A stretch of 64,000 bases of DNA from Candidatus Bathyarchaeia archaeon (GTDB lineage Archaea; Thermoproteota; Bathyarchaeia; 40CM-2-53-6). Both the position numbers and the translations under genes were made by a program. The notes below the pieces were generated by a model. That model searched no databases. It was not told where the DNA came from and was given only the letters and a program-made list of their open reading frames with translations. Positions within the stretch are counted from its first letter, which is position 1; each line of letters opens with the position of its first letter. The stretch lies in assembly GCA_049513715.1 (NCBI GenBank), contig JBEKVV010000001.1, positions 544,001 to 608,000 on the forward strand. The letters are read 5' to 3'. Below are positions 1-64,000 of this stretch, piece after piece.

Positions 1-1
1 T

Positions 2-388
2 TTGGGGCGGCCCTTGTCGCAGCTCCTGCTCAACCAGGATGCTACGGTCACAATCTGCCACTCAAAGACGAACAATCTCAAGGAAATCTGCAGACAGGCT
101 GACGTGCTGATAACTGGTATCGGGCATAGGGCTGAATTCAAAGTTGGGGCCGACATGATCAAGCCCGGAGCAGCAGTTGTAGACGTCGGCATCAGCAGCG
201 TTAGCGGGAAATTGATGGGCGATGTGGATTTTGAAGCGGCCAGCCAGGTCGCCTCGTATGTAACCCCTGTCCCAGGTGGAGTCGGTCCAATGACGATCGC
301 AGTGCTGCTCTACAATACCGTGCTCGCTGCATGCCTGCAAAACGGTGTCGAGATGCAATTCAACTTGGATCAGTTGGGGCCATCCTGA
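2..388 (+). CDS. folD: Bifunctional methylene-THF dehydrogenase/cyclohydrolase, 5'-truncated by window edge
   Basis: [21 protein letters not shown] and [11 protein letters not shown] motifs. Confidence 0.95.
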
Positions 389-454
389 ATCATTATGAAC
401 GCAGACGTGGGGGAGCCTCTGGGAGTAAATTGCCCTGGGGCAACTCAGGGCAGG

Positions 455-752
455 GTGTCGGACGCCGAAATTTCAGGTGTCGGACACGTGTTTGTTTTGG
501 CCTGGGATAGGGGAAGGGTGAGATCACCCGAGGGTGAGCTGACGTCACCTCTCTTCCTTGTCAGGGTGGTAGCCCCCCCTAGTAGGGGGGTACCGACCCG
601 AGGGTGAGGTTCGCAGGATTGGACACACCCGATGTTTGGGTGTGGCTCTTTTCGTACAACCTCCGCGGGAACATGGAAAGCGAGAGCATCTAGAAGGGTT
701 GTCAGACACAGGAAATTCAGGTGTCATACACCTATGCTGGGGTGTCATACAC
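455..752. repeat. Array of imperfect palindromes GTGTC(N)2ACAC-like, spaced 21-22 bp
   Basis: Copies at 455-465 GTGTCGGACGC, 477-487 GTGTCGGACAC, 699-709 TTGTCAGACAC, 721-731 and 742-752 GTGTCATACAC. The spacers cgaaatttcag and aggaaattcag are also similar. Confidence 0.75.
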
Positions 753-855
753 CCTCTACCTATCAACGTGATTCCGTAGGGAGAGTAAGTTGGCGCAGGT
801 CAAGCGAGGGTTCACGATGAGGTACCATAGAGAGGTAGGTGGCCAAAGGCCAGTA

Positions 856-955
856 TTCGTGTGTGTGGTACTATTGGTGCGAGCATCGTGATTTGAACCG
901 CTGTTCGTCGGCGCCATATTTTGTGTGTGTGCACCAGCATACCCACACACACGAA
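856..955. repeat. 100-bp element with 13-bp perfect terminal inverted repeats and a tRNA-3'-end-like segment (repeat copy A)
   Basis: TTCGTGTGTGTGG (856-868) and CCACACACACGAA (943-955). Minus strand reads GGTTCAAATCACGATGCTCGCACCA. Confidence 0.7.
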
Positions 956-1005
956 AGACTAATGATGACCCGTAACATGCAAAACATGCATGGTGTCTAG
1001 CCCTA

Positions 1006-1947
1006 ATGGAATTCAAAGTGCGACCTCTTAGGCAGGAGGATCTGAAGAACGCGGACCACATCATGCGTGTGGCCTTTGGAACGTTCCTTGGTCTTCCTGA
1101 TCCAGCAAACTTCGGAGAGGGCATGGACCACGTAGAGACTCGTTGGCTGGCAGATCCCAATGCGGCTTTTGGTGCCGAAGCAGATGGCGAACTTGTAGGT
1201 TCTAGCTTCGTCACAAGGTGGGGCAGCTTCGGGTTCCTCGGGCCAGTAACTGTGCGTCCAGATTTGTGGGACCGGGGCATTGCTAAACTCCTGCTCGACC
1301 CGACAATGGAGCTTTTCAACAAGTGGGGGGTCAGCCATACGGGCCTCTTTACCTTCGCTCACAGCCCAAAGCATCTAGGCTTGTACCAGAAGTTCGGGTT
1401 TTGGCCAAGATTTCTAACACCCATTATGTTGAAGCCAGTCAAGCTGACTCATGATTCCGACGGCTGGTCCAGATTTTCAGATGTACCTGATGTGGAGAAG
1501 GAAAGATGCTTGATGACTTGTCGAAGCTTGACCAGCTCAATATACGAAGGATTGGATTTGGAGCGAGAAATAGCGGCTGTTCGAAATCAGAGGCTTGGCG
1601 ACACCGTACTGTTGTGGGAAGGCGAAAAGCTTGTCGGCTTTGCTGTGTGCCATTGCGGGCCTGGGACTGAGGCTGGAAGAGATACGTGTTACATCAAGTT
1701 CGGAGCTGTTCGTGGGGGGTCTGGTGCGGAGAATCTCTTTGACAAGTTGCTGAATGCCTGTGAGGAACTAGCTTCGATGCGCGGAATGACGACTGTGATG
1801 GCGGGCGTCAATAGCGCTTGTCATAATGCGTATCGGAGAATGATTGCGCGAGGCTTTCGCATAGACTTTCAAGGGGTTACGATGCTAAGACCTAACGAGC
1901 CATCTTTTGATAGGCCCGATTGTTACGTTATGTGTGATTTGCGTTAG
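1006..1947 (+). CDS. GNAT family N-acetyltransferase (tandem GNAT domains)
   Basis: FLGPVTVRPDLWDRGIAKLLL acetyl-CoA motif A, LYQKFGF. Confidence 0.85.
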   Translation: MEFKVRPLRQEDLKNADHIMRVAFGTFLGLPDPANFGEGMDHVETRWLADPNAAFGAEADGELVGSSFVTRWGSFGFLGPVTVRPDLWDRGIAKLLLDPTMELFNKWGVSHTGLFTFAHSPKHLGLYQKFGFWPRFLTPIMLKPVKLTHDSDGWSRFSDVPDVEKERCLMTCRSLTSSIYEGLDLEREIAAVRNQRLGDTVLLWEGEKLVGFAVCHCGPGTEAGRDTCYIKFGAVRGGSGAENLFDKLLNACEELASMRGMTTVMAGVNSACHNAYRRMIARGFRIDFQGVTMLRPNEPSFDRPDCYVMCDLR

Positions 1948-2213
1948 AAACATGTCTACGTATCAGCCCTTGGCACTGGACCGGGTCGTAGTGATTCGTC
2001 GCCCCGCTGCAAGTGCAGACGCAACTGCGAACTACTCCAAAGCCTAGCCGAACAGGTACTGGAGAGATGGGAGATTTGCCTGCTGGCTCGGATACCCCAG
2101 GTTCAGGTCATTTGAGCATCCTTTTTGTGACTGTCTTCATTGCCAACAGGCGGGCTAAATGAGCGGTGTTGAACGCAATGAGTGTTTTGGGTTTCTGTTG
2201 GAACTGATTTTCG

Positions 2214-3086
2214 TTAACGTTTTGCCTTCGATACAGCATACGCTGCAATTCTGTCTGCGGCGTTAACGCCCGTGGCAGCGAGTAACCCTCGAAAGCCTGG
2301 TGAGGCGTTGACTTCTATCACGTAAGGTTCACTCTCAACAGAGATCAAGTCTACCCCAGCAATCTCTACACCCACGGCCTGCGCTGCCTTGACGGCTGTT
2401 TCAGCCTCTACTTGGGTAGGTTTGTGGGGGATTCCGTGTCCGCCCATGTGAATATTGCTCCGCCACTCATGGGCTGCGGCCTTCCGTTTCATGGCTCCCA
2501 CAATCTCTCCTCCAGCGATGAAAACGCGGATGTCTTCGCCTGGATTCGGCAGGAACTTCTGGAGGCAGATCATCTGGTCTAATTCGGAAAGGGTGTCAAT
2601 AATGGGTCCAGCTTCCTTCACATCCCTGACCAGCATGACTCCGATTCCTTGGGTTCCGCTTAGCAGCTTCATAACGAGTGGTGGTGACAGGTACTCGGTG
2701 GGCTCCTCGTTCTTGTTCCGAGAGGCAATCAGTACACTCTCAGGAATCTTCACGTGAGCTGCATAAAGCGCCTGCAAGGCGAGGTACTTGTTCCTCGCCG
2801 TCAAAAGGCCCTCCTTTGAGAGGGTCGAGGGTATGCCCATCAGTTCGAAATGCTTGAGCAACATCACGCCCAATTGCGTTAGACTGCGGCCTATTCGCGG
2901 AATCACAACGTCGATGAGTGAGAGGGATTTCTTTTCGTAGATGGCGTCAACCTTTGCCCCTTCCAAGGTCAAGTGAACTTCTGGCGTTTTGACGTAAACG
3001 GGCTCGACGCCTTTTTCTCTAAGGGCCCGCGTGATCTCCGATGTTGCCCAGAACTCTTGATTTCGAGAGAGTACCCCAATTTTCAT
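2214..3086 (-). CDS. rimK: RimK family ATP-grasp alpha-L-glutamate ligase
   Basis: VIPRIG, GTQGIGV, WRSNIHMGG, GVDL, EVNASPGF. Confidence 0.85.
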   Translation of the reverse strand: MKIGVLSRNQEFWATSEITRALREKGVEPVYVKTPEVHLTLEGAKVDAIYEKKSLSLIDVVIPRIGRSLTQLGVMLLKHFELMGIPSTLSKEGLLTARNKYLALQALYAAHVKIPESVLIASRNKNEEPTEYLSPPLVMKLLSGTQGIGVMLVRDVKEAGPIIDTLSELDQMICLQKFLPNPGEDIRVFIAGGEIVGAMKRKAAAHEWRSNIHMGGHGIPHKPTQVEAETAVKAAQAVGVEIAGVDLISVESEPYVIEVNASPGFRGLLAATGVNAADRIAAYAVSKAKR

Positions 3087-3152
3087 AAGTTTTGCCCCCG
3101 GTCAACGGCGCTTAATACTTGGACTGTTGATAAACGATGCGCAGTGGTGGCC

Positions 3153-3545
3153 ATGAAGACCAAGGAACCAATCTTCATCGGACCCGTCGAATACGTAAAG
3201 GTGATCGGCCACCACGGCGAGGCGCGGGTCAAAGGTAAAGTCGACACTGGAGCAAGCAGAACTTCAGTTGATGTCTGGCTTGCAGCTAACATAGGCCTCG
3301 GGCCAACTGTTGATGTGGCCAAAGTGAAGTCCGCCTTCTTAGACGAAGTCCGAACAAGGCCGCTGGTTCGAGGAATAGTTGAAATCGCCGGCGTCAGGTT
3401 CACGCTTCCTGTAACTGTCAATGACCGATCGGACATGCGCTACCCCGTGCTCATCGGGATGGACATTCTCAAGTCGGGACGCTTCTTGATTGACCCCACA
3501 AAGAGGCCTCCACCAAAATATCGGCCGGGGGGCAAACCAAAGTAG
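3153..3545 (+). CDS. RimK-associated retropepsin-like protease (putative ATP-dependent zinc protease family)
   Basis: KVDTGASRTS and DRSDMRYPVLIG motifs; divergent from rimK; ATG at 3153 chosen as start. Confidence 0.8.
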   Translation: MKTKEPIFIGPVEYVKVIGHHGEARVKGKVDTGASRTSVDVWLAANIGLGPTVDVAKVKSAFLDEVRTRPLVRGIVEIAGVRFTLPVTVNDRSDMRYPVLIGMDILKSGRFLIDPTKRPPPKYRPGGKPK

Positions 3546-3610
3546 AAGTAAGACCGCTGCTGAGACCGGGATGAAGCATTTTTCAATGCCAACGCAATAA
3601 GACAAGCGGG

Positions 3611-4555
3611 TTGAATGCCGAGTTGTTCGCAGGCCGCGATTTTATCTCAATGGCTGACCTTAGCGGCGAAGAAATCCAATCCCTCTTGGAGCTTGCAGTG
3701 AAACTGAAGTCTGATGCCAAGCAGGGTAAAATTTCGCCGGTATTGTCTGGCAAGGTTATTGGTCTCCTGTTTGAGAAAGCTTCAACCAGAACTAGGGCAA
3801 GCTTCGAGACCGCAATCTACCAATTGGGAGGCCAGGCGATGTACCTTAGGGCCGACGAGCTTCAGCTGGCACGCGGCGAGCCGTTGAAAGACACAGCCCG
3901 CATCCTAGGAGCTTATCTCAACGGCCTCATTATCAGAACTTACGCTCACCAGAACCTCCTTGAAATCGCCGAATACTCACCCGTCCCAATCATCAACGCG
4001 CTCAGCGACTCGGAGCATCCCACCCAGATTGTGGCCGACCTGCTGACCGTTCTCGAATCGAAAGGCAAACTTGCAGGTCTGAAGCTCGTTTGGGTCGGTG
4101 ACGGAAACAACGTATGCAACTCGTGGCTCCTCGGCGGCGCAAGCATGGGAATGCACGTAACGGTTTCGTGCCCGAAAGGATTCGAACCTGACAAAGCAGT
4201 GTTTAAGAAATCTGAAAAGCTCGCAGAAAATTCCGGGGGAGTCGTTGAAATCGTTCGGGATCCAAGAAAGGCCGTTGCGGGCGCTGATGTGCTCTACACA
4301 GACGTTTGGGTCAGTATGGGCCAAGAGAAGGGCGCGAAGAAGAAGGAACTGAAGTTCAAGCCTTACCAAATCAACGATAAGCTCGTTTCTAGGGCTAAAG
4401 AAGATTGCGCGGTGATGCATTGCCTTCCAGCGCATAGAGGCTTGGAGATTACTGATGAGGTGCTTGAGGGCCCGAAGAGCATCGTTTGGAAGCAAGCAGA
4501 GAACAAGTTACATGGCGCTAGGGCGGTCTTAGCTGCCTTTTTTAGCGTCTCCTAG
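3611..4555 (+). CDS. argF: Ornithine carbamoyltransferase
   Basis: FEKASTRTR, HPTQ, DVWVSMG, HCLP. Confidence 0.95.
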   Translation: MNAELFAGRDFISMADLSGEEIQSLLELAVKLKSDAKQGKISPVLSGKVIGLLFEKASTRTRASFETAIYQLGGQAMYLRADELQLARGEPLKDTARILGAYLNGLIIRTYAHQNLLEIAEYSPVPIINALSDSEHPTQIVADLLTVLESKGKLAGLKLVWVGDGNNVCNSWLLGGASMGMHVTVSCPKGFEPDKAVFKKSEKLAENSGGVVEIVRDPRKAVAGADVLYTDVWVSMGQEKGAKKKELKFKPYQINDKLVSRAKEDCAVMHCLPAHRGLEITDEVLEGPKSIVWKQAENKLHGARAVLAAFFSVS

Positions 4556-4981
4556 GCCCGCTTTCGTCGGGGGATTTTCCAAGTACGCATGGGCTCTCTG
4601 CAGTGTATCCTTGGCATTCTTGTAGGTCAACCTCTCGGTCGCCCTTTCATACGTTAGCCAGTCAAAACCCACATGTTCTCTTGACAGGCGGACGGGACTG
4701 GTTTTGGTTTCAACGAGGTAGAAGATCACTTCCTTGTACACGATCTGGCCGGCGCGTCTGTAATAGTAGCTGATGGGTTGTCTGTAGCCCTCGATGAAAG
4801 TTAGGTCTGTTAGTCCAGTTTCCTCCTCGGTTTCTCTGCGAACGGTATCCGTCTCTGTTTCGTTTGGTTCCACATGCCCCTTAACGAAGTCCCAGTGCCC
4901 GCCCTCATAGTGTAAGAGTAGGTACTTGCGGTTCCCGTTTCGCTTGAAGATCACAGCTCCACATGACTTTTCCGCCGGCAT
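4529..4981 (-). CDS. Nudix hydrolase, Ap4A hydrolase-like
   Basis: WDFVKGHVEPNETETDTVRRETEEETG Nudix box; SREH. Confidence 0.85.
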   Translation of the reverse strand: MPAEKSCGAVIFKRNGNRKYLLLHYEGGHWDFVKGHVEPNETETDTVRRETEEETGLTDLTFIEGYRQPISYYYRRAGQIVYKEVIFYLVETKTSPVRLSREHVGFDWLTYERATERLTYKNAKDTLQRAHAYLENPPTKAGLGDAKKGS

Positions 4982-5073
4982 TTTGTTGCTCTTGAATAAC
5001 CGTGAATAGGTTAGCGCCCAGTGAACCTTTGTTCTACCTTAATTTGTTTGCCTTGACTTGTGAAAACTCAAGT

Positions 5074-6015
5074 CTACATTGCAGAAGAGAGCAGAAATGC
5101 AAGGGCCGCGCCTAATAGTGGAGCCAGGGTCCAACCGAGAATAATCTCCCGTGTCAGCCTACCATTTCTGACTACGATTTTTCTCGGAATCGCAGCACCG
5201 AACACTCCCCCCACAACTGCCTGGGACACCGATACAGGTATGCCAAATTCAGTGAATCCGTGAACCGTAATGGCGCCCCCCAGCTGTGCTGCGAATGAGG
5301 CTGAAGGACTGAGGCCCACGATGTTCTCAGCCACGCTTCGCGTAGTTCCTTTGCTGAATAGAATCATTCCGATAATTGTCGCAACAGCAAAGGCGACCGA
5401 GACAACAGGACGATTTATTGTTGGTCCCGCAACCATACCGATTAGTAGCCCAACCGTATTCGCGCCGAGGACATAGGATGCATAGACACCACTGAATATT
5501 GTCAGATAAGCGTAGAAGCGGTTCATCGTGAAAACCCTCCTCATCCTCTTCGCAAGTGATTTGGTCATTAGCGATAGCAGCATGGAGATTACTAGCCCTA
5601 GGAACGGTGTGAGCAGCCAAGAAGATCCGACGATCAACGTGTACCGCCAGTCCACAGCGATTCCACCAGCCAAGGCAGACCCGATTGCAGCTCCTACAGC
5701 AACCTGTGAAAGGCTGATTGGCAACTTCCGGTAAGTCAGAAACGCCATTATTATGAAAGTTGAAATTGCGACCGCCAATGCGAAATGTGAATCTGCGGTC
5801 GCAACTATCCCCGAACCTATTGCCCTCGACAGCTTACTGCCTTCCAGGAGGACGCCTGCCAAAAGCCCTAGAGATGCAAGCGCAAGGGCTTGCGGGTATC
5901 TCAAAGCCCGGGCGCCCATTGAAGTGCCAATACAGGATGACAAGTTGTTGGCCCCCAGAATAACGCACAACGCAAGCCCTGGTAGTAGATCAATGTAGGC
6001 TGTTAGCTCAGGCAA
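5074..6015 (-). CDS. PiT family inorganic phosphate transporter
   Basis: GANN/GANT and PISLSQ/PVSVSQ repeats; many TM helices; next to DUF47. Confidence 0.85.
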   Translation of the reverse strand: MPELTAYIDLLPGLALCVILGANNLSSCIGTSMGARALRYPQALALASLGLLAGVLLEGSKLSRAIGSGIVATADSHFALAVAISTFIIMAFLTYRKLPISLSQVAVGAAIGSALAGGIAVDWRYTLIVGSSWLLTPFLGLVISMLLSLMTKSLAKRMRRVFTMNRFYAYLTIFSGVYASYVLGANTVGLLIGMVAGPTINRPVVSVAFAVATIIGMILFSKGTTRSVAENIVGLSPSASFAAQLGGAITVHGFTEFGIPVSVSQAVVGGVFGAAIPRKIVVRNGRLTREIILGWTLAPLLGAALAFLLSSAM

Positions 6016-6073
6016 TTGCGCACTCTGCTGTTTGGAAGAGTCGGACGGCGTTACGTTAATGCGCTCAGTGCAC

Positions 6074-6250
6074 TCAAACTTTTCCGGCGATCTGATCGGC
6101 TTTCTGTTTGAGATCGGTTGATCTGTTCATGACACCGTGCTGCTCACAATAGTACAGGGCTTCTTGTTTGCGAGACGTCTCTGTGGGAGGAGAGTTCGAA
6201 GAGCTCTCGCTCATTTGAGTCATCCCTTTACCGCAGAGAGGACATTTCAT
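6074..6250 (-). CDS. Small zinc-ribbon protein (58 aa), not in ORF track
   Basis: Hand translation MKCPLCGKGMTQM...LYYCEQHGVMNR...GKV*; CxxC...CxxH. Confidence 0.6.
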   Translation of the reverse strand: MKCPLCGKGMTQMSESSSNSPPTETSRKQEALYYCEQHGVMNRSTDLKQKADQIAGKV

Positions 6251-6350
6251 GGCTCGAACCCACCTTTTTCATAGCTCTTGAGTGCCAAAGTGAGGGATAG
6301 TTGATGGCTAAAAGCCTTTAATTCAGTTCTCTTACTGCCTATCGTGAGAG

Positions 6351-7037
6351 CTAGGCCTCTGCTTTTGCTACGAGGGAGATTACAAGGTCCGAAGCGTCCT
6401 CCGCGGCGTCCCCAATTTCGTCGAGTTTCAGGACAAAATCACGCAGCTGCAAAAGCGTCAGAACTTCTAAGTCAGATTTGTGCGCAAAGATTTTCTTGAT
6501 TAATTCGCTCTTTATTTCGTCAGCGTCCTCCTCGGCACGCTCCACCAGGAGCGCCTTGCTAACCGCAATCTCAGAATCCGTTTCCAAGCTGAGTATGGCT
6601 TCTCCAAGAAGCCTGACGGCTGATTCGAGTTTTGTGAACAGGTCGGGCAATGTAGCTGGTTGTTCGTACAGTATGAGGAATGAGTGCATGTCTATTGGCG
6701 AGTCAGCCAAGATCCTTGCAGCGTTTTGGGCGGCGTCTGCGACATTATCGTTTAGCTCCATGAGCTCAATGAAATCCTCTCGTGTTCCAGAAAAAAAGGC
6801 GCCTTGAGAGATGTCCAAGACCGCGTCACGATGCAGACCATCTGCTAAGGTCTCGAACTCCCCAACCTTGTCGGCAACTTCATTCACTAGGGTCCAATCC
6901 CCGGTCTTCGCGTACTCGAACAATGGTTCAAGTTGTTGAACAGTTTTGACGACGATAATGAGGTGGTCTGATATGAGGTTCAGAACTCGCCTTTCCTTTC
7001 TCCCAACAAGGTGGAAGCGTCCGAAGAGTGATTTCAT
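6351..7037 (-). CDS. DUF47 / PhoU-like phosphate transport regulator
   Basis: ETLADGL...REDFIEL...DNVAD and EEDADEIK...DEIGDAAED repeats. Confidence 0.85.
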   Translation of the reverse strand: MKSLFGRFHLVGRKERRVLNLISDHLIIVVKTVQQLEPLFEYAKTGDWTLVNEVADKVGEFETLADGLHRDAVLDISQGAFFSGTREDFIELMELNDNVADAAQNAARILADSPIDMHSFLILYEQPATLPDLFTKLESAVRLLGEAILSLETDSEIAVSKALLVERAEEDADEIKSELIKKIFAHKSDLEVLTLLQLRDFVLKLDEIGDAAEDASDLVISLVAKAEA

Positions 7038-7055
7038 TGGGATACCTGATTCTGG

Positions 7056-7916
7056 CTAAATCGATCCCGCATATTGGTCGAGTGTTCCTGCAGGCGGGAA
7101 ACCTGCCAATTCCCTTTCAATGTATTCCTGTAGTCGTTTGAGGCTTTTCAGCTGGTTCGGTTGGGCTATCCCCAGCATCTGCATGGTTTGAATGCAGTTT
7201 TCCGGAGCGTACCCGTGAAAGTGGTTGTTGAAGATGCCAAATGTCTTCTTCGTGTTCGCTTGGACCTCTTTGATTTTGGGCACCCACCCTTCGAGCTGAT
7301 CCTGTGTGTACCTGTAATTGTACCAAGGCTTTTCACCGTGGCCATGCCACCTAACGTATCCTATGGGTGAAGTGATGTGGACTTCGGGAGGAAGCAGTGG
7401 CTCATCCACGATACAATACGCTGCTTGATACTTCGAAAGAATCCGCCATGTCGCATCATTCATCCAAGACTTGTGCCGAAACTCGACAACATAATCATAA
7501 CGATGCGGCAACGCAGCTAGGAAATTCTCCAACAGCTGATCGTTTCGGCGGAGCGATGGGGGCAATTGAACTAGGAAACATCCAAGCCTGTCTTGTGTCA
7601 GCAAGGGGTCGAAGAGTTGAACGAATTTCTCTAACTCCTCCTGGCTTTCGGCACTCAGTTTCAGGCGCAGGTCATGGGTGAATTTCTGGTTTATCTTCGC
7701 GCTGAACATGAATCCTCGCTTCGTGTTTCTAGTAAGCCCGAGAATTGTTCCCTCATCAGGCTGCCTGTAAAAGGAAGAGTTCAGTTCCACGGTATCGAAC
7801 ACGGTCGAATACTGTTGCAGCATGCTCTTCCCGGGGTCGTAGAGTGGCCCAACCCACTCCTTGTAGGACCAACCCGCGCAACCGAAGTATAACCGAGCAT
7901 CAGGCACTGTCGACAT
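7056..7916 (-). CDS. DUF72 family protein
   Basis: GCAGWSY, VELNSSFY, LVQLPPS, EFRHKSW, YVRWHG, FNNH. Confidence 0.9.
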   Translation of the reverse strand: MSTVPDARLYFGCAGWSYKEWVGPLYDPGKSMLQQYSTVFDTVELNSSFYRQPDEGTILGLTRNTKRGFMFSAKINQKFTHDLRLKLSAESQEELEKFVQLFDPLLTQDRLGCFLVQLPPSLRRNDQLLENFLAALPHRYDYVVEFRHKSWMNDATWRILSKYQAAYCIVDEPLLPPEVHITSPIGYVRWHGHGEKPWYNYRYTQDQLEGWVPKIKEVQANTKKTFGIFNNHFHGYAPENCIQTMQMLGIAQPNQLKSLKRLQEYIERELAGFPPAGTLDQYAGSI

Positions 7917-8109
7917 TTGTAGCCAAACGCATCCTAGGGATGTGATTGCGTTAGTTGTGGCGGGCTTATTTTTCCATTACGGGAAAGTAGCATCCTACCG
8001 TGCGATTGCGCGAGGGTGTTCTAGGTACAATAAGCGCTAATAGCTCCGTTGCGAGTGGGGTTGGAGGGCCGTTCGCCAATTCGACCTGTTCGCGAAGAGA
8101 GGTCTTCGA

Positions 8110-9888
8110 GTGGGGCAAATGAAGTTCAACAGACTCGTTGAAGTATTCGAGCAGATCGAGGGAACCACTAAACGACTGGAAATGACTAGCCTACTAGTGG
8201 ACCTGATCAAACAGACACCCAATGAAGAGGTTGGCAGGGTCGCCTACTTGCTCCAAGGCAAACTCTACCCAGACTATGAAGGAGTAGAGTTAGGCCTGGC
8301 AGACAAACTCCTGATCAAAGCAGTGTCCGCAGTTTCCGGGAAATCAGAGAGTGCGATCGAAGACGATTACAAGAAGACCGGTGACGTGGGCCTAACCGTT
8401 GAGAAGATTCTGCAAAGGAAGTCGCAGGCTGTCCTGGTCAAGCGGACCTTGACGGTGAACGTTGTGTATGAGGTGTTTGACAGGATTGCTCATGAAGCCG
8501 GGTCGGGGTCGGTTGAAAACAAGATTCGGCTTCTGACGAGTTTACTGAATGATGCATCACCGAAGGAGGCGAAGTATATCGCCCGCATGGCTATGGGGAA
8601 ACTTCGCCTCGGCGTAGCTGATATGACAGTACTCGATGCGCTGGCGGTTGCATATGGAGGCGACAAGTCTGCGAGAGAGCCCCTCGAGCGGGCCTACAAC
8701 CTGTCATCAGACCTGGGTCACGTGGCTACGGTTGTGGCGACCGAGGGGCTTGAGGGCGTCCGGAAGTTCAAGATTACCGTGGGACGCCCAATCAGGTCAA
8801 TGCTCTGCGAACGACTGCCAACCGCAAAAGAAATACTAGAAAAACTTGGCGGTGTCGGAGCGGCTGAATACAAGTACGATGGCCTGAGGATTCAAGCACA
8901 CATTAGAAGCAAGGAGGTGCACCTGTTTTCCAGAAGGTTAGAAAACATCACGGAACAGTTTCCGGATGTTGCTCGATTGCTCCAGAAAAGCCTCACTGCA
9001 AACGAGGCTATTGTTGAAGGCGAATGCGTCGCCGTAGATCCCCACACAGGGGACATGCTCCCATTTCAAGTGATTTCACAGAGGCGCGGCAGAAAGTATG
9101 AGGTTGACAGAATGTCTGAAGAGGTCCCAGTCACCGTCTTCTTGTTCGATCTCCTATTCCTAAATGGCAAGGACATGACGATAATTCCGTACCTGGAAAG
9201 ACGAAAGGAGTTGGTCAAAGTAGTCGAAAAATCGGAACATGTCGCAGTGGCCGAACAGTTCATCGCACGTGAGCCGGAGAAACTTGAAGAATTGATGGAT
9301 CAGGCCGTGGCCGCGGGTTGCGAGGGGCTTGTTGTTAAGAGTACCTCCGAGGATTCGATTTACCAGGCTGGTGCGAGGGGTTGGCTTTGGATAAAATACA
9401 AGCGATCCTACAAAGCTGAGGTACAAGACACCTTTGACTTGGTTCCCGTTGGTGGGCTTGCTGGCCGTGGGAGAAGAGGCGGAAGTTACGGCGCCCTGTT
9501 AATGGCAGTGTACAATTCGGAAGAGGACATGTTTGAAACGCTCTGTAAACTGGGGTCGGGGTTTACAGATGAGGACCTAGCGAACCTTCCGAAGATGTTA
9601 GAGAAGTATGTGGTCAAGCATCGGCATCCACGGGTGAACTCGCTCATGGAGGCAGATACTTGGTTTAGCCCAGCTTTGGTTTTGGAAGTGGCGGCAGACG
9701 AAATCACGCTTTCGCCGTTGCATACGTGTGGCAAAGGGAAAGTGAGGCCTGGGAGTGGGTTGGCGTTGAGGTTTCCGAGGTTCACGGGCAATTGGCGGAA
9801 GGATAAGGCTCCAGAGGATGCGACAACGGCTCAGGAAACCTTGGAGATGTATAAGAAGCAACTCAAGAAAATCGAAACCGAAACGTAG
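8110..9888 (+). CDS. lig: ATP-dependent DNA ligase (typical archaeal ligase)
   Basis: EYKYDGLRIQ, EGLVVK, WIKYK, LRFPRF. Confidence 0.95.
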   Translation: MGQMKFNRLVEVFEQIEGTTKRLEMTSLLVDLIKQTPNEEVGRVAYLLQGKLYPDYEGVELGLADKLLIKAVSAVSGKSESAIEDDYKKTGDVGLTVEKILQRKSQAVLVKRTLTVNVVYEVFDRIAHEAGSGSVENKIRLLTSLLNDASPKEAKYIARMAMGKLRLGVADMTVLDALAVAYGGDKSAREPLERAYNLSSDLGHVATVVATEGLEGVRKFKITVGRPIRSMLCERLPTAKEILEKLGGVGAAEYKYDGLRIQAHIRSKEVHLFSRRLENITEQFPDVARLLQKSLTANEAIVEGECVAVDPHTGDMLPFQVISQRRGRKYEVDRMSEEVPVTVFLFDLLFLNGKDMTIIPYLERRKELVKVVEKSEHVAVAEQFIAREPEKLEELMDQAVAAGCEGLVVKSTSEDSIYQAGARGWLWIKYKRSYKAEVQDTFDLVPVGGLAGRGRRGGSYGALLMAVYNSEEDMFETLCKLGSGFTDEDLANLPKMLEKYVVKHRHPRVNSLMEADTWFSPALVLEVAADEITLSPLHTCGKGKVRPGSGLALRFPRFTGNWRKDKAPEDATTAQETLEMYKKQLKKIETET

Positions 9889-10228
9889 CTGGCCAATCGA
9901 GGACAACCATTGTAGCTGAGACTTGGCGAATCCCGCTCTTCTCAGGTGGATGTGGCCTCTTTTTCCGTCCAAGAAATTGCCGTGCTTGAGGCTAGGAATA
10001 GAGGCTGCTGCGCTTGGTTTTGCGGCGGGGTTGGTTGCTTTCAGAGGTGTACTATGCGCCGGCGCTTTGGAGCTTTCACTTTCCAGAAGCCTGAGGCATC
10101 TCGGTAATATTCGGTGCTCTCCAAGGTTCTTAGTCCTTAGAGTACTAATCAGTATTGTTAGTATATTTAAGGCTTAGCAATGCTGATTAAGCCTACGAGG
10201 CCTCATCAAGCCTGATGGCGGTCAAGGG

Positions 10229-10393
10229 ATGTCCCAAAACCTGGAAATCGTGCGTTTACAGGATTTCAGAGGCCAGTACAGGATAACAATCCCCCGCGAT
10301 ATGGTGGAGAAGCTGAAATGGCAGAAAGGCCAGCCGTTATTCGTGTCCCTTGACGGAACTAGAATTCTAATTGAGCCGGTAACCAAGAAATAA
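10229..10393 (+). CDS. AbrB/MazE/SpoVT family DNA-binding protein (54 aa), not in ORF track
   Basis: Hand translation MSQNLEIVRLQDFRGQYRITIPRDMVEKLKWQKGQPLFVSLDGTRILIEPVTKK*; TATA-like TATTTAA near 10164. Confidence 0.8.
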   Translation: MSQNLEIVRLQDFRGQYRITIPRDMVEKLKWQKGQPLFVSLDGTRILIEPVTKK

Positions 10394-10454
10394 CGACGAC
10401 TCTATTTCGAAAAAGGAGATCTCCGGGAATGTTCCGGAGACCAGGGTTGGGATT

Positions 10455-10778
10455 TCAGGAGAGCGTTGCGAGCTGGGCGAGTCTGTCCGCAACTTCCGGT
10501 ATGTCTGCTTCCTCCTCGACATCAGCGACGATGAAGCCGTCTCTTGACGCGAGGCTGAGTCCGTAACTGTCTCCGTGACGGGTCACCGTGTAGGAAGTGT
10601 GCCTTAGAAGATTGGTCACGGACCATCGTTCGACCGAATCATCTCGAATGACCACATCGATTTGCCCATTCCGAAGTATTGAAACTGACTTAACTCCCGG
10701 GCCGAGGTTCGATATGTCGGCTGTGTGAAGCTCTGTGGCCTTGTTGGGGATTCCAGGGCGGATAGTTACTGTTTGCAT
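10455..10778 (-). CDS. Hypothetical protein (frame open to 11021; start uncertain)
   Basis: Globular-looking C-terminal part from MQTVTIRPG; no recognisable motif. Confidence 0.4.
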   Translation of the reverse strand: MQTVTIRPGIPNKATELHTADISNLGPGVKSVSILRNGQIDVVIRDDSVERWSVTNLLRHTSYTVTRHGDSYGLSLASRDGFIVADVEEEADIPEVADRLAQLATLS

Positions 10779-11174
10779 TGGTTTTTTCACCTCGCCACGG
10801 GCAGCCTGTACAGGCCTTCGTTCATTGTCCGTTGGTTCATCTGTAGTTGCTGGAATCGCTGGGCCTTCGTAGGTGAGAACCACGGCCTTCCACCAGCGAT
10901 ATGGCTGGAAGGCATGCGGCCTCTCACCCGAACTAGTCTGGTTTCGAGGGATGCGAGTTTGGGGTAGATTGCACAGATGAATCCTATTTTGCTCAACACG
11001 CTTGTTACGATGCTCATTCACATTTTACCTCTGACCAGACATAGTGTCAATCTGACGGTAGTACTTTGTACCGTCGTAAGACGGATAGACAGAGCAAGCG
11101 AAGGCTGGGCACGGAGAGCAGGCCGCCGACGGCACATGCCTTATCTGTTGCTGGGAGGGGTGTGATCTAGTTGA

Positions 11175-11912
11175 TTGGAATTGTTCGAAGTTTCTTTCAA
11201 GGTCCAACACGACTGCCCGTACACCCGGTTCACCATGAATCACCCAGAGGTAAAGCTTGTCGAATGGTGCAACAACCACATCCACGTCATGGAGGTAGAC
11301 TGCCCTGACATTGAGACATTTACACGAATCGAGCCGGACTTGAATGAATTGCTGTTGTGGAAGGGCGGGAAAGTACTGAAAAAGAATTTCTTAGAGGGGA
11401 ACCTTCAGTTAATTGTTAAGACCTGCCGTTGCAACAAAATCTCACCTAATGTATCAGACATCATAGAAGGTAACTCATGCCTTCAGATACCCCCTGAAAT
11501 CTACTTCGGAGGTTGGGAGGAATACCGAGTGATAGGGTTCAGGGAGAACGACTACAAGAACATGTTCCAGGAACTCGGCAAGCTAGGACCAGTTGAGGTA
11601 ATCCAGAAGAAAGCCGTGGCGGAGAAAAGTCTTCGTGATTCGTTCGTGATATCTATTAGCAGCGTGTTCTCGGAATTAACAGACAAACAGGTCGGCACGT
11701 TATTGTCGGCGCTAGAATACGGTTACTATCAAATTCCCAAGAAGATGACTGCCGAGGAGATTGCGGGCAAACACAAGGTTCCAAGGACAACTTTCGAGGA
11801 GCACTTGAGGAAGGCCGAAAGCAAGGTTCTTCGGGCCATGGCCCCCTACGTCAGGATGTACGCAACGCGGCCACGGCCCCTAATTGAGGAGCCAAAGATA
11901 ATCGCCAGATAG
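11175..11912 (+). CDS. Bat-type (HTH_10) transcriptional regulator
   Basis: LTDKQ...ALEYGYYQIPKK...EEIA...TFEEHLRKAESK. Confidence 0.85.
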   Translation: MELFEVSFKVQHDCPYTRFTMNHPEVKLVEWCNNHIHVMEVDCPDIETFTRIEPDLNELLLWKGGKVLKKNFLEGNLQLIVKTCRCNKISPNVSDIIEGNSCLQIPPEIYFGGWEEYRVIGFRENDYKNMFQELGKLGPVEVIQKKAVAEKSLRDSFVISISSVFSELTDKQVGTLLSALEYGYYQIPKKMTAEEIAGKHKVPRTTFEEHLRKAESKVLRAMAPYVRMYATRPRPLIEEPKIIAR

Positions 11913-12036
11913 TCTCGTATTGCCGGGTTCTAGGTCTTCGATTCCACAAAGGTGTAGGCCCATGGGTGAATCCAAAGTAGCGAAGTGCGATTCGCCCGAA
12001 TCAATATAAGGACAAAGCCGTTTCTGAAAGAAATCT

Positions 12037-13221
12037 ATGTCAAGTTTGACTAAGCAGGTTCACGAATTTGAACCTGAAATCATTAGGATCAGACGCAAGA
12101 TTCACTCAAATCCAGAATTGGCATATCAAGAGTTCGAAACGGCGCGATTGATTGCAAGTAAACTTCGAGGACTTGGAATCAGAACCGTAACAGGGCTTGC
12201 TGGGACAGGCGTTCTCGGAGTGCTCAACGGTACAAGAACGGGAAAAGTGGTCGCGTTAAGGGCCGACATGGATGCTCTACCGATTAATGAGAAGCTCGAC
12301 GTTCCCTTCAAATCCAAGAAAAGTGGCATCATGCACGCTTGTGGACACGACGCCCATGTCGCGATGCTCCTAGGCGCAGCTATGCTACTAAGGAAGAACG
12401 TGAACGAGGTTGCTGGAACTGTGAAATTTATCTTTCAACCCGCGGAGGAGGAAGGAGGACGGGGAGGAGCGAAACCTATGATTGAAGCGGGCGTAATGTC
12501 CAATCCTAAAGTCGACTATGTATTCGGACTTCATATCGTCTCGAACTTCCCTTCAGGCGTCTTCGCCTTGAGAGGTGGACCGATAATGGCCGCGCCAGAT
12601 GCCTTCAGAATTCGGGTTCTCGGAAAAGGCGGGCACGGATCGGAACCTCACAAGGCAGTTGACCCGATCTATATTGCTTCGCAGTTAACCTGTGCGCTTC
12701 AAGGAATATCGGGGCGAATGGTCGATCAATTGCAGCCGTTCGTGATCTCTGTCTGCAGTTTTCACGCAGGCTCCACACACAACATCATACCGGATGATGC
12801 TGTACTGGAGGGCACAATGCGGACGTTCAACGAAAAGCTCCGTTCTAAGGCGAAGAAACATGTGATTCAGGTTAGCAAAATGATCTGCAAAACATTCGGA
12901 GCCCAATGCGAAGTTGAATTCAAAGCTGACACTTATCCCGTAACTCGAAATAATGAGAAGGTCGCCGTCAGAGTGGCTGAATCGTTACAAGGAATAGAGG
13001 GCACGCGAACCATTGAATGTGAGCCAATTCTCGGCGCAGAGGACGTCTCGAGGTTCCTTAGGAAGGCCCCAGGCACATACTACTTCCTTGGCACCCGGAA
13101 TGAAAAAAAGAGATGCATATACCCTAACCATAGCCCACAATTCAATGTGGACGAGGAAGTTCTGAAGTATGGATCTGTTTCACTTGCTAGGCTAGCCATG
13201 GAATTTGGAGCAAACCATTAG
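12037..13221 (+). CDS. M20D amidohydrolase / carboxypeptidase
   Basis: RADMDALP, MHACGHD, FQPAEE, GGHGS, AEDV, NHSP. Confidence 0.9.
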   Translation: MSSLTKQVHEFEPEIIRIRRKIHSNPELAYQEFETARLIASKLRGLGIRTVTGLAGTGVLGVLNGTRTGKVVALRADMDALPINEKLDVPFKSKKSGIMHACGHDAHVAMLLGAAMLLRKNVNEVAGTVKFIFQPAEEEGGRGGAKPMIEAGVMSNPKVDYVFGLHIVSNFPSGVFALRGGPIMAAPDAFRIRVLGKGGHGSEPHKAVDPIYIASQLTCALQGISGRMVDQLQPFVISVCSFHAGSTHNIIPDDAVLEGTMRTFNEKLRSKAKKHVIQVSKMICKTFGAQCEVEFKADTYPVTRNNEKVAVRVAESLQGIEGTRTIECEPILGAEDVSRFLRKAPGTYYFLGTRNEKKRCIYPNHSPQFNVDEEVLKYGSVSLARLAMEFGANH

Positions 13222-13334
13222 GCTCTCGGTCGACTCTCTCGAAAACATGTAGGAAGTTACCTGCCAAGGTCTCATAGAACGTGCGTTGAAGTACAGTTAT
13301 TACCTCGTAAATCACTATCTTTGATCTGACCCTC

Positions 13335-13769
13335 ATGTTCTCGAGGATCCTCGTCGCTGTGGACGGTTCGCCGTTTGCCGAGAAAGCCCTGAAATGCGCA
13401 GTTGACTTGGCCAAGAAATACAATGCAAAACTCGTCATTGCCCACGTTGTCCTTCGGCGTTTCTATGCCGTCACTCCCTCAGAGGCCGGAGTCCTCGCCA
13501 CAAGCGTCTTTGTTAAGGAAATGGAGGCCGAAGGGAAGGAGATAATCAGCAAAGCAGATGCTTATGCAAAGAGCCAAGGTGCAGATTACGAGTGCAAGCT
13601 TCTACAAGGAGTGCCGGCAGAGGAGATACTGAAGCTCTCTAAAACCGAGAAAGTAGACCTAATCGTAATTGGGAGCAGAGGTTTGAGTGAGGTTCGTGCG
13701 TTTCTCTTAGGGAGCGTCTCGGACAAGGTCAGCCATCACGCCAGATGTCCAACCTTCATCGTAAAATAG
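13335..13769 (+). CDS. Universal stress protein
   Basis: ILVAVDGS, DLIVIGSRG, LLGSVS. Confidence 0.92.
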   Translation: MFSRILVAVDGSPFAEKALKCAVDLAKKYNAKLVIAHVVLRRFYAVTPSEAGVLATSVFVKEMEAEGKEIISKADAYAKSQGADYECKLLQGVPAEEILKLSKTEKVDLIVIGSRGLSEVRAFLLGSVSDKVSHHARCPTFIVK

Positions 13770-13781
13770 CGACCCTGGTAC

Positions 13782-15155
13782 CTACTTCTCGCAGAGCACT
13801 ATGTACACGTCTCCAACGTTCGTGCCAGTCGGCCCGGTTACTAGATTGTCGTCCAAAGCTCTGAAGAATCTGTAAGAATCGTTATTGTCCAAGAACGGCA
13901 GCGGGGTCATCCCCGTTTTTCGTGCCCGCATTAGCGTTTTGCCATCGGCTACTGCGCCGGCGGCTTTGCTATTGCCATCGATTCCATCAGTGCCTAATGC
14001 TGCAATAACCGCGCCATCAATGCCTGAGATTCTCTGAACTCCAGACAACACGGCTTCTTGATTTCGGCCCCCAATTCCACTTCCAGTGACCCTAACGGTT
14101 GTTTCCCCTCCGAAAATGAAGGCTCCCGATTTCTTGGACTCACGGTATCGCATGCGTTCTTGGGCTATGGTTGCGAGAAGCCCTCCCATGTTTGCGGAGT
14201 CCATCTCCACCGACGATGTGAGAAGGGAAGCTGGGAAATGCTTGTTCGCCAAAGCCCGCCTTGCAGCTGTGCAGGCTGTCTGGTTGTCGGCGATTATCAG
14301 GTTGTGGACGCGTCGAAAGTTCGCGGACCCTGGTTTTGGCGTATCAGGAATCGTTCCGCGGACTCCTCGCATGAGGTGCGTTCTGACATCTTCGGGAATC
14401 CTCTGCCAGAGATTATGTCGTCTTAGGATTGAGACGGCGTCGCTGTAAGAACTTGAGTCCTCCGCTGTGAGGCCGGAGGCGATGTCTGCAAGATTGTTGC
14501 CCGGCACATCCGATATGATCAACGACAAGATTGAGGCCTTGCAGAGCTCAACAAGCCTACCGCCCTTCAGTCGCGAAAGATGTCGCCTTACAACATTGAT
14601 CTCGTGAATGGTAGCTTGACTTCTCACGAGTTCATCGGTCAGAGTTCGCTTGTTTTCAATCGAAATGCCCTCAGCTGGCGCAGGTAACATTGCCGAGCCG
14701 CCTCCTGAGATCAGACAGATGAGCAGCTCACTCTTCCCCATCCCGCTGACCATCTCAACTACACGCTCTGAGGCTTTCAGGCCCTCCCGGTCAGGAAGGG
14801 GATGACCAGTCAGGAAGCATTCAAACCGGTCGTCAGCTTTTCCCAGATGATGTCCTTTGGGTGCAACGAGAATTCCGTAGGTGTCGAAGTCCCGCAGCAT
14901 TCGTCTCGTGGTGTTCAACATTGGGACGCTTGCCTTGCCTACCGCAAGCAGCATTACTCTGCTGAATCGAGAGAGCGAACATGCGAAATTGCCGACTGAA
15001 AGTCTACTGCCCTTTGCTTTTACTGCGGACCGCAGACATTGAGATGGCTCGACAGCGCGGAGCGCGGCTTCAAATGCATCTATGCAAAGGCGTCTTGCTC
15101 GCTGGTTTCGGAGTGTGACGCCGTTGCGTATGAGTTTCGTTTTATTGTGAATCAT
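13782..15155 (-). CDS. Glycerate 2-kinase (MOFRL family)
   Basis: GHPLPD, LISGGGSA, KGGRL, GGETTV, GGRNQE, TDGIDG, TGTNVGD. Confidence 0.92.
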   Translation of the reverse strand: MIHNKTKLIRNGVTLRNQRARRLCIDAFEAALRAVEPSQCLRSAVKAKGSRLSVGNFACSLSRFSRVMLLAVGKASVPMLNTTRRMLRDFDTYGILVAPKGHHLGKADDRFECFLTGHPLPDREGLKASERVVEMVSGMGKSELLICLISGGGSAMLPAPAEGISIENKRTLTDELVRSQATIHEINVVRRHLSRLKGGRLVELCKASILSLIISDVPGNNLADIASGLTAEDSSSYSDAVSILRRHNLWQRIPEDVRTHLMRGVRGTIPDTPKPGSANFRRVHNLIIADNQTACTAARRALANKHFPASLLTSSVEMDSANMGGLLATIAQERMRYRESKKSGAFIFGGETTVRVTGSGIGGRNQEAVLSGVQRISGIDGAVIAALGTDGIDGNSKAAGAVADGKTLMRARKTGMTPLPFLDNNDSYRFFRALDDNLVTGPTGTNVGDVYIVLCEK

Positions 15156-15264
15156 ATGTTCGGAGTTCGAAGTTCGTTCCTGCCGTCCTCAATCTCCGAT
15201 AAGAGGGAAGCGAAGTTGGAATTCAGTTGAAGGTGCGGTTCAAAGATGAAAGAGCAATTGACGC

Positions 15265-15534
15265 TTAGCTTGGGGTCGTGGAGCTGTCAGGAGTCCCGGT
15301 GCCGGTTTGACTGGGGGTTGGGGGCGTCCATTCTGTTGGTGCCTCTACGGGTGGTGTCTCAACGGGAGCTGGCATTGGAGGAGGAGTCTCAACTGCCATT
15401 GGTGGAGGGGACGGAGCTGGCTTACGTTTAGGTGCCGCTTTCTTCTTGGGCTTCGCTTTCATCTTTTTCATCATACGCTTCGCCTTTTTCTTCGCGCCTT
15501 TCTTGGTCTTGCGCTTTCTAGGCAAACAAATCAC
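15265..15534 (-). CDS. Small low-complexity protein with Lys-rich N-terminus and Pro-rich C-terminus
   Basis: PRKRKTKKGAKKKAKRMMKK followed by PPPMAVETPPPMPAPVETPP; minus-strand TTTATTA near 15562-15568. Confidence 0.55.
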   Translation of the reverse strand: MICLPRKRKTKKGAKKKAKRMMKKMKAKPKKKAAPKRKPAPSPPPMAVETPPPMPAPVETPPVEAPTEWTPPTPSQTGTGTPDSSTTPS

Positions 15535-15922
15535 ACGGCCCTATTGTCGAAGTCTCAGCGGTAATAAATCTTCACAGGAAATCGGTGCCGCTATCACAGT
15601 TTCGCGTCAATGCATATCGTGTTGAGACCTTAGCATGTGAGGCCTTAGGATTCGTGGCTGAGCGTGCCTAGGATTAGCACAATGCGAGTGTTCAAGATGT
15701 TTTGAACAATCCGCATGAGAATGAGATCTGTCCCTGGTCACGTTCGTCAGCCTCTGGGAAGGCTGCCGCTTTCGGCCAATTGAGATACTTCTCGCCTTGC
15801 CTTCTTCAGGTGGACAATTTGATGGACTCCGTCTTGCTCGGTGATTCCCTTAGCCGCGCGAAGATGTTTAGGATTTGATAAGTGCTTTATCAGGGCCAGC
15901 TGAAAGTCTCTGAAGAGAGTCG

Positions 15923-16276
15923 ATGAGTTTGAGCGAAGCCAAAACTTCAGTGGAAGTTAGTTTTGAAGAATTCAAGAAGATTGATGCTAGGGTAGGAGTA
16001 GTAACCCAAGTTGACCGAGTGCCGAGGACTGAAAAACTGTACAGGATCCTAGTGGACCTTGGGCCGTTCGGTGTGAGACAGACGGTTTCGAGCCTCGTAG
16101 GATACTATGAGGCCAACGAGCTTCTCGGTAAGCGAGTGGTTTTCCTTTACAACCTCAAACCAACCAAGTTCGCTGGCGAGGTCTCGCAAGGCATGCTACT
16201 CGCCGCTGAACAAGGGGAGAAACTGGCTCTGTTGACGACGGACCGTGAAGTTCCGAATGGCGCAAGAATCACCTGA
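15923..16276 (+). CDS. tRNA-binding protein (Trbp111/CsaA, MetRS C-terminal-like)
   Basis: FEEFKKIDARVG, NLKP, SQGMLLAA. Confidence 0.9.
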   Translation: MSLSEAKTSVEVSFEEFKKIDARVGVVTQVDRVPRTEKLYRILVDLGPFGVRQTVSSLVGYYEANELLGKRVVFLYNLKPTKFAGEVSQGMLLAAEQGEKLALLTTDREVPNGARIT

Positions 16277-16429
16277 TTTATTGTCGGGTCCACTGGCGGC
16301 ATGGTCTAGAGACTATGTAGAAACTGTAGTAATTGGCGAAAATTCCAGTCACGTTCAATGTTTAAATGGAATGGCGGAGTATTTCAATTAAAATTCTCAG
16401 AGAGATTCGCCAGTTCTAGAGGTTGTCAA

Positions 16430-16810
16430 TTGCCTAGGAAAGGTCCAACTGAACAGGACGTTCTACGAATAGTGATGGAACTCGGCGACATGGGCATACT
16501 TCAATCCGAACTCTGGAAGAAACTAACCGCAGACAGCCGGGAAGGTTCTCGCGCAATCCTAAGGCTAGAAAAGAAGGGCCTGATCGCCCGAAAGAAAGAG
16601 CTTCACGACGGTCGATGGACTTACAGGGTTTTCGCGAAACGCCGCTACTCAACAATTGATTCAATCGTGGACATACCCTGCGCCTTCTGCGATCTAATCG
16701 GTAACTGCCCGCAATCTTGGATCATGAACCCAAGCAAATGTGAACACTTAACGAAATGGCTGCAGACCTTGGCTGAGTCAGCGAGAGCGGTAGCGAAAAG
16801 TGCCGAGTGA
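16430..16810 (+). CDS. TFE-beta / RPC34-like winged-helix protein with C-terminal Cys cluster
   Basis: GILQSELWKKL...SREGSRAILRLEKKGLI winged helix plus PCAFC-x5-C-x10-C; probable TTG start at 16430. Confidence 0.75.
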   Translation: MPRKGPTEQDVLRIVMELGDMGILQSELWKKLTADSREGSRAILRLEKKGLIARKKELHDGRWTYRVFAKRRYSTIDSIVDIPCAFCDLIGNCPQSWIMNPSKCEHLTKWLQTLAESARAVAKSAE

Positions 16811-17408
16811 ATGGTTAAGGCAGCGGAAGAAGGATCACTTCCACCGCCTCGCGAAAGCGAGAGGTTTTCGTAGTAGAGCCACGTTCAAGCTTCTCCAGAT
16901 CGTTAAGAAATATCAATTCTTGGTTCGGGGGGACTATGTCCTTGACCTGGGAGCGGCCCCTGGAGGTTGGCTTCAAGCCGCACACCAAGTTGTCGGCGGT
17001 GTTGGGTTTGTGTTGGGCGTCGACAAAGAAATCATTGCTCCGCTGAACCTTCGGAACGTTTCTACGTTGATTGGAGACATAACAAGTGATAAGGTTGTGG
17101 CTGACATCGCCGCCACTGGTCACCTACCGTTTGATGTTATCCTTTCTGATCTGGCTCCGAATGTTACGGGAGTTTGGGAGGTCGACAATGCGCGTCAGAT
17201 TGAGTTGGCCAGATGCGCGTTGAAGGTTGCGCGGGCTGTTCTCAGGCCTTCGGGGAACATGCTCGTTAAAGTATTCCAAGGTTTGGATTTGCCAGACTTT
17301 CAGTCAGAGATGAAATCCGCATTCAACACTATGCGCATAGTGAAACCCCCTGCGAGCAGGGCCAAAAGCGCTGAACTATACCTGCTTGGGTTGGGCTTTC
17401 TTGGGTAG
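16800..17408 (+). CDS. rlmE: 23S rRNA Um2552 methyltransferase RlmE/FtsJ
   Basis: FRSRATFKL, DLGAAPGGW, SDLAP, KVFQG, KPPASR, ELY. Confidence 0.93.
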   Translation: MPSEWLRQRKKDHFHRLAKARGFRSRATFKLLQIVKKYQFLVRGDYVLDLGAAPGGWLQAAHQVVGGVGFVLGVDKEIIAPLNLRNVSTLIGDITSDKVVADIAATGHLPFDVILSDLAPNVTGVWEVDNARQIELARCALKVARAVLRPSGNMLVKVFQGLDLPDFQSEMKSAFNTMRIVKPPASRAKSAELYLLGLGFLG

Positions 17409-18572
17409 CTGTTCCACTAACTTGACTATCTGCTGTACCGGCGCGTCTGTTCTGAAGCCGCTAGGGTGAAAATGAGTTCGGGTCGCCTGAAACCCAGCGT
17501 CCCGAAGAGCAGAGAGCAGACTCTCAATTCTGGGGGGTTTTATCTTGTAACTGTGAGCTAAGGCATCTGTTCGGAAGTGAAACGATTCCGCGTCAAGCTC
17601 GTCGCCAATCAATGTAAGGATTCTCTGGGCCTCCGATAGGCGAGAGGTGGACAGGGTGGGTGCACGTTCAATCATTGCTTGCAGAGTTCTCCTATCCCAC
17701 AATTGTCCAAGCCAAATTGGGCCACCCAGTTTGGTTTCTGACCCGCAGCTAGGGCAGCTGCTTCTTAGGGATTCCAAGGAACTTCGAGCTTCTCGGCTCA
17801 AGCACCTGGCGCAATATTCCAAGTAACCCAACTTCTTGGCTGCGTGGTTAGCCGGGGTTTTTCCCTTAATGATTTTGGCGTAGATTCGTGCGTAGTGATC
17901 TGTGGCATGGGAAAAGACTAAGTCAACTCCTAAATTGAGTCGTCCCGCGTCGGACACGAGAGTACTGGTTAATGTCCGGATGGCCATTTCCTTTTCAAAT
18001 TCGCAGTGCACTGGTCTTACCCCGTATTTGCGAAAGCTTGCGGCAGCATTCGCTCCAGTGAGCGGTCCCATGTCCGTTGCAGTCGCAGCAATGACCCCGC
18101 CGTCAATGGTCGCACGCAAGGCTGACTCGAAGAAAGGTGCCGGGGAACCGAAAGGATCGAGGTCCACCAAATCAAAGCGATCCTCGGAGTGCTGTGAGAG
18201 CAACAAGGTGGCCTCCCGTTCAACCACAAAGACCTTGGCTTCAACCCCGTTGAGCTGGATGGTTCGTCGGGCAGCCTCAACAGTGTCAGGGTCTTTGTCC
18301 GCGGCCAGGACAGATGCAACGTTTGAGGTTTCGAGCACATACCGCACTGCCCTGACGCCTGAGCCCGTCATCGGGTCGCATACTCGAACATGCGTCCACA
18401 CAGGAAAGTGGGAAGATGCAAAGAGGACTGCAAGGTCCCGGTTCAGGTTCATCTTTGGGTTATAGAAAACTCCCATGCGTCGTGTCGGCGCTTTCGGTGG
18501 AAGAACTATGGTCGCCCTCCCTTCGACGAGCTGCTTTGCTTCATCGGACAGCGGCGTCGGTTCGCGACTCAA
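17376..18572 (-). CDS. trm1: tRNA (guanine26-N2)-dimethyltransferase
   Basis: VFYNPKMNLNRD, DLDPFGSP, TATD, GPIWLG, RTHF; TTG at 18572 chosen to avoid overlap with the NTPase gene. Confidence 0.93.
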   Translation of the reverse strand: MSREPTPLSDEAKQLVEGRATIVLPPKAPTRRMGVFYNPKMNLNRDLAVLFASSHFPVWTHVRVCDPMTGSGVRAVRYVLETSNVASVLAADKDPDTVEAARRTIQLNGVEAKVFVVEREATLLLSQHSEDRFDLVDLDPFGSPAPFFESALRATIDGGVIAATATDMGPLTGANAAASFRKYGVRPVHCEFEKEMAIRTLTSTLVSDAGRLNLGVDLVFSHATDHYARIYAKIIKGKTPANHAAKKLGYLEYCARCLSREARSSLESLRSSCPSCGSETKLGGPIWLGQLWDRRTLQAMIERAPTLSTSRLSEAQRILTLIGDELDAESFHFRTDALAHSYKIKPPRIESLLSALRDAGFQATRTHFHPSGFRTDAPVQQIVKLVEQLPKKAQPKQV

Positions 18573-18579
18573 GAAAGAA

Positions 18580-19119
18580 TCACTCTCGCTTCGCCAGGCG
18601 TTCGGAGATCGTGTGAGGTAGTTCGTCCCGGTTGGTAGGCGTAACCTCGGAAATATCACGAGAGAATTTTGATTTGATCGAGGAGACCAGCGGGTGGGAT
18701 GCTCGTTTGTGAATTGTGCAAACAAGCGGTTTAGACGTTTCAAGGACTGCTTGCAATGCTAAACTGAACGGTTCCGAATGTAGCTCCATGGGACCTATCT
18801 CGTCTACTGCAACTATGTCTGCTTCAATCAGCGCTCTCTCAATTGCAGCAACGCCTATGCGCTGCAAGTCTGACAAATTCACCCTGTATTTGCCCACGCG
18901 CGGCCCTTCGCCCTGATTGACATGTGCTAAGACTCCCTTTCGGCGAGTTAACAAGTCCTCGAGGTTGAAACCGACCCTGACGCCGTTTTCCCTAAGCTCC
19001 CCGGAAATCATGCCTCCGACTGTGCGTCCGCGGCTCTCCAACAGCTCGCAGACTCTTCGCACTACGGTGGTTTTCCCACACCCCGGTTCTCCGGTCAGGA
19101 AGATACGGTAATCGTCCAT
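18580..19119 (-). CDS. NTPase (THEP1/NTPase_1 family)
   Basis: LTGEPGCGKTT, RVGKYRV, VDEIGPMEL. Confidence 0.92.
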   Translation of the reverse strand: MDDYRIFLTGEPGCGKTTVVRRVCELLESRGRTVGGMISGELRENGVRVGFNLEDLLTRRKGVLAHVNQGEGPRVGKYRVNLSDLQRIGVAAIERALIEADIVAVDEIGPMELHSEPFSLALQAVLETSKPLVCTIHKRASHPLVSSIKSKFSRDISEVTPTNRDELPHTISERLAKRE

Positions 19120-19169
19120 AACGGTAGCACGTGGAACCGCAGCTATTAACTTCTGAACTTCACATGTAG

Positions 19170-19862
19170 GTGAACACAGAAGTGCGGTCTATGAAGGGCG
19201 TGGCTGGTACAGATGATGCAGGACGCGGCCCGATCATAGGTCCACTGGTCGTAGCGGGCGTTCTCCTGTCCGGAAACCGAGACCGAGAGCTTGTAGCTAT
19301 GGGTGTCAAAGATTCGAAAATGCTAACGCCTGAGGTAAGGTCCAGCTTGGTTGGCAGAATCAGAGAGATCGCAGACAACGTAAGTGTTGCCGAAGCTGCG
19401 CCGAAGGAGATAGATGAGGTTGTGTTGCATGGCGGAAAATTGAAAAGGCTAAACTTCCTCGAGGCGAAGTTGATGGCTCAAGTGGTAAACTCACTTGGCC
19501 CTGAACAGGTTTACGTTGACGCTTCAGATGTGAACGAAGAGCGCTATGGCGAAACGATTCGGGAATTTCTTCTACCCGAGCTAAAGAACGTTCGAATAAT
19601 CTCGAAACATCACGCTGATAGGACGTACCCGGTGGTTTCGGCGGCAAGTATCATTGCCAAGGTGCACCGCGACGAAGCCGTAGCTGCGTTGCGTCGGGAG
19701 TGGGGTGACTTCGGCTCCGGGTACCTCACTGACCCTAAAACTTTGGATTTCTTGTGGGAGTGGAGGAAAACGCATCGCGAGTATCCGCCAATTGTTAGGC
19801 TGTCGTGGAAAACGATAAAGGAAATTGAGGAGGAGCTCGGTCAATCACGGCTTGAGCCGTAA
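19170..19862 (+). CDS. rnhB: Ribonuclease HII
   Basis: GTDDAGRGPIIGPLV, VKDSK, VDA, SAASIIAKV, GSGY. Confidence 0.95.
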   Translation: MNTEVRSMKGVAGTDDAGRGPIIGPLVVAGVLLSGNRDRELVAMGVKDSKMLTPEVRSSLVGRIREIADNVSVAEAAPKEIDEVVLHGGKLKRLNFLEAKLMAQVVNSLGPEQVYVDASDVNEERYGETIREFLLPELKNVRIISKHHADRTYPVVSAASIIAKVHRDEAVAALRREWGDFGSGYLTDPKTLDFLWEWRKTHREYPPIVRLSWKTIKEIEEELGQSRLEP

Positions 19863-19926
19863 TCAGAAAGTTCCTTACTGCATCGAAGGCGTGGTTTAAG
19901 GTGTTTTTCGATTTGAACATCCATTG

Positions 19927-20622
19927 TCATTCTCGAGTGACTACGACCAGGGCGTGGTCCTTCTCGTAGGGTTCGAGTCGCACAGTCTGGAGAATCTTGA
20001 ACTGCCTATGGCGAAGGATGTCGATCTCCTGTTTGAAAACGTCGGTGGGTTCCATCGTGACGTCGACGCTGCGGGATTTTATGGCTATCAGTGCCGAGCC
20101 GTTAGGTCGAAGGAACAGGTCCGCGTTATCTGCGAGAATCTTAGCTTGTTCCGGTTGGGCTACGTCGGAGTAGATGACATCAACGGTGCTGACAAGAGAC
20201 TTGTACACTTCAGGTAACCTGGCATCCGAGAGGATGGGGTAAACGTTGGCACGGTGTTCGCAGAGGGTGTTTATGAGGTCCCGCATACTCCGTTGAGCGA
20301 ACTCCACACAGTAGACTCGGCCGTGGGCTTCGACTATGTCACTTACGTGGCTCGCAGTTGTTCCCGAAGCCGAACCTAAGTACAGAACGCTTTTGCCGGG
20401 CTGAATGGGCATGCTGCTGAGGTTGCGGAGTATCGCTGCAGCGAGTTTACTCCTGTAAGCGTCCCATGTTCGGTACTCGGTCTCGCCATCTTTGATTAGC
20501 GTTTCACCATAGACGCTGATGCCGGGGGCGAGGTTCTTGGTGGCTAGGCGTTTAGTTCCATCTTCTATTGTTGCCCAAAAGACGCCCGCGAACGGGTCAT
20601 ATGGTCTAACGTTTGCGCCCAA
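19927..20622 (-). CDS. flpA: Fibrillarin (box C/D RNP methyltransferase)
   Basis: RSKLAAA, VLYLGSASGTT, DVAQP. Confidence 0.95.
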   Translation of the reverse strand: MGANVRPYDPFAGVFWATIEDGTKRLATKNLAPGISVYGETLIKDGETEYRTWDAYRSKLAAAILRNLSSMPIQPGKSVLYLGSASGTTASHVSDIVEAHGRVYCVEFAQRSMRDLINTLCEHRANVYPILSDARLPEVYKSLVSTVDVIYSDVAQPEQAKILADNADLFLRPNGSALIAIKSRSVDVTMEPTDVFKQEIDILRHRQFKILQTVRLEPYEKDHALVVVTRE

Positions 20623-21829
20623 AGCTTTTCTTCTTCGCTGGTATAGGCGTCTTGTATTTTTCCTTAATCTCGTCGATTTTCTTCTTCACGTCGTCCCTGA
20701 GCTTCTCACCCATGAAAGTGCCACCAAAGGCGTCCACTCTTGCGGCGATGCTGAGTTTTCCTGATAGTGTTCTGGCGATTTTTCCTCGTTGCCAACGGGG
20801 TGATTGGTGGATTGCGGTGTATTGGAAAATCACTCCGTGTTTGGGTGGTCTTGCTCCGGTCTTCAAGGATCTGAAGAGGGCTTTCTCTGCCCCGAGAACT
20901 TGTAGAGTGCTGGCAGGCATTTTTGCAAGGTTGTTAAGGCTGCCTGCAATTGAAATCAACCTCGCAGAGAGAGCGGACCCAACAATTGCTGCCATGTTGG
21001 GAGCCACTTCCTTCAACACTTCTTCAACGTAAGATTCACTCTTCCCTCTGAACTTGTTGAGGTCAAGCATGAGGCCGCAGAAAGATTGCAGCACTGCCAA
21101 ATCCGGTTCGGCAATTTCCGCCCCCATTGATCTTCTTGCAGCCGCGGCGATTTCCTCAGCTTTCTCTTTGGGAATGTCCTGTGCGACTAGGTTGTCGTGG
21201 GTGAACTTGTTGCGGTTTCCCAAAGTCGCGACAAGGCGGGCGTAGGTGTCGTGTTTTTCGACGAGTCTGTCCATTTCAGGGAAATGGAGCCCATACCATT
21301 CCCGCACTCGTCCCGCAAGCAAGTTCAAGGTTTTGTCCAAATCGTCCATTGCACGTACGGCTTGGACTGCGCTAAGGTCTCGGTTTGCGGCTGCAAGGGC
21401 TATTCCCGCGCGTGCGATTTGCAGAGTGACTTGCCTGACGAATTCATTGTATGACGCCGGCGTTTCGAAGATTTGTGACTCCAAGGACTGCTTCTTCAGC
21501 CAACTATCTCTGCCCTTCCAGTCTGAACCCAAGCGCTTTCGAAATTCGTCAACGGGTTTTTCACTTTTGACGGAAACGGTTAGTTTCCCTTGATTCTCAG
21601 CTGCCTTTGCTGTTGCCTCGACCTCGAAAATGAGGGGGGAGTACTTAGCCTGAGCGCGCTTCAAAGCGTCCAATACGGTTGCTGTGAGCTGGCCGTCTTG
21701 GATCTGCTTCAAACTAACGGCGGCCTCCCGTGGCTCACTTGAGAAAAGAGCTTTCTCAATTACGTCTGCGTTTTCATCGATTATGAAGAGGCCAGCAGCT
21801 GTCTCGATAACGTAGGCTTTCAAATTCAA
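20606..21829 (-). CDS. nop5: Nop5 (Nop56/58) box C/D RNP protein
   Basis: REWYGLHFPE, PASTLQVLGAEKALF, PKHGVIF. Confidence 0.95.
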   Translation of the reverse strand: MNLKAYVIETAAGLFIIDENADVIEKALFSSEPREAAVSLKQIQDGQLTATVLDALKRAQAKYSPLIFEVEATAKAAENQGKLTVSVKSEKPVDEFRKRLGSDWKGRDSWLKKQSLESQIFETPASYNEFVRQVTLQIARAGIALAAANRDLSAVQAVRAMDDLDKTLNLLAGRVREWYGLHFPEMDRLVEKHDTYARLVATLGNRNKFTHDNLVAQDIPKEKAEEIAAAARRSMGAEIAEPDLAVLQSFCGLMLDLNKFRGKSESYVEEVLKEVAPNMAAIVGSALSARLISIAGSLNNLAKMPASTLQVLGAEKALFRSLKTGARPPKHGVIFQYTAIHQSPRWQRGKIARTLSGKLSIAARVDAFGGTFMGEKLRDDVKKKIDEIKEKYKTPIPAKKKSFGRKR

Positions 21830-21910
21830 TTCTCTCCGATTTCGGTCATCGACCGTTAAAACGGCCTCAACGAACCGTAGATGCCCGCGACTTGAATAAA
21901 CCTTTGTTAA

Positions 21911-23581
21911 CTAGGGCATAAAGCGAGCGTCGGAATAATAGGCAACTCGCCCTCCTACCACAGTCATCAGAACTCTCATATCAGGAATTCTTGATGGCAG
22001 GACCTTTCGCGGGTCTTCGTCAAGGATAACTAGATCCGCGTACTTGCCAGGAGAAATTGTGCCTTTAACGTTCTCTTCGAAAGATGCGTATGCCGCATCA
22101 CGAGAATAAAACGCAATAGCCATCTCAACACTTACGGCCTCACTTGATCCAGGTCTATCTACTGCTGCCGCAGTCCCTGCAAGAGGTGGTAGCAGGTCGA
22201 ATGGACAGTCAGAACCCGCGACGGTTCTGATTCCAGCTCGGAGCAGGCTTGAAAACGGATATGCGAATAGAGCACGCGCTGTTCCAAGCCTTTGTTCGGT
22301 CCAGAAATCCGATACGATAAAGTGTGGTTGTATCGACGCGATGATACCTGAAGCAGCGAACCTCTTGATTAGCTCGGGGTTGAGTACGGAGGCATGCTCG
22401 ATTCTGTGTCTGAGTTCTTTTTTGGGGATCTGCGATTGTGCCTTCTCAAATGCTGACAGCGCCATCCCAACGGCTCTGTCGCCTATCGCGTGTGCTGCAA
22501 TTTGGAAATCGGAGCTGTGTGCTTCGTGGACGAGTTTGTCGAGTTCTTCCTGATTGTAGATTGTTACGCCTCGGTTTCTTGTATCGTCAGCGTATGGTTC
22601 ATGGAGCGCTGCAGTCCGCGCACCTAGGGAGCCATCGGTGAAGATCTTGACGCCTCCGATGCGAACCCATTCATCGCCCAACCCGGACCTGATCCCCGCT
22701 TGTTGCGCGATTTTCATTTGGTCAGCTGGGATGAATACGTAGAACCGAAGTTTCAGCTTTCCTGCCGCTTTCAAGTTGAGTAGGGCTCGAAGCTCTGACT
22801 GTGAGCTTGTTATGCAATGTACACTCGTGATGCCTGCTCGGAGTGCGATTTCACTGGCCGCTAATGTTGCTCGCTCGAAATCCTCACCGGGTAGGTGCGG
22901 AAGAACTAATTCGACCAATTCGACTGCTTTTTCGCGTAGAATGCCTGTTGGTTCGCCTGCTGCGTCGCGGTCAATGATGCCGCCTGCAGGGTCGAGTGTT
23001 TGGGTTGTGACGTCTGCTGCTTTGAGTGCCGCCGAGTTTACGACACAAATATGGCCACAGACCCTCCTAAGAAGAACTGGGTTGTTTGGAGATACGTCGT
23101 CGAGGTCGTGCTTTGTTGGGTACCTCTTTTCGGTGAACTTCTCTTGATCCCAGCCGTCCCCATGAATCCACTTGTCCGAGCCATCCGCTCTTTCTGCCAC
23201 GAGTCGTTTCATCTCAGGGATGCTGTGTACCTCGTGGAGGTTGATGTGGCCCAGCGTAATCCCGTGCCAGATTAGGTGATTGTGGCAGTCAATGAAACCC
23301 GGCAGCACAGTCGCGCCCTGTAGGTCTGTGACGCGCGTGCTTGGTCCGGCCAGGTTTGCTATGGTCTCACTGGTGCCAGTGGCTACTATCTTGTCGTCTA
23401 GGATGGCGATGGCTTCCGCTACGGGATGCGTAGGGTCCATTGTGAGAACATTGCCGTTTAGGAAAACGTGTGAAGGTTGAAAAAACCTTGAGGTAGTCTG
23501 TACGTTACTTCTTTTCTTTCTTATCGTTCTTCGTGGTCTTCCACGGTGCGATGATTTTTTGGATTTTCTCTGGCCACTCAA
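21911..23581 (-). CDS. Amidohydrolase_3 (YtcJ-like) metal-dependent hydrolase; start uncertain
   Basis: PGFIDCHNH, KIFTDGSLG, HAIGD, RIEH, GSD; the TTG at 23581 overlaps the upstream small ORF. Confidence 0.88.
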   Translation of the reverse strand: MSGQRKSKKSSHRGRPRRTIRKKRSNVQTTSRFFQPSHVFLNGNVLTMDPTHPVAEAIAILDDKIVATGTSETIANLAGPSTRVTDLQGATVLPGFIDCHNHLIWHGITLGHINLHEVHSIPEMKRLVAERADGSDKWIHGDGWDQEKFTEKRYPTKHDLDDVSPNNPVLLRRVCGHICVVNSAALKAADVTTQTLDPAGGIIDRDAAGEPTGILREKAVELVELVLPHLPGEDFERATLAASEIALRAGITSVHCITSSQSELRALLNLKAAGKLKLRFYVFIPADQMKIAQQAGIRSGLGDEWVRIGGVKIFTDGSLGARTAALHEPYADDTRNRGVTIYNQEELDKLVHEAHSSDFQIAAHAIGDRAVGMALSAFEKAQSQIPKKELRHRIEHASVLNPELIKRFAASGIIASIQPHFIVSDFWTEQRLGTARALFAYPFSSLLRAGIRTVAGSDCPFDLLPPLAGTAAAVDRPGSSEAVSVEMAIAFYSRDAAYASFEENVKGTISPGKYADLVILDEDPRKVLPSRIPDMRVLMTVVGGRVAYYSDARFMP

Positions 23582-23681
23582 TTTGGCCGCCGCATTTGTC
23601 GCAGTATTTAGCTTGGAGAAAAACCTCTTGTTTGCAGTTCTCGCAAAAGAACCGTTGCTGTTGCTTCAGTTTCTCTGTCAC
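23505..23681 (-). CDS. Small zinc-ribbon protein (58 aa), not in ORF track
   Basis: GTG start; MTEKLKQQQRFFCENCKQEVFLQAKYCDKCGGQIEWP...KK*; two CxxC. Confidence 0.65.
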   Translation of the reverse strand: MTEKLKQQQRFFCENCKQEVFLQAKYCDKCGGQIEWPEKIQKIIAPWKTTKNDKKEKK

Positions 23682-23847
23682 TGTTAAATCTGTAACCCCC
23701 AGTCGCTGTTCTCCATAGGCCGTATGTGTGAATAAGTTGCTTTACGCCGTTTTGGGCTCAAAATAAGTCGAATCCGAGCCTTTGCCTTCACAGCATCAAT
23801 GCAAAGGTAAGCCGATGGAAACGTACCACGTCTGGCGCAGGTTAGCT

Positions 23848-25479
23848 CTATGTTACGGTTACGGCGTTTGATTGATACCCTGTTGCCCCGTCTGGGAACG
23901 GTTGGCGGGATTCGGGGTCTTGTAGTTGTCCGTTTCCGTCAGTTGCCCTCACCATGAGTGTGTAGGTTCCTTTTCCGGGTGGTGTCCATGCGTACGCCCA
24001 AAGAACCCATGAGTATGGGGATCGCGGTTTCTTGAGAGTTGCAGTGTTCCATGTTTTTCCACCGTCACTGCTCACTTCCACTTTGCTGATGCCCCTATCT
24101 CCAGCGAAAGCTACGCCAGCTATTGGCAATGTTGCACTTGCTGGAGTTTGCGATGGGGGGTAGTATATGATGGAGGTTGTGCTGATTCGAGCATCGTTCG
24201 TCCATCCCCTCTCCTGCCAATACCCCATGTACACTGTGTCAGTTAGGTCAATTTCCGTTATCCATTTGGCGTTCATCATGCCATACAATCCCGGAACTAT
24301 CGCGCGAAGAGGAAAGCCATGCTCGTTAGGCAGTTGTGCGTCGTTCATCTTGTAGGCTAGGAGCGCGCCGGGTTCCATTGCACGATCGAGTGGAACTCCT
24401 ACGGTGTACCCATCGGCGCACCGGAATACCGCGTACTTAGCGCCCTGTCCCAGACCGGCATTGGTGAGTACTGTGGCCAATGGGACGCCAGTCCACTTGG
24501 CATTACTAATTAGTGCACTTGGTGGGTTGATGTTGTTGCTCACGCATTCCAATGTTGCGTACTGATCTTTCGTGGGCAACGCCATGAGGCTACTGTTCGT
24601 CAGAGTAAGAGGGTTGTTCACTTTTCCTGCAACCTTGAGCGTCCAGTTATTGAAATCCAACTGCGGCAAAACCGCGTTTATGTCGACCCTGTAGAAGATT
24701 CGGTCGTCAGTCACTTCGGATATCACTAGGTCCCTGATTCTTGAGTCTTGGAATATGGGTGGCAAGTCAGAGAACTCGGGTTCGACGGGCTGGTTGTCTA
24801 TTGGAATTGATGTACCGCTGCCAACAACTGGTTGTCCAGAGAACAGTGAAGCACCTATCTTTGAGGCGACACCAACAAGTACGAGGACTGCGGCTCCGAT
24901 GGCCAGCTTCAGTAAGAATCCTCGGCGCGATGGCGAGGCGGGTGAACGGGGTTGTTCTGCCTTTGCGAGCTCTATACGGGCCGCTTCGATCCTGACTTCG
25001 TACAGGAATATCGAAGCGTATCCGAGATTAAGGACGACCGTCAAGGTGATCGCCATCACCCAACCAAATAGAGTGGAAAGCAGATAGACGGTGGACGCCC
25101 TTGCAGCCATTAACGCAAGGCCTATGATAGTTGGGATGCCTGCCATGACCGGCAATGCTTGGGTACGTCTGGTTTGCAGCTGTCCCTTGGAGATGACTCC
25201 TGCGGCCGCGCCGATTACGCCGTAGAGAAGGCAATACAGACCAGCGGCAAAGATGAATGTGCTGTATTTTGCGTATTCGCGCAGGGTGTCAACAGCAACA
25301 GATTGTACCGAGCCGGGGACGAGTGAGACCATAAATGCGAAGATTGCTTCGGGTGGGAAAGGCAATCCAAGAAAATCGCTCGTGATATAGGTTCCGATTG
25401 TAGCCAGTGCTCCCGCAACGGATCCAAACAGAAACAACTTGCGGTAGCTGAATGGAAGGGTCGGGTTGATGTTAGGCAA
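23848..25479 (-). CDS. Membrane-anchored molybdopterin-dependent oxidoreductase (sulfite oxidase family)
   Basis: TLECVSN, NAKWTGVPL, HGFPLR, PGLYGMMNAKW, VRATD; N-terminal TM segments and internal SRRGFL. Confidence 0.88.
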   Translation of the reverse strand: MPNINPTLPFSYRKLFLFGSVAGALATIGTYITSDFLGLPFPPEAIFAFMVSLVPGSVQSVAVDTLREYAKYSTFIFAAGLYCLLYGVIGAAAGVISKGQLQTRRTQALPVMAGIPTIIGLALMAARASTVYLLSTLFGWVMAITLTVVLNLGYASIFLYEVRIEAARIELAKAEQPRSPASPSRRGFLLKLAIGAAVLVLVGVASKIGASLFSGQPVVGSGTSIPIDNQPVEPEFSDLPPIFQDSRIRDLVISEVTDDRIFYRVDINAVLPQLDFNNWTLKVAGKVNNPLTLTNSSLMALPTKDQYATLECVSNNINPPSALISNAKWTGVPLATVLTNAGLGQGAKYAVFRCADGYTVGVPLDRAMEPGALLAYKMNDAQLPNEHGFPLRAIVPGLYGMMNAKWITEIDLTDTVYMGYWQERGWTNDARISTTSIIYYPPSQTPASATLPIAGVAFAGDRGISKVEVSSDGGKTWNTATLKKPRSPYSWVLWAYAWTPPGKGTYTLMVRATDGNGQLQDPESRQPFPDGATGYQSNAVTVT

Positions 25480-25613
25480 CGCTCGGTCACAGGTATGAGG
25501 CGTCTGGCGGTGAAATTAACGGTTTTACCAGATTATACCCAATTGTCGCCATAGTGATTTAAGAGCAGAACCCCTGAGGGTTCAATCCGATTCCGCAACG
25601 GGTTGGTTTAGGT

Positions 25614-25919
25614 TTGTCGAGTGTGGTTCGGCGCATTCTGTGGTGGGTGTTCACTGGGAACCGCGGGGGGCCGAACCGCGCCCGCTTGGTTGTGGCTTTG
25701 AAGGCGCAGCCGATGAATGCAAACCAACTCGCACAGAAGCTCAGTATGGATTACAAGACCGTTCGCCATCACTTGCAAGTTCTCTTGAAGAACCATTTAG
25801 TGGTTGAAGCAGGGGAGGGTTACGGTGCGATGTACTTCGTCTCACCGGAGCTTGAGCAAAACTATGACGAGTTCACCAAGATCTGGGACAGAATCTCCTC
25901 AGTCAGCCCGAGGGTATGA
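25614..25919 (+). CDS. ArsR-type winged-helix regulator
   Basis: RGGPNRARL, PMNANQLA, DYKTVRHHL. Confidence 0.85.
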   Translation: MSSVVRRILWWVFTGNRGGPNRARLVVALKAQPMNANQLAQKLSMDYKTVRHHLQVLLKNHLVVEAGEGYGAMYFVSPELEQNYDEFTKIWDRISSVSPRV

Positions 25920-26729
25920 GCCAAGTATCTTCAGAAATGTCGTGGAGTCCCCGATTGCCTCGAGCGCTTCAGCACAAACCTTGTCTGTACGATGGCCGTG
26001 GAAGTCAATGAAGAAATGGTACTCCCAAGGAGTCGTCCTCGTGGGCCGCGATTCGATTTTTGTCAGATTGATCTGCCTATCAGCAATCTCACTGAGGGCC
26101 CTGTGAAGCGAGCCTGGGACATGTTTCGTTCCGAACACAATTGATGTCTTGTCGTTTCCGGTCCGCGGCATATCCTCTTTTCCAATCATGAAGAATCTTG
26201 TGAAATTGCCGGAAAGGTCCTCGATGTTTCGTTGCAGGATAACCAAGCCGTAAAGCTCTGCGGCTCTCTCGCTGGCGACAGCAGCTGCGCCCTTCAGCTT
26301 CTTTTCCGCAATCATGCGAGCACTGCCTGCTGTGTCGTAAGCTGGGATGGCCTCAATTCGTAGAGTGTCGAGGAAGTTCGCGCATTGAGCTAGGGCTTGC
26401 GGGTGTGAGTACACGGTTTTCAGGTCGGAGATGGCCGTCCCAGGTTGGGCAACCAGACAGTGGGCGACTCTGATCTTTGCCTCACCTCTAATTTTGAGGG
26501 GTGATTCTAGGAGCATGTCGTAGGTTTGATTCACGCTTCCCTCAAGCGAGTTCTCTGCAGGGACTATGCCGAAGTTCGATTGCCCGTCCTCAACCGATTT
26601 GAAGACTGCACGTATTGTTCGTGTGGGCATTGTGTTTGCATTTTGAAAATGTGCCATAGCTGCCTGTTCACTGTAGGCGCCGTGCTCTCCTTGAAATGCA
26701 ACCGTTAACGGATGATTTGATCTTGACAA
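25899..26729 (-). CDS. pheA: Prephenate dehydratase
   Basis: GEHGAYSE, PAENSLEG, SHPQALAQC, NFTRF, LTKIESRP, LGSY. Confidence 0.93.
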   Translation of the reverse strand: MSRSNHPLTVAFQGEHGAYSEQAAMAHFQNANTMPTRTIRAVFKSVEDGQSNFGIVPAENSLEGSVNQTYDMLLESPLKIRGEAKIRVAHCLVAQPGTAISDLKTVYSHPQALAQCANFLDTLRIEAIPAYDTAGSARMIAEKKLKGAAAVASERAAELYGLVILQRNIEDLSGNFTRFFMIGKEDMPRTGNDKTSIVFGTKHVPGSLHRALSEIADRQINLTKIESRPTRTTPWEYHFFIDFHGHRTDKVCAEALEAIGDSTTFLKILGSYPRAD

Positions 26730-26849
26730 CTTGATATACCCACGTCTTGATGAGGCTTGGTTTGGATTACGCTTGCTCTAAACTGATTTGGTATTGATTT
26801 GGGTGAAAGTAGATAATGAGTCCTATGCCATAGTCGAATATGATGCGAT

Positions 26850-27137
26850 TTGGCTGGGATTATGCTGCAGGCCGCAGCCCTCTTTTCGTTTCTCAATGTT
26901 CTGTTACTGCTGGGGCTGCTTGCGATTTATGTTGGCAGTTACAGGAGGGTGCGGGCTGAATTCACAGCCGGCCTGATCTTCTTTTCCGCAATCTTCTTGG
27001 TGCAAAACCTATTGGCTGTGTATTCTTACGTGGCGATGTTCATGTACTTCGCCTCGGGTGTGGGTGGGTTAGTTTTGGCGGTCGCTGTAGCGGAGACGGC
27101 TGGTTTGGCTGTGCTCTTGTGGATGAGTGTTCGCTGA
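26850..27137 (+). CDS. Small membrane protein (3 TM)
   Basis: Three hydrophobic segments. Confidence 0.7.
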   Translation: MAGIMLQAAALFSFLNVLLLLGLLAIYVGSYRRVRAEFTAGLIFFSAIFLVQNLLAVYSYVAMFMYFASGVGGLVLAVAVAETAGLAVLLWMSVR

Positions 27138-27173
27138 ACAAAAACGGGTGATGGCGCCGAAACCGGGGTTTGA

Positions 27174-27464
27174 TTGTTGCAGAAAAAAAAGAAGTCCGTG
27201 ATTCGTGATTACAGGTCAGGCACCTTCGACAAGCGAGTTGCCTATGGTCAGAGGGAGCGAAAGTTGGCCCTTGTCGCGCGTGGAGTCATGCCGGGTTTCA
27301 GGGTTCTTTGCAAGACAGAGAACTCGGCTAGGAACCTAGCGTATTCACTTAGGATTAGGGCGGCGCGGGTTGAGTCGGCTGATTATGCTCGGTTCGGTTT
27401 GAAAGTCAAGGTTGAAGGTAGAAAGGTGTACGTTCGCGGGACCAGAAAACCGGCGCTCAACTAA
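27174..27464 (+). CDS. Hypothetical basic protein
   Basis: 96-aa ORF with no recognisable motif. Confidence 0.45.
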   Translation: MLQKKKKSVIRDYRSGTFDKRVAYGQRERKLALVARGVMPGFRVLCKTENSARNLAYSLRIRAARVESADYARFGLKVKVEGRKVYVRGTRKPALN

Positions 27465-27493
27465 TCAATTTCCATAACGTATGTCATCATTGT

Positions 27494-27775
27494 TTGCGTT
27501 CTCAGGACACACGACTGTTAACGGTGCAAATCGGAACCTATAAACAACCAACCGAAACAATAATGCTGTTAGGTATGGCTTTGCCCGATTCTCTTTGGTT
27601 AAGCGAGCACGAACGCCAAGAAGCCGCATGCCCGTACTCGGAGAAAGTTTGTTTGGAATGTGAGTTTGCAGAACGCCTCCTATTGACCGGTGTTCCGGTG
27701 GACTGCAAACGGGGTCACATTGAGAAGGTCAAATCGCTCTGGCATTACATGTTCAAAGGCTACAGACGCTCGTAA
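27494..27775 (+). CDS. Hypothetical Cys-containing protein (start possibly ATG 27574)
   Basis: ACP...CLEC...DC. Confidence 0.4.
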   Translation: MRSQDTRLLTVQIGTYKQPTETIMLLGMALPDSLWLSEHERQEAACPYSEKVCLECEFAERLLLTGVPVDCKRGHIEKVKSLWHYMFKGYRRS

Positions 27776-28189
27776 GCGACTAGGAATTCCAAGTCTCAGG
27801 TGCCTAGCGGAAGCTATTCGGGAGATTGTTAACCCGGAAGGAAATAGCTCATAAAGTGAACCCCGTACTATGAGGCGATGTACTAATCGAGGAGATAGCG
27901 CTGCCGCGAAAGAAACAACCCAAGAAACGAAAGACCGCATCCACGCGCCCAAGGCCACGGGCCAGAAAAGCCCAGAAACAAGCCACAGTCTCGAATAGGG
28001 CCTTGATCGCCATTATCATGTTGCTTTTCATGCTGCACCTTTTGGATGAGCGAACCTTCAAGACCTACACAAGGAGTTTGACTCCAAAGAAGCGAAGAAG
28101 AACCGCGAGAAAACGAAGCCGACCGAGGAAGAGAGCTAGGAAACCCTCTCGCAAACGCAGATAGGCCACTGCACGATGCTAACAAAGCA

Positions 28190-28242
28190 TTGAACCGTCG
28201 TTTTGGTGTGTGTGCGCACCACTAGACCGCCCACACACACGG
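28190..28242. repeat. Dispersed repeat copy B
   Basis: ttgaaccgtcgttttggtgtgtgtgcgcaccactagaccgcccacacacacgg resembles 893-953 and 29306-29328. Confidence 0.65.
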
Positions 28243-28292
28243 ACGATTGAACGTGCACGTTAATAGAACCCGGTCGATATTCTCAGCTTAGG

Positions 28293-28730
28293 ATGAGTTG
28301 CTTGAAGAAACCTACGAAAGAGGACGCTAGAATTATGCTGCAACTTGAGGAATTGCTTTTGATGGAACCTAACCAGATAGCAATGCATTGGTTTTGGCGG
28401 ATGTTTAACCCACAAAAACTCGCGAGCCGAGAAGAAATTCGAAAAGCATATCCAGCCAACTCTGAAGGACAACGATACTTCGACCGAATTTCAGCATTCT
28501 GGGAGTCCGCAGGCACCCTCGTCAAGAACGACCTATTGAATGAGCGATTGTTCTTCGACCGCTTCCTCGTGAAACCCTATTGGGATGCTCTGAAGCAGGT
28601 GATTTTCTCGGATCGGGAGGAGACTAACGAGCCACGGGTAGGCGAGAACTTTGAGTGGCTAGCGATGCGAGAAGAAACATGGCGAAACGCAGGTCTTAGG
28701 AGAAGTAAGACAAAAACCACTGGCAAGTAG
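28293..28730 (+). CDS. DUF4760-like hypothetical protein
   Basis: FWESAGTLVKNDLL and ENFEWLA patterns (recognised from memory, not searched). Confidence 0.6.
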   Translation: MSCLKKPTKEDARIMLQLEELLLMEPNQIAMHWFWRMFNPQKLASREEIRKAYPANSEGQRYFDRISAFWESAGTLVKNDLLNERLFFDRFLVKPYWDALKQVIFSDREETNEPRVGENFEWLAMREETWRNAGLRRSKTKTTGK

Positions 28731-28761
28731 TCGCTAAGATACAACCGTTCAATAACGTCTT

Positions 28762-29094
28762 CTATGGTTCCTCGTTTCGTATTCGTTCCATTAGCTGAAG
28801 CGTCAGATTAGAAACGATTCCAGCTAGTTCTTCTTCATTTCCGTCCAAGTACATGCCCTTAGCATCCAGGGCTGCGTGCAGAGTCGAAATGAAATCCGTA
28901 GTGCTGGCGAATCTTAGGTAACCAACATCCGACCTATCTGTCAGGAGAACGGATTCATTGTCATCGGCGAGGTCGGATAGTTTCACATAGTAGGCGCGTA
29001 TGTTACGAGAGTATCCTACTGCGATTCTGATATTCTCATATTGCCCGATTTCTTGGTGCACGTTGTTTTCTTCGGTCACTTTTCTTAGACTCAA
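28762..29094 (-). CDS. Hypothetical protein
   Basis: 110-aa ORF filling the gap, convergent with 28293-28730. Confidence 0.55.
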   Translation of the reverse strand: MSLRKVTEENNVHQEIGQYENIRIAVGYSRNIRAYYVKLSDLADDNESVLLTDRSDVGYLRFASTTDFISTLHAALDAKGMYLDGNEEELAGIVSNLTLQLMERIRNEEP

Positions 29095-29271
29095 ACTTGG
29101 ATTCGAAGAATCAATTACAACGAGCGATATTTCAGCGTTCGTTCACTTTTCTTGACACGACCCTGACCTCCTTCTCAATTCATGACGGACGAGCGACGTG
29201 TTAGCTGGGCTGTCTAACTCAAACAGGAGGCGTCTTCCAATGGTGCAGGCACCAGAATTTGAACTCTGATT

Positions 29272-29333
29272 ATGTGTGTGGGTCTGGTGGTGCGAGCTTC
29301 GTAATTTGAACAGTCGTTTTTGTGTGGGTTGGG
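29272..29333 (-). repeat. Dispersed repeat copy C: degenerate duplicate of the tRNA 3' end immediately downstream of tRNA-Gly
   Basis: Minus strand GTTCAAATTACGAAGCTCGCACCA-CCAGACCCACACA versus tRNA end GCACCA-CCCAACCCACACA. Confidence 0.65.
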
Positions 29334-29481
29334 TGGTGCGGCCGCCGGGATTCGGACCCGGGTTTCCTCGCTGCGTTCGTGCAGCTTTGAGGCTTGGGAA
29401 GCCCCCGTCATAGACCAGGTTGCCCTTCCACCGCTTTCTCGGTGGGAACTGGACCACGGCCCAGCGGAGTATCCCTCTCGC
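29334..29481 (-). tRNA. tRNA-Gly(CCC) with three BHB introns (3/4: 29478-29461; 15/16: 29448-29420; 45/46: 29386-29364); CCA encoded
   Basis: Spliced 78-nt product GCGGCCG TG GTCCAGCCTGGTCTATGAC G GGGGC TTCCCAA GCCTC AAAC CCGGG TCCGAAT CCCGG CGGCCGC A CCA forms a cloverleaf. Each intron has a 4-bp helix flanked by 3-nt bulges. Confidence 0.9.
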
Positions 29482-29663
29482 GCTCACAAGGCCAGCCACG
29501 ACGACCGCAGCTGTGGAAAAAGTGGGGCTGGGAATAAAAGGCTCGCGACATCGACGAGCCGAAGGCTGAGTTTTCAAAGTCAATGGTTGTATCCGCAGTT
29601 GTTTGCGTTCGAGGTTGTTTAATATGCCGACCTTTCGGGATATGGCAATTTCAGTGTTAAGGT

Positions 29664-30104
29664 ATGCAAACTTTCCAAGCTTCAAGAATTGCTGGCGGAC
29701 TCTTGGCGCTCACCGGAATCTTGGGAATCGTAATTTTGGACCTTGATCAAGTCCTACGTGGCGCTCCGATGCACTATTACGCGCTCATCGCTTTTGTAAT
29801 CGTCGATTTCGCTGCGGCGGGTCTTGCGCTCGCCAAACCCGGCAAGACAGCTTTCACTGCGGGTGGAGGTTGGGCTGGTTTCAGAATTTTGCTACAGATA
29901 GCAGACCTTTCACAGGCGCATCTCTACCAGTTCAGATACACGCAGTTCGCTGATTACTTGTTCAACCCGATGAGCTCGCTATCCAGTAGTCTTGGAAATC
30001 CGCTTGGAATTCCAGGGGCTGCCATCGACCTAATTGTCATTTTGGAGATAATCGTGGTAGCTTTGGCTTGGAAGGCTCGGTCGACTGTCCAAGCTAAGAG
30101 TTGA
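29664..30104 (+). CDS. Hypothetical membrane protein
   Basis: About four hydrophobic segments. Confidence 0.65.
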   Translation: MQTFQASRIAGGLLALTGILGIVILDLDQVLRGAPMHYYALIAFVIVDFAAAGLALAKPGKTAFTAGGGWAGFRILLQIADLSQAHLYQFRYTQFADYLFNPMSSLSSSLGNPLGIPGAAIDLIVILEIIVVALAWKARSTVQAKS

Positions 30105-30289
30105 CGCCAGTCTAGCCCATCATCTCAAATTTCTTCACGAGTTTCCTGTCACGAGCAAGGCTACGCAAAGGCTTTGCCGCGACACTCGCCTCCTCCAATC
30201 GGCCGAGGGGAAGTAGGGCCAAGACTACGCTGACACAAGAAACCCTCTGGTCCCCATGAGCCAATGGTACGTCATCTTGAGGTTGAGGG

Positions 30290-31003
30290 TTATGTTAGTA
30301 CGATCTCCATGCGTCTGTTGATTCTACCCTTGTTGTCGGTTTTGACTACTTTGATGCTCTGAATCTCTTTCGTGTTCGCAACGTGTGTTCCGCCGTCGGC
30401 TTGGAAGTCCACGCCTTCTATGTCCACAACACGAACTTCGGTGATCTCCGGGGGCAGAAGGTTGATTTTAGTTCTGATTAGGTCAGGTTGCCTCATCGCC
30501 TCGTCGCGGGGAAGGAATCTGATAGAAATTGGATGAGCTTCCTGAACGACTCTGTTGCAGGCGGTTTCGATCTCCCGGACTCTGTCTGGGTTGATTTCCT
30601 GCAAGTCGAAGTCCATTCTCGCGCGGTCCAAGTAGATCTGCCCGCCCGTAACTAGGCCCCCGTACATGTGATACACGAGACCGCAAAGAACATGCAGCGC
30701 TGAGTGGTAACGCATGAAAGTGTAGCGCCTGTTCCAATCAACGGAGCCATGAACAGAAGTGCCTTCGGGTGGTGGCGGTCCCTTCAATTTGTGAAGAACG
30801 GTTCCTGTTTTCTTTGAGACGTCCACAACTTGTGCTTCTCCGGCTGCCCAGCTGATGGTTCCCGTGTCGTTGGGTTGGCCTCCTCCCGTTGGGTAGAATG
30901 CGGTTCCGTCCAAAACAACCGCGTCAGTCTCTGCTTTCGCGACACTGGTGTCGAACTCGCGCAAGTAGTGGTCTTTCAAGTAGAGCAGTTCTGTCATTGT
31001 CAA
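30290..31003 (-). CDS. alaX: AlaX-M alanyl-tRNA editing protein
   Basis: FYPTGGGQPND, MRYHSALH, DGGTHV. Confidence 0.92.
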   Translation of the reverse strand: MTMTELLYLKDHYLREFDTSVAKAETDAVVLDGTAFYPTGGGQPNDTGTISWAAGEAQVVDVSKKTGTVLHKLKGPPPPEGTSVHGSVDWNRRYTFMRYHSALHVLCGLVYHMYGGLVTGGQIYLDRARMDFDLQEINPDRVREIETACNRVVQEAHPISIRFLPRDEAMRQPDLIRTKINLLPPEITEVRVVDIEGVDFQADGGTHVANTKEIQSIKVVKTDNKGRINRRMEIVLT

Positions 31004-31040
31004 CCCACAGGGACTGTGATTTAGGTTCCGTAATTTTGGT

Positions 31041-31511
31041 TTATGGTTTGGCTACTTCGTTGTCGTGTGTTGGCAGCTGAATCATCAGCGACCTCGCAAC
31101 ATCTATGGATTCTTCTCTTGCTCTGTCGGCTAGGCTATCTGCCAGCTGAGAAACGTGACGAAGGGGTTGGGAGATGTCGAATAGTGGTTTGATTTCTTGC
31201 TCGAACCCCTTGAAGATCGAGCCATCCCCACAGATTCCCCTCAACATTTGTTCCACCACAATTTTCGAGCGTTTGGTTACGATGTAGTCGGCGCAGTTGA
31301 GATCCTCCAGGAGCGAGGATAAAGCACTGTCATCTGAGGAAAACTGGTGGGCTGAGCCGTTGCAGACCTCCGTCGCGTCCCGCACAAGGTTCTGCCTGTA
31401 ATCCAGCCGGTCAATGAACCGACGCACAAGTTCTTCTGTTTCGAGAATTGGCACTCGGTTAAAAAGACGAACACGCGGAAGTGATAGGAGGGTCTCGATT
31501 GGCCTCGGCAT
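31041..31511 (-). CDS. Hypothetical protein
   Basis: 156-aa ORF between fusA and alaX on the same strand. Confidence 0.55.
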   Translation of the reverse strand: MPRPIETLLSLPRVRLFNRVPILETEELVRRFIDRLDYRQNLVRDATEVCNGSAHQFSSDDSALSSLLEDLNCADYIVTKRSKIVVEQMLRGICGDGSIFKGFEQEIKPLFDISQPLRHVSQLADSLADRAREESIDVARSLMIQLPTHDNEVAKP

Positions 31512-31578
31512 TTCTGCCCCTGAAGTCTGATGGAGTGGCTTTAAACGGTTACGTTTGATTGGCAGAAAATAGGGGAGG

Positions 31579-33796
31579 CTAGGCCTCCATGAAGTCTTCC
31601 GCCTTTTGCGGCTCAGGTGACAGGCCTTTGCGCTTCCGAATGTCAGTGATCACTTGCATGAGCAGCGATTGAGGCACCGGTTGCCAATGTGAAAATTCGA
31701 GCCCCCAGAACGCTCTACCCTGTGAAGCGCCGCGCATCACTTCTGAAAGGTCGAACGTTTCTGCTGTGGGAAGTTCTCCGACAACATATACTAGGTGGCC
31801 GCGTTGGTCTACTGAAACGATTTTTCCGCGTTTCTGCGAGATTACACTGGTTGCTGCCCCGAGGAGTTCTGGTGGAACCTTGACGGTTATCCTCTGAACG
31901 GGCTCTAAGAGGACGGGGTTGGCGTTGAGGAAAGCGACGAAGAAGGCCCTGCGGCTCATGGGCATAATTTGGGCCGGGCCCCTGTGGACGGGGTCTTCGT
32001 GCAATGAAATGTCTGAGATCTTTGCTTTGACTCCACGAATTTGCTCGTACGCCAATGGGCCTTCCTTGATCCCCCAGCGGTAACCGGCGATGACCATCTC
32101 CTTCACTTCCTGAAGGTACTGCGCCCCTTTCGTCACCTCAACTAACATGTTGCTCCCCTCGTCGACGCTCCAGACTCCACGGGCTTCGTCTGGCGGCCAG
32201 CCTTCGTCGCGCAGAATCTTGGCCATTTCATGTTTGTCTTGGTACTCGCCAATTTTTCCTTCCTTGATCATGGTTACGATCTTGTCAGGGAGCGGTTCGA
32301 TGGACAAGTAGATCTTGTTGTGCTTGTTGGGCGATTTGCCTTCGACAGGCCCTGCCGCGCTCCTTACGCTTTCACGGTAGATCACGATTGGGGTTGATGT
32401 AACGATTTCAAGGCCAGTTTTGGTGATGAGGGTTTGGGCGATTTCTAGGTGAAGGGTTCCCATACCTGCGATTAGGTATTCCCCTGTTTCCTCATTGATT
32501 TTCGTGACAAGGTTTGGGTCTTCGATGCTGAGCTTCCTGAGTAGGTCGACGAGTTTTGGAAGGTCGCGGCTATGCTTCGGCTCGACAGCCATTGTAACGA
32601 CCGGCTCGGTTACGTAGTGGACTGCCTCGAATGCAGCTATGTCTTTGATTGTGGAAAGGGTTTCACCAGCTCTTGCCGCATCAAGGCCAAGGAGGGCTGG
32701 TATGTTTCCCGCGCTTATGGTCCCAATAATTTCCCTGTAGGGTCCCATGAATATGCAGACTTGCTGAACACGTTGGTCGACGCGTGCACCAAGAAGGTGG
32801 AACGTTGAACCCTCCTTAATGGTTCCAGAGAACAAACGCCCGCTCGCCACAACACCAGCTTGCGGGTCCACGACTATGTTAGAGATTGCCATGACGACCG
32901 GACCGTTGTCGTCGCAGTTCATCATCGCCTGGCCAACTTCGCTGTTAATGTCTCCCTTCCAAATCTTGGGAATGCGGTATCTCTGGGCCACGTGTGGCGG
33001 CGGCATGGATTCAACAGCCATGTTGAGTATGGCTTCGTGCAGTGGCGCACGGTCCTTCAGTGTCTCCACTTTGTCGTTTAAGTATGCGTCAACAACGTCT
33101 GAGAACTTCACACCCTTCTCCTTCGCGATTTCCGCGTTAAACCCCCACCGATCCTTGGCGGACCCCATTGCAACAGTGTTGCTTGCGAAGCCTACCTTCC
33201 ACTTTTCCCGGTATTCAGGTTCCGCGTAAAGTTCAATGAGACGGTTGAACTCGGTGATAATTCTACCAATGCGCTCCTGGATCTGCTCAGAGTTCAACCG
33301 TAGCTCCTTGATTAGGCGGTCAATCTTGTTGATGTATAAGACCGGTCGAACCCGCTCTTCCAATGCCTGGCGGGTTACCGTTTCGGTTTGAACCATGATT
33401 TCCTCGACGGAGTCGACCACGACAACTGCGCCATCAATGACTCTCAGGGACCGGGTTACCCTGCCCGAGAAGTCTACGTGGCCGGGGGTGTCGATGAGGT
33501 TAATGACGTATGCGATTCCGTTTCTCTCGTGCAGCAAGCTAATGTTTGCCGCTTTGATGGTCATCTGGCGCTTCTGCTCTTCCTCCATATAGTCCAAGGC
33601 TAGCGCTGTGCCAGCCATGCCTGGTGACAGAAGGCCTGCAGCGGCAAGGAGGGAATCGCTCATCGTCGTCTTTCCGTGGTCGACGTGGGCGATGATGCCC
33701 ATATATTCCGGACGCAGAACTCGACTACGCCTTTCGGATCTGGTCCTTGTTCGCTATGATCTTCTGAAGTTCCGTTGTGCTCTTGTAACGGACCAT
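31579..33796 (-). CDS. fusA: Elongation factor EF-2, two exons: join(33796-33733, 33704-31579), 729 aa
   Basis: Exon 1 MVRYKSTTELQKIIANKDQIR; AHVDHGKTT, DTPGHVDF, NKID and diphthamide loop HEDPVHRG. Confidence 0.93.
33705..33732 (-). other. Putative 28-nt bulge-helix-bulge intron in the EF-2 mRNA
   Basis: AGGCGTAGTCGAGTTCTGCGTCCGGAAT; central helix TCCG/CGGA; bulges AA^A and AT^A; 7-bp inner stem; removal restores the frame. Confidence 0.85.
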
Positions 33797-34029
33797 TTGT
33801 TCTCAACTCGACTTTGAAATTCGCGATGGCAACAAGGCTCAATCTCATTTATGCATTACTGTTGAAGGCCCTGTCAAGTCTCCGTCGGTTCGCGAACTGC
33901 TTTTTGCGTGTCAAAAGTCGTCGGGTGATTGAGCGATGATGCCAGTCGCCCTTGGTCTTGGCGCATTTCGCGGTGATTTCTGGTCGCGCGTTAAATACAT
34001 CAAACATGACAGTCTAGACCGAACTTTCA

Positions 34030-34963
34030 ATGCGAACCATCTTCAAACTCTATTTGCTTCTTGTCCTCGGTATTCTGGCTTTCTTCGTTGGTTCAGTATT
34101 AGGAGCCCTTTCATCTGGCAGACTAGTGCTCTCGCAATCAATAGAATGGGCGACGGGCATAGTTGCGATAGCAGAATCAGTTATGGCATTCGCGATATTC
34201 GTTTCCGCCACACTAGATGGTACGATTTTTTGTGCAACAAAGAGCAAAACACTATGCACATATCAACGATGAAGTATTGAAACCGCTCACGACGATAGAA
34301 CTCGAAACTCAAACGAAAACTCCAGACATCCGGAAAATAGGCGACATTTACGGCTTCTATGTTAAACTTCCAAGACATTCCTACTTCTATGATGATGCGA
34401 TTCTGCACTTACAGCTATCAAACCCAACAGTCGCCAGCAACCTAAGCGCCCTACATTCTAGAGTGAGTGAACATAGTGCTGAAATGAGCGAAACAGACGA
34501 TTTCATAGTAACGAAAGTAAATGAGGCATTGAGTAGCCGTAAACTCGAATACGACGGCACGGGAAACGCATTTTTCAACATTATACAAATTCTCAGTGAG
34601 GGGTGGCTTCACTATATCCACCGCATGGATGCCTCTGTCGTGCTGCCGTGGTTGCGACGAACATATCCTCGTATGGATGAAGGTCGTTCCTTGTATCTAG
34701 CGGGCACTTTGGTCTGGGAAGAACGTACAGCGGGTGAAAGAGATAGAGTGGTCGAAGCGGTTGAGAGTCTAGCGGCTGATACTGAGATTTTGCACAAAAT
34801 CGAAGGGCTTGAAAGCTCGAAGAAGAAACTTGAGGCTACCATAGACGAAATTGTTGGAGAAGCACAAGAACTAAGCATGGCAATCGAAAGTGATGGCTAC
34901 ACCGGAAAAGCCGACTGCTGCCCTACCATCTGGCGACTGATTACGACTTACTGGTTGAGCTAG
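34030..34963 (+). CDS. Hypothetical membrane-anchored protein, apparently split across two frames (34030-34272 and 34217-34963)
   Basis: Hydrophobic N-terminal ORF overlaps a soluble +1-frame ORF by 56 nt. Confidence 0.45.
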
Positions 34964-35100
34964 TTGGTTGTCTTGTTGTTGAAGTATTCGCCTAGTACGG
35001 CTCTTACGGTTTCGGGTACAGATTCAAGTTTTCGGGCTTTTCGTTCTTGCTCTAACGCCTTTACCATGTCGTCTGACATGGCTACCATTATCTTGTTCAT
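34960..35100 (-). CDS. Ribbon-helix-helix (CopG-like) protein (46 aa), not in ORF track
   Basis: MNKIMVAMSDDMVKALEQERKARKLESVPETVRAVLGEYFNNKTTN*. Confidence 0.7.
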   Translation of the reverse strand: MNKIMVAMSDDMVKALEQERKARKLESVPETVRAVLGEYFNNKTTN

Positions 35101-35263
35101 TGCCAAAGGCTACACGCCACAGGGAGGATAAGGGAGGGTGATGGCAACGTGCGTTGATGGGTCAATGAGTGGTCGTGATGTTGCGGACCTCTACGACGCC
35201 AATGATAAGAGATTCACAATGTACTCCTTAGAGGACTTCTAGGTAAGGCTAGGCGAGCGTACT

Positions 35264-36307
35264 GTGGGCTTCAACCTTTCACCCATCGTAGTTAAGCAAC
35301 AACTCAAACTGGAAGATCTGAAGGGGCGAAGCCTTGCGGTCGACGCAAACAACATGCTCTACCAATTCCTAGCGCTGATTAGGATGAGAGACGGAAGACC
35401 CTTCACGGACGCTCAAGGGCGCACAACCTCGCACCTGGTAGGTCTGTTGCTCAGGACAACTCGGCTCATAGCCGACTACGACATTCGGCCTGTCTTCGTT
35501 TTCGATGGGAAACCCCCCGAATTGAAAATGAAAACATTGCGGGAGAGACGCGCGTATCGGGAACGTGCAAGGAAGGAGTGGGAGGATGCCGTAAGCGCGG
35601 GAGATCTCTCGAAGGCGTGGTCAAAGGCTACGAGAATGAACTCGCTCACACAGGAAATGCAGGCCGATGCACGAACCGTTCTCTCTCTGCTTGGTGTACC
35701 GTTCATTCAGGCCCCTGAGGAGGGGGAAGCTCAGGCAGCGCACATTGCAGCTAAGGGCGATGTTTGGGCGGCGAACAGCCGAGATTACGATTCCGTCCTC
35801 TTCGGGGCCCCACGTCTTGTCCGGTACGTGACGATCTCAGGCCAAGAATTCCTTCCCAGCAAAGGCGTCGCTCGGCCCCTGATTCCTGAACTGATTGAGC
35901 TGCAGAGGTTGTTGGGCTCGCTGGGTATTTCTAGGGAGCAATTGGTCGACTTGGCAATTCTGGTGGGCACAGACTTCAACGAGGGTGTTCACGGGGTGGG
36001 GCCAAAGACCGCGCTTAAACTCATCAAAGCCCATGGCCGCCTTGAAGAGCTGCCAACCCAATATCGAGATAAACTCGCCAAGAATCTGACTGAGCTCCGT
36101 CAAATGTTCCTGAATCCAACCATAACAGATTCGTACGAAATCCGCTTCGAAGGACTCGATGAAAACGGATTGTTTCGTTTCCTTTGCGATGACCGGGGCT
36201 TCTCCAAGGGCCGAGTAGAGTTGGCGGTTAGGAGAATGAAACAATTCTACGCCCGGGAACGGTCCACACTCACTTCGTGGTTGGAACCTCAGTCGGAGGA
36301 TTCGTAG
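35264..36307 (+). CDS. fen: Flap endonuclease 1
   Basis: AVDANNMLYQFL, FVFDG, EGEAQAA, DYDS, GTDFN, C-terminal PIP-like STLTSWL. Confidence 0.95.
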   Translation: MGFNLSPIVVKQQLKLEDLKGRSLAVDANNMLYQFLALIRMRDGRPFTDAQGRTTSHLVGLLLRTTRLIADYDIRPVFVFDGKPPELKMKTLRERRAYRERARKEWEDAVSAGDLSKAWSKATRMNSLTQEMQADARTVLSLLGVPFIQAPEEGEAQAAHIAAKGDVWAANSRDYDSVLFGAPRLVRYVTISGQEFLPSKGVARPLIPELIELQRLLGSLGISREQLVDLAILVGTDFNEGVHGVGPKTALKLIKAHGRLEELPTQYRDKLAKNLTELRQMFLNPTITDSYEIRFEGLDENGLFRFLCDDRGFSKGRVELAVRRMKQFYARERSTLTSWLEPQSEDS

Positions 36308-37909
36308 GTGCCGGATCTAACCCCGTTCAGCAAGTTCGCAGATGTTTGCAGGGCCTTGGAGAGTACAACCAAACGAACCGAAAAGGTGGTCTACTTGGTC
36401 AAATTCCTCAAATCACTCACCCCGGACGAGATTCAGCCGGCGGTTTCCTTCCTTACCGGCCGACCTTTTCCGGAGTCGGATGAACGCGTCCTAGATGTCG
36501 GTGGGCGGACACTCTGGAAGATGAACCGCGGAGGTGGCCAATCTGCGTTGGTCTCCAAACCTGCAACCATCCTAGAAGTCCTCAGGACTTTCGATAGAAT
36601 AGCATCATCCTCAGGGCCGGGTTCAAGACAGCGAAAGGAAACCCTGGTCGAAACTCTCCTAAACAAACTCCCTCCTTCAGATGCGGAGCATTTGACGCGA
36701 ATCATTTTCGGGGAGATGCGAATTGGCGCTGTCGAGGGAGTTGTTTTGGACGCAATCGCTGAAGCTGCCTCCATCAACCCGGAACAAGTACGGAGGGCAA
36801 ACATGCTTCTGGGAAGTCTGCCCAAGGTGGCCAGAATTGCATTAACTGAAGGGCCTGAGGCAATCAAGAACATCGGCGTGGTGCTGTTCGTTCCGATTAA
36901 GCCAATGCTTGCGGAAATGGCGCAGGATTTCGGAGAGGTCTTGAAAGAGCACGGCGGAGTGTCTGCCTTCGAATACAAGTACGATGGTGCACGAATCCAA
37001 ATCCACCGCAAAGCGCGGGAGGTCAGGATATTCAGCAGAAGACTGACAGACGTCACAAGCAGCCTTCCGGACATCGCACAATTGGCTAAAGAGAAGATAC
37101 GCGGCGATGAGTTTCTTGTTGAAGGGGAGGTTGTGGCAACTGGGCAGGAAGAGAAGCCTCTTCCATTCCAAGACCTAATGCGCCGGTTTAGACGCATGCA
37201 TGAGATTAATGAGATGGTGAAAGAGATCCCGCTCAAGCTCTTCCTATTCGACGTGATTTACCTGAACGGAGAAATGCTGATCGATTCGTCGTACGAGAAA
37301 CGCTGGAACACTCTCGAGGGCTTGACTGAGCAGAATCTGATGGCTACAAGAATTGTGACGGGGGACTCGAGCGAAGTCGGGCGATTAATGGAGGCATCCA
37401 TCAAAGCTGGCCATGAAGGATTGATGGCTAAGGATTTGAAGAGCACGTACACGCCTGGTGTGCGTGGAAAGAAATGGTTCAAAATCAAACCAGCAGAATC
37501 GGTGGATGTTGTGATCATTGCGGCAGACTGGGGGTCTGGAAGGAGGCGGGGATGGTTGAGCAATTACCACCTCGCAGTGAGAAGCGAGGCGACAAACGAG
37601 TACCTTGTTGTTGGTAAGACGTTCAAGGGCCTTACTGACGAGGAGTTTGAGGAGATCACGAAGAAGCTCCTTGAGCTGAAGACAAAGGAGACCGAGTATA
37701 CCGTTTACGTGAAACCGTCAATTGTTGCGGAGGTCGCCTTCAACGAAGTACAGCGCAGCCCCCACTACAAATCAGGGTTTGCATTGCGATTTGCACGAAT
37801 AACTAGGTTTAGAGAAGACAAAGGCCCAGAAGACGCTGACACCTTGGAGCGCCTGAATCGTCTCTACCAAGACCAGTTTAGGTACAAGGCACCAGCAAAC
37901 TTCCGATGA
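36308..37909 (+). CDS. Second ATP-dependent DNA ligase
   Basis: PMLA, EYKYDGARIQIH, EGLMAK, WFKIK, ALRFAR. Confidence 0.92.
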   Translation: MPDLTPFSKFADVCRALESTTKRTEKVVYLVKFLKSLTPDEIQPAVSFLTGRPFPESDERVLDVGGRTLWKMNRGGGQSALVSKPATILEVLRTFDRIASSSGPGSRQRKETLVETLLNKLPPSDAEHLTRIIFGEMRIGAVEGVVLDAIAEAASINPEQVRRANMLLGSLPKVARIALTEGPEAIKNIGVVLFVPIKPMLAEMAQDFGEVLKEHGGVSAFEYKYDGARIQIHRKAREVRIFSRRLTDVTSSLPDIAQLAKEKIRGDEFLVEGEVVATGQEEKPLPFQDLMRRFRRMHEINEMVKEIPLKLFLFDVIYLNGEMLIDSSYEKRWNTLEGLTEQNLMATRIVTGDSSEVGRLMEASIKAGHEGLMAKDLKSTYTPGVRGKKWFKIKPAESVDVVIIAADWGSGRRRGWLSNYHLAVRSEATNEYLVVGKTFKGLTDEEFEEITKKLLELKTKETEYTVYVKPSIVAEVAFNEVQRSPHYKSGFALRFARITRFREDKGPEDADTLERLNRLYQDQFRYKAPANFR

Positions 37910-37919
37910 GAGGCTCGAG

Positions 37920-38618
37920 ATGAAGGTCGTTGTTCTGTTTAGTGGCGGGAAAGACAGCACGTTCGCACTCTGGTGTGCCCAGATGCAAGGCTGGGACGTG
38001 ACGGCCTTAGTAACCGTTTTCCCGGAGTCGAATGAGTCGTGGATGTTTCATTATCCAGCCCTCAAATGGACCGCACTGCAAGCGGAAGCAGCGGAAATCC
38101 GACAGGTTAGAATTCAGACCAAGGGGGCGAAGGAAGAAGAACTGGCAGATTTGACCTTGGGCTTGAAGCCGATTTTGAAGGACGAAGGGATTGATGGAAT
38201 CGTCTCAGGGGCGGTGGCCAGCGAGTATCAGCGGACGCGCCTGGACAATGTCTGTGAGGAATTGGGGATCAAGAGTTACGCTCCTCTCTGGCACAAGAAT
38301 GAAGAACAACTCGTCAGGGAACAGGTATCCGCGGGGTTCGAGTTCGTGCTGACTGCTTGCAACGCACTTGGGTTGGACGAGCGGTGGCTAGGCCGAAAGG
38401 TAGGCGCAAAGGATGTGGATGAGCTAGTTAAACTGAAGAAGCGGTTTGGTTTGAGCATAGCCTTCGAAGGTGGGGAAGCAGAAACGTTCGTTCTGAAGGC
38501 TCCCCCATTCAAACGCCAACTCTCAATTGTACGAAGTACTCCACATTGGCAAGGGGATTCAGGCTACCTGGAGCTAGAAAAGGTCATGTTAGGAAGGACA
38601 GCCCAATCGCACGTGTGA
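37920..38618 (+). CDS. Diphthine--ammonia ligase (Dph6 family)
   Basis: LFSGGKDS, SWMFH, GAVASEYQ, EGGEAET. Confidence 0.9.
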   Translation: MKVVVLFSGGKDSTFALWCAQMQGWDVTALVTVFPESNESWMFHYPALKWTALQAEAAEIRQVRIQTKGAKEEELADLTLGLKPILKDEGIDGIVSGAVASEYQRTRLDNVCEELGIKSYAPLWHKNEEQLVREQVSAGFEFVLTACNALGLDERWLGRKVGAKDVDELVKLKKRFGLSIAFEGGEAETFVLKAPPFKRQLSIVRSTPHWQGDSGYLELEKVMLGRTAQSHV

Positions 38619-38652
38619 AGAGCACAGCATGCGACTTGCCCTACATTCTAAG

Positions 38653-39963
38653 TTAAGCCCGGGCTAAGCGCTCTGCTATCTCCTGCGCTTTGGACATGAC
38701 TTCTTCTTGATTGAGTGTTGTCAGTTTGCGGTTTTGCATGAGGACGTTACCGTCGACGATTGTTGTATCCACGTTTGAAGAGGAGGCTGAGTAAACCAAG
38801 TCTGACACCACGGTATCTTTTGTGAAGATAGGAGTCATGTTCGGGGTTTTCATGTTGACCAGGATCAAGTCTGCTCGCTTTCCGGGTTCTATGCTGCCAA
38901 GTTCATTGCTCACGCCTAGGGCTCTCGCACCTTCTATGGTGGCTAGGTCCAGAACTCGCTGTGCGTTCAGAACCGTAGCGTCCCATCTGTGCGCCTTATG
39001 CAGTAGCGCGCACACCTTCATCGTCTCAAACATGTCCAACGTGTTGTTGCTCGCTGCGCCGTCAGTTCCCAACCCCACCGCCATATCCAGCTCAAACATC
39101 TCAGGCAAGGGAGCGACGCCTCCACTGGCCAATTTCATGTTAGAGACTGGGCAATGGGCAACAGTAACCCCCGCCTTGGCCAATGTTCCCACCTCACTTT
39201 TCGTAAGCCATACGCAATGGGCTGCAAGCATCTTCCTCGAAAGCGCACCAATCTTGTCCAAGTATTCTACAACCCGCATTCCATGCTGCTTCTGGAAATC
39301 AGCCTGCTCCTTTCGCGTCTCCGCCACGTGAATGTGAATGATTGAGTCATTCTTTTCACCGAAATCCTTCGCCCAAAGCAACATCTCGGCTGAACAAGTG
39401 TATGGGGCGTGGAGCCCAATCGCAAATCTGATTCTTGGGTTGTCAAGTCCTTGGACGTAGTCGAAGAATTTCTTGGAAGTCTCCTGCCCAAGCCGCGCGT
39501 TTGCGGGGTCGAACAGGTCCATGATTCCATAAGACAAGAATCCCCGCAACCCCGATTCTTCAACCGCCTTCGAAACGTGCTCCATGTGGAAGTACATATC
39601 CACTAAACATGTCGTGCCTGAGAGAATCATTTCAGCAGAACCCAACAGGGCCCCGTTATAGCAGGCCTCGTCAGTGAGCTTCGCCTCAAGCGGCCAGATT
39701 TTCTTTTGCAACCAGTCTTGAAGTTGCATGTCGTCCGCTAAGCCGCGGAACAGTGTCATCGAGAGATGTGTGTGGGTGTTGATTAGACCAGGTAGGGCTA
39801 TCTTGCCGTTGCCATCGATCTCAATATCCGCTGAGGCCTTGACTCCACGGCCAACTTCTTTGAAGATCCCGTCCTGTATCAATACGTGCCCGTTCTGAAG
39901 CACGTCCCGTTTCGCGTTTTGAGTAACAATCCAACTGCAGTTCTTTACCAGCAGCGATGCCAT
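38653..39963 (-). CDS. mtaD: MTA/SAH/5'-deoxyadenosine deaminase (MtaD/DadD family)
   Basis: PGLINTHTH, HAPYTC, HIHVAET, HCPVSNMKLASG, GTDGAASNN. Confidence 0.88.
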   Translation of the reverse strand: MASLLVKNCSWIVTQNAKRDVLQNGHVLIQDGIFKEVGRGVKASADIEIDGNGKIALPGLINTHTHLSMTLFRGLADDMQLQDWLQKKIWPLEAKLTDEACYNGALLGSAEMILSGTTCLVDMYFHMEHVSKAVEESGLRGFLSYGIMDLFDPANARLGQETSKKFFDYVQGLDNPRIRFAIGLHAPYTCSAEMLLWAKDFGEKNDSIIHIHVAETRKEQADFQKQHGMRVVEYLDKIGALSRKMLAAHCVWLTKSEVGTLAKAGVTVAHCPVSNMKLASGGVAPLPEMFELDMAVGLGTDGAASNNTLDMFETMKVCALLHKAHRWDATVLNAQRVLDLATIEGARALGVSNELGSIEPGKRADLILVNMKTPNMTPIFTKDTVVSDLVYSASSSNVDTTIVDGNVLMQNRKLTTLNQEEVMSKAQEIAERLARA

Positions 39964-40021
39964 AACCGAATCGGGTCATGAAGTCTAGTGTTTAGTTAAA
40001 AGCGCCGCGTTTCGCGCTCAC

Positions 40022-40918
40022 TCACAGAAGAATGCCGACCCCGAATCCCACGGCAATCAAAAGGATCGTACTGAGTATCAGCAGGACGTTGGCGCCTTGT
40101 GCCGGGACGAGGTCAGGGGTTTTATCATAACTCGATAAAGCAATACGACCTGCCTTGAAGGAGATTGGAATGGTCGCTAGGGAGATCAGGGTCGTGATTG
40201 GGGCCGCGTGGAACATGGCAGCCAAGACAATCGACGCATACGTTGCTGCTAGGCACGCCACATAGATCCACGCTGACTTTTTCCTGCCCAACAGAATGAC
40301 TACGTGGTGTCGTCCCGCTCTCTTGTCAACGTCCGCATCGGGAAATTCGTTCAAGAACAAGAGCATGGCCACAAGAATTGTGACGGGCACGAAGATGGAT
40401 AAAGCTGCAGCGTCAACTACTCCGGTTTGAGTAACGTAGGTTCCTACTCCCATTAATCCGAAGCCTGCCCCCGCTACGATTTCACTTAACCCATGTATGC
40501 GCGCAATGACGGGAGTGTACAGAACGATAGCGACAGCTCCAAAGGCTATGAGCGGGATTAGTACGTTGAACATGCGAGTTAGGAAGTATGCCCCGATCAA
40601 AGCGGCAGCGAGTAAACAGGTTATAGACACCGCGAGGGCTGAGGACGGTGACATTTGTTTGCTGACAAGCACCTCCACGCCACCGCTGAAAGGTGTCTTC
40701 GTCGTCTCCGCATCAATCTTTGAACGGTAGTCGAAGTAATTATTGAAAGCGTTTACAGCCGCGTGAGTTAACAGCGCACCAACCATCACAAGAACCGCAT
40801 GCATCGGATTGATATTCCGAATCGAGTAGTAGGACGCTGCTAGGCCTGCTAGGACTATGACGACAGTTAACGGTAGAAAATTCACACGCGTCAATATTGC
40901 GACGTTTCGCAAGCGCAA
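40022..40918 (-). CDS. UbiA/MenA family prenyltransferase
   Basis: NAFNNYFDY, PFSGG, NEFPDADVD. Confidence 0.85.
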   Translation of the reverse strand: MRLRNVAILTRVNFLPLTVVIVLAGLAASYYSIRNINPMHAVLVMVGALLTHAAVNAFNNYFDYRSKIDAETTKTPFSGGVEVLVSKQMSPSSALAVSITCLLAAALIGAYFLTRMFNVLIPLIAFGAVAIVLYTPVIARIHGLSEIVAGAGFGLMGVGTYVTQTGVVDAAALSIFVPVTILVAMLLFLNEFPDADVDKRAGRHHVVILLGRKKSAWIYVACLAATYASIVLAAMFHAAPITTLISLATIPISFKAGRIALSSYDKTPDLVPAQGANVLLILSTILLIAVGFGVGILL

Positions 40919-41024
40919 CTCTTCCCCTAAGAGACTTGACTGAGTGATAGCGCAACCTAACCGTTTTAACTTGCACGTCCACGTTCCCACTCAGGTAACA
41001 ACTCATAGTTGAGGAAGACCGTGT

Positions 41025-42266
41025 TTGAGCAAAGTGAAAGATCCCTCATTGGCGCCGCAAGGGCAATTGAAAATCGAGTGGGCCCGAGCCCACATGCCAG
41101 TCCTCGAACAAATCCGCGCGCGTTTCGAGAAAGAGAAACCGTTCAAAGACATCTCAATCGCCATGTGCATTCACCTCGAAATGAAAACGGCAGTTCTGGG
41201 CCAGACGTTCCAAGCTGGGGGCGCCTCGGTTGCAATTACAGGCAGCAACCCGCTATCCACTCAAGATGATGTAGCCGCTGCGCTAGCCAATTCCGGTGTG
41301 AACGTTTACGCGTGGAAAGGAGTTACACCGGAAGAACATCACTCAAACTTGCTGCAGGTCCTCAGTCACAAACCACACATTTTGATCGATGATGGGGGTG
41401 AGCTTTCGGTCACTGTTCACACCGAAAAGAAAGACCTGCTAAACCAGGTCTTGGGTGCATGCGAAGAGACAACCACGGGGGTTCATCGGTACAAGGCTAT
41501 GGAGAAAGACGGAACCCTCAAGTACCCTGTGATAGCGGTTAACGACGCGTTCACCAAGTTCCTATTCGACAGCCAACATGGGACCGGCCAATCGGCCCTT
41601 GAAGGAATCATGAGGTCAACAAATCTGCTCATAGCAGGAAAGACGATCGTCGTGGGTGGGTATGGATGGGTTGGGCGAGGAATTGCATTGAGATTGAAAG
41701 GTTTGGGTGCAAACGTCATTGTAACTGAGGTCGACCCTGTTAGAGCGCTTGAAGCAGCCATGGAAGGTTACCGTGTCATGACGATGAAAGAAGCAGCAAG
41801 GGTCGGCGACTTCTTCGTCACCGCCACAGGCTGCTGTGACATCATAACCACAGAACACTTCGCTGAAATGAAGGATGGCGCCATTTTGGCGAACGCAGGG
41901 CATTTCGATGTTGAAATCGATGTTAAGGCTTTGCGCGAGAATGCCACCGCGGTTAGGGTTGCGAGGCAGAATGTGGAGGAGTACAAGATGAAAAACGGCA
42001 AGCGCCTCTACCTTCTCGCCGAGGGACGGTTAGTGAACTTGGCTGCTGCAGACGGGCATCCGGCTGAGGTGATGGATATGAGCTTCGCAAATCAAGCCCT
42101 GGCAGCCGAGTACGTGCTGAAGAAGAAGGGAGAGCTTCAACCAAAAGTCTACCCGGTTCCGCTGAAGATAGACAAAGAAATCGCACGGCTGTGGCTTGAA
42201 ACCCAACACATGAAGATCGACACGCCCACAGATAAGCAGGTGAGGTATCTCACGTCTTGGCGATGA
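41025..42266 (+). CDS. ahcY: AhcY family hydrolase, S-inosylhomocysteine-type fingerprint
   Basis: SNPLSTQDD, EETTTG, GYGWVG, GHF, EGRLVNL; HLEMK. Confidence 0.9.
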   Translation: MSKVKDPSLAPQGQLKIEWARAHMPVLEQIRARFEKEKPFKDISIAMCIHLEMKTAVLGQTFQAGGASVAITGSNPLSTQDDVAAALANSGVNVYAWKGVTPEEHHSNLLQVLSHKPHILIDDGGELSVTVHTEKKDLLNQVLGACEETTTGVHRYKAMEKDGTLKYPVIAVNDAFTKFLFDSQHGTGQSALEGIMRSTNLLIAGKTIVVGGYGWVGRGIALRLKGLGANVIVTEVDPVRALEAAMEGYRVMTMKEAARVGDFFVTATGCCDIITTEHFAEMKDGAILANAGHFDVEIDVKALRENATAVRVARQNVEEYKMKNGKRLYLLAEGRLVNLAAADGHPAEVMDMSFANQALAAEYVLKKKGELQPKVYPVPLKIDKEIARLWLETQHMKIDTPTDKQVRYLTSWR

Positions 42267-42324
42267 GTTTTCCTTTTTCCGGATACGAAAATACGAAAAT
42301 TAGCCGATCTGGGCCACGTCGTCG

Positions 42325-43101
42325 TCAGAGAAGTCGTGGTATTTCTATGGGCAAGACCAGTGTTGGAAGCTTCACGTAGAAATAGACATAGACCGCTGCT
42401 GCTAACCCTAGTGTTGTTGCTAGAATTGCCACGTAGTCTGCGAAGTGCAATTTTAGTGTGACAATGGCGGTTCTTTTCTCGCTGGCTCCGAAGGCGCGGG
42501 ATTCGAGTGCTTCCGCTAGCTCTACGCTTCTTCGGATTGCGGATATAATCAGCGGAATGAGGATTGGGATGTAGTTCCTGACTCGCTTCATGAAGTTCCC
42601 TTTATCGAGTTCAAGGCCTCTGGAGCGTTGGGCGTCCACCACTGTCTGCGCGTCCAATGCCATTGTGGGAACAAGCCGCACGGCGGTGGTGAAAGTGAAA
42701 GATATCGAGTACGGCACGTGGATTTGTTCAAGGGCTAGTCCTAAGTCGTCTGCGGAGGTGGTCATGAAGAAGAACGAGAACGCCGAAACAATTGCGAAGA
42801 AACGAACCATAAACGCCAAGGCCGAAGCCAAAGGGGTCCCGAAAATAACGTTCGTGATGAGTATGAATAGGCCAAGGAACAGCCCGCCCCGCATAGACCG
42901 CAACCACCGGTCCGCACTTTTGGCTAAGAGCACGAGTGGGACTTGGGTGAAGAAGGTGATCAGCAGCACGTAGATGTTAGTGAACATCAAGGCAACCGTA
43001 AAGAACCCTAAGGTTACGAGGAACTTTGCTCTCGGGTCCAGCCTGTGAATTAGGCTGTCAATTTTTGTGAACTTGAAGCCTTCAACAAATCTCAGCGACA
43101 A
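42325..43101 (-). CDS. ecfT: ECF transporter T component
   Basis: HRLDPRAK, AQRSRG, ALESRAF. Confidence 0.92.
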   Translation of the reverse strand: MSLRFVEGFKFTKIDSLIHRLDPRAKFLVTLGFFTVALMFTNIYVLLITFFTQVPLVLLAKSADRWLRSMRGGLFLGLFILITNVIFGTPLASALAFMVRFFAIVSAFSFFFMTTSADDLGLALEQIHVPYSISFTFTTAVRLVPTMALDAQTVVDAQRSRGLELDKGNFMKRVRNYIPILIPLIISAIRRSVELAEALESRAFGASEKRTAIVTLKLHFADYVAILATTLGLAAAVYVYFYVKLPTLVLPIEIPRLL

Positions 43102-43108
43102 TTGTTGG

Positions 43109-43957
43109 TCACCTTTTCAGGAGTTCCGCGGGGGCCTTAGTGGCGTCCCTGAATCTGGCCGTGATGAATTCCCTGGCCACATACGCGTCGATTATGTCGA
43201 GTGGGAAATCGAACTCCTTCAAATTCCTCATAAGAACCGAGATCTGGGGCATCACAAGGGATGATTGGGCGACTAATTTCTCATCGGTTAGTATTTTCGT
43301 CGCCTGGCCATCGGCAATGATCCTACCTTTTGATAGGAGTACGATTCTGGGTTTGCACTCGGCCACGAACTCAACATCATGAGTGACGATTACCACAGTC
43401 TTGCCCTGTGAAACGAGTTGAATGATGAACTGCCTTAACTTGTCCTTTTGCAAATAATCTTGCCCGATCGTTGGTTCATCCATAACTACGTGCTTCGGGT
43501 CCCAGACAAGAATCGCTGCCAGGGCTACGCGTTTTCTCTCCCCCCCACTGAGTACAAAGGGTGATGAACTCTCATAGCGTTCCAAGTCAAGTGCTGTGAG
43601 AAGTGTCGTTATCCTGCGTTGGATCACATCTTCGCTGAAGCCGAAATTTCTCAGCGAAAAACCAAGTTCTTGGGCGACGGTTTCAGCGAATAATTGGTGG
43701 TCCGGGTTTTGGAAGATCAGGCCAACATTGCGGGAGAGCTGTGCAACCGACTTGTCTGTCGTGTAGACGCCGTCAACGGATACCTTCCCGGAATTGGGCT
43801 TCAAGAGGCCATTGAACATCTTGACTAGAGTCGTCTTGCCGGCGCCATTTTCTCCCATTATGGCGACGAACTCGCCGTCACCGATCTGAAGGCTTACGTC
43901 ATGTAGGACATCCGTTCCCATTGGGTAGTGGAAGGTTGCGTTCTCGACCGTAATCAT
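43109..43957 (-). CDS. ecfA: ECF transporter ATPase
   Basis: GENGAGKT, FQNPDHQLF, LSGGE, DEPT. Confidence 0.92.
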   Translation of the reverse strand: MITVENATFHYPMGTDVLHDVSLQIGDGEFVAIMGENGAGKTTLVKMFNGLLKPNSGKVSVDGVYTTDKSVAQLSRNVGLIFQNPDHQLFAETVAQELGFSLRNFGFSEDVIQRRITTLLTALDLERYESSSPFVLSGGERKRVALAAILVWDPKHVVMDEPTIGQDYLQKDKLRQFIIQLVSQGKTVVIVTHDVEFVAECKPRIVLLSKGRIIADGQATKILTDEKLVAQSSLVMPQISVLMRNLKEFDFPLDIIDAYVAREFITARFRDATKAPAELLKR

Positions 43958-44796
43958 TTGATGAGGAACCTTCTGAGAAGGTCTGCTGCTTGTTCAACAG
44001 TGGTTGGGTTCTCGGCTATTGGAAAACCATCCAGCCTGAGGAGATGAAAGAGCATCGTGACGCGCGGTAGCCCGATGCCTATCAGGCGGGCGGTGTCACC
44101 GTAGATCTCCGAAGGGGGGCCGTCCAGGGCTACTTTCCCCTTATCCATCACGATTATGCGGGTTGCGTACCGTGAGACTATGTCCAATCTGTGCTCGACG
44201 AGCAGTGTAGTCAATTGAAGCTCTTGGTTCAGTTTGGCTATGACCGCGATTATCTCCTCGGCCGAGCGCGGGTCAAGAAAGGACGTCGGTTCATCCAAAA
44301 CAAGAATGCTCGGGCGCATGGCGAGGACTCCAGCGATCGCGGTGCGTTGCTGTTGGCCGCCGGAGAGTTCGTAAGGCGCTTTTTCCCGAAGCTCGTACAC
44401 GCCAGTCGCTTTCATCGCCCATTGGGTTCTCTGAATTGCCTCGTCACGTGGGACTGCGAGATTCTCCAAACCAAACGCGACATCTCGTTCAACGGAGAGG
44501 GAGAACAGTTGGTTCTCTGGGTTTTGGAACACGAATCCGATGTGGGTGGCAAGTTCTGCTGTGGATTTGCCGATAGTGTTCAACCCGTCAACCTCCAGGT
44601 TGCCTTCTAGGTTTCCTGAGTAGAAGTTTGGGATGAGACCGTTCAAACATCTGCAGAATGTGGTTTTTCCGCAGCCGCTGGGGCCGGTGAGAATGACAAA
44701 TTCGCCTTTCTCGATTGAGATGTTCACGTCCTCCATTGAGGGGCTGCCGGCACCCGCATAGGTGAATGTGAGATTCCGAGCTGCAATTGCGGGCAA
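43954..44796 (-). CDS. ecfA: ECF transporter ATPase
   Basis: GPSGCGKT, FQNPENQ, LSGGQ, DEPT. Confidence 0.92.
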   Translation of the reverse strand: MPAIAARNLTFTYAGAGSPSMEDVNISIEKGEFVILTGPSGCGKTTFCRCLNGLIPNFYSGNLEGNLEVDGLNTIGKSTAELATHIGFVFQNPENQLFSLSVERDVAFGLENLAVPRDEAIQRTQWAMKATGVYELREKAPYELSGGQQQRTAIAGVLAMRPSILVLDEPTSFLDPRSAEEIIAVIAKLNQELQLTTLLVEHRLDIVSRYATRIIVMDKGKVALDGPPSEIYGDTARLIGIGLPRVTMLFHLLRLDGFPIAENPTTVEQAADLLRRFLIK

Positions 44797-44823
44797 CGAG
44801 TTGTTTCCCTCGGCATGTTCATC

Positions 44824-45882
44824 TCATTTTTGCGTAATTACCCTAGTTTGGGATGAAGCCTCCGCGTTACCCGTGTCGGCGGTATTAGGTTTTGGGGAAC
44901 GTGACAAGAACTCCCGGACAAGGCTCAACGCGTTCTTCAAAGCTTCATTCGCCTCCCCCTTCACCTGTGCCCCTGCTGCCGTCGCATGTCCCCCTCCCAT
45001 TCCCCCCATCCTAAGGCCCAAAGGGTTCGCCAAGTCAGACCCAAGGTGCATCCCAGTCTCAGTCACGAACTCCCGAGTCGACCTGAGGCTAACGGTCAAA
45101 TCACCATCCCTCTTTCCAGCAACTATCGCCAGATGAGCACCCAAGGCAACTAGTCCTCGCGCGGCCGAGGCATGGTACGACCCCACTTCCGACGACGCCA
45201 CCAACCACTTCCCAACCCGCTCCATCCGCACACGTTGGGCTGACTTGATCCTAGCAAACCTCTCAGAATCGTCCATTGTGGGGCGGGTGGCCGCAATCGC
45301 TTCTTGAGGATCAGCCCCTGCCGAAACAAGGGTGTAGGCGTTCTTGAAGGTGCGGCGTGTTCCAATCGTCATGTGTCCCGTTTCAACAAGCACGCCAAGC
45401 AAAAGAGCTTGACTGACAGTCGGATTGAGCTTCACACCCATTTCCTCATACATTTCAAGAACCATTTCGCACGTAGATGTGGAATGCTCATCGCATAGAA
45501 CCAAAGCAGCGGTTTTGGTGTTTTCAGGGTGCGGAGCATGATGGTCTATCATGACTAGAGGTTTAGCGGAATGCAAAACCTCTTCCTTCAACTTCCCGAG
45601 CTGTTGAAGTGTATTCGTGTCGACGGTTACAATTAGGTCGACGGAGTCCAGCCGCGGGCTCTCATCCACTTCCAGAGGGACGAGGTGGAGGATTTGCTTC
45701 GACAATTTGCTGACGCCATCAGGCGACGTGAACGTCAATTGAAGTTTAGGGTTAATTTTGTTGGCCAGAGCCATGAAAGCGTAAGCTGAGCAAACGGCGT
45801 CTGGGTCGGAGTTCTGGTGGCCTACGACTAACGCGCTCCTTGACTTTCGAAGGAGTCTCACTAGACTGGCTTGTCCACGCAA
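44824..45882 (-). CDS. DHH/DHHA1 phosphoesterase (NrnA-like)
   Basis: HQNSDPDA, VD, IDHH, GGGH. Confidence 0.88.
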   Translation of the reverse strand: MRGQASLVRLLRKSRSALVVGHQNSDPDAVCSAYAFMALANKINPKLQLTFTSPDGVSKLSKQILHLVPLEVDESPRLDSVDLIVTVDTNTLQQLGKLKEEVLHSAKPLVMIDHHAPHPENTKTAALVLCDEHSTSTCEMVLEMYEEMGVKLNPTVSQALLLGVLVETGHMTIGTRRTFKNAYTLVSAGADPQEAIAATRPTMDDSERFARIKSAQRVRMERVGKWLVASSEVGSYHASAARGLVALGAHLAIVAGKRDGDLTVSLRSTREFVTETGMHLGSDLANPLGLRMGGMGGGHATAAGAQVKGEANEALKNALSLVREFLSRSPKPNTADTGNAEASSQTRVITQK

Positions 45883-46163
45883 AGACTGAGCTCCTTGACT
45901 TTGGCATCCGCGGCAGAGAACGCGATGTCCGTGGCCTCAGATACGATATGGTCGAGGTCCTCATTGCCAGTGGCGAGCTCGATCGCCACCTCAACGTAGA
46001 GCAGGAGCGGTTTGTCTCCTTCTGCCTCAACTGTGACATCCAAGTCGCTGATTTGTTTCACGGATATTTTCGAAAGCAGATGTCGTCTTGCTGCTTCTTC
46101 AGCTGCCGAGCATATTTGCTCTATTTCCTCGGTCTTAGGCTTTCGAGCTAGCTCAATGCCCAT
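45861..46163 (-). CDS. DUF3194-like protein
   Basis: Acidic 100-aa ORF between prefoldin beta and the DHH gene. Confidence 0.65.
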   Translation of the reverse strand: MGIELARKPKTEEIEQICSAAEEAARRHLLSKISVKQISDLDVTVEAEGDKPLLLYVEVAIELATGNEDLDHIVSEATDIAFSAADAKVKELSLCVDKPV

Positions 46164-46207
46164 TGCGGCCTGGTCCCGTTAACGCGTTGAATTCGATCCT
46201 TGAACTG

Positions 46208-46591
46208 TTACTTTGTGGAAGTCCTGGGGCTCTGTAAGCGTTCTTGGAGTTTTTCTTGAACTTCTTTTAGCCTTTCGCGCGTTCGGTCCTCCTGCTTTCC
46301 GAGAACTGTCACGCGAGTGGTTAGAAGTTCCTTTCTCTCCTTCAATTCGGTGAGCAAATTCTGACGGTTAGATTTGACTAGAATGCTGCCAACGCTTTTG
46401 TATACTGGCGTCTCGTCAGTGGATTTCTCAAGCTCCGCAAGTGCCTTGTCAGTCTCATTCAATTCCAGCTCCAACTGCTGCTTCTGCGACGACACTGACT
46501 GGAGTGTTTGTTGAAGCTGCTGAAGTCGAACCAACTGCTCTTGGAGTTGCGGTGGTAACTCTACTTCTTCACCCAAAATTGATGCCTTCAA
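46208..46591 (-). CDS. pfdB: Prefoldin beta subunit
   Basis: LPPQLQ...LQQLQQ, VYKSVGSILVK. Confidence 0.93.
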   Translation of the reverse strand: MKASILGEEVELPPQLQEQLVRLQQLQQTLQSVSSQKQQLELELNETDKALAELEKSTDETPVYKSVGSILVKSNRQNLLTELKERKELLTTRVTVLGKQEDRTRERLKEVQEKLQERLQSPRTSTK

Positions 46592-46754
46592 AAATTCCGC
46601 GTGGATCTGCGTAGCGTTAAGGCGGCGGCTAATTAAGTATTTCAGAAATACTGGGCATCGCCGTCAAGAACTGGATGCTCAACACAACTTTGAAGTCTCA
46701 CTCGGCGCAGTACGAGCAGAATTAAGGAACATTATTCGCGGGAGAAGACAACCG

Positions 46755-47402
46755 ACGACCCTCAATGCTCGCTGCATACTCTTCGACCTGGATGGGACAT
46801 TGTACGACTCATCCGAATATAGTAGACATCTTGAAGAAGAGATAGCGCGAGTAGTCTCAGAAGAACTCTCCATAGACAAAGGCCACGCCGTGGTCCTACT
46901 CAAGCGCAAGAGGAAAGAAATCGGAACACTAACACGCACAATCGAAAGCTTAGGCATAGACCGGAAACTATTCTACAAGAAAATCTCTACAAGAGTCGAG
47001 CCGAGGCTCTACATTTCACCAAATCCGACCATTCAACAAACGATCAGGCAACTCAAGCAGATCGGGTTCGGCATCGGACTAGTTTCAAACAGTGGGCGCG
47101 AACTCGTGGAGAAGATACTAGGCGCGATTGGCGTTGAAGCTGCGCTGTTCGACACAATAGTCACAAGCAATGAGGCCAAGCCTAAACCTTCCCCAGAGCC
47201 CTATCTGCTAGCAGTTGAAAACCTGGGATGCAACAGGAATGAAGCGGTGTATGTTGGGGACCGCGAGGAGGCGGAACTTCGGCCCGCCCGAGAGCTTGGG
47301 CTGAAAACTGTCCTCGTTAGTGCCGAGAAACGAAAGAGTGAATGGGCCGACGCTATCGTAACCAACATCTCTCAACTCCCTAACGTGCTCATCAGAGGGT
47401 GA
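46755..47402 (+). CDS. HAD family hydrolase; no canonical in-frame start before motif I
   Basis: CILFDLDGTLYD begins upstream of the track's TTG at 46800; VSN, KPSP, VGD. Confidence 0.85.
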   Translation, partial: TTLNARCILFDLDGTLYDSSEYSRHLEEEIARVVSEELSIDKGHAVVLLKRKRKEIGTLTRTIESLGIDRKLFYKKISTRVEPRLYISPNPTIQQTIRQLKQIGFGIGLVSNSGRELVEKILGAIGVEAALFDTIVTSNEAKPKPSPEPYLLAVENLGCNRNEAVYVGDREEAELRPARELGLKTVLVSAEKRKSEWADAIVTNISQLPNVLIRG

Positions 47403-47488
47403 TTCAAATCCTTTGATCGAGAAGCAGGGAAAGGCTATAGTCACCGGCCATCTGCCTATTATGACAAAGGAAGCTGGAGGCTCTGGAA

Positions 47489-49111
47489 GTGGAAGAGGGC
47501 GCTACGCGGCTGGATATTGCGCTCATTAACAAAGCCGCATATCCTGAGCCCACAGAAAAAGTCGAACTCGTCCAGACGCACATCTCCTACGTCTTCCTAA
47601 CGGACAATTACGTCTACAAAATCAAGAAACCCGTAAACTTCGGGTTCCTCGACTTCTCAACACTCGAAAAAAGAAAGCACTACTGCGAACGCGAGGTGGA
47701 ACTCAACAAACGCCTCTCGCCAGACGTGTACTTGGAGGTCCTACCCATAACAATGCACAACGGAACCGTCGCAATAAGTGGGAAGGGCCGAGTAATCGAA
47801 TACGCGGTGAAAATGCGGCGGATTCCGATGGAGACCCTCATGATAAGGCTGTTGAAGGATGGTCGCCTCAGTCGCGAAACTGTTGAGAATGTCGCACGAA
47901 AAATCGCGCAGTTCCATGCTGACGCAGCTGTGTCCAAAGAAATCGACCGGTTCGGAAGCATCGATGTGATCAAGACTAATACGAATGAAAACTTCGCGCA
48001 GACGGACAAATACATTGGGAAGTCCATAACGAAAAACCAGTTCGATGCAATACGCCGCTTCACCGATGATTATCTGAATAACAGACCCCACTTGTTCAAC
48101 AGAAGGATAGCCGAAGGCAGGATTAGAGACTGCCACGGGGACCTACATCTGGAGCACATATGCATAACCGAGCCAATCAGAATATTCGACTGCATTGAGT
48201 TCAACGACCGTTTCCGTTATTCGGATACTGCTGCGGACATCGCGTTCCTTGCCATGGATCTAGATTTCCACGGTCGAAGAGAATTGTCAAAGGTGCTGAT
48301 GGATGCGTACGTCAAATTCTCAGGAGACAAAGGAGCCTCCGATATGGTGAACTTCTACAAGGTTTACCGCGCCTACGTGAGGGGCAAGGTGATAAGCTTC
48401 CGCCTCGACTCCGACGACCCTACCATCCAGCAAGAGGCGCTCCGAACCGCGCAGAAATACTTCAACCTCGCAGCATCATACCTTCAGGAGGACCCGGGAA
48501 CTCGTCCGTTGCCCGCTAACAGACCTAAACTCATCATCACCTGCGGACTCATGGGCACAGGCAAAACCACAATCGCGAAGGAACTTGCTGAAACAAACGG
48601 GTGGGAATTGATATCATCGGACACAGTGAGGAAAGAACTCGCGGGAATTCCATCCACCCAGCACCAATACGAAAAATGGGGCAAAGGGATATACTCAAGC
48701 GAGTTCAGCCGGAAGACCTACGAGAGAATGAATGAGATAGCAGAGAATTATCTGAAGAACGGCAGCTCCGTCGTGATGGACGCCTGCTACGGAAAGAAAA
48801 CCGAAAGGGCAAGCGTCTACGCCGTCGCTAAAGCAACAGGCGCCGACTTCACGTGCATAGAACTGGTCTGCTCAGATGGAGAGCTGAAGAGAAGGCTCAC
48901 GACAAGGACGAGTGAACGAGGGTCAATCTCGGACGGAAGATGGGAAATCTTCTCAGACCAGAAAGCGAACTTCGAGAAAATAGACGACTTCCGTAAAGAA
49001 GAACAGATGGTCGTCGATGGGTCGAAACCAAAGGAAGAGTTGGTGAAGCAGATAATGCATGAGGTTGGGAGAAGGACTGAAGCCAACACCTCCAAGAATC
49101 CGCAGCCTTAG
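47489..49111 (+). CDS. Bifunctional aminoglycoside-phosphotransferase-like / AAA_33 protein
   Basis: QTHISYVFL, CHGDLHL, FDCIEFN, GLMGTGKTT. Confidence 0.88.
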   Translation: MEEGATRLDIALINKAAYPEPTEKVELVQTHISYVFLTDNYVYKIKKPVNFGFLDFSTLEKRKHYCEREVELNKRLSPDVYLEVLPITMHNGTVAISGKGRVIEYAVKMRRIPMETLMIRLLKDGRLSRETVENVARKIAQFHADAAVSKEIDRFGSIDVIKTNTNENFAQTDKYIGKSITKNQFDAIRRFTDDYLNNRPHLFNRRIAEGRIRDCHGDLHLEHICITEPIRIFDCIEFNDRFRYSDTAADIAFLAMDLDFHGRRELSKVLMDAYVKFSGDKGASDMVNFYKVYRAYVRGKVISFRLDSDDPTIQQEALRTAQKYFNLAASYLQEDPGTRPLPANRPKLIITCGLMGTGKTTIAKELAETNGWELISSDTVRKELAGIPSTQHQYEKWGKGIYSSEFSRKTYERMNEIAENYLKNGSSVVMDACYGKKTERASVYAVAKATGADFTCIELVCSDGELKRRLTTRTSERGSISDGRWEIFSDQKANFEKIDDFRKEEQMVVDGSKPKEELVKQIMHEVGRRTEANTSKNPQP

Positions 49112-49239
49112 ATGGTAACCCTGATTTTACCGCCAGCACTCTAGAACCAAAATAGCCCATTGGTTCGCGTCGAAACCTTCGACTGAAATTCACCATAACT
49201 GTTAAGTCGAATAATACTGGTAGCTTGCACGGATGAAAG

Positions 49240-50493
49240 ATGCCTTCCAAAATCAAGGATGCTGGCCTAGCCAAACAGGGCAAACTGAGGATCGAATGGG
49301 CAGAATCACGCATGCCAGTTCTCATGAAGCTAAGAAGAGATCACTCGGAATCGAAGCCGTTGCGCGGTATGAGGATCGCTGGATGTCTCCACATAACCAC
49401 AGAGACCGCTGTCCTCGTCAGGACACTCAAAGCGGCTGGAGCGCAAACGGTTTGGTCAGGCTGCAACCCGCTCTCAACACAAGATGATGTAGCTGCAGCT
49501 TTGGCGGATGAGGGGATAGACATCTTTGGTTGGAGGGGGCTGTCTAAAGACGAGTATTACTGGTGCATCGAAAAAGTCATCGAGACAAAGCCGAACATGA
49601 CTCTCGATGACGGTGCCGACCTAGTATTCACATTGCATGATTCTCACAAAGATCAGTTGAAGGACGTCGTTGGCGGGACTGAGGAGACAACGACGGGCGT
49701 CCATAGGCTGAGGGCGCTAGCACAAGAGGGAAAACTCAGGTATCCAATAATCGGCGTCAACGACGCCGAGACCAAATGGGACTTCGACAACGTCTATGGA
49801 ACAGGCCAATCGTCGATTGACGGAATCATAAGGTCCACAAACGTGCTGATCGCGGGCAAGAATTTCGTCGTGGGCGGCTACGGCCATTGCGGGAAGGGGT
49901 TAGCAATGCGAGCGAAAGGCCTGGGGGCAAACGTGATCGTAACCGAAGTTGAGCCTGTAAATGCGCTCAAAGCGGCCATGGAAGGTTTCCGGGTCATGCC
50001 GATGATGGAGGCCGCAAAGGTTGGAGACATCTTCATCACTGCCACCGGATGCAGTGACGTGATAACTGGCAAGCAGATGAATCTGATGAAGGACGGCGCC
50101 ATCCTCTGCAACACCGGACACTTCAATGTAGAGGTTTCCGTAACCGACCTCGAGCAACTCGCAAAAGACAAGAGAGAGATTAGGCCGAATAATATGGAGT
50201 ACACCTTAGCGAATGGAAGGAGGCTCTACCTACTCGCAGAGGGTAGACTGGTAAACCTGGGTGCAGCTGAGGGCCACCCCTCCGAAGTAATGGACATGAG
50301 CTTTGCAGATCAATTCCTCTCCCTCGTCTACCTCGCTAAAGAAGGAAAAACAATGAAGCCCGGCGTCTATGATTTTCCAAAGGAACTGGACCGCGAAGTA
50401 GCCAGGATAAAACTGCAGAGTATGGGGATGGAGATAGACCAACTAACGCCTGAGCAAAATCGTTACGTCAGGGGCTACGGGGCGGGAACCTGA
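49240..50493 (+). CDS. ahcY: S-adenosylhomocysteine hydrolase, SAH-type fingerprint
   Basis: CLHITTETA, EETTTG, FDNVYGTGQS, GHF. Confidence 0.93.
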   Translation: MPSKIKDAGLAKQGKLRIEWAESRMPVLMKLRRDHSESKPLRGMRIAGCLHITTETAVLVRTLKAAGAQTVWSGCNPLSTQDDVAAALADEGIDIFGWRGLSKDEYYWCIEKVIETKPNMTLDDGADLVFTLHDSHKDQLKDVVGGTEETTTGVHRLRALAQEGKLRYPIIGVNDAETKWDFDNVYGTGQSSIDGIIRSTNVLIAGKNFVVGGYGHCGKGLAMRAKGLGANVIVTEVEPVNALKAAMEGFRVMPMMEAAKVGDIFITATGCSDVITGKQMNLMKDGAILCNTGHFNVEVSVTDLEQLAKDKREIRPNNMEYTLANGRRLYLLAEGRLVNLGAAEGHPSEVMDMSFADQFLSLVYLAKEGKTMKPGVYDFPKELDREVARIKLQSMGMEIDQLTPEQNRYVRGYGAGT

Positions 50494-50503
50494 GGATCCG
50501 GCG

Positions 50504-51367
50504 CTAGCTTCGAAGGTTTTCGACGATTTTTTGGGCTGAGTGTGACCTATTCAAAGTATAGAAATGAATTCCGGGGACTCCACGTGCGATGAGTTCTCTA
50601 CATTGCCCGGTAGCATGCACAATACCATATTGCTGGACCGCTTCTAGATCATTCTGAATGGCTTCAAGATCCGTCGCGAGTTTCTCTGGAATCTTCGCTC
50701 CGCAGGTTTGAGTGAACCGCACGATCTGACCGTAATTTGTGATCGGCATGATCCCTGGGATAATGGGAATTGTTATCCCTTTTTCCCGCATTCTTGTTTC
50801 GAAAGCGAAGAAATCGCGGTTGTCGAAGAAGAGTTGAGTAATGATGAAATCGGCTCCTGCCATGACTTTTTCTCGGAGATGGTCCCAATCCGTTTCTTTA
50901 TTGGGAGATTCTATGTGTCCTTCGGGGTAACCTGCAACAGCAATGCAAAAAGGATAGGAAGTGTGAATGAAGTTCGTCAGTTCACTTGCATGTTTGAACC
51001 CATCCGAATGAGGTCTGAAACTCATTTCTCCTTTTGGAGGATCGCCGCGTAGTGCGATTACGTTTTCGATCCCTGAACTGTTCAACTCATCAAGAATGTT
51101 CGTGAGTTTCTGTTTTGAGTGCCCGACACAAGTGAGGTGTGCCATGCTTTCCAGACCGATTTCACTTTTAGCGCGTTTCACAATCTCGACGGTCTTATCT
51201 TGGGTTCGACCACCGGCACCGTAGGTCACAGAGACAAATCCGGGTTTCAGTTTTGCGATTTGTTTCAAGGTTTCGTAGAGCTGAATCGTGGCCTCCTCCG
51301 TTTTTGGGGGGAAGAACTCGAACGAGAATACGGGCCTATTTTTCTGTAGTATCTCAGTGATTTTCAT
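50504..51367 (-). CDS. metF: 5,10-methylene-THF reductase
   Basis: SFEFFPPK, VSVTYGAGG, AHLTC, ALRGDPP, TQLFFD, HFYTLN. Confidence 0.93.
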   Translation of the reverse strand: MKITEILQKNRPVFSFEFFPPKTEEATIQLYETLKQIAKLKPGFVSVTYGAGGRTQDKTVEIVKRAKSEIGLESMAHLTCVGHSKQKLTNILDELNSSGIENVIALRGDPPKGEMSFRPHSDGFKHASELTNFIHTSYPFCIAVAGYPEGHIESPNKETDWDHLREKVMAGADFIITQLFFDNRDFFAFETRMREKGITIPIIPGIMPITNYGQIVRFTQTCGAKIPEKLATDLEAIQNDLEAVQQYGIVHATGQCRELIARGVPGIHFYTLNRSHSAQKIVENLRS

Positions 51368-51848
51368 GAAAGGGCCTCTTCCCGGCACTACTGAGGAATA
51401 GGTTGAAGCACTATGAAAAAAAGATGCTTGCTTGTGAGCACTGTACCAATGTGTCAACATGGCTCCTGTTAGCACTTGTGACCGAACTTGATTGCTCCAT
51501 AAGGAGCCTTATCGTCATACCGGGAGCCTCAATTGAGGCTGCTATTGATAGGATAGTTTTCCTTGACTCTCTAAGCTAAATCAGCATTTCCTCGTTGCTC
51601 TGTGGTGTCAATGTGATAACTAACAGTAGCAGGCACATCCAAATAACCAAAAAGCGGTTTTGCCAAAAGTGCAATACTTTCACAGATCAAGTCTGCCATA
51701 AAGTCAGGTATCAGCAAGATTCAGAGAAATCAGAGCTGTTGATTAAGAAAAGCTACTGGGTCTGTCCTCTCTTGCCGCAACCCTTCGGGTTTTAATCGAA
51801 CCTCACTAAGATGTGGCTTAGAGGTACCTGTTCTCTGGAGCTTTCTAT

Positions 51849-52958
51849 ATGCCCGAGCTTCTAAAGAAGAGCATCGAAATCGACGAGGATACAGGCGCTG
51901 TGGGTGGGCTGCTCACATATGCGAATGCCAAGATACCAGTACCAAACAAGTTTGCCACAACCACCGAACTGAACGCGACACGGCTCGTGGGCCTTAAGGA
52001 GGAATTCCCAACAGAGATAATCATTGCCGGCAAGCTGATTTACCCAGAGACGCTGAAGCGGATTCTCCGCGGAGAAGAATTCCTGAAAGAATTCGCCAGG
52101 CGGATAGCCCGTGAAACGTCGGTACACGAAGACGCACTTAGCATGCTCTTCCTCATCCTCAAAGGGGAAGCCGCGGTGACAGAGACAAATGATTTGCGCA
52201 CAGTCCTTGACCTTCAATACTTCGCCGACATGGACGTTATTACAGTCCAGCAAACACCCGGAGTATCGCCGGAAGAATTCGATAAGCAATACAGATTCGC
52301 GGAAAGGTGGCTGGACAACCGAGGCATAGACAAACCACTAATGCCAGTCCTGTCGCCTGCACCGACTCGCGACGATTTCGAAAAGACGCTTAGACCACTT
52401 CTGAAGAAGAAAGTGAATTTGCTAGGGTTCGATATGAGGGGGGGCTTCTATTACCAAGCACTGCGCTCACTTGAGGATGCCAAGAAGAAGAATCCTGAAT
52501 TGTGGGTTCATGCATTCCAAGTTCCTCCCAAGATTCGCTTCGGGAGAACCTTCCTACGTTGTTCCGAGGGCATGATGCTTCCGCTCTTCGGCGTCGATAG
52601 CTTCAACAGATGGGTCGTTCCACCACCCCCGGTTCCTCTTACCAAAGACAAGATCAACATGTTCGATTCCGCGAATTGGGGCGTGTTCAAACGCAAAGAA
52701 TGGACCCAAGAGTACGGAGCAAAATTGACGTGCACTTGCCCCATGTGCAACAAGCACAGGCTTCCCACCTTCTTCCTAGGCCAAGTGCTCACCGTTCTCG
52801 GAAGAAGCAAGGTCCATGACCATTACGCCCAACGCCAACAACTCCAAGAGTTATCGAGGCGAGTGAAGAGGGGGACGGTCAAAGAATTCGTTCACAAAAA
52901 GAGATACCCTAACGATTTCCTTGAGCAGGTAACAAAATCCGACAAGGAACCGGACTAG
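51849..52958 (+). CDS. Divergent TGT-fold (tRNA-guanine transglycosylase-like) protein
   Basis: N-terminal GGLL...IPVP, GVDSF and C-terminal CTCPMC...H zinc site; no DSGG. Confidence 0.55.
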   Translation: MPELLKKSIEIDEDTGAVGGLLTYANAKIPVPNKFATTTELNATRLVGLKEEFPTEIIIAGKLIYPETLKRILRGEEFLKEFARRIARETSVHEDALSMLFLILKGEAAVTETNDLRTVLDLQYFADMDVITVQQTPGVSPEEFDKQYRFAERWLDNRGIDKPLMPVLSPAPTRDDFEKTLRPLLKKKVNLLGFDMRGGFYYQALRSLEDAKKKNPELWVHAFQVPPKIRFGRTFLRCSEGMMLPLFGVDSFNRWVVPPPPVPLTKDKINMFDSANWGVFKRKEWTQEYGAKLTCTCPMCNKHRLPTFFLGQVLTVLGRSKVHDHYAQRQQLQELSRRVKRGTVKEFVHKKRYPNDFLEQVTKSDKEPD

Positions 52959-53530
52959 AGTTTCGCTTCAGCCATCTTCGTCATCAAAGCTCGAAGGTCT
53001 ATCTCTGAACGCGTCCGCCAACCCAAGGAGGTTACCCCGGCGTCGTCCTCATCCAGATATCCTGTCCTTAGGAATATGTCAACCAAGGTTACGGCCTTCC
53101 AGCGCCCGAATTTTAGGGCCAGGAGCTTCTCCAGGTCCTCGCGAGGGGCCTTGCCTTGCTTTGAAACGAGGTAGGCTACGGAGGCACTCAATGCGGCTAG
53201 GTTGTCAATTCGCCAACCAATCATCTTAGCCTCCTTCAAACCTAAGGTGCCTTTCAAGGCCACACAGTACCGGGCCTCCTCAAGCGGGATGCTGCTTTCG
53301 GCGGCAATCTCTCCTGTTTGTGGTTCTGTGACCTTCTTCACTTTCAGGTCAAGCTCCGAAAGTAGTTGGTTCAACTGAGTGAGAACCTGCTGGTAGTTCT
53401 TGCCCACCTTCTCCTTCAACTCCCACTCCCTCGCACCCGGCATCTTGCCGTGCCGAAAGAGGAGAAGGTGAATCGCCCGCTTCAACTTGTCAGCGTAGAA
53501 GCTCTTCGTTTCCGTTTCAGTTTGAGTCAA
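52955..53530 (-). CDS. Tandem winged-helix (kite, ScpB/Nse1/Nse3-like) protein
   Basis: Third gene of the SMC operon; C-terminal GYL...LGWRTRSEID. Confidence 0.55.
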   Translation of the reverse strand: MTQTETETKSFYADKLKRAIHLLLFRHGKMPGAREWELKEKVGKNYQQVLTQLNQLLSELDLKVKKVTEPQTGEIAAESSIPLEEARYCVALKGTLGLKEAKMIGWRIDNLAALSASVAYLVSKQGKAPREDLEKLLALKFGRWKAVTLVDIFLRTGYLDEDDAGVTSLGWRTRSEIDLRALMTKMAEAKL

Positions 53531-54329
53531 TCACTTTAGCCTCTTTGGGAATCGGAATTGGGAAACTAACTCCTCCTTCTAGGGCCTTTTCTGAAGGATT
53601 GTCAAGGGGAGTTAGGGTCATCTTCTCGCCCTCGGGTTGTAGTTTGGCATATCCGTATGTTATCAGAAAGCTTGCGAAATACGCTCGTTCTACAGTCAAC
53701 TGGTACGAAGCTGCCTTGACGAAGGCCCAGTAATCCACAGCCTTCCCGTCAGCGGCGTAGCGCTGGCGAAGCTCGCCCCATAGCTCTACGAGGTGTTTTC
53801 CAAATTCCTTGTCCTCGATACCCAACCCCGTAAGCGTCCCAGAATCTGCCTTACCGGGATCCTTCCCACGCACGTAATCCCGCTGCTTCCATCGCTCCGA
53901 TATGGGCAAAAGCAGATTCCAGTAATTGATGGCGTCCCCGACAACACCCTCAGTCAACTGCTCTAATTCGGCAAGGGGATGCCAGCTCTGAAGGAAAACC
54001 TCTGCCAGTCGTTTTTCGCTCATCCGTTCGACTTTCTTCGCTATGAACTCCGGTTCAGCGTATAACACGCTGGACTGGAACTTGAGTTGGGTGTTCTGAA
54101 GGCGCACAACCTCGGAGAGCCTGTTGAGCGTATGAGCGTCCCGGCAATGGTCATCGAAACCCTCCCAGTACGGAAAATATTGTCGTAGCGTCTCAACGCC
54201 AAGATTCACATCAAGGAAGAACGGGTTGAACTTCCGCTCGGATATGGCATCACATGTCTCAATCAGTTCCTGAAGCTCCTTTCTACCCGAAGCGAGCACT
54301 GAACGCTTGCTCTTCGCTCTTGTGGCCAA
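53517..54329 (-). CDS. Kleisin-like (ScpA/Nse4-like) protein
   Basis: NPFFLDV ScpA-like N-terminal motif; C-terminal winged-helix-like region; directly after the SMC gene. Confidence 0.55.
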   Translation of the reverse strand: MATRAKSKRSVLASGRKELQELIETCDAISERKFNPFFLDVNLGVETLRQYFPYWEGFDDHCRDAHTLNRLSEVVRLQNTQLKFQSSVLYAEPEFIAKKVERMSEKRLAEVFLQSWHPLAELEQLTEGVVGDAINYWNLLLPISERWKQRDYVRGKDPGKADSGTLTGLGIEDKEFGKHLVELWGELRQRYAADGKAVDYWAFVKAASYQLTVERAYFASFLITYGYAKLQPEGEKMTLTPLDNPSEKALEGGVSFPIPIPKEAKVIDSN

Positions 54330-54330
54330 C

Positions 54331-56256
54331 CTACTTCAACTCGCTCACAACAGAAGACCCCTGAACGTTTTGTACAACAATCACGTGGCTATTTTCGGTT
54401 ACGCTGATTTGTCCCGGAGTTATCGCGAGATACTGGCCCTCTGTCATAGTGCCCGCACTCGACGTGATTAGCTGTGTAACAAGTTCTCGGTTCTTCGGGT
54501 CCATGTGGACGTCAAATTCATCTATGGCTCGGAAGGGGGAGGTGATGTGCTGCTGCAAAGCTAGGAGGAAAGCCATCATCGCTATGCTCCGCTCCCCGCC
54601 GCTTTGGGTAAATGCGTCTAGTGGGGTTGGTTTGTTTCCTTTGAAGCCCACCAGAATCTCCAAGCCACACTTTTCGATGTCTCTTGACGACATCAAGCGA
54701 ATTGAACCGGTTGCGCTGACGCTCAGCAGCATTTCGGTATAACGTCCTGTCAACTGTTCAAGGAATCCTGTAAGGACGTCTCGCCATCGGCCGAGGCGCT
54801 TGTCCAACTCGGTAAGAACTTCTTGGCGGCTGTGGGCCACCTGGTCGGCCTTTTGGCGGAGCTCCTCGTAGACCTTTGCGTATGACGAGTACATGCGTTC
54901 GACGTCCTCGGAGATGGAGGCAAGGGGTTTCATTTGCTCCTCCACTCCGCCCAGTTCAAGCATGACCTCTAGGATTTTTCTCGGCGAATCAACCGGCGCG
55001 CCCTCCTTCTCCGCTGAGGCGATCATCGGGTCGAGTTCTTCCTTGGCTAGGCGGACTTGGGCTTGAAGGTCACCCACCTCTTCCGTGAGGAGTTTCCGCT
55101 TGAAACCCGAAACCTCGTACTCCACGTTCGTGTCGATTAAGCGGGAGAGGGCATCCTCTAGCCGTCCGCTAGTGTCGACAATACTCTCAGTGAGGTTTGA
55201 TAGTTTCTCCTTGGATCTTTCCAGTTTGGTTTGGGAGAGCTCCACAGTCTCCTTCCAAGAAGTCCTCAGCTTGCCTAGGGTTTCAAGCGCAGGGTTCTCG
55301 TTGACGCCTTGCTGCGGTTCGGTGAAGATCTTCAGATCATGAAGCAGATTCGTTGCCCATTCGAGGTTTAGTTGGTGCGTCGTCAGTTCCCTGGCGAGTT
55401 CCACGCGTTTGTCCTCAAGCGCAACGCGGCCTAGGTTCAGTTCATCGAACTTTGCTTGACGCTTCTTCTTGGACTCTGCCAGTTCCTGAATCTTGTTTTC
55501 AATGGATTGAAGGGATTTAGTCCTTGACTCGATCCGCGTCTCAATGCGACCTAAAGCCTCCTTCCGCTTCTGAATCCTGCTCCAGAGCAGCTCTCGTTTC
55601 AGTGCCTCGAGCTTCGTTTCCAGTTGTCGTTTCTGTAGGAATCGTTCGTATTCACGCTTCCAGTAGTCGTGGGTTTCTTTTGTGGATTCGAGCACTTGGG
55701 CGAGGGTATGCTCTTCGCTTACGACACTGTCTAAGCGCAACCTAGCGTCAAGCACGTCTTCTCTGTATGATTGAAAACCCACTGCCTCTTCTAACATATT
55801 CAACTTGTCCTGTGGGGTTACTGCGGCGAAGCGCCCCACCATGAACTGGTGCATTATGACGAGTATGTTGTCCGGGTTGAGACCCATGGTTTCGAATACG
55901 TCAGTGACGGCCGACTTCGCTGCCGCTTTGTTTTGTAGCATGTAATAGTACGTGCCATTTTGCTTCAGGACTCTTGTAATCGTGACTAGGTCTGTGTGGT
56001 AGTGGGGGAAGGGACGCTTCGTGCCCGAGTTGTCGAGAACTAGTGTGATTCTGGCTTCGTCGTTTCCCCACTTTATGAGGTCGCTGAGCTTCTTCGACCT
56101 TTCCGTGTAGGCCTGCCCCAAGACCACAGATATTGCTAGGAGAATCGACGATTTCCCCGCACCGTTCGGCCCGCAAATGATGTTCAGCCCGGGCTCTAAG
56201 GGAACGTAGGCGTTTTCGTACGACATGAAATTTGTTAGGACTACTCCCTTGATCAT
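54331..56256 (-). CDS. Short SMC-family ATPase, SMC5/6-like (641 aa)
   Basis: NFMS, GPNGAGKSS, coiled coil, QSGGERS, PFRAIDEFDVHMD. Confidence 0.88.
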   Translation of the reverse strand: MIKGVVLTNFMSYENAYVPLEPGLNIICGPNGAGKSSILLAISVVLGQAYTERSKKLSDLIKWGNDEARITLVLDNSGTKRPFPHYHTDLVTITRVLKQNGTYYYMLQNKAAAKSAVTDVFETMGLNPDNILVIMHQFMVGRFAAVTPQDKLNMLEEAVGFQSYREDVLDARLRLDSVVSEEHTLAQVLESTKETHDYWKREYERFLQKRQLETKLEALKRELLWSRIQKRKEALGRIETRIESRTKSLQSIENKIQELAESKKKRQAKFDELNLGRVALEDKRVELARELTTHQLNLEWATNLLHDLKIFTEPQQGVNENPALETLGKLRTSWKETVELSQTKLERSKEKLSNLTESIVDTSGRLEDALSRLIDTNVEYEVSGFKRKLLTEEVGDLQAQVRLAKEELDPMIASAEKEGAPVDSPRKILEVMLELGGVEEQMKPLASISEDVERMYSSYAKVYEELRQKADQVAHSRQEVLTELDKRLGRWRDVLTGFLEQLTGRYTEMLLSVSATGSIRLMSSRDIEKCGLEILVGFKGNKPTPLDAFTQSGGERSIAMMAFLLALQQHITSPFRAIDEFDVHMDPKNRELVTQLITSSAGTMTEGQYLAITPGQISVTENSHVIVVQNVQGSSVVSELK

Positions 56257-56479
56257 CTGGCCCGAGCTACCGTATGAAAACTAGGGTTGATTCTGGCCGC
56301 GTAAAAAACGTTCAGGGCTCTCCAGTCTCGTTTCCATCGGTTCTCTACTGGGCGGAAAACTGTGCTTCTTTCTGGCGAACGAAAGGTCCCCCATTTTTAC
56401 GGTGAGTTGGACCGATTCTTGTCAACATGTTCGCGCGGAGAATCGCGTCACTCGTTCAAGTGTAAACGCGTAGATGTAA

Positions 56480-56488
56480 GTTTATATA
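56480..56488 (+). promoter_or_regulatory. TATA box upstream of gar1-tfb
   Basis: GTTTATATA about 25 nt before ATG 56505. Confidence 0.55.
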
Positions 56489-56504
56489 CGGTCCTGACTT
56501 TTCG

Positions 56505-56765
56505 ATGACTCACGGCGGGAGTGACGTAGCAAGTTTGCTTAGGCTCGGCAAGATTCTGCATTTTTCAAGCAGCCGCAGCCTCATAGTCAAATGCGAAGAA
56601 ACAAGATTCGTAAGATTGGGCACAAAAGTCTGTGATTCCAAACTCAAAGAGATTGGAAAAGTTCAGGACTTCTTTGGACCAATTGCTGCACCCTACTTGT
56701 CAATCCGACCGACAAGCACCTCGCCTACCCGATACGTCGGCCGAATCGCCTACTCATTAAATTAG
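56505..56765 (+). CDS. gar1: Gar1/Naf1 H/ACA RNP protein (start may be TTG 56535)
   Basis: RLGKILH, IGKVQDFFGPIAAPY; upstream of tfb. Confidence 0.85.
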   Translation: MTHGGSDVASLLRLGKILHFSSSRSLIVKCEETRFVRLGTKVCDSKLKEIGKVQDFFGPIAAPYLSIRPTSTSPTRYVGRIAYSLN

Positions 56766-56784
56766 ATTAAGTAGAAGTGAGAGA

Positions 56785-57741
56785 GTGTCTGAGGAAACAG
56801 ATAGTGAATTAGGGGAAACCCTACAATCGCCACGTAGGGTCCGCGTCTGCCCTGAGTGCGGTGGGCCAAAGCTGATGCGGGATTACGAGGCGGCCGAAAT
56901 TGTATGCATGGCATGCGGATTCGTCATTGCGGATAAGATTGCTGACACGAGGCCTGAGTGGCGCGCTTTCGACGACGACCAAAAGGCCAAGCGTTCCCGC
57001 GTTGGCGCACCGTTAACCTACACGATTCACGACAAAGGCCTCTCCACCATTATTGATTGGCGTGACCGACGTGTCCTCGGAAAGAACGCAACTGCAACCC
57101 AACGCCTGGATCTCTACAAACTCCGCAAGTGGCAAAGCAGAGTAAGAGTATCTGACGCTACCGAAAGAAACCTAGCAGTTGCACTCGCCGAACTAAGCAA
57201 ACTCTCATCAGCGCTGAACCTTCCCAAAAATATTCTTGAAACAGCCTCAGTCATCTACAGGCGCGCAATCAAGAAACGGCTGATTCGTGGGAGATCTATT
57301 CACAATGTTACCGCAGCGGCCATCTACATGAGTTGCAGGCAATGCGGCGTACCACGAACACTGGACGAGATAGCGTCCTCATCCAGCCTGAACAAGAAGG
57401 ATATTGGAAGAAGCTACAGGTTCATGGTACGAGAACTTGAAGCCTTTGTACCGCCGTCCACAAGCAGGAACTATGCAGCTCGATTCAGCAATAAACTAAT
57501 GATCTCTGGAAAGGCTGAAGCTATTGCAATCAAAATTCTGGAAATTGCTAAAGACATGAAATTGACGAGCGGGAGGGGGCCCACCGGAATTGCAGCCGCG
57601 GCGACCTATATCGCCACGGTCCTCACAAACGAAAGAAAAACGCAACGCGAAATCGCAGAGATTGCCAACGTTACTGAAGTGACCATTCGAAACAGGTACA
57701 AGGAATTACTCGAGCGCCTCTACATCGAAGTCCCCCTTTAG
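56785..57741 (+). CDS. tfb: Transcription initiation factor IIB
   Basis: CPECG zinc ribbon, PEWRAF, RVGAP, TQREIA, VTEVTIRNRYKEL. Confidence 0.97.
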   Translation: MSEETDSELGETLQSPRRVRVCPECGGPKLMRDYEAAEIVCMACGFVIADKIADTRPEWRAFDDDQKAKRSRVGAPLTYTIHDKGLSTIIDWRDRRVLGKNATATQRLDLYKLRKWQSRVRVSDATERNLAVALAELSKLSSALNLPKNILETASVIYRRAIKKRLIRGRSIHNVTAAAIYMSCRQCGVPRTLDEIASSSSLNKKDIGRSYRFMVRELEAFVPPSTSRNYAARFSNKLMISGKAEAIAIKILEIAKDMKLTSGRGPTGIAAAATYIATVLTNERKTQREIAEIANVTEVTIRNRYKELLERLYIEVPL

Positions 57742-57772
57742 CGTGCAATCTAGGCCCAAAAGTGTGGTTGGG

Positions 57773-60700
57773 TCAGGCTTTTTTCGCTGTTTTGTTCGTC
57801 GGCAGCTTTTTTGCGGCCGGTCTGGGGACTTCGCGTAGGCCGAATTCGTATGTTCCGCCGTCTATTTGCCAAGTCTTAATGTAGTAGGGCTCCTTAAGCT
57901 CTGTTTTCTCTGTGGCGACTACGAAGCGCTTCGCTCGTACTTCGTGGGATAAGTAGCTGCGTTTGCTCTGAAGCATGCTCGCCTTTTCGGCTGTGGGTGC
58001 GATGATGTAGCCGTGAACGTAAGAATCGACCTGCAGGTCCATCTCCTTTCGCATCTGTTGCATGCGTCGTACAGCGTCGCGGGTTAAGCCTTCAGCTAAT
58101 TCGCTTCTTGTCAGTTTAAGGTCCAAGTAGACCGTTCCGTCTGTGAACTCCGCCTTCGCGAAACGTTCGGCTTCTGGGCCGGACTCGAATTTTGCGGATT
58201 TCTGCTTAGGCACGCCTGACAGTCTGCGGGTGTTGGCTTGTTCGAGCAGAAGTGCGGAGTACGTTCGGAGGGCGTTTCTAATAGGTTTGGCATCTGAGGC
58301 CACGGTTATGCGGGGCACTGGTTGCCGCTGCTTCAAGGCTTTGCCGATGCGGGCGACCGCTATCGTCGAGAGGACGATCTGAGCTGCTTTCATTTCTTCC
58401 TCGAGCGAATCGTTCAGGAATTTCTTGTCATAGCTCGGCCAGTCTAGAAGATGGACGCTTGGAGGATGTTTCGGCTCTGCGTTCTTGAACATGTCTTGGT
58501 AGAGTGACTCTGAAAGGAATGGGGCGATTGGGCTTAGCATAGTGAGAGCGTTCTTGAGTGCGGTGTAGAGTATCGCATATGCGGCTAGCTTGTCCCGATT
58601 CTGTTTCTCAACCCATGTTCTTCGCCTGATGAATCGAACGTATGTGTGGCTGAGGTCCTCGACGAGAAAAGCTTTGAGCGCCCGCACAGCCTCATAGACC
58701 TTGTACTGCTCCATCGCCTCTGTAGCATACTTGATCGTTCGATGCATCCTGCTGAGCAACCAACGGTCTTCGGGTCGAAGTGACTTCGTCAACTTTGCGA
58801 TCGGCCACTTTGTGGGTGAGAATTTGTCGAGGCTCATGTATGTGCTAGCGAAGACGAACGTGTTCCAGAATGTGCCAAGGTCGCCGCTGTACTGCTTCAC
58901 AGCATCCCAAGAGAACCTAAGGTCTTCCCAGATTGTGTTTTGGAGTACGTAGTATCGGAATGCGTCGCGGCCGAATTTCTGAACCACTTCTTGAGATGTG
59001 ACAAAGTTCCCTAGCGACTTGTGCATCTCACGTCCCTTGTCGTCCAAGACAAAGCCGTGCATGAGAACGGTGTCAAACGGCCGGAGGTCCATCGCCACCA
59101 TCCCGGCTTTGAGTAGTGAGAAGAACCATCCAGAGATCTGATCGCGGCCCTCCACTATGAAATCTGCAGGCCACCACAGCTTCGTCACCTCGGGGTACTT
59201 GGGGTGGCTTAGACATGCGTAAGAGGCTGCGCCAGAGTCGTACCACCCCACCATGACGTCCGGTATCCGAGCCATTTCACCGCCACATTTGCACCGAATC
59301 CTAACTTTATCCACCCAAGGTCTGTGCAGGTTTGGAAGGTCCACCTTCGCCAGGGACCTCTCAAGAAGTTCCTGCTTCGAGCCAATGACTTCATGCTGCC
59401 CGCAGGAGCCGCAAACCCAGACGGGCAGGGGTGTCCCCCAGAACCTTTGCCTCGAGACTACCCAGTCTTTCAGGTTTTGAAGCCAGTTCTTGAATTGGCT
59501 AGCGCCGGCCCAGATTGGTATCCACTGTGTGGCATCAACGTCTTTGATGAACTGGTCTTTGAGATGTGCGACTCGCACAAGCCACTGTTCAGTAGCACGA
59601 ATGATTAGGGGCGTTTTGCAACGCCAACAGACGGGGCTCCTGTGCTCTATCTCGGTCTCAAAGAGGAGCATCCCGGCCGATTTCAAATCCTCAATAACTT
59701 CGGGGTTGGCGTCACGCACGAACTTCCCTGCATACTTGCCAGTATCAGAAACCAACCGTCCCTGGTCGTCCACGAGCATGAGCACTGGAAGATTGCTACG
59801 TATACCCACCTCGTAGTCTTCCTCGCCGTGGCCAGGCGCCGAGTGCACGCAACCAGTCCCATCTTCCATGCTCACGTATTCCTTACTGAGAACAACGCGG
59901 TGGCCGCCTTTGAGTTTCGCCTGCGCAGGCACTAGGCCTTCCAGTGGCGAGCGGTAAGTGAGCCCTTCGAGCTTGGTTCCTGGAAAGCTTTCTAGAAGCT
60001 CGAAGTGTGTCCCCGTCTCCTTCTGGACGCTCTCCATTCTTGCCTTTGCGATAATGTACACTTCGTCATCTGACCTTACCCTAGCGTAGTCGAAATCCGG
60101 GTTAACCATAACTGCTACGTTCGAGGGTAATGTCCATGGGGTCGTGGTCCAGATGAGAACGAATTCATTCTGTTTCCCCTCAACTGGAAATTTCACATAG
60201 ATGGATGGGTCGCGGAGCATCTTGTACTCCAAAACAACCTCGTAATCTGAGAGCACTGTTTCGCACCTTGGGCACCAGTGAACCACGCGTTGTCCATGCT
60301 CGAACAGTCCCTTGGTCCAAGCTTGCTTCAGGCTCCACCAGTCACTTTCGATGTAATCATCATGATGCGTCATGTAGGGCTTAGCCCAGTCCATCCACAC
60401 CCCAAGGTCTTGGAAGACCTGAGTCATTGATTCGGAATTCATTTCAGCGAAACGCTTGCACTCAGAAACAAACTTCTCCAGGCCGAAGCCCTCAATGTCC
60501 TTTTTCGTTTTGAAGTCGAACTTTTGTTCTACTGCCAGTTCGATTGGGAGCCCGTGGCAGTCGTAGCCTGGTTGATCTCTAACGTGGTAGCCGCGTGATC
60601 GTTTGTATCGGATTATCGTGTCCTTGAGAACCTTGTTCCAACATGTCCCTATGTGAGGAGTATCAGAGCTTGGGAACGGTGGCCCGTCGAGGAAATAAAA

Positions 60701-60829
60701 CTTCTGACCGTGCGACCTTGCCTCCTTGACCAGCTCATAAGTTCCGTTTTCCTTCCAGAGGTTCCTCACTTGTTCCTCGGTTGCTTTCGGGTTGTATTGC
60801 TTCGGAAGTGCGCCTACCTGTCTACTCAC
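57773..60829 (-). CDS. ileS: Isoleucyl-tRNA synthetase
   Basis: DGPP, HIGT, WTTTPWTLP, GTGCVHSAPGHG, SRQRFWG, EMHKS. Confidence 0.96.
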   Translation of the reverse strand: MSRQVGALPKQYNPKATEEQVRNLWKENGTYELVKEARSHGQKFYFLDGPPFPSSDTPHIGTCWNKVLKDTIIRYKRSRGYHVRDQPGYDCHGLPIELAVEQKFDFKTKKDIEGFGLEKFVSECKRFAEMNSESMTQVFQDLGVWMDWAKPYMTHHDDYIESDWWSLKQAWTKGLFEHGQRVVHWCPRCETVLSDYEVVLEYKMLRDPSIYVKFPVEGKQNEFVLIWTTTPWTLPSNVAVMVNPDFDYARVRSDDEVYIIAKARMESVQKETGTHFELLESFPGTKLEGLTYRSPLEGLVPAQAKLKGGHRVVLSKEYVSMEDGTGCVHSAPGHGEEDYEVGIRSNLPVLMLVDDQGRLVSDTGKYAGKFVRDANPEVIEDLKSAGMLLFETEIEHRSPVCWRCKTPLIIRATEQWLVRVAHLKDQFIKDVDATQWIPIWAGASQFKNWLQNLKDWVVSRQRFWGTPLPVWVCGSCGQHEVIGSKQELLERSLAKVDLPNLHRPWVDKVRIRCKCGGEMARIPDVMVGWYDSGAASYACLSHPKYPEVTKLWWPADFIVEGRDQISGWFFSLLKAGMVAMDLRPFDTVLMHGFVLDDKGREMHKSLGNFVTSQEVVQKFGRDAFRYYVLQNTIWEDLRFSWDAVKQYSGDLGTFWNTFVFASTYMSLDKFSPTKWPIAKLTKSLRPEDRWLLSRMHRTIKYATEAMEQYKVYEAVRALKAFLVEDLSHTYVRFIRRRTWVEKQNRDKLAAYAILYTALKNALTMLSPIAPFLSESLYQDMFKNAEPKHPPSVHLLDWPSYDKKFLNDSLEEEMKAAQIVLSTIAVARIGKALKQRQPVPRITVASDAKPIRNALRTYSALLLEQANTRRLSGVPKQKSAKFESGPEAERFAKAEFTDGTVYLDLKLTRSELAEGLTRDAVRRMQQMRKEMDLQVDSYVHGYIIAPTAEKASMLQSKRSYLSHEVRAKRFVVATEKTELKEPYYIKTWQIDGGTYEFGLREVPRPAAKKLPTNKTAKKA

Positions 60830-61036
60830 TGTTGTTGCCTCCCAAGAATCTCAGACTCACAGAATACTCGCGTGCGTAACGGTGCAAAAGCCTCATGATA
60901 AGTAGTGCAATTAACCGAGTAAGCTTGCGATTTCTCGGTCACCTTTCAACCGTGACACCATTCACAACGGCTCTGAAGGCATTTCTGTATTTTAGTTTAA
61001 CTAACCCTTACGAGATACTGGCCGCATCCACTTGCC

Positions 61037-62053
61037 TTGAATCAGGTCGAGAGTTCAGTGTTCTGCTTAGGAATTGAGTCAACCGCGCACACTTTTGGGG
61101 CGAGCGTTGTGTCCGATAAAGGCACGATTCTCGGCGATGAACGAGATGTTTACGCTTCAGCTCCCGGAACGGGGATTCATCCTCGTGAGGCTGCTGAGCA
61201 TCACAGTGAGGTTGCGCCGCGGGTCATCGCTAGCACGATAAGCAAAGCCGGAATCGTAGCTTCGGACCTCAGCGGAGTTGCCATAGCGTTGGGCCCTGGC
61301 TTGGGTCCTTGCCTGAGGGTGGGCGCGACCGTTGCCAGAGCAATCTCTTCCTACTATCGGATTCCTTTGATTCCCGTAAATCACGCGATCGGCCACATTG
61401 AGATTGGGTTGTTGACAACCGGTGCCGAGGACCCCTTGGTCGTTCTGGTGTCGGGCGGGCACACAGCAATCGCTGCGTTCTCAGGAGGGAGATGGCGTAT
61501 CTTCGGCGAGACCGAGGACATTACGATTGGGAACCTGTACGACATGTTCGCCAGAGAAATCGGCCTACCCTCACCCGCGGGTCCGGAGATTGAGAAATTG
61601 ACGAAGACTGCTACGAGATTTATTCCGGTCCCATACGTTGTCAAAGGCAACGACGTGTCCTACTCCGGTTTGCTCACCGCCTCCCTTGCACGGCTTCGAG
61701 GAGGGGCGAAACTCGAAGACGTATGCTACTCTATGCAGGAAGTCTCCTGCTCCATGCTCGCCGAAGCGGTGGAGCGAAGTCTTGCATACACAGGAAAGAA
61801 GGAGCTCCTCCTAACAGGAGGAGTGGCGGCCAACAAGACCTTGCAGAAGAAGCTGGAAGAAGTGGCCAAGCTGCACGACGCCCGTTTCTACGTTGTCGAG
61901 GCGCCGTATACAGGAGATAACGGTGCGCAAATCGCTTGGACGGGAATGTTGGCCCTTCGTGCTGGTGTGATAACAACAGTGGAAATGTCGCGCGTCAGGC
62001 CGAAGTGGAGGTTGGAAGACGTTGATATCCCTTGGAGAAACGGTTCACCCTAA
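61037..62053 (+). CDS. kae1: KEOPS subunit Kae1 (t6A synthesis)
   Basis: GIESTAHT, VNHAIGHIE, VSGGHT, GGVAAN, DNGAQIA. Confidence 0.95.
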   Translation: MNQVESSVFCLGIESTAHTFGASVVSDKGTILGDERDVYASAPGTGIHPREAAEHHSEVAPRVIASTISKAGIVASDLSGVAIALGPGLGPCLRVGATVARAISSYYRIPLIPVNHAIGHIEIGLLTTGAEDPLVVLVSGGHTAIAAFSGGRWRIFGETEDITIGNLYDMFAREIGLPSPAGPEIEKLTKTATRFIPVPYVVKGNDVSYSGLLTASLARLRGGAKLEDVCYSMQEVSCSMLAEAVERSLAYTGKKELLLTGGVAANKTLQKKLEEVAKLHDARFYVVEAPYTGDNGAQIAWTGMLALRAGVITTVEMSRVRPKWRLEDVDIPWRNGSP

Positions 62054-62681
62054 GCTAATCTACAAAGGGGCCGAAGCAGAAATCTACCTAGAACACTGGC
62101 ACGGCCAACCTGTAATTCGCAAGAGCCGGATGCCGAAACCCTACCGCATACCCGAGCTGGACGAGGCAATACGGCGGATGAGAACTGCGCATGAAGCAAC
62201 CATGATGCAAGAAGTCAGAAAATTGGGCGTTCCAGTTCCCACAATCCAACACATTGACATTGAAACCTCCACGCTGATAATGGACTATGTCAACGGCTCG
62301 AGTTTGAAGGATGAGTTGAACAAACTGCCTATGCCAACAAGGAAGTCGAGATGTAACATGCTAGGCAGGCTGTTGGCGCAAATGCATGAGGGTGGGATAT
62401 TTCACGGTGATTTGACCATTTCGAACGTGCTCTCCGAGAACGGTAAGCTGTACGTGATTGACTTTGGTTTGGGGGATTTTACGCATGAACTCGAGGACAA
62501 AGGTGTCGATCTCCTTTTACTCAACCGTGTTCTGAAGAGCACACACTACCGATATCATGTTCCACTTTTCAAAGCCTTCATGGACGGCTACTCTTCAGTA
62601 GTTGGAAAGAAGCAGGGCAAAGAGACGTTTCTGAAGATGAAGGAAATTGAGAGGCGGGGTAGGTATTTTGAAAGAGGCTAG
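62022..62681 (+). CDS. bud32: KEOPS kinase Bud32
   Basis: KGAEA, HGDLTISN, IDFGL, RGRY. Confidence 0.93.
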   Translation: MISLGETVHPKLIYKGAEAEIYLEHWHGQPVIRKSRMPKPYRIPELDEAIRRMRTAHEATMMQEVRKLGVPVPTIQHIDIETSTLIMDYVNGSSLKDELNKLPMPTRKSRCNMLGRLLAQMHEGGIFHGDLTISNVLSENGKLYVIDFGLGDFTHELEDKGVDLLLLNRVLKSTHYRYHVPLFKAFMDGYSSVVGKKQGKETFLKMKEIERRGRYFERG

Positions 62682-63246
62682 GCACAGCGTTTACTTTGCC
62701 ACCCATAACCGGAGCAAGTATATGGAGGCCTCACGAATCGCCGAAGTTTTCGGGATTCAACTGAAGCAACTCAATATCGAAAAAGAGGAAATTCAGTCAG
62801 ACAGCCTCACCGAGATTGCTTCACACGCAGCTCTTCAGGCCGCAAAATCAAGACCCTACAGAGTGGTCTCCGAAGACGCAGGCTTCTTCGTTGAAGCACT
62901 AGGAGGCTTTCCTGGTCCATATTCGGCCTACGCCTTCCGAACTTTAGGCACGGCAGGCATCTTGAAGCTAATGCGAGGCGAACGAAACCGAAATGCATCG
63001 TTCATGGCGGCACTGGCATACTGCCAACCTGGCAAACATCCCGTCTGTTTCAAAGGTGTCGTGAAAGGAGTTGTGAGTAGACGCCCCAAAGGAACCAATG
63101 GCTTTGGTTTCGACCCCATTTTCATTCCTTTGAAGGGCGATGGTCGCACATTCGCTGAAATGAGCATCGAAGAAAAGAACGTCATCTCGCACCGAGCTGG
63201 TGCATTCAGACAGTTCTCACGATGGTTCACGTCGAAACGGGAATGA
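62668..63246 (+). CDS. rdgB: XTP/dITP diphosphatase (RdgB/HAM1)
   Basis: EDAG, GFPGPYS, GFGFDPIF, SHRA. Confidence 0.93.
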   Translation: MKEARHSVYFATHNRSKYMEASRIAEVFGIQLKQLNIEKEEIQSDSLTEIASHAALQAAKSRPYRVVSEDAGFFVEALGGFPGPYSAYAFRTLGTAGILKLMRGERNRNASFMAALAYCQPGKHPVCFKGVVKGVVSRRPKGTNGFGFDPIFIPLKGDGRTFAEMSIEEKNVISHRAGAFRQFSRWFTSKRE

Positions 63247-63329
63247 CGCTAGGTTTAGACAACTTAAATAATCAAGGTTCAAAGACTAGGCGACGATAGT
63301 CAGAATTCCAAACTTGGAGAGGATCGATC

Positions 63330-63779
63330 ACGGCTAGGCTTTACACAAGCAAACGAGGGCGGTCTGGGTCAACACGCCCAATCAGCAAGAAAACCCCAGC
63401 ATGGTGCAAATACACTTCGGAGGAAGTTGAGGCCTTAGTCTTGAAACTAGCCCGGGAAGGAAATTCCCCAAGCATAATAGGCGTGATGCTCCGAGACAGG
63501 TATGCTGTCCCACTTGTAAAGTCCGTCACGGGGAAGAGCGTGCATGAGATACTCAGTACGGGTGGTCAAGCCACACCCTTACCTGAAGACCTCAGCGTCC
63601 TGCTCAAGAAAGCTGGCGATATGAAGCGGCACTTGGAAAAGAACCGCAAGGACTACGTCAACAAACGATCACTCGCAATGATTGAATCGAAGATCCACCG
63701 CCTAGTGAAGTATTATCACGCGAGAGGGCTGCTTCGGCCTGAGTGGGAATACAAACACGTTGTGGCCTCAGTGGCATAG
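63330..63779 (+). CDS. rps15: 30S ribosomal protein S15 (uS15), apparent ACG start
   Basis: (M)ARLYTSKRGRSGSTRP N-terminus in frame from ACG 63330; ESKIHRLVKYY. Confidence 0.93.
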   Translation, partial: TARLYTSKRGRSGSTRPISKKTPAWCKYTSEEVEALVLKLAREGNSPSIIGVMLRDRYAVPLVKSVTGKSVHEILSTGGQATPLPEDLSVLLKKAGDMKRHLEKNRKDYVNKRSLAMIESKIHRLVKYYHARGLLRPEWEYKHVVASVA

Positions 63780-63782
63780 TAG

Positions 63783-64000
63783 ATGCCCACGGACCCAAAC
63801 CAAGACGCTTTCCTTGAACGTGCGAAACAGCTATCAGACGCAATCAAGGAAAACCTGCAAGCAGACTCGTTCATCACAGTAATCTCACACCACGACGCTG
63901 ACGGTCTTTCCTCCGCAAGCATCATAGGCGCTGCGCTAGCACGCGCCAAAGCCCGCTTCACTGTAAGAATCGTTGAAGAGCTGAGGGCGGATGTTGTGGA
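63783..64000 (+). CDS. RecJ-like DHH nuclease, 3'-truncated by window edge
   Basis: Hand translation MPTDPNQ...VISHHDADGLSSASII; follows rps15. Confidence 0.8.
   Translation, partial: MPTDPNQDAFLERAKQLSDAIKENLQADSFITVISHHDADGLSSASIIGAALARAKARFTVRIVEELRADVV

Follow-up and report, generated by a model that had tools for sequence, protein, structure and literature searches.

The window, which is the whole 64,000-nt stretch of DNA that was analysed, carries on its minus strand a 148-nt locus that is, very probably, a functional gene and the only one for tRNA-Gly(CCC) in a Bathyarchaeia archaeon from soil, with three local BHB introns. The gene and its parts were located as follows.

29334..29481, minus strand: tRNA-Gly(CCC), whole gene, 148 nt, with four exons, three introns and an encoded CCA
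29482..29484, minus strand: leader positions -3 to -1 (AGC), which, with G1, provide the 5' strand of the intron 1 central helix
29479..29481, minus strand: exon 1, G1 C2 G3 (3 nt); 18 of 19 aligned genes share GCG, and that of G003 diverges here
29461..29478, minus strand: intron 1 (18 nt) at 3/4, AGCG-CG^A-GAG-ggata-CTC-CGCT-GG^G
29449..29460, minus strand: exon 2, G4 to G15 (12 nt)
29420..29448, minus strand: intron 2 (29 nt) at 15/16, GTCC-AG^T-...hairpin...-GGGC-AA^C
29387..29419, minus strand: exon 3, C16 to A45 (33 nt), with the anticodon CCC as called by ARAGORN
29364..29386, minus strand: intron 3 (23 nt) at 45/46, CCTC-AA^A-GCTGC-acgaac-GCAGC-GAGG-AA^A
29334..29363, minus strand: exon 4, A46 to A73 plus CCA (30 nt), with the T loop UCCGAAU (C55)

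Deletion of the three introns by script left 78 nt (exons of 3+12+33+30 nt) that ARAGORN called as tRNA-Gly(ccc), with a perfect 7-bp acceptor stem GCGGCCG/CGGCCGC, A73 and an encoded CCA. A sequence-only reading of the same DNA had proposed this cloverleaf and three BHB-type introns, none of them at 37/38; the script and ARAGORN reproduced the cloverleaf, and the intron coordinates proved exact, in agreement with the ARAGORN call after splicing and with an alignment of 19 sequences. The archaeal and eukaryal glycine identity set comprises an NCC anticodon, A73, C2:G71 and G3:C70. The spliced sequence has all of these elements, with the anticodon CCC, A73 and the pairs G1-C72, C2-G71 and G3-C70, and its acceptor stem is identical to those of two glycine paralogs, which are themselves interrupted.

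C2:419817-419913: tRNA-Gly(UCC) paralog, one intron
C3:86163-86290: tRNA-Gly(GCC) paralog, at least two introns

The four exons are collinear and all lie inside the 148 nt, so that the gene is neither split nor permuted. Position 55 of the T loop (29344-29350) is C, compared with the near-universal U. C55 was observed in four of 39 anchored tRNA genes, namely this one, Gly(UCC) at C2:419817, C1:159388 and C9:19666, and two orthologs of Gly(CCC), in G007 and G001, have U55. The G001 ortholog has C at anticodon-loop positions 32-33.

The exon-intron boundaries share one architecture, in which 3-nt bulges flank a 4-bp helix at each boundary, and this arrangement is kept in the 19 sequences. Since an outer exon helix could not be drawn by hand for any of the three introns, they were classed as HBh'. 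In this genome alone the cut sites can slide, by the G at intron 1 and by the A-run at intron 3, with the product unchanged. The relatives settle the 3' cut of intron 1, which reads TA^G in G016, G019 and G012, and the cuts of intron 3, which read AA^C and TT^A in G002. The motif and the junctions of the relatives both predict cuts after the second base of each bulge.

In the unspliced window, ARAGORN reported 0 tRNAs and Rfam, at gathering thresholds, 0 matches. At loose thresholds RF00005 scored 21.5 bits (cut-off 29) at 29337-29434, with a false 5' strand borrowed inside intron 2; both finders thus miss the gene, as had been anticipated. We then considered whether three BHB-like pairings might bracket tRNA-like pieces by chance. 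Introns 1, 2 and 3 all satisfy a mechanical BHB rule (4 bp, a 3-nt bulge, an inner helix, 4 bp and a second 3-nt bulge, for intron lengths of 14-130 nt), yet the rule found 1.63 million candidates in the 2.79-Mb genome, which is 0.29 per position by chance, so that a single match proves nothing and the frequency of such matches speaks for a chance origin. Against it stands a custom scan, in which each T arm plus CCA served as an anchor from which the sequence was walked upstream with up to three further BHB introns allowed, the product being confirmed by ARAGORN. The real genome yielded 195 solutions, spread over 22 loci, and the reversed genome 0 ARAGORN-confirmed cloverleaves, from 59 anchors and 2959 raw candidates. 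The scan is a partial census that often returns multiple solutions per locus and that missed several Rfam-found tRNAs because the BHB rule is strict. Four solutions were obtained at the Gly(CCC) locus; three were rejected, having G-U-rich acceptor stems or a truncated D arm, and only the one proposed by the sequence-only reading has an acceptor stem in common with the paralogs Gly(UCC) and Gly(GCC).

DNA searches in a set of 40 genomes of relatives recovered the whole precursor, at 79-85% identity, from 18 of the genus's 22 other genomes; completeness is 75-89% in the four that gave no match. Seventeen of these orthologs have the same three introns at the same sites, and in the eighteenth, from G003, introns 2 and 3 are present, together with the 3' half of intron 1. 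The sequence that this G003 ortholog (L021:1440-1510) has in place of the leader, exon 1 and the first half of intron 1 is unrelated, and gene splitting, a rearrangement or an assembly fault would each account for it; the search for a trans-splicing partner returned, from this 78%-complete genome, only the locus itself and one unrelated site with two mismatches. Over 18 genomes, the mean pairwise identity of exons 2, 3 and 4 was 100%, 97.3% and 98.9%, respectively. For introns 1, 2 and 3 it was 62%, 49% and 66%, and for the flanks, that is the trailer and the sequence further upstream, 28-30%.

The pairing of the splicing motifs is maintained across this variable intron sequence. In the helices of the splicing motifs, 23 pairs in 19 sequences, 93.8% of the 437 cells were paired, and sliding the 3' partners by 1-3 columns lowered the pairing to 33-56%. 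Double changes were found in five of the 23 pairs, one of which joins leader position -1 to an intron base; the aligned sequences being close kin, these counts are not independent events. The observed covariation score was reached by none of 500 shuffles; since most columns are conserved, the percentage of pairing lay only slightly above that of the shuffles (93.8 against 91.5). Pairing in the helix of intron 1 (columns 4-7/29-32) was 96.1% over the 19 sequences, and there was one double change. In intron 2 the central helix was paired in all 19 sequences (100%), with GC/GU and UA/UG changes, and the inner helix showed double changes at two pairs. In the inner helix of intron 3, one pair was UA in 12 and CG in six sequences and another was CG in 14 and UA in one. 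The helices of the cloverleaf were 99.2% paired and gave no covariation support because the exon helices are invariant.

RNAalifold, run on 18 sequences with a 45-nt leader and without constraint, recovered both helices of intron 1, the hairpin of intron 3, part of the hairpin of intron 2, the anticodon stem and the T arm. For the 163-nt precursor, energy minimisation gave -72.0 kcal/mol, compared with -63.0 when the BHBs were enforced, and a z-score against shuffles of only -1.39. In local folds the BHB of intron 3 was the minimum-energy structure, and introns 1 and 2 gave shifted variants. As the folds neither gave all BHBs nor reached significance, the fold energy was not counted as evidence; a chance origin of the motifs would be in keeping with this lack of significance of the whole-precursor fold.

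Related genera of the same family showed a different set of introns in the same tRNA gene. In the ortholog of G023, which belongs to another genus, GCGGCCGTGGTCCAG is uninterrupted, so that there is no 3/4 intron and GCGGCCG is contiguous, and GCCGG-GAAC-CCGGG shows that the 45/46 intron is absent. This ortholog has the 15/16 intron and an insert of roughly 15 nt in the anticodon loop, at the canonical 37/38 site. In the G024 ortholog, the 5' part of which is masked, the 37/38 insert is likewise present and the 45/46 intron absent. The uninterrupted G023 sequence confirms two of our three junction calls, 3/4 and 45/46. One family, going by these alignments, has different intron sets in the same tRNA, and the contrast between the genera (3/4 plus 45/46 versus 37/38) provides a clean case of intron turnover inside one family. 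Taken with the exact junctions kept by the orthologs and the empty outcome of the reversed genome, the uninterrupted sister genus at two of three sites leaves a chance origin with practically no probability, and this explanation is already refuted on sequence evidence.

Intron 1 interrupts the acceptor stem after only three nucleotides, and its central helix is formed by A(-3)G(-2)C(-1)G1 with the CGCU of the intron, C2 and G3 lying in the bulge. That this helix would use leader bases had been read from the single sequence, and the alignment bears it out. Position -1 and its intron partner are UA in 13 sequences, UG in four, CG in one (this genome) and unpaired in one (G003), and position -2 is paired as G-C in 13, as G-U in five and unpaired in one (n=19 for both). 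As the pairing of positions -3 to -1 with the intron covaries, the leader contributes to the splicing signal. After trimming at G1, a transcript would retain a single base pair of the intron 1 helix, and it is a sound structural inference that EndA cuts intron 1 before RNase P removes the leader. With an exon 1 of 3 nt and a splicing helix that extends into the leader, the gene allows a direct test in vitro of whether splicing or 5' trimming comes first.

Further upstream, the alignment revealed three additional conserved elements.

29534..29549, minus strand: putative promoter, BRE-like GTCGCGAGCC followed by a TATA-like TTTTAT
29502..29509, minus strand: conserved leader block UGCGGUCG (-28 to -21), an imperfect copy of the acceptor 5' strand
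29492..29497, minus strand: second leader block GGCUGG (-16 to -11), 94.7% identity

The TTTTAT box lies about 58 nt upstream of G1, and the box or a near variant was found at equal distance in the 18 orthologous upstream regions listed, preceded in the 18 by a G/C-rich stretch that is GTCGTGA- or GTCGGGA-like in most. Its position and sequence suggest that this region is probably the BRE/TATA promoter of the gene. The UGCGGUCG block shows 81% identity, compared with about 30% further upstream, and the 4-nt spacer that separates it from the second block 40%. In the four regions that were counted of the 18 listed (L003, L005, L011 and L019), UGCGGUCG starts 29-31 nt after the first T of TTTTAT, and at the distance from the TATA box that is usual in archaea, transcription would start at the GCGG of this block. 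The heptamer of the leader reads GCGGUCG here, with one U in place of C, and GCGGCUG in five genomes, these being the only variants. RNAalifold paired it with C66 to A73. Because GCGGCCGC is palindromic, the heptamer can pair also with G4-U8, and covariation cannot choose between these partners since both variants pair either way and the partners are invariant. For the same reason, that the partners never vary, the covariation test does not reach the two candidates for an outer helix of intron 1, which are the leader GGCU with G4-C6 (from RNAalifold) and the leader GCGGUC with G4-U8 (from the local fold). No acceptor-mimic block was found in roughly 85 nt upstream of G1 in G023, which has no intron 1.

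Such a heptamer raises the question of whether the leader GCGGUCG itself might be the true acceptor 5' strand, with one intron of about 45 nt extending up to U8, a mature 5' end at the transcription start and a U5-G68 wobble. The heptamer indeed pairs with CGGCCGC in 7 of 7 positions, is conserved and sits at the predicted start of the transcript, both of its variants keep the pairing, and one of the ARAGORN-accepted solutions of the scan begins with it. This solution, nevertheless, needs two adjacent odd introns and has a poor D arm, and no BHB could be drawn by hand for a single long intron. Such a gene structure would also leave unaccounted for the invariant G1C2G3, the covarying helix between leader -3 to G1 and the intron, and the perfect GCGGCCG, which occurs in Gly(UCC), in Gly(GCC) and at the intron-free 5' end of G023. 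We consider it very unlikely and retain G1C2G3 as exon 1.

With G1C2G3 as exon 1, the heptamer would be an acceptor mimic in the leader, and further examples were found in the genome. Exact copies of the acceptor strand precede a second tRNA gene, as GCCGGGG-N5-GCCGGGG at C1:746942, and a third, as GCCGCCG-N10-13-GCCGCCG at C2:195038; in the orthologs of both (19 genomes aligned for each) the heptamers are invariant and the spacers variable. A copy of the gene's own acceptor heptamer, at 6/7 or more bases, was present in the leader of five of 33 genes, compared with 5 of 267 when the heptamers of other genes were used. We propose, as a tentative and on balance rather doubtful idea, that the mimic might serve as a tether and timer, which would pair with either acceptor strand of the tRNA, hold the 3-nt exon close to the tRNA body while EndA and RtcB act, and keep RNase P off until the perfect 7-bp stem displaces it. 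If this were true, the acceptor-mimic leader would be a recurring processing element of the genus and not an accident of a single gene; in any case, the conserved leader is a concrete new object for testing.

The interruption of Gly(CCC) is matched by the other tRNA genes of this genome, which comprises 11 contigs with 51% G+C, 99.4% completeness and 8.8% contamination. Thirty-nine perfect anchors of T arm plus CCA were found, 32 of which, besides Gly(CCC), have a fully complementary 5' strand upstream. Extra sequence is present in 31 of these 32 other genes with a contiguous acceptor strand. Only Arg-CCG (C1:739938-740015) has an uninterrupted 50-nt distance, the others lying 64-177 nt apart, and Gly(CCC) is the only anchored gene whose best 5' strand is split. 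RF00005 gave 18 matches above the cut-off in the host genome. These 31 interrupted genes and the low RF00005 counts indicate that heavy interruption is a trait of the group, beyond Gly(CCC). With stricter filters (E<=1e-5), RF00005 gave 5-27 matches per genome over 41 genomes of the order (G000-G040), which falls far short of a complete tRNA set. Heavy interruption explains why common scanners find few tRNAs, and the tRNA counts by which these MAGs are graded are probably too low, which bears on their quality scores. As a separate observation, tRNA-Asp(GUC) at C4:144551-144656 has a 30-nt intron inside the acceptor 3' strand, after position 68, and rises above the Rfam cut-off only via a false 3' end. 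Three identical copies of a T arm, acceptor 3' strand and CCA were also seen (C3:166082, C3:181371 and C2:373529), two of them with no matching 5' strand within 450 nt; they may stem from integrating elements that duplicated the 3' halves of tRNAs.

An intron-less Gly(CCC) gene elsewhere in the genome would have spoken against the assignment. No second gene was called by ARAGORN with introns allowed, or seen among 23 of the 26 RF00005 matches at E<=1, apart from the sub-threshold match on the gene itself, and the custom scan of the genome for BHB introns gave only the locus at 29334..29481. The comparison of the introns with the rest of the genome, which had also been suggested, was run as a BLAST search with the three introns and the leader, and it found no similar copies elsewhere (best non-self E 0.097). 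There is, then, no sign here of the intron transposition that was proposed for Thermoproteales.

These data bear also on the possibility that the locus is a decaying tRNA pseudogene whose insertions are junk, GGG codons being read by tRNA-Gly(UCC). The silence of ARAGORN and Rfam, the unusual C55 and the G003 copy without recognisable exon 1 would fit such a decay. The exons, on the other hand, are 97-100% identical in 18 genomes against about 30% for the flanks, the insertions hold their helices via compensatory changes, and the TATA-like box is conserved. Nearly all tRNA genes of the genome are interrupted likewise, and C55 is common to Gly(UCC) and two others. We judge a pseudogene extremely unlikely and continue with a functional gene.

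A protein-coding gene in the vicinity is interrupted in the same manner. The EF-2 gene (31579-33795, minus strand), about 2-4 kb away, has a 28-nt BHB intron at 33705-33732, in agreement with the earlier claim of an EF-2 intron about 4 kb from the tRNA gene. It reads UCCG-AA^A-GGCG...CGUC-CGGA-AU^A, and its removal joins MVRYKSTTELQKIIANKDQIR in frame to NMGIIAHVDHGKTT. Most of the Bathyarchaeia EF-2 loci listed (L033-L057, L066 and L071) have the intron, its inner helix showing compensatory changes, and it is absent from L063, L065, L068, L077, L085 and L101. In four loci of other Bathyarchaeia MAGs (L045, L059, L060 and L061) unrelated coding-like sequence, in the roughly 110 nt before the EF-2 match, replaces exon 1 and the BHB intron, and it ends in a motif resembling the C-terminus of an intein. 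EF-2 served also to place the host. It is 75-92% identical to loci mostly of Bathyarchaeia or Bathyarchaeota MAGs from soil and peat, and the next tier, at 54-68% identity, consists of Nitrososphaeria and Caldarchaeales. This comparison places the host in Bathyarchaeia and outside Thermoproteales, which corrects the link to Thermoproteales-type archaea drawn in the sequence-only reading. A few of the nearest EF-2 loci are labelled as bacterial and are probably mis-binned contigs.

We then examined the processing enzymes. Two genes of the genome match PF01974 and correspond to the alpha and beta subunits of EndA.

L001:1462-2022, minus strand: EndA alpha, 186 aa; best match A. pernix EndA (3p1z_B), E 2.5e-41, over residues 7-185
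L002:1474-2052, minus strand: EndA beta, 192 aa; aligns to EndA chains, with no His at the catalytic position

In the alpha subunit, Y123, H131 and K162 align to the catalytic triad Y125, H133 and K164 of the A. pernix enzyme (APE), R155 and W183 to its recognition residues R157 and W183, and K39 and K41 to K44 and R46 of the Crenarchaea-specific loop. According to passages of PMC3241643, which name these APE residues, this loop enables the cutting of non-canonical introns. The 192-aa protein without the histidine is, as expected, predicted to be the structural beta subunit. RtcB (578 bits) and the RNase P RNA (188 bits) were also found in the genome. The earlier expectation of a broad-specificity EndA was upheld by this classification into two genes, a catalytic alpha with the loop and a His-less beta; on these alignments the host has an EndA of the broad-specificity (alpha-beta)2 type together with an RtcB ligase.

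From the gene's structure and conservation, from the covariation within its splicing helices and from the enzymes that the genome encodes, all read from the DNA, we infer how the Gly(CCC) precursor would be started, cut and ligated, and in what order. Transcription would probably start about 27 nt upstream of G1. Each intron would fold locally into a relaxed BHB (HBh') with a 4-bp central helix, two 3-nt bulges and an intron hairpin, and the heterotetrameric (alpha-beta)2 EndA with the Crenarchaea-specific loop would cut after the second base of each bulge, the leader being still attached when intron 1 is cut. RtcB would ligate the exons to a 75-nt tRNA plus the encoded CCA, and RNase P would act last, trimming the leader from the repaired acceptor stem.

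In a full-text literature search no report linking Bathyarchaeia with tRNA introns was found among the matches listed; the one paper there with terms for both names Bathyarchaeia only as one of several taxa present at a site. The gene appears to be of a known intron-rich kind in a lineage for which we found no report, and an earlier account of leader-using 3/4 introns is possible. This kind has been documented so far for Thermoproteales, for some Thaumarchaeota and, recently, for Asgard archaea. For Thermoproteales, passages of PMC4033280, PMC8450103 and PMC3218864 describe tRNA genes that carry at most three introns, and a passage of PMC8450103 gives 71 introns in 46 tRNA genes of P. calidifontis. 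The genes of Pyrobaculum and Thermofilum, as such passages describe them, resemble the one reported here in having up to three BHB introns per gene, many of them non-canonical, and an (alpha-beta)2 EndA. They differ in that the present host belongs to soil and peat Bathyarchaeia and that all three introns are non-canonical, with a 3-nt first exon, a helix that extends into the leader and no intron copies genome-wide. The predicted EndA resembles the (alpha-beta)2 enzyme of A. pernix in its alpha subunit, which keeps the triad, the R/W pair and both basic loop residues, and in its His-less second subunit, whereas the best PDB matches of the beta subunit are the EndA of M. kandleri and M. jannaschii and not a crenarchaeal beta.

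In the split tRNAs of Nanoarchaeum equitans and Caldivirga, as passages of PMC4090602 and PMC4033280 describe them, the leader or trailer gives one strand of the splicing motif. Leader positions -3 to -1 play the same role for intron 1 here; Gly(CCC), unlike these split tRNAs, is one contiguous unit, and only the G003 copy might be split. The Asgard archaea are close in the extent of interruption. A passage of one preprint gives 92-95% of tRNA genes as interrupted (bioRxiv 10.1101/2023.11.21.568159), and a second preprint concerns the same subject (bioRxiv 10.64898/2026.10.13.758758). As in the Bathyarchaeia genome, nearly all tRNA genes of some Asgard archaea are, according to these sources, interrupted, often at non-canonical positions and often repeatedly. 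Asgard archaea form a different phylum from the Bathyarchaeia host, and the two are likened by their level of interruption.

Follow-up and report, generated by a model that had tools for sequence, protein, structure and literature searches.

A bulge-helix-bulge (BHB) intron has reportedly been found in the cbf5 pre-mRNA of Desulfurococcales and Sulfolobales (Watanabe 2002; Yoshinari 2006), and for more than 20 years cbf5 has, to our knowledge, been the one archaeal protein-coding gene recognized as having a tRNA-type intron. In the available part of the article by Yokobori (2009, PMC2738675), the cbf5 introns are 16–44 bp long, form a relaxed BHB and are cleaved between bulge residues two and three, and its table gives Cenarchaeum and Nitrosopumilus as lacking a cbf5 intron. 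A BHB element is also present in the 5' UTR of the HVO_1309 mRNA of Haloferax volcanii (Schwarz 2020, PMC7714728), and the accessible sections of that article report only the cbf5 intron besides it in an archaeal mRNA. A full-text literature search retrieved nothing on a BHB intron in EF-2.

The insert described here, in the gene for archaeal elongation factor 2 (aEF-2), is in several respects like the cbf5 introns. Both are short, ORF-less BHB inserts in a protein-coding gene, with a relaxed BHB and the same cut positions, in hosts with a hetero-oligomeric EndA (presumed in our case), and both occupy codons of a highly conserved active-site motif and show patchy gain and loss. Unlike cbf5, the host gene specifies an essential translation GTPase and is found with its insert in Bathyarchaeia and Nitrososphaeria-type families; the insert is just 21 codons from the start, and several distinct sites exist within about 45 nt, sometimes two per gene or one together with an intein. 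The tRNA and rRNA introns of archaea (canonical hBHBh') share with it the core geometry, the cut positions and presumably the EndA and RtcB machinery, whereas the EF-2 exons are coding, the outer helix, like half of the central helix, is built from codons and weaker, and the product is an mRNA, so that splicing would compete with translation. The HVO_1309 element likewise makes an mRNA a substrate of the splicing endonuclease but, as far as the accessible sections of PMC7714728 go, it lies in an untranslated leader and restores no protein sequence. Inteins in P-loop motifs target the same few codons, and their precise removal leaves a normal protein; they are about 600 aa long and are removed from the protein, whereas the BHB insert (25–54 nt) would be removed from the RNA.

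The aEF-2 locus and its insert

The window, that is, the whole stretch of DNA analyzed, comprises 64,000 nt (positions 544,001–608,000 of JBEKVV010000001.1, assembly GCA_049513715.1) of Candidatus Bathyarchaeia archaeon (40CM-2-53-6), a soil archaeon, and derives from a metagenome-assembled genome of 2.8 Mb that is 99.4% complete and has an estimated contamination of 8.79%. Inspection of the reading frames of the minus strand revealed an ORF at 33725..33796, in which ATG 33796 starts MVRYKSTTELQKIIANKDQIRKA and is followed by a stop codon, and, in a second frame, an ORF of 707 aa from ATG 33702, starting MGIIAHVDHGKT. The longer ORF carries the Pfam domains GTP_EFTU, EFG_III, EFG_IV and EFG_C, and scores 879.8 bits against TIGR00490 (NCBIfam aEF-2; cut-off 738.45), with residues 1–697 aligned to positions 22–720 of the 720 in the model. 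Model positions 1–21 are absent from this ORF and correspond to the proposed exon 1. Excision in silico of 33705–33732 gives 21 + 1 + 707 = 729 codons with the joint I-R-N-M-G, the insert lying 21 codons past the start within the RNIGIIAHVDHGKT-coding stretch. Feature coordinates are collected in Table 1.

Table 1. Predicted features of the aEF-2 gene and of the BHB motif, with positions counted from the first base of the window.
Feature	Position	Strand	Details
Proposed exon 1 of aEF-2	33733..33796	-	start codon, 21 codons MVRYKSTTELQKIIANKDQIR, first base of Asn codon
Putative BHB mini-intron, 28 nt	33705..33732	-	in-frame TAG is the third codon after the Arg codon
Proposed exon 2 of aEF-2	31579..33704	-	last two bases of Asn codon, 707 codons from MGIIAHVDHGKT, stop codon
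Whole bulge-helix-bulge motif	33699..33743	-	outer helix, 4-bp central helix, two 3-nt bulges, 7-bp inner stem, 7-nt loop
Outer helix	CCAGA 33743-33739 / TATGG 33703-33699	-	one G.A mismatch
Central helix	TCCG 33738-33735 / CGGA 33710-33707	-	4 bp
Bulges	AAA 33734-33732 and ATA 33706-33704	-	3 nt each, on opposite strands
Inner stem	GGCGTAG 33731-33725 / CTGCGTC 33717-33711	-	7 bp, two G-U pairs, 7-nt loop

An earlier note on this DNA had proposed a tRNA-type intron at this site. Its coordinates and its layout of helices and bulges were reproduced base for base in the minus-strand reading, removal of the 28 nt in silico gave the stated 729-aa product and brought back the RN(I/M)G motif, and the cut that it placed after the second base of each bulge agrees with the published rule in the available part of PMC2738675. 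The second intact EF-2 gene that it had weighed as a counter-argument was looked for in a search of the host genome, which carries a single aEF-2 gene. In our assessment, based on sequence analysis, the 28-nt insert is very probably a tRNA-type (BHB) intron in the pre-mRNA of the sole aEF-2 gene.

The central helix, the inner stem, a 5' bulge of 3 nt and some of the outer helix all reappear in the minimum-free-energy fold. By itself, the stability of this fold is ordinary (-15.2 kcal/mol, z = -0.84), 38 of 200 shuffled sequences being equally stable or better. RNAalifold, applied to an alignment of relatives, independently predicted the same structural elements as the minimum-free-energy fold, apart from the outer helix. 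The outer helix is weak (63% of cells paired in 40 sequences, with one position mismatched almost always), and the EF-2 motif is therefore best described as a relaxed BHB, the cleavage of which would depend on a broad-specificity EndA, as the gene set of the host suggests. Covariance model R1 has a sole match in the host genome (G000:C1:577691-577745, equal to 33691–33745 of the window; E = 2.9e-15). An Rfam scan of 33400–34100 (E up to 1) returned only a chance match to ALIL (13.3 bits; gathering score 50); a self-splicing group I or group II intron, or another curated RNA family, was rejected, there being no Rfam match and the insert being just 28 nt long. BHB-like shapes are frequent by chance (a strict pattern gave 35,967 matches, or about 36,000, in the 2.8-Mb genome), so the case rests on comparative evidence: covariation, the existence of intronless alleles, and exact repair of the frame in every one of the 42 versions.

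Comparative evidence and competing readings

Relatives provided 42 distinct intron-bearing versions for counts of frame, length and stop codons, and 40 sequences for covariation. When the cut is placed behind the second base in each bulge, R-N-(I/M/F)-G is recovered in all 42 versions. The inserts range from 25 to 54 nt, and their lengths modulo 3 are 0, 1 and 2 in 17, 17 and 8 versions, respectively. The same rule gives R-D-M-G rather than R-N-M-G in two metagenome variants (L177 and L194). L069 and L072 use AGG for Arg; their central helix is CAGG/CCTG and their intron is displaced one base further on, and the joint still reads RNFG. Intronless alleles, as in L019, L062, L067 and many Nitrososphaeria, are continuous as QIRNIG.

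The alignment of relatives that the earlier note had suggested thus yielded both intronless alleles and helices that covary. Every cell of the central helix is paired (100%; 40/40 sequences), five sequences showing a compensatory C-G to U-A double change; in the inner stem, 85.7% of cells are paired, with both sides changed in six of its seven pairs. Over the whole motif, 82.2% of cells are paired, compared with 22–53% (maximum 52.8%) when the partners are slid by 1–3 columns. None of 500 shuffles reached the observed covariation score, a statistic that overstates significance since the sequences are related. Of the 42 intron-bearing genes, 40 encode the Arg at the joint by CGA or CGT, and six different Arg codons are found among 39 intronless genes; codon choice in the exons follows the BHB structure.

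These data bear on whether the RNA is cut at all. Programmed frameshifting or a ribosomal bypass (hop) across an uncut insert would also yield a full-length product, and the layout of a stop codon directly after the take-off region, together with a stem-loop, recalls known bypass sites such as that of phage T4 gene 60. However, insert lengths fall into all three frame classes, so that no fixed shift would serve, and the Asn codon of RN(I/M/F)G is not contiguous in the DNA, being made only by a joint that obeys the BHB rule. The geometry of 3-nt bulges and a 4-bp helix, and its covariation, are what EndA would need and not what a ribosome would need, and we regard such recoding as highly improbable.

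A second reading dispenses with splicing by taking exon 1 as a separate upstream ORF for a 23-residue leader and EF-2 as a 707-aa protein that starts at ATG 33702 and lacks the usual N-terminus. In its favor, this ATG stands right at the start of exon 2 (as it does in 16 of 42 versions), the P-loop AHVDHGKT is kept in the shorter form, and public gene callers give the 706–707-aa form; in the genus to which the window belongs, exon 2 by chance opens with ATG, and for this genome a truncated protein is compatible with the sequence. Such an internal start, which the earlier note had raised as an objection, fails to explain the gene in 26 of the 42 relatives, where the first full codon of exon 2 is ATT, ATC, ATA, TTT or TTC, and the next Met lies beyond the P-loop in those relatives' sequences that were inspected. 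It also leaves the BHB covariation unexplained, and the aEF-2 family model wants 21 more residues. Exon 1 is homologous to the true N-terminus of EF-2 in intronless relatives, and the corresponding stretch of an intronless relative aligns to the N-terminus of solved aEF-2 chains (e.g., 6u45, 8hl1, 5h7j). A start codon (ATG, GTG or TTG) is found exactly 21 codons upstream in 38 of 40 relatives, and variation in exon 1 is coding-like, falling mainly on third positions (summed entropy 12.4, 9.1 and 24.5 by codon position). Translation from ATG 33702 alone is accordingly judged very unlikely, if slightly less so than recoding.

The metagenomic origin of the host genome, with its estimated contamination, might raise the suspicion of an assembly or sequencing artefact, or of a decaying pseudogene. 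Yet 42 distinct sequences, drawn from many assemblies, carry this insert at an identical position. A metagenome scan, with the genus-type start of exon 2 as query, gave 87 matching stretches, among which 80 loci on contigs (that is, unspliced DNA) were examined; the insert was present in 80 of 80 of these independent contigs, 78 by pattern and two by eye, which disposes of the artefact that the note had considered. A pseudogene is at odds with an intact 707-aa ORF that scores above the aEF-2 cut-off and belongs to the only EF-2 gene of a nearly complete genome, and we give these explanations almost no weight.

Splicing machinery and further candidate introns

Two genes of the EndA family are present in the host genome. 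One product (186 aa) matches TIGR00324 at 86.6 bits (cut-off 59.6) and the other (192 aa) gives weak matches to beta-subunit models, from which the host enzyme is presumed to be a two-subunit, alpha/beta EndA. The alpha-type ORF is L112:1462-2022 (minus strand; Pfam match at G000:C1:841621-841866) and the beta-type ORF is L113:1474-2052 (minus strand; Pfam match at G000:C4:134780-135019). RtcB is encoded by one intact gene (C2:140350-141660; 578 bits). The genome also carries many intron-bearing tRNA genes, and the tRNA-Ile intron, read by eye, obeys the same cut rule. A positive control from the same genome is provided by cbf5, which is split between two frames at C1:415543/415545, corresponding to the site published for crenarchaeal cbf5 introns in the available part of PMC2738675.

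From the gene set and the conserved structure, we infer that EF-2 mRNA is cleaved and ligated in vivo. A search of public RNA runs for 31579–33900 listed none with this stretch, a result that speaks neither for nor against splicing. Transcription would begin upstream of exon 1, and the 45-nt region would fold into a BHB that is somewhat relaxed, its outer helix being weak. The alpha/beta EndA would then cut after the second base of each 3-nt bulge, and RtcB would join the exons, the 28-nt intron probably being freed as a small circle. The spliced mRNA would specify a normal EF-2 of 729 aa with the G1 region ...QIR-N-MGIIAHVDHGKT, and the junction-spanning tryptic peptide would be NMGIIAHVDHGK. 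On unspliced mRNA, translation would end at the conserved in-frame stop after 23 residues. Full-length EF-2 should thus be obtainable only after the mRNA is cut and rejoined.

The earlier note had also raised the possibility of more small mRNA introns in this lineage; that this genome has many more of them finds no support in the present analysis. A genome-wide scan, which had little power and is blind to short first exons, included EF-2 and cbf5 in its final candidate list, cbf5 being the only second case found. No excess over position-shifted controls was seen when the BHB pattern was combined with an ORF-joining filter (3,143 candidates versus 3,068–3,104), nor over controls with a filter for startless second exons (155 versus 152–181) or with a relaxed pattern and a codon-usage score (137 versus 155–177). 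Six further top candidates were rejected as introns after a Pfam check: two pairs (Nuo chain 6 and chain 4L; solute-binding protein and permease) are adjacent but separate genes, only the downstream ORF of a third pair matched a family (ABC ATPase), and the remainder have no Pfam family.

Distribution, origin and significance

Of 151 Bathyarchaeia genomes sampled, 27 give a match to covariance model R1, and almost all families of the order to which the window belongs are represented among them. Within this one order the insert is close to universal, and several Nitrososphaeria-type families have it too. It is absent or lost in L019, L062 and genus g2, and the EF-2 tree (a gene tree, not a species tree) requires at least eight changes of intron state. 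In addition to this site, at least three more BHB sites lie in the same P-loop-coding stretch within about 45 nt, sometimes two per gene, and an intein is found there as well. For example, an intein in one genome (G001) starts right after ...AHVDHGK, 11 codons downstream of the BHB intron. The inteins at this position are about 600 aa long, within open frames of 1320 and 1200 aa.

That other lineages have an intein or other insertion sites in this stretch is what selfish elements inserting into conserved sequence would be expected to produce. The intron is most likely an old, largely neutral or selfish insertion, tolerated since a broad-specificity EndA removes it. Its most likely history is inheritance through one Bathyarchaeia order with several losses, related insertions having entered the same stretch elsewhere.

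The spliced intron might instead have been kept as a regulatory gate, EF-2 output being tied to EndA/RtcB activity and unspliced mRNA silenced by the stop codon. It has been kept across a whole order, its position 21 codons into the gene would let it act early, and all 42 versions carry an in-frame stop within the insert (at the third codon after Arg in 37), compared with 31% of shuffled introns. Against this, the stop may be a mere by-product of the conserved stem, the lineages without the intron are otherwise normal-looking, and the repeated changes of state and the different sites or intein elsewhere do not favor a gate. The coupling of elongation to tRNA maturation, which the earlier note had put forward, is supported by no test made here, and the intron is dispensable, because some lineages have lost it. 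The intron is probably not a purpose-built regulator, and a working checkpoint that ties elongation capacity to tRNA-maturation and RNA-repair capacity through EndA/RtcB is an unlikely reading, though less remote than the internal start. Eukaryotes possess a tRNA-ligase-dependent switch in HAC1/XBP1 mRNA splicing, and such a checkpoint, if true, would be its prokaryotic counterpart. A further reading, compatible with this one and likewise unlikely, is that BHB mini-introns may still be mobile as DNA and may home into the P-loop-coding stretch.

The insert in aEF-2 has consequences for annotation as well. EF-2 is a standard phylogenetic and completeness marker, and the gene is entered in public gene calls as a 706–707-aa 'elongation factor 2' without its N-terminus; in relatives with a startless exon 2, the error in the gene call must take another form. 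With this locus, an essential and universally conserved translation factor would join cbf5 as a gene with a tRNA-type intron. The P-loop codons, where several intron sites cluster together with an intein, offer a natural system for studying the origin and spread of BHB introns in protein genes. Throughout an order of abundant soil and peat archaea, and recurrently among relatives of the ammonia oxidizers, mRNA splicing would be obligatory for growth.

The split EF-2 gene and its bulge-helix-bulge motif

On the minus strand, a 23-codon ORF starting at ATG 33796 (MVRYKSTTELQKIIANKDQIRKA) runs into a stop codon, and a 707-aa ORF beginning MGIIAHVDHGKT starts in a second frame at ATG 33702. The longer ORF codes for archaeal EF-2 (TIGR00490, 879.8 bits; cut-off 738.45) and contains the EF-2/EF-G set of Pfam domains. 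Its TIGR00490 alignment begins at position 22 of the 720-position model, so that the 21 absent model positions equal exon 1. The 2.79-Mb genome (G000; 11 contigs, 99.4% complete) was searched for a second, intact fusA, and EF-2 proved to be single copy, as the sole other match was to a different type of GTPase (E = 7e-6). In public gene calls the protein is annotated as 'elongation factor 2' with 706–707 aa, and the 729-aa form is absent among the 15 members listed of a 72-member public protein cluster.

The insert separating the two frames had been described in the earlier note as a tRNA-type (bulge-helix-bulge, BHB) intron, and reading the sequence bore out the proposed layout of helices, bulges, stem and loop. 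The minimum-free-energy fold gives the central helix, the 5' bulge, the inner stem and part of the outer helix. Taken alone, the folding energy is unremarkable (z = -0.84), and about 36,000 loose BHB-like shapes occur in the genome, i.e., they are common by chance, so the case must rest on comparative evidence.

Features of the split EF-2 genes and other interrupted genes (the window is G000:C1:544001-608000; L-numbers are extracted loci with their own coordinates)
Feature	Location	Strand	Details
EF-2 exon 1	33796-33733	minus	21 codons
EF-2 insert	33732-33705	minus	28 nt
Whole BHB motif	33743-33699	minus	
Outer helix			CCAGA/TATGG, one G.A mismatch
Central helix			TCCG/CGGA, 4 bp
Bulges			AAA and ATA, 3 nt each
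Inner stem			7 bp, two G-U pairs
Loop			7 nt
EF-2 first exon of 18 codons	L050 ~300-360		MILAYYLMKIVMNKDQIR
BHB-like insert between His and Val codons (AH/VD)	L025 ~237-330; L077, L091 ~404-490		
BHB-like insert within Lys codon of GKT	L081, L083 ~342-430		L083 central helix poor
EF-2 intein	L115 (G001:C20) ~1450-1590; also L017, L029, L044, L058-L060		
cbf5 and its BHB insert (outside the window)	G000:C1:415343-416303; L116 ~1480-1510		19 nt; central helix CCCT/GGGG; bulges AGA and TAA
tRNA genes with predicted introns (examples)	C1:251758-251849; C2:419817-419913		

Frame restoration and covariation among relatives

In a set of 40 relatives spanning the genus, family and order of the window, the start of the EF-2 gene was readable in 28 loci (that of the window included), 24 of them with an insert at this position. 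Two (L019 and L025) lack it and read contiguously QIRNIG, L025 having a different insert seven codons downstream, and in the remaining two the extracted stretch fell within an intein. Adding 80 loci from named genomes gave 42 distinct intron-bearing sequences; a 43rd (L095) was intronless, a false match on inspection by eye, and was dropped. In PMC2738675 each bulge is cut after its second residue, ahead of the third, and applying this rule in silico produced R-N-(I/M/F)-G in 42/42 sequences, in agreement with the claim that BHB cleavage would restore the conserved RN(I/M)G motif. The inserts are 25–54 nt long, fall into all three length classes modulo 3 (17, 17 and 8), and invariably contain an in-frame stop, a feature of 31% of shuffled introns; in 37 the stop is at the third codon after Arg. 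Only 16 of the 42 open exon 2 with ATG as first full codon, the others having ATT, ATC, ATA, TTT or TTC; in the window's genus, a truncated protein from ATG 33702 is possible as a by-product.

Of 40 sequences, 38 share a start codon positioned exactly 21 codons upstream; L091 has ATA at that point. Exon 1 varies mainly at third codon positions (summed entropy 12.4, 9.1 and 24.5 for positions 1 to 3), and the encoded peptide matches the N-terminus of EF-2 genes without the intron; solved aEF-2 chains align with the EF-2 N-terminal region from about residue 8–10 onward. By these sequence criteria, exon 1 is genuine coding sequence. In L050, where an ATG lies 18 codons upstream, the first exon has 18 codons and the start departs from the family consensus.

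Base pairing was counted in a 40-sequence alignment that excluded two shifted sequences (L069, L072). In it, 82.2% of cells are paired, and sliding the partners lowers this to 22–53%. Pairing reaches 100% in the central helix, where five sequences show a double change from C-G to U-A; double changes are also seen in six of the seven inner stem pairs. The observed covariation score was reached in 0/500 shuffles, a comparison that overstates independence because the sequences are related. RNAalifold independently predicts the central helix, a 3-nt bulge and the inner stem. The outer helix, with 63% of cells paired, is weak and not predicted, making this a relaxed BHB. The comparison of fusA among relatives that the earlier note had called for has yielded both intronless alleles and covarying stems. 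In L069 and L072, which use AGG for Arg, the central helix is CAGG/CCTG and the intron lies one base further on, with RNFG still resulting. The Arg codon is CGA or CGT in 40/42 intron-bearing genes, and six different Arg codons are used in 39 intronless genes; exon codon choice tracks the BHB structure.

All 80 metagenome contigs examined carry the insert as unspliced DNA, and one search of public sequencing runs for the gene region listed none of RNA. Two variants (L177, L194) read CGC at the Arg codon and CGA in the 5' bulge, for which the standard rule gives R-D-M-G rather than R-N-M-G; either the cut falls elsewhere in them or the protein accepts Asp at this position. We consider it very likely that the EF-2 mRNA carries a real, conserved BHB intron, which would be cleaved and ligated in vivo.

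Distribution and splicing machinery

A covariance model built on the EF-2 intron (R1) has exactly one match in G000 and finds 27 genomes, G000 counted, in a sample of 151 from the class. Leaving out G000, matches within the window's order were found in most families, namely f2 (6/6), f10 (5/5), f5 (3/3), f7 (3/3), f9 (2/2) and f8 (2/3), and in genus g14 of the window's own family (3/3); genus g2 (0/6) and family f6 (0/1) were negative. Outside the order, matches occurred in f13 (1/1) and f29 (1/3), and in no remaining family among the 151 genomes. An EF-2 start match was obtained in 385 of 401 sampled genomes of the phylum. Among the best 150 of these 385, at least 12 begin at query residue 20–23 and at least nine lengthened matches pass through in-frame stops; other classes supply at least 17 of these 21, and R1 confirmed the EF-2 site in four of five such genomes tested. 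On a quickly built EF-2 protein tree of 104 rows (57 with the intron site, 41 without, six unknown), at least eight changes of state are required, and as the root is not known, gains are indistinguishable from losses.

G000 carries two EndA-family genes, one product (186 aa) passing the TIGR00324 cut-off and the other (192 aa) being weakly matched by beta-subunit models, a pair that would correspond to a heteromeric enzyme of broad specificity. RtcB is specified by one intact gene. ARAGORN output, although noisy, includes many tRNA genes with predicted introns, several at non-canonical positions, and with a genomically encoded CCA end. One 97-nt call with the anticodon CUA, labelled 'tRNA-Pyl', may be a miscalled intron-bearing tRNA.

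The cbf5 gene of G000 is also broken into two frames, by a BHB insert in the catalytic Asp codon, where the crenarchaeal cbf5 introns lie too. In PMC2738675, crenarchaeal introns at that position are 16–44 bp, and this 2009 survey gives them only from Desulfurococcales and Sulfolobales, with Cenarchaeum, Nitrosopumilus, Thermoproteales and Korarchaeum lacking them. The sole established kind of archaeal mRNA intron therefore occurs in the same cell. Of the further small mRNA introns that the earlier note thought possible in this lineage, cbf5 is the one case found in G000; G000-wide scans, which had little power, gave no excess over shifted controls. Scan candidates beyond EF-2 and cbf5 were chance matches at separate-gene junctions wherever families were assignable.

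Insertions in the P-loop codons

In other lineages, BHB inserts were read by eye at other positions within the same ~45-nt stretch of EF-2, and L091 has two inserts ~20 nt apart. Some Bathyarchaeia EF-2 genes (open frames of 1320 and 1200 aa) carry an intein after ...AHVDHGK, and in the related genome G001 the BHB intron and an intein lie 11 codons apart in one gene. The intein is ~600 aa, with Cys first and ...VVHN last, followed by TTMSD. Estimated 'contamination' is 5–10% in genomes of the window's genus, even at 3–6 contigs, and 1–3% in the order's other families; part of the higher figure might come from double counting of marker genes that introns or inteins have split.

Several kinds of insertion in the gene's most conserved codons are in keeping with selfish elements, and for this reason a passenger origin is rated above a regulatory one. 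The proposed coupling of elongation capacity to tRNA maturation is possible but unsupported, and we regard it as improbable. A full-text literature search, beyond which other papers may exist, found nothing on a BHB intron in EF-2, and PMC7714728 states that, besides that paper's own 5'-UTR element, cbf5 was the sole case on record. The EF-2 intron would share its mechanism with the cbf5 pre-mRNA intron; unlike the latter, it involves a new host gene, an essential one in which it is fixed across an order, as well as new lineages and multiple sites, and it is in these respects that its novelty lies.
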